Virus record (IMG/VR): IMGVR_UViG_3300045988_015525
Coordinates: 1-5,592 of that record
DNA: 5,592 nucleotides
Origin: a virus
Direction: 5' to 3' (one strand)
Under the pieces are notes generated by a model. The model made no database searches and had not been told where the DNA came from. It worked only from the letters and a program-made list of their open reading frames with translations. The position numbers were made by a program, and so were the translations under genes. Of this stretch, positions 1 through 5,592 are shown one piece after another. The stretch's first letter is position 1. Each line of letters begins with the position of its first letter.

Positions 1-119
1 CGCCATACTCACCGCAACATAAAAAGCGGATCTTAGAATTATCATGGTAATCTAAATAGCGACGAAGTCGTTTAAAAAATAGCTGCAAATGGTCACGATG
101 CAGCGAGCGATCGGCTGGC
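1..119. repeat. Terminal redundancy, copy 1 (identical to 5474-5592). This is a circularisation overlap of a 5,473-nt genome.
   Basis: Base-by-base comparison of 1-119 with 5474-5592 shows 119/119 identity (offset 5473). The repeat lies inside one continuous reading frame (VP4). Confidence 0.95.
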
Positions 120-400
120 AAACAATCATCATTGTAAGTAAGCGTAATAAAGCAATTATGTAAATGCAGTTTAGCTTCATGTACACAACGAATAGCCCAG
201 TCATTAGCCTTGTCAAGACGGCAGCCAAGACATTGACCACACGGAACAACAACAGCAGAACCGGCAGCTAATTCATTTTTAGCATATTCCAAGGATTTGC
301 CAGCAAGATCACGATAAGACAAAAAATTAGAAAGCTCATATTTACCGTTAGCATTGGGAGAAATAGAGCGTTTCGCAAACAAAGGATGAAGGCAAGTCAT
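1..400 (-). CDS. VP4: Replication initiator VP4 (HUH rolling-circle endonuclease), 5' part. ATG at 400, runs off the window start and continues at 5473 on the circle. Full gene is 400..1 + 5473..4929 = 945 nt, 314 aa.
   Basis: My translation of the minus strand from ATG 400: MTCLHPLFAKRSISPNANGKYELSNFLSYRDLAGKSLEYAKNELAAGSAVVVPCGQCLGCRLDKANDWAIRCVHEAKLHLHNCFITLTYNDDCLPADRSLHRDHLQLFFKRL... There is no stop down to base 1. It is in frame with track ORF 4929..5561 (5561-5473=88; 400-88=312, a multiple of 3). The PCGQCxGCR cysteine cluster and FITLTY (motif 1) are typical of gokushovirus VP4. It is missing from the ORF track because it has no stop inside the window. Confidence 0.9.
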   Translation of the reverse strand, partial: MTCLHPLFAKRSISPNANGKYELSNFLSYRDLAGKSLEYAKNELAAGSAVVVPCGQCLGCRLDKANDWAIRCVHEAKLHLHNCFITLTYNDDCLPADRSLHRDHLQLFFKRLRRYLDYHDNSKIRFLCCGEYG

Positions 401-421
401 AATACACACACTTTCTCAACG

Positions 422-535
422 TTACATGCGGATACCACCACGCATATTACGTGATTTAAGATTCTTAAGACGTGGAACAGCGTGATTACGAAAATTACGG
501 CGAGATGCTCCACGAGAAATTTTACTTCTTCTCAT
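422..535 (-). CDS. 37-aa arginine-rich small basic protein, a likely DNA-binding/packaging protein (phiX174 J / chlamydiaphage ORF8-VP8 type)
   Basis: ATG 535..533, TAA 424..422. Translation: MRRSKISRGASRRNFRNHAVPRLKNLKSRNMRGGIRM (10 Arg, 3 Lys, no Asp/Glu). SD TAAGGAGTAAGAAAA precedes the ATG. It sits between the VP2-side genes and VP4 and is below the ORF-track length cutoff. Confidence 0.6.
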   Translation of the reverse strand: MRRSKISRGASRRNFRNHAVPRLKNLKSRNMRGGIRM

Positions 536-573
536 TTTTCTTACTCCTTAAATAAAGACCAAGACACAAGATG

Positions 574-843
574 TTAAGAATTTTTTCCCAAAAAGCGGGA
601 GTAGCTTTTTTCTTCCGTCGCTGCAGCTGCTGCGTGGCGAAAGCCATTTACGTCGTCTTGACCTCTTTTCTGCATATTAACAAGGTCATCCTGCACAGCA
701 AGTGAGATAGCTTTAAGACTTGAAGAGCCTTCACGGTCATACTTACCGGTGCGAAACATGTCAATAAAATCAACAACTTCCTGAATAAAAGGAATAACGG
801 TAGAAACGAGAAATGTCAGAATAGCAGTAGTTTTGTTGGACAT
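574..843 (-). CDS. Hypothetical 89-aa protein with a single N-terminal hydrophobic helix
   Basis: Track ORF. GAGGTGA SD lies 7-8 nt upstream of the ATG (coding strand aaaTGAGGTGATTAATTATG, where the TGA is the VP2 stop). Residues ~6-20 (TAILTFLVSTVIPFI) are hydrophobic and the rest is charged. I recognise no family motif. Confidence 0.6.
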   Translation of the reverse strand: MSNKTTAILTFLVSTVIPFIQEVVDFIDMFRTGKYDREGSSSLKAISLAVQDDLVNMQKRGQDDVNGFRHAAAAATEEKSYSRFLGKNS

Positions 844-854
844 AATTAATCACC

Positions 855-1652
855 TCATTTAGAAAAATAACTAGCAATACCGGAAAACAAACGATTAGCG
901 GCACGGCCAACAGTATTCCAAGGCAGGCCGTCATCTGAAAGGCCAAGATCTTTATAATCCTTATTACGAGAAGTCTTATAATCATAATCAGCCTTAGCAA
1001 CATAAGATAATTGATTATTATAAGCGGCGGAACTATTAGCGGCATTTCCTTGAGCAATCATCATATTAGCTTGAGCCGGCATAACAACATTGCGCTGATA
1101 AAGAGCATTTTGAGTTTGCTCATCAATTAACTGACCTTGTTTTTCAGCATTAAGTAAATTCTGTTTATACAAAGCAACATTGTCAGCATAAGTATCAGTA
1201 GCTAATTTATTAGCAATAGTTTTTCCAGCAGCTTCAGCTTCGAAATTTTTAGCAGTAGCAGCATTCAAAAGCACATCAGAATCTAACTTTTTAACAGTGC
1301 CTTCACCGACACGTTGAGCAGTATCAGCCTGCTTTTGAGCAGCCTTAGCAGAGCTACCAGCAGCCTGGGAAGACATACCAGCAGTAACTCCTTCACCTAG
1401 ATTATACTGACTAGCAAGGGCGGATGCACCGTTAACGGAACCACCAATACCAGAAGTAGCAGCAAGCATAGGGTTTAACCCGGCCTTTTGCATATCTTCC
1501 ATGGACCACTGATAACGATGCTGATAATTATATTGATTACGTTGATTAGCTACCGTTGCAGCATGACGATCAGCAGAGTTAGATAAAGCACCACCAATGA
1601 TAGACGCAATGCCACCAGTAACAGCTCCAAGAGCAGATCCAAGAAATGACAT
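855..1652 (-). CDS. VP2: Minor capsid / DNA pilot protein VP2
   Basis: 265 aa. It has a Gly/Ala-rich hydrophobic N-terminus (MSFLGSALGAVTGGIASIIGGALS), then NYQHRYQWSMEDMQKAGLNPMLA and a long Ala/Gln/Asn-rich helical region, which is the pattern I associate with gokushovirus VP2. It lies immediately downstream of VP1 with an AAGGAGTGA SD. Confidence 0.85.
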   Translation of the reverse strand: MSFLGSALGAVTGGIASIIGGALSNSADRHAATVANQRNQYNYQHRYQWSMEDMQKAGLNPMLAATSGIGGSVNGASALASQYNLGEGVTAGMSSQAAGSSAKAAQKQADTAQRVGEGTVKKLDSDVLLNAATAKNFEAEAAGKTIANKLATDTYADNVALYKQNLLNAEKQGQLIDEQTQNALYQRNVVMPAQANMMIAQGNAANSSAAYNNQLSYVAKADYDYKTSRNKDYKDLGLSDDGLPWNTVGRAANRLFSGIASYFSK

Positions 1653-1669
1653 AGAAAATCACTCCTTTT

Positions 1670-3310
1670 TTAGAAATGCCCCATCATACCGGGTATGCCA
1701 TACATAGGCATTGGACGAATACACTTAAGGTTAAATTTAACATCTAACAAAAAGTGAGGATAACTAGGAACAGCAACAACACGGCTAATGGGCGGATGGT
1801 CTTGAATAAACTCATCAGAAAGCGTAGGAAGCGTAGCAAACTTTTGAGAAAGATGCCAAACATCAAGAGGTTCTTTATAGGTCGAACGGAATTGACCGGT
1901 AATCAAAGACGGCTTGTAACGATATTCTGCGTAACGTTCCTGATAACCGAAAACTTTCTTGTCAGCGTCATTTCCTTGACAATAAATTTCAATGTTTTGA
2001 ATAGCCTGTTCGCCGAGATGAGCAAAAGACGGCCAATAAAAATCAAGCACATCAGAGCGCAGCCACATTTTATTAATACCTTGCTGGTAAGTCAAATCAG
2101 CACGAACATTAATAAGGCCTATGATATAACCAAATTCGCTAAAAGATTTAGTAAAGGCATGATACCTTTGAGCGTTAAGGCCATATGCAGCTAAATTACC
2201 TTGTGGAGAAGTAGAATCAGTAGAGCTAGTTTGAGTAACCGGATTAATATTCATCATGCTAGAATGAGAGCCGAGAAACTCCGGACGTTGCAAACGGGCG
2301 TCGGGATTCGTAACGCCGAAGTGAGCTTGCAGTTTTTCCGTATAACGTGTACCACCTCTAGCATCAATCTCGTAGTAGCGTTGCAGCATAAACGCTTGAC
2401 GAAGTGAATTAATAGTAACCATGGAAACATTAGAAAGATCAGCATAAACACCAGAATCATTTTTTAAATCAAGTTTATGCGTAAAATTTGCGTTATAGGA
2501 GCCAAAAGCAATCATGTTGTTAGGCCAATCAGCATTAACAGCACCGGAAAGAAAAGCAGATTTACCGGTAGAAGAATCAGTAAGCTTAATACCGGAATCC
2601 GACAAAACCGGAGCAGAACCGCCTAAAGGCAAATCAACAGCCGGGCCTTTTTGTGGCCACGGAAGAGCACCGGTAAAATAATCATATCTTTTTCCACGCG
2701 GGGCCGGGTCATACCAGTTAGATATACCGGACGGCAAGCCATAATTAGGGTTGGCGGTAGATTGTCCCATAGGTTCGAGCACAGTACTTGTTTCACCTTT
2801 ACTAACTTTAACAGATTTTTGTAAGTTCTCATCGCGGAACCACTCGTTCCATATAGTCCAGTAGCAGCGAAAAGGCAAGCAGTTAACGGAAATATTATTA
2901 AATGTACCAGAAGCGCAAGCGATACCCATATAATCGGGGAGCTTATTTGTCATATCGCCGGTCAAAGAAACAGTAGGTACAAGGTAGTCCGTCGAATCTT
3001 CTGGGTTCTCCTGCTCACCACATAAATTTACCCATTTATCATATACGAGCCTACTTGGAACAAAAAAGAAGAAAGACTCAATATAAATGTTATCCATAAA
3101 CGGCACAACCGGAGTAGCCAAACGGCAGAACTCCACAGGATTGAGAGTGAACGTATCGCCTGGAATAACTTCATCCACAAAGTAGGGGATGAGCTGGCCT
3201 TCGTTAAAAGTCGTCTTATAGACATGACTTCTATCAAAAACGGAACGGCGAATATTAGCTTGTGGAATCATCGCAAAGTGCGACTGATTAACACGGATAT
3301 TTCGAGCCAT
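1670..3310 (-). CDS. VP1: Major capsid protein VP1 (Microviridae F-type jelly-roll capsid)
   Basis: 546 aa. Motifs seen: N-terminal HFAMIPQANIRRSVFDRSH...TFNEGQLIPYFVDEVIPGDTF, DYFTGALPWPQKG, TINSLRQAFMLQRYYEIDARGGTRYTE, and C-terminal NLKCIRPMPMYGIPG. All are hallmark gokushovirus VP1 blocks. AAGGAG SD lies 9 nt upstream of ATG 3310. Confidence 0.95.
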   Translation of the reverse strand: MARNIRVNQSHFAMIPQANIRRSVFDRSHVYKTTFNEGQLIPYFVDEVIPGDTFTLNPVEFCRLATPVVPFMDNIYIESFFFFVPSRLVYDKWVNLCGEQENPEDSTDYLVPTVSLTGDMTNKLPDYMGIACASGTFNNISVNCLPFRCYWTIWNEWFRDENLQKSVKVSKGETSTVLEPMGQSTANPNYGLPSGISNWYDPAPRGKRYDYFTGALPWPQKGPAVDLPLGGSAPVLSDSGIKLTDSSTGKSAFLSGAVNADWPNNMIAFGSYNANFTHKLDLKNDSGVYADLSNVSMVTINSLRQAFMLQRYYEIDARGGTRYTEKLQAHFGVTNPDARLQRPEFLGSHSSMMNINPVTQTSSTDSTSPQGNLAAYGLNAQRYHAFTKSFSEFGYIIGLINVRADLTYQQGINKMWLRSDVLDFYWPSFAHLGEQAIQNIEIYCQGNDADKKVFGYQERYAEYRYKPSLITGQFRSTYKEPLDVWHLSQKFATLPTLSDEFIQDHPPISRVVAVPSYPHFLLDVKFNLKCIRPMPMYGIPGMMGHF

Positions 3311-3361
3311 TTTAAAAACTCCTTAATTTTAATAAACGACCGAAAAGCACGAGAACGGCAT

Positions 3362-3381
3362 TTTCGTTATCAAATACGAAA
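3362..3381 (-). other. Small stem-loop: 6-bp stem (TTTCGT/ACGAAA) with 8-nt loop ATTTGATA on the coding strand
   Basis: Plus strand tttcgt(3362-3367) tatcaaat(3368-3375) acgaaa(3376-3381). The arms are exact reverse complements. Confidence 0.5.
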
Positions 3382-3431
3382 TTAATAAAAGATAATTAGA
3401 AGCCCTTTTTTAAAGGGTTTTTCGTATTTTG

Positions 3432-3479
3432 TGTCACCTTGACCAGTTACTATCAAGTAGGTAACTGGTCAAGGTGACA
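3432..3479 (-). promoter_or_regulatory. Perfect 19-bp inverted repeat with 10-nt loop in the VP3-VP1 intergenic region. Candidate replication-origin stem-loop; alternatives are a complementary-strand origin or an RNA structure.
   Basis: 3432-3450 tgtcaccttgaccagttac is the exact reverse complement of 3461-3479 gtaactggtcaaggtgaca. The loop 3451-3460 is tatcaagtag, which reads CTACTTGATA on the coding strand. Confidence 0.6.
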
Positions 3480-3517
3480 GGGTTATTATTCTACATAAGT
3501 GAATATTAGCATATAAG

Positions 3518-3961
3518 TTATTTTTGCTCTAAATTACTCTCTCCTGCTACCGGAGTGACAGGTTCTACCGGACTATCTACAATAGCTTTAGGTTTTAGGC
3601 CTAACTCCTCTAGTCTGTTTGTAACCTTAGGATCAGTAGACGTTAGAGCATCAAGCAAGTTACGAGGATCATTACCAAATTCAGCACGAACATTAGAAGG
3701 CAAATCTGCAAACTCAGCATTTACATTAGCAACAAGGTTGCAAGCAGTTTCATAGTCCGGGAGCAAAGTAGTATCGCCATATTGCAAAGTTGCCGGATCA
3801 TGTGCGCCAACAGAATCTACAATGCCGGTAGTGTTAAAGTTAGCAATGATGTGATGAATATCGCATTCATCAGCATAAGTCTGATCAGCGAGTGAAGGCT
3901 GCGTAATTTCTACGTGCGGTTTTGGCGGTTGTTCGTCATAGAGCGTGTAAAACTTAGCCAT
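3518..3961 (-). CDS. VP3: Internal scaffolding protein VP3
   Basis: 147 aa. PSLADQTYADECDIHHIIANFNTTG ... YGD ... PDYETACNLVANVNAEFADLPSNVRAEFGNDPRNLL ... LEELGL matches the conserved gokushovirus VP3 pattern (PSLTDQS..ECDIN.I...F..TG; F..LP..(I/V)R..F.NDP..(F/L)L). GAAAGGAG SD lies upstream of ATG 3961. Confidence 0.85.
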   Translation of the reverse strand: MAKFYTLYDEQPPKPHVEITQPSLADQTYADECDIHHIIANFNTTGIVDSVGAHDPATLQYGDTTLLPDYETACNLVANVNAEFADLPSNVRAEFGNDPRNLLDALTSTDPKVTNRLEELGLKPKAIVDSPVEPVTPVAGESNLEQK

Positions 3962-4098
3962 AGCTTAAAATCTCCTTTCTTTACCCGACAAGGCACGAGT
4001 AACGATTTATGTAAGCGTAGGCCTGCGCCGTGTTACGAAGATATGATATAGACGGAGTGACCGACAGCAAAGCACAGTCATTTTGGCATAGCCAAAAT

Positions 4099-4494
4099 TT
4101 AAAAACAAAAAAGACGCTCAACATTACGCTGAACGCCTTTAATGTGTGGTATTACCACTTGCCTTATATGTAGTATACCACGAAATGAGAAAGCAGGCAA
4201 GCGTACGTTACAATTACATTTTAACACCCTCCGGGGGGGGGTCAATAGCTCCGTAGCGGTAGACAAGAGCAAAGTGGGATTTTGTGGGGAAAATTCGCAG
4301 GTTTTATCGTCGAACTCTCCGAGATACATCAGCACGAAGTCCTCGTGGTAATCATGGATAATATTAGAACGCTCCGGAGTGGACGGCTGGTTGACCATGA
4401 TCTGAAATTGACGAATAGCCATAGCATTATTTTGTTGGGTAAAAGGCGGGTTCATCAACTCGCCTTTTCTGTCATAAATACAGTAAAGTTTCAT
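4099..4494 (-). CDS. VP5: VP5-like non-structural protein. The ORF as given is 131 aa, but only residues ~1-87 look genuine. The tail after the C9 tract reads through regulatory sequence.
   Basis: N-terminal MKLYCIYDRKGELMNPPFTQQNNAMAIRQFQIMVN...HEDFVLMYLGEFDDKTCEF fits the small gokushovirus ORF5/VP5 pattern I recall (MK.F.IYD.K....PF......A.R.F...VN....P.DF.L...G.FDD.T). The AAGGAGTGA SD is embedded in the end of the upstream ORF. The C-terminal 44 codons overlap a promoter-like element and a terminator hairpin. Confidence 0.65.
   Translation of the reverse strand: MKLYCIYDRKGELMNPPFTQQNNAMAIRQFQIMVNQPSTPERSNIIHDYHEDFVLMYLGEFDDKTCEFSPQNPTLLLSTATELLTPPRRVLKCNCNVRLPAFSFRGILHIRQVVIPHIKGVQRNVERLFCF
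4101..4137 (-). terminator. Rho-independent terminator on the coding strand
   Basis: The coding-strand RNA is GGCGUUCAGC-GUAAU-GUUGAGCGUC followed by UUUUUUGUUUUU. This is a 10-bp stem (7 Watson-Crick plus 3 G-U pairs), a 5-nt loop and a U-tract. The three G-U pairs would be C-A mismatches in a plus-strand transcript, so the hairpin is specific to the coding direction. Confidence 0.6.
4172..4200 (-). promoter_or_regulatory. Promoter-like element P2: TTGCCT - 17 nt - TGgTATACT
   Basis: Coding strand: TTGCCT (4200..4195), 17-nt spacer, extended -10 TGG (4180..4178), TATACT (4177..4172). It shares the 10-mer TCGTGGTATA with promoter P1. Confidence 0.4.
4233..4241 (-). repeat. Homopolymer: G9 on the plus strand, C9 on the coding strand, inside VP5 codons 85-88
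   Basis: Direct count: 4233-4241 are all g. The coding strand reads ACC CCC CCC CGG. Confidence 0.95.
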
Positions 4495-4498
4495 GAAA

Positions 4499-4837
4499 TC
4501 ACTCCTTTAAACCATAAAGACGAGCAAAGTCGGAAATATGATAGTGTTTAAGGGAAAAACCGAACTGCTTGTTACAAGCAACATCATTAACTAGCGTAGC
4601 AATAAAGAGCTTAAAACGATGAAAGAAATCTTTGCTAGCGATATAATAAAAAGAATCATAAAGAAAGATAACATCATCATAGCGACCGTTATCACCTTTT
4701 ACACAATTAGCAGCACGATAACTGCGAGCCTGAGCATAAGAGGTAAAAATCAAATGACGAGGGATTTTCTCCAAAACTTCATAAACATTTTGCTGATCTT
4801 CAACAGGTAAACTAGAATCAAAATAATCTTTTAACAT
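4499..4837 (-). CDS. Hypothetical 112-aa protein (accessory gene, unknown function)
   Basis: This is track ORF 4499..4924 trimmed to ATG 4837, which is preceded by GTGAGGT 8 nt upstream. The TTG-initiated 29-codon extension would be encoded by the tandem decamers and the promoter hexamers. Protein: MLKDYFDSSLPVEDQQNVYEVLEKIPRHL... I recognise no motif and see no hydrophobic helix. Confidence 0.6.
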   Translation of the reverse strand: MLKDYFDSSLPVEDQQNVYEVLEKIPRHLIFTSYAQARSYRAANCVKGDNGRYDDVIFLYDSFYYIASKDFFHRFKLFIATLVNDVACNKQFGFSLKHYHISDFARLYGLKE

Positions 4838-4862
4838 ATTGCATACCTCACTTTCTGTATAT

Positions 4863-4891
4863 ATTATACCACGAGGAAACGCAACTGTCAA
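4863..4891 (-). promoter_or_regulatory. Promoter P1: consensus TTGACA - 17 nt - TGgTATAAT
   Basis: Coding strand: TTGACA (4891..4886), 17-nt spacer gttgcgtttcctcgtgg, TATAAT (4868..4863) with extended -10 TG at 4871..4870. Both hexamers match consensus 6/6 at optimal spacing, about 26 nt upstream of ATG 4837. Confidence 0.7.
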
Positions 4892-4930
4892 CAACTTTTT
4901 ACAACTTTTTACAACTTTTCGCAACTTTTT
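4881..4930 (-). repeat. Five tandem 10-bp units (phased A-tracts) running from the VP4 stop codon into the -35 element
   Basis: Coding strand: AAAAAGTTGC / GAAAAGTTGT / AAAAAGTTGT / AAAAAGTTGT / TGACAGTTGC. The period is exactly 10 bp. The plus strand reads gcaactgtca acaacttttt acaacttttt acaacttttc gcaacttttt. Confidence 0.9.
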
Positions 4931-5592
4931 ATAAACCTAAATTATCAAAATCACGCTCAAATTGTTCCTGCCGATGCTTTAAAATCTTCTCCTTGGCTTC
5001 CAAACGCTTACAATCTATAATAGCAGCCTTAGCATTTTCAGCCTTATTTTGCTTGTATATGCTATACCAAACAGGATTACTGCGCTCAAAAAGTGTTTGA
5101 TAATAACGAGGGATCTTATACTTAGCTCCGTTGATAGTAACAAAACCAAGCTTAAAAATATCCTCAGAATAAAGGCCGAAATAGTCTGCTCCTATGCCTG
5201 GCTTTAAAGAGCTGCCGACAAACTCCGGAGTAATGCCTAAAGCGTCATACATACAGGCATTTTTTCCAGTTTGTTTTTTTAGGCTATATTTAGCGACATA
5301 CCGGGCGGACTCAAATGTAATAGCTCCCACAGTGTTATAGCCATACGGCCAAAGCTTCTCCAAAGTCGGAGAGCGGAAAAGGTTGTAACCAGCTGTTAGC
5401 GCCGAGACTTTACGGACATCGATAGGAAACCAACCAAAGCACAAAATATGATAATGTGGACGGCGATTGAGATCGCCATACTCACCGCAACATAAAAAGC
5501 GGATCTTAGAATTATCATGGTAATCTAAATAGCGACGAAGTCGTTTAAAAAATAGCTGCAAATGGTCACGATGCAGCGAGCGATCGGCTGGC
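4929..5592 (-). CDS. VP4: Replication initiator VP4, 3' part. Stop TAA at 4931..4929; the ORF is open to the window end, and 5474-5592 duplicates 1-119.
   Basis: HUH motif RPHYHILCFG (HYH = 5456..5448). Two-tyrosine active site ARYVAKYSLKK (YVAKY = 5300..5286, verified as TAT GTC GCT AAA TAT). This is the Y-x-x-K-Y arrangement known from phiX174 protein A. The M at 5561 in the track is an internal TTG, not the real start. Confidence 0.93.
   Translation of the reverse strand, partial: PADRSLHRDHLQLFFKRLRRYLDYHDNSKIRFLCCGEYGDLNRRPHYHILCFGWFPIDVRKVSALTAGYNLFRSPTLEKLWPYGYNTVGAITFESARYVAKYSLKKQTGKNACMYDALGITPEFVGSSLKPGIGADYFGLYSEDIFKLGFVTINGAKYKIPRYYQTLFERSNPVWYSIYKQNKAENAKAAIIDCKRLEAKEKILKHRQEQFERDFDNLGL
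5474..5592. repeat. Terminal redundancy, copy 2 (identical to 1-119)
   Basis: See copy 1. Confidence 0.95.

Follow-up and report, generated by a model that had tools for sequence, protein, structure and literature searches.

A conserved intergenic hairpin with a phiX174-like nick motif as a candidate viral-strand replication origin of gokushoviruses

Introduction

In the scheme of Baas, Jansz and Hurwitz, the viral-strand origin (ori+) of phiX174 reportedly has three parts: one for recognition, one for binding and, between them, an AT-rich spacer. In the phiX174 record J02482 the origin reads ccccCAACTTGATATTAATAACACTATAGACCAC and lies inside gene A, with the rep_origin feature at 4306, the A that follows the G of the nick. 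The core CAACTTG^ATA (^ marks the cut), which an earlier note on the DNA described here had quoted, is therefore right. A 2026 preprint places the cleavage between G4305 and A4306 within a 30-nt ori+, names Tyr343 and Tyr347 as the catalytic residues, and reports that synonymous changes in codons 107-115 (origin positions 1-27, the GAC codon D115 included) are detrimental. The Reps of Bullavirinae and Gokushovirinae are monophyletic according to PMC6668415.

Gokushoviruses are among the most abundant ssDNA phages of gut, marine and soil viromes. No description of the hairpin analysed here or of a mapped gokushovirus origin was found in the searchable open literature, including the main gokushovirus genomics papers so far as their text was available, and the motif described below returned only primers when used as a literature text query. 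Older subscription papers on Chp2, SpV4 and phiMH2K lay outside this search, so an earlier description cannot be excluded. The closest published item is a set of conserved hairpins in two other microvirus clades: Olo Ndela et al. (2022, PMC9865509) describe intergenic hairpins with conserved loops and compensatory stem changes in roodoodoo- and reekeekeeviruses and tentatively tie them to minus-strand initiation.

The genome and its initiator protein

The window, meaning the whole stretch of DNA analysed, is 5,592 nt long (IMG/VR record IMGVR_UViG_3300045988_015525, positions 1 to 5,592). It carries a 119-nt terminal direct repeat (bases 1-119 equal 5474-5592), and since its first 119 bases are its last 119, the contig represents a circle of 5,473 nt, the small circular genome of a gut gokushovirus. 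All of its genes lie on the minus strand, in the order described for enterogokushoviruses in PMC7062461. No close phage record was found at the DNA level, megablast against phage records giving one weak VP1 match. The genes are as follows.

400 to 1 joined to 5473 to 4929, minus strand: Rep (VP4), 314 aa, by ORF reconstruction across the circular junction
4929 to 5592, minus strand: C-terminal two thirds of Rep (VP4), with HYH (HUH motif) and YVAKY; PF23343, phrog_942
1 to 400, minus strand: N-terminal part of Rep (VP4), from the 119-nt terminal repeat and ORF reconstruction
4924 to 4499, minus strand: 141-aa ORF, no assignment
4494 to 4099, minus strand: VP5
3518 to 3961, minus strand: VP3 scaffold gene; PF09675
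1670 to 3310, minus strand: major capsid gene VP1, lying downstream of the putative origin region; PF02305, E = 3e-173
1652 to 855, minus strand: VP2
843 to 574, minus strand: 89-aa ORF
535 to 422, minus strand: 37-aa basic ORF

The Rep had been credited with the HUH plus YVAKY chemistry of phiX174 protein A, and the reconstructed 314-aa protein does contain HYH and YVAKY; in protein A, YVAKY stands at residue 343. The two proteins align with 27% identity over 120 aa spanning motifs 1-2 (E = 6e-6). The family matched by the window's Rep, PF23343 (ORF2/G2P), also covers the gene II proteins of filamentous phages, and a sequence search of the Rep against solved structures gave nothing useful. 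Rep is presumed to be the enzyme that acts on the hairpin described next.

The intergenic hairpin

The region between VP3 and VP1 contains the following elements.

Between VP3 and VP1 in minus-strand gene order: intergenic region, 207 nt
3432 to 3479, minus strand: perfect 19-bp hairpin (5' arm 3479-3461, loop 3460-3451, 3' arm 3450-3432)
3451 to 3460, minus strand: loop CTACTTGATA, with the predicted Rep nick G3454/A3453 (TACTTG^AT)
3430 to 3460, minus strand: 31-nt stretch in register with the 30-nt phiX174 ori+ (CTACTTGATA, 3' arm spacer, TGACAC)
3372 to 3429, minus strand: second conserved hairpin, made up of an outer stem (3372-3381 with 3420-3429) and a small inner hairpin (3403-3417)
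3341 to 3366, minus strand: third conserved hairpin, CGAAAA(T)GC...GCTTTTCG, directly upstream of the VP1 ribosome-binding site

The first hairpin has the form that the earlier note gave it, a 19-bp stem free of mismatches (arms 3432-3450 and 3461-3479, 100% complementary) around a 10-nt loop, and in this genome it does lie between VP3 (3518-3961) and VP1 (1670-3310). It is by far the longest hairpin of the window; when the longest perfect stem was scored in 40 dinucleotide-preserving shuffles of the genome, only 7-11 bp were reached. Folded as ssDNA, the 58-nt stretch has a predicted energy of -21.0 kcal/mol, compared with -5.5 +/- 1.9 in shuffles (z = -8.2). On the minus strand the loop and first stem bases read CTACTTGATAGTAAC, and the loop contains ACTTG^AT, identical to the mapped nick core of phiX174. 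A claimed identity of 11/12 to the phiX174 sequence held when ACTTGATAGTAA was set against ACTTGATATTAA. The motif ACTTGATA occurs a single time in the window, at 3451-3458 on the minus strand, with 0.26 occurrences expected by chance. The sequence after the hairpin stem is CAAAATACGA, and a TGACAC block occupies 3436-3431 of the minus strand.

Conservation in close and distant gokushoviruses

The window's clade was sampled with 16 IMG/VR genomes whose VP3 is 74-100% identical, giving 17 members with the window. In every one the hairpin is retained in the VP3-VP1 gap. None of the 17 departs from the loop core TACTTGAT; the loop ends vary (first base C or G, last base A or C), and in two genomes the loop is 11 nt long. 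Compensatory double changes occur in the stem: C:G to A:T in L002, C:G to T:A in L010, the two top pairs in L015 and three adjacent pairs in L016. The earlier note had proposed asking whether the loop is kept among relatives while the stem co-varies; this is what was found, and far beyond the clade as well. The two downstream hairpins also covary within the clade. The outer stem of 3372-3429 appears as AAATACGAA/TTCGTATTT, AAATCAGAA/TTCTGATTT and AAATCTCA/TGAGATTT, and its inner hairpin (3403-3417) resembles a terminator; 3372-3429 is a possible complementary-strand origin or terminator. The hairpin at 3341-3366 was seen in the fold and has the compensatory form CAAAAA(T)CC...GGTTTTTG in L002 and L012.

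The distant sample comprised 80 gokushovirus contigs, gathered by Rep homologue alignment, with Reps only 36-46% identical. Together with the 17 clade members and the isolates Chp2, SpV4 and phiMH2K, 100 genomes were examined, and 98 of these have a hairpin with the loop core TACTTG(A/T)T. The search pattern, CT[TA]G[AT]T with a perfect stem of at least 7 bp, was met in 97/100, and one genome (L056) was added with a 6-bp stem; part of the motif conservation is built into the pattern. L072 and L099, which lack the element, are contigs without terminal repeats and look incomplete; a third contig without it (L076), also devoid of terminal repeats, is a shorter relative of L064. A scan that did not use the motif returned this element as the longest perfect hairpin of the genome in 53/80 distant genomes, one example being AGCACAGTTAC-tctacttgat-GTAACTGTGCT.

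In all three isolates the element is the longest hairpin of the genome: CTAGCGTATAACAG-tctacttgat-CTGTTATACGCTAG in Chp2, TGGGGCATAT-attacttgttata-ATATGCCCCA in SpV4 and AGTTCGGCTAC-ggaccctacttgttgtaa-GTAGCCGAACT in phiMH2K. The gokushovirus prophages that lie beside hipBA in the E. coli chromosome have CCTGGCACAGT-gccctacttgatgta-ACTGTGCCAGG in the VP3-VP1 gap, and the DNA folds of the prophage and Chp2 elements are predicted at -14 to -14.5 kcal/mol. The loop core is common to gokushoviruses of Chlamydia, Spiroplasma, Bdellovibrio and E. coli and to many metagenomic ones, and the stems, which covary, are unrelated in sequence. There is no competing conserved ACTTGATA-like site elsewhere in the genome, a possibility that the earlier note had raised; each strand of a genome has about 1.8-2.0 copies of the motif outside hairpins against about 2.2 expected by a back-of-envelope estimate, a chance frequency.

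The 14-mer ACTTGATGTAACTG has more than 120 exact matches in IMG/VR and is flanked by hairpin arms in 57/81 loci of microvirus size compared with 2/27 in larger loci; the matches in larger phage loci are probably chance. Two of six more distant microviruses have a similar element: in Parabacteroides phage YZ-2015a it is the top hairpin, with the loop gaggtaACTTGATAaatta, and in Tortoise microvirus 64 the hairpin loop is ctctCTTGACtt. Perfect-stem searches found nothing comparable in the other four, an absence that speaks against the origin reading.

Known minus-strand origins are host-specific, and this bears on the proposal that the hairpin is instead a complementary-strand (minus-strand) origin, a duplex-like structure on the packaged strand recognised by host priming machinery such as RNA polymerase, primase or a PriA-type primosome, as with the F-G hairpins of phiX174 and G4, the filamentous phages and plasmid single-strand origins. 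Loop and flank are kept across four very different groups of bacterial hosts; given this range, from Chlamydia and Spiroplasma to Bdellovibrio and E. coli, the conserved reader is more probably Rep, a phage protein, than one supplied by the host. Conserved loop motifs are a feature of plasmid single-strand origins too, which counts in favour of the proposal, as does the fact that the hairpin is the strongest structure of the packaged strand. A hairpin is, moreover, present on either strand, which would help to explain the tolerance of inversion described below. The hairpins of other microvirus clades have been tentatively so read in PMC9865509. A complementary-strand origin does not, however, predict the identity to the phiX174 Rep nick or the in-register TGACAC/GAC block, and the covarying hairpins at 3372-3429 and 3341-3366 could do that job. 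As the function of this hairpin it is considered unlikely, but it cannot be excluded and may be a second role of the hairpin.

Selection on pairing and on sequence

Covariation was assessed in an alignment of 53 distinct elements with 13 stem pairs. Changes on both sides were seen in 13/13 pairs, double-change cells numbered 107 compared with 38 +/- 5 in shuffles (0 of 500), and the covariation score was 0.385, compared with 0.141 in shuffles and 0.03-0.10 when the partners were slid against each other. The predicted nick site can be displayed as ssDNA, its motif standing in the loop of a stable hairpin whose stems are selected for pairing. G:T pairs are no commoner than A:C mismatches (26 versus 19 overall, 6 versus 7 in core pairs), so the selection on pairing fits a DNA structure rather than an RNA structure. 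The absence of a wobble asymmetry does not separate a single-stranded hairpin from a cruciform.

A perfect palindrome could also be a site read by a protein on duplex DNA, whether a dimeric regulator, XerCD at a dif-like site, or VP5, which is presumed to correspond to phiX174 protein C. Protein C of phiX174 acts at the origin (2026 preprint), and some gokushoviruses integrate at dif through XerCD, as stated in PMC7062461. The stems, however, keep their pairing and not their sequence, the opposite of a half-site read by a protein, and the part that is conserved is an asymmetric loop with one flank. Since any arm sequence is tolerated provided that the arms pair, a duplex operator is unlikely, and a VP5 site at the origin is not a true rival, since the hairpin would still be the origin. 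For dif, the element matches 12/28 positions of the E. coli site, compared with a shuffle mean of 12.9, and in the E. coli prophage it is internal, between VP3 and VP1, and not at the integration junction. A dif-type site is therefore excluded; the best match anywhere in the window is 17/28. Taken as a whole, the duplex-site proposal is very unlikely.

The sequence is constrained beyond the loop. With the elements aligned at the motif, their consensus reads T A C T T G / A T G T A A C, and in the upper 3' arm the T (0.96), A (0.83) and A (0.91) are more conserved than their 5' partners (0.49, 0.77 and 0.79), which implies that the sequence is read strand-specifically from the loop into the arm, beyond what base pairing demands. 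Directly after the 3' arm follows a second conserved block, (A/G)(G/C)TGACAC. In 68/91 unique elements GTGACA comes at a constant offset, which is 19 nt or, in the clade of the window, 20 nt, and most of the remaining ones have CTGACA at that offset.

Since TGACAC lies at a fixed distance, the element can be set in register with the entire 30-nt phiX174 origin; the window needs 31 nt because its clade has one extra loop base. When strongly conserved positions are taken as those conserved at 80% or more, 13/16 carry the phiX174 base, and outside the search pattern 7/10 do so (P = 0.0035). This comparison is post hoc, having been set up with the data already seen. Both elements have GAC at positions 25-27. 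By this alignment, the gokushovirus element would share the outline reported for the phiX174 origin, with a spacer that doubles as the 3' arm of the hairpin. The earlier note had described an architecture unlike that of phiX174. The element is indeed intergenic and displayed by a hairpin, but its difference from the phiX174 origin is smaller than had been supposed, as TGACAC brings the whole 30 nt into alignment.

Genomic position and inverted modules

The element is always intergenic and present in one copy per unit genome. It lies about 40 nt past the VP3 stop codon in the window and 60-200 nt past it in nearly all gokushoviruses, and the gene that follows it is Rep in 58 cases and VP1 in 30, the window included. 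The VP3-VP1 location claimed in the earlier note is therefore true of the window but does not generalise, the rule being a position just downstream of VP3.

This position would also suit a transcription terminator or an element that stabilises the 3' end of the VP3 message, as the hairpin always follows shortly after the VP3 stop codon, and phiX174 intergenic regions do contain hairpin terminators (2026 preprint). A simple terminator scan flags the hairpin, but only on the non-coding plus strand. A T-run (at least 6 T in the 10 nt after the stem) is found in 0/84 unique elements, which average 1.4 T there, and this excludes termination as the main role. Neither a conserved loop nor a conserved flank is needed by a terminator, an RNA element would be expected to show the excess of G:T over A:C that is absent here, and the upper 3' arm is constrained in sequence beyond pairing. 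As the function of the hairpin this is very unlikely. Rfam returned no family at threshold, with only sub-threshold chance matches. A promoter with TTGATA as its -35 element was also rejected, no usable -10 standing 17 nt downstream (CACAAA in the window, ACCGAA in the E. coli prophage), and a promoter scan of the window gave no minus-strand promoter.

Motif and genes share a strand in about 97% of genomes, that is, in all but three contigs; for metagenomic genomes, that this is the packaged strand is an inference. In L083 and L101, whose VP1 proteins are 98% identical to each other, the whole module is inverted relative to every gene, and L084 has an independently inverted module, its nearest relatives (about 61% VP1 identity) having the usual orientation. 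The TGACAC flank is inverted together with the motif in L083/L101 and in L084, and in BLAST comparisons only about 45 nt match relatives in reverse, the surrounding DNA being collinear. A flip of the loop alone is thus ruled out. Judged from these alignments, the module acts as one block, which has been reversed at its original site on at least two occasions.

The inverted cases weigh against the origin reading, because L083/L101 and L084 would have to nick and package the antisense strand, for which we know of no precedent in Microviridae. It can also be supposed, though it remains a doubtful conjecture, that the module of about 45 nt (hairpin plus TGACAC) is a self-contained origin whose orientation sets the strand that is rolled off and packaged, that L083/L101 and L084 package antisense DNA, and that the ancestral Microviridae origin was displayed by a hairpin which phiX174-like phages lost when the origin entered gene A. 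If this were true, Microviridae, by definition a positive-sense family, would have their first negative-sense members in the inverted lineages. Whether origin orientation sets the packaged strand could be tested on the inverted modules.

A candidate viral-strand origin

The reading preferred here, with a probability of roughly 0.75, is the one that the earlier note had put forward: the hairpin serves as the viral-strand origin, and VP4 nicks it at TACTTG^AT between positions 3454 and 3453 of the minus strand. It is supported by the conservation of loop and flank, selection on pairing, strand bias, the single copy, the intergenic site, the register with phiX174 and the homology of the Reps. Origin function remains an inference from sequence, as there is no biochemical or genetic evidence of cleavage by VP4; the binding and cutting by VP4, the exact nick position and cruciform extrusion are all inferred, and the placement of the nick between G3454 and A3453 rests on analogy with phiX174. 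A viral-strand origin is likewise the best explanation of the element in gokushoviruses in general, its function there also being inferred. The phiX174 origin itself works without a hairpin, a further point against the proposal.

In the proposed mechanism, the palindrome would extrude in the supercoiled double-stranded replicative form and expose the loop as ssDNA. Two stretches would be read by VP4, an HUH endonuclease: approximately TACTTGAT(G)TAA, which runs from the loop into the upper 3' arm, and the TGACAC block at the base of that arm. VP4 would then cut between G and A (3454 and 3453, minus strand), and one of the YVAKY tyrosines would join it to the 5' end, leaving a 3'-OH to prime leading-strand synthesis. 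After one round the hairpin would re-form on the displaced strand, where the second YVAKY tyrosine would cut and re-join the DNA, and the resulting circle would be packaged.

With a module of about 45 nt and a predicted nick position, the question of the gokushovirus origin becomes simple to test, and E. coli gokushovirus prophages of the kind that bears the element have already been resurrected in the laboratory, according to PMC7062461. If the element is an origin, the annotation of thousands of metagenomic microvirus genomes would gain a natural start coordinate and a defined strand, and gokushovirus-based replicons would gain a compact part. It would also tie the phiX174 origin to a hairpin-displayed ancestor and bring Microviridae into line with the origins of plasmids and eukaryotic ssDNA viruses.

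Comparison with known systems

The gokushovirus element resembles phiX174 ori+ in the nick core ACTTG^AT, in its homologous HUH initiator with YVAKY, and in a length of about 30 nt with both end blocks in register (positions 3-9, 11 and 13, and GAC at 25-27). It differs in that the phiX174 origin sits inside gene A and has an AT-rich spacer and no hairpin, whereas the gokushovirus element is intergenic and its spacer pairs with an upstream arm, which places the nick site in a loop.

The display of the predicted nick site resembles that in the origins of rolling-circle plasmids, where the target of an HUH or Rep initiator is presented by a hairpin loop and the hairpin is able to extrude from supercoiled DNA. 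In the pMV158/pLS1 family the nick TACTACG/AC lies in the loop of IR-I, and in pT181 it lies in the loop of IR-II; the pMV158 nick, TACTACG^AC, resembles the gokushovirus TACTTG^AT. The plasmid initiators belong to other Rep families, however, and the plasmids have separate bind loci or iterons. Among eukaryotic Rep-encoding ssDNA viruses, the geminiviruses, circoviruses and nanoviruses have a stem-loop origin with the nonanucleotide TAATATT^AC. Here too an intergenic hairpin whose stem covaries presents a conserved nick motif in its loop, and, as predicted for most gokushovirus elements, about 2 nt separate the nick from the 3' arm. The motif differs, the Reps form an unrelated clade (one tyrosine and a helicase domain), the stem has iterons on its flanks and many of the genomes are ambisense.

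The filamentous phages f1 and M13 have an intergenic region of several hairpins that contains both origins, and they share with gokushoviruses a multi-hairpin intergenic region on a circular ssDNA phage genome. The nick sequence and the roles of the hairpins are different, f1 also having a packaging hairpin. The roodoodoo- and reekeekeevirus hairpins differ in that a phiX174-like nick motif is not reported for them in PMC9865509. The best-supported description of the architecture, reached by analogy, is that the gokushovirus element would combine the nick and binding blocks of phiX174 with the hairpin display of rolling-circle plasmids and eukaryotic ssDNA viruses.

Position and orientation of the putative origin

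The hairpin whose loop carries a phiX174-like nick motif (window 3432-3479), and which is inferred to be the viral-strand origin, comes after the scaffold gene VP3 regardless of gene order in 100 genomes (the window, L001-L016 from its clade, and L023-L105). Of these, 58 have the order VP1-VP2-VP3-hairpin-Rep-VP5, and another 30 are arranged as Rep-VP5-VP3-hairpin-VP1-VP2. The origin seems to travel together with VP3 during genome rearrangement.

In the distant gokushoviruses L083, L101, and L084, which represent two independent lineages and were recovered from three separate samples, the orientation of the module (hairpin plus TGACAC flank, approximately 45 nt) is opposite to that of all genes, and the DNA around the inverted module is collinear with that of relatives.

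L083, about 2060-2100 and 6770-6810: inverted modules
L101, 2243-2291: inverted module
L084, 2411-2458: inverted module

Should the module indeed be the origin, the strand nicked and packaged by these phages would be the antisense one. L083 (IMGVR_UViG_3300020047_002114, 8,974 nt) contains two related but non-identical gokushovirus genomes arranged head to tail in one contig, with two Rep, two VP2, and two VP3-like genes and a separate inverted hairpin module in each genome. The contig may be an assembly chimera or a heterodimer produced when rolling-circle replication terminated at the wrong origin.

Additional hairpins

Two further hairpins lie between the large hairpin and VP1 in the window, and both show compensatory changes among clade members.

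3372-3429, minus strand: hairpin
3341-3366, minus strand: hairpin

Situated between them is a conserved sequence, TATTTGATAAC (window 3366-3376, minus strand), that resembles the loop motif of the large hairpin. A complementary-strand origin, a terminator, and control of VP1 expression are all candidate functions for the pair.

Several distant gokushoviruses possess a second strong hairpin at the very beginning of the Rep gene (for example, ATATCCGCTG-ggct-CAGCGGATAT), which may control Rep translation.

L029, 2899-2922: Rep-start hairpin
L034, 713-734: Rep-start hairpin
L057, 802-825: Rep-start hairpin

Genome ends and small genes of the window

The window contig has a 119-nt terminal direct repeat (1-119 = 5474-5592), which shows that the genome is circular, with a length of 5,473 nt. 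Since the Rep gene is divided across the window ends, ORF lists made from the linear window give only a 210-aa Rep fragment. Three smaller genes were also considered.

4499-4924, minus strand: 141-aa ORF between Rep and VP5
4099-4494, minus strand: VP5, 131 aa
422-535, minus strand: unlisted, very basic 37-aa ORF (MRRSKISRGASRRNFRNHAVPRLKNLKSRNMRGGIRM) with a ribosome-binding site and a match to phrog_10695

The 141-aa ORF, which has no Pfam or PHROG match, is found in 15 of 16 fetched clade members with identity down to 36% (adjacent genes are near 90%) and looks like a hypervariable accessory gene. The Pfam ORF5 domain spans only residues 3-80 of VP5, and for roughly half of the clade similarity ends at residue 72; the C-terminal extension is therefore either variable or read-through of an overlapping frame. 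The 37-aa ORF is probably a J/VP8-type DNA-condensing protein.

Prophages and known phages

VP1 matches were found in 7 of 5,426 complete genomes. Gokushovirus prophages adjoin hipBA in complete E. coli chromosomes.

E. coli C41 (NZ_CP127252), 2677-6963 of the fetched sequence L112: prophage
E. coli C5 (NZ_CP010122), fetched sequence L113: prophage

Both share the gene order of the window, and their VP3 and VP1 genes are likewise separated by the hairpin-plus-TGACACC element.

NC_029012 (Parabacteroides phage YZ-2015a), 2285-2321: longest hairpin of the genome

The YZ-2015a hairpin lies within a hypothetical CDS annotated at 2251-2433 (60 aa), so this CDS may be non-coding. Its loop, gaggtaACTTGATAaatta, matches phiX174 AACTTGATA at 9 of 9 positions.
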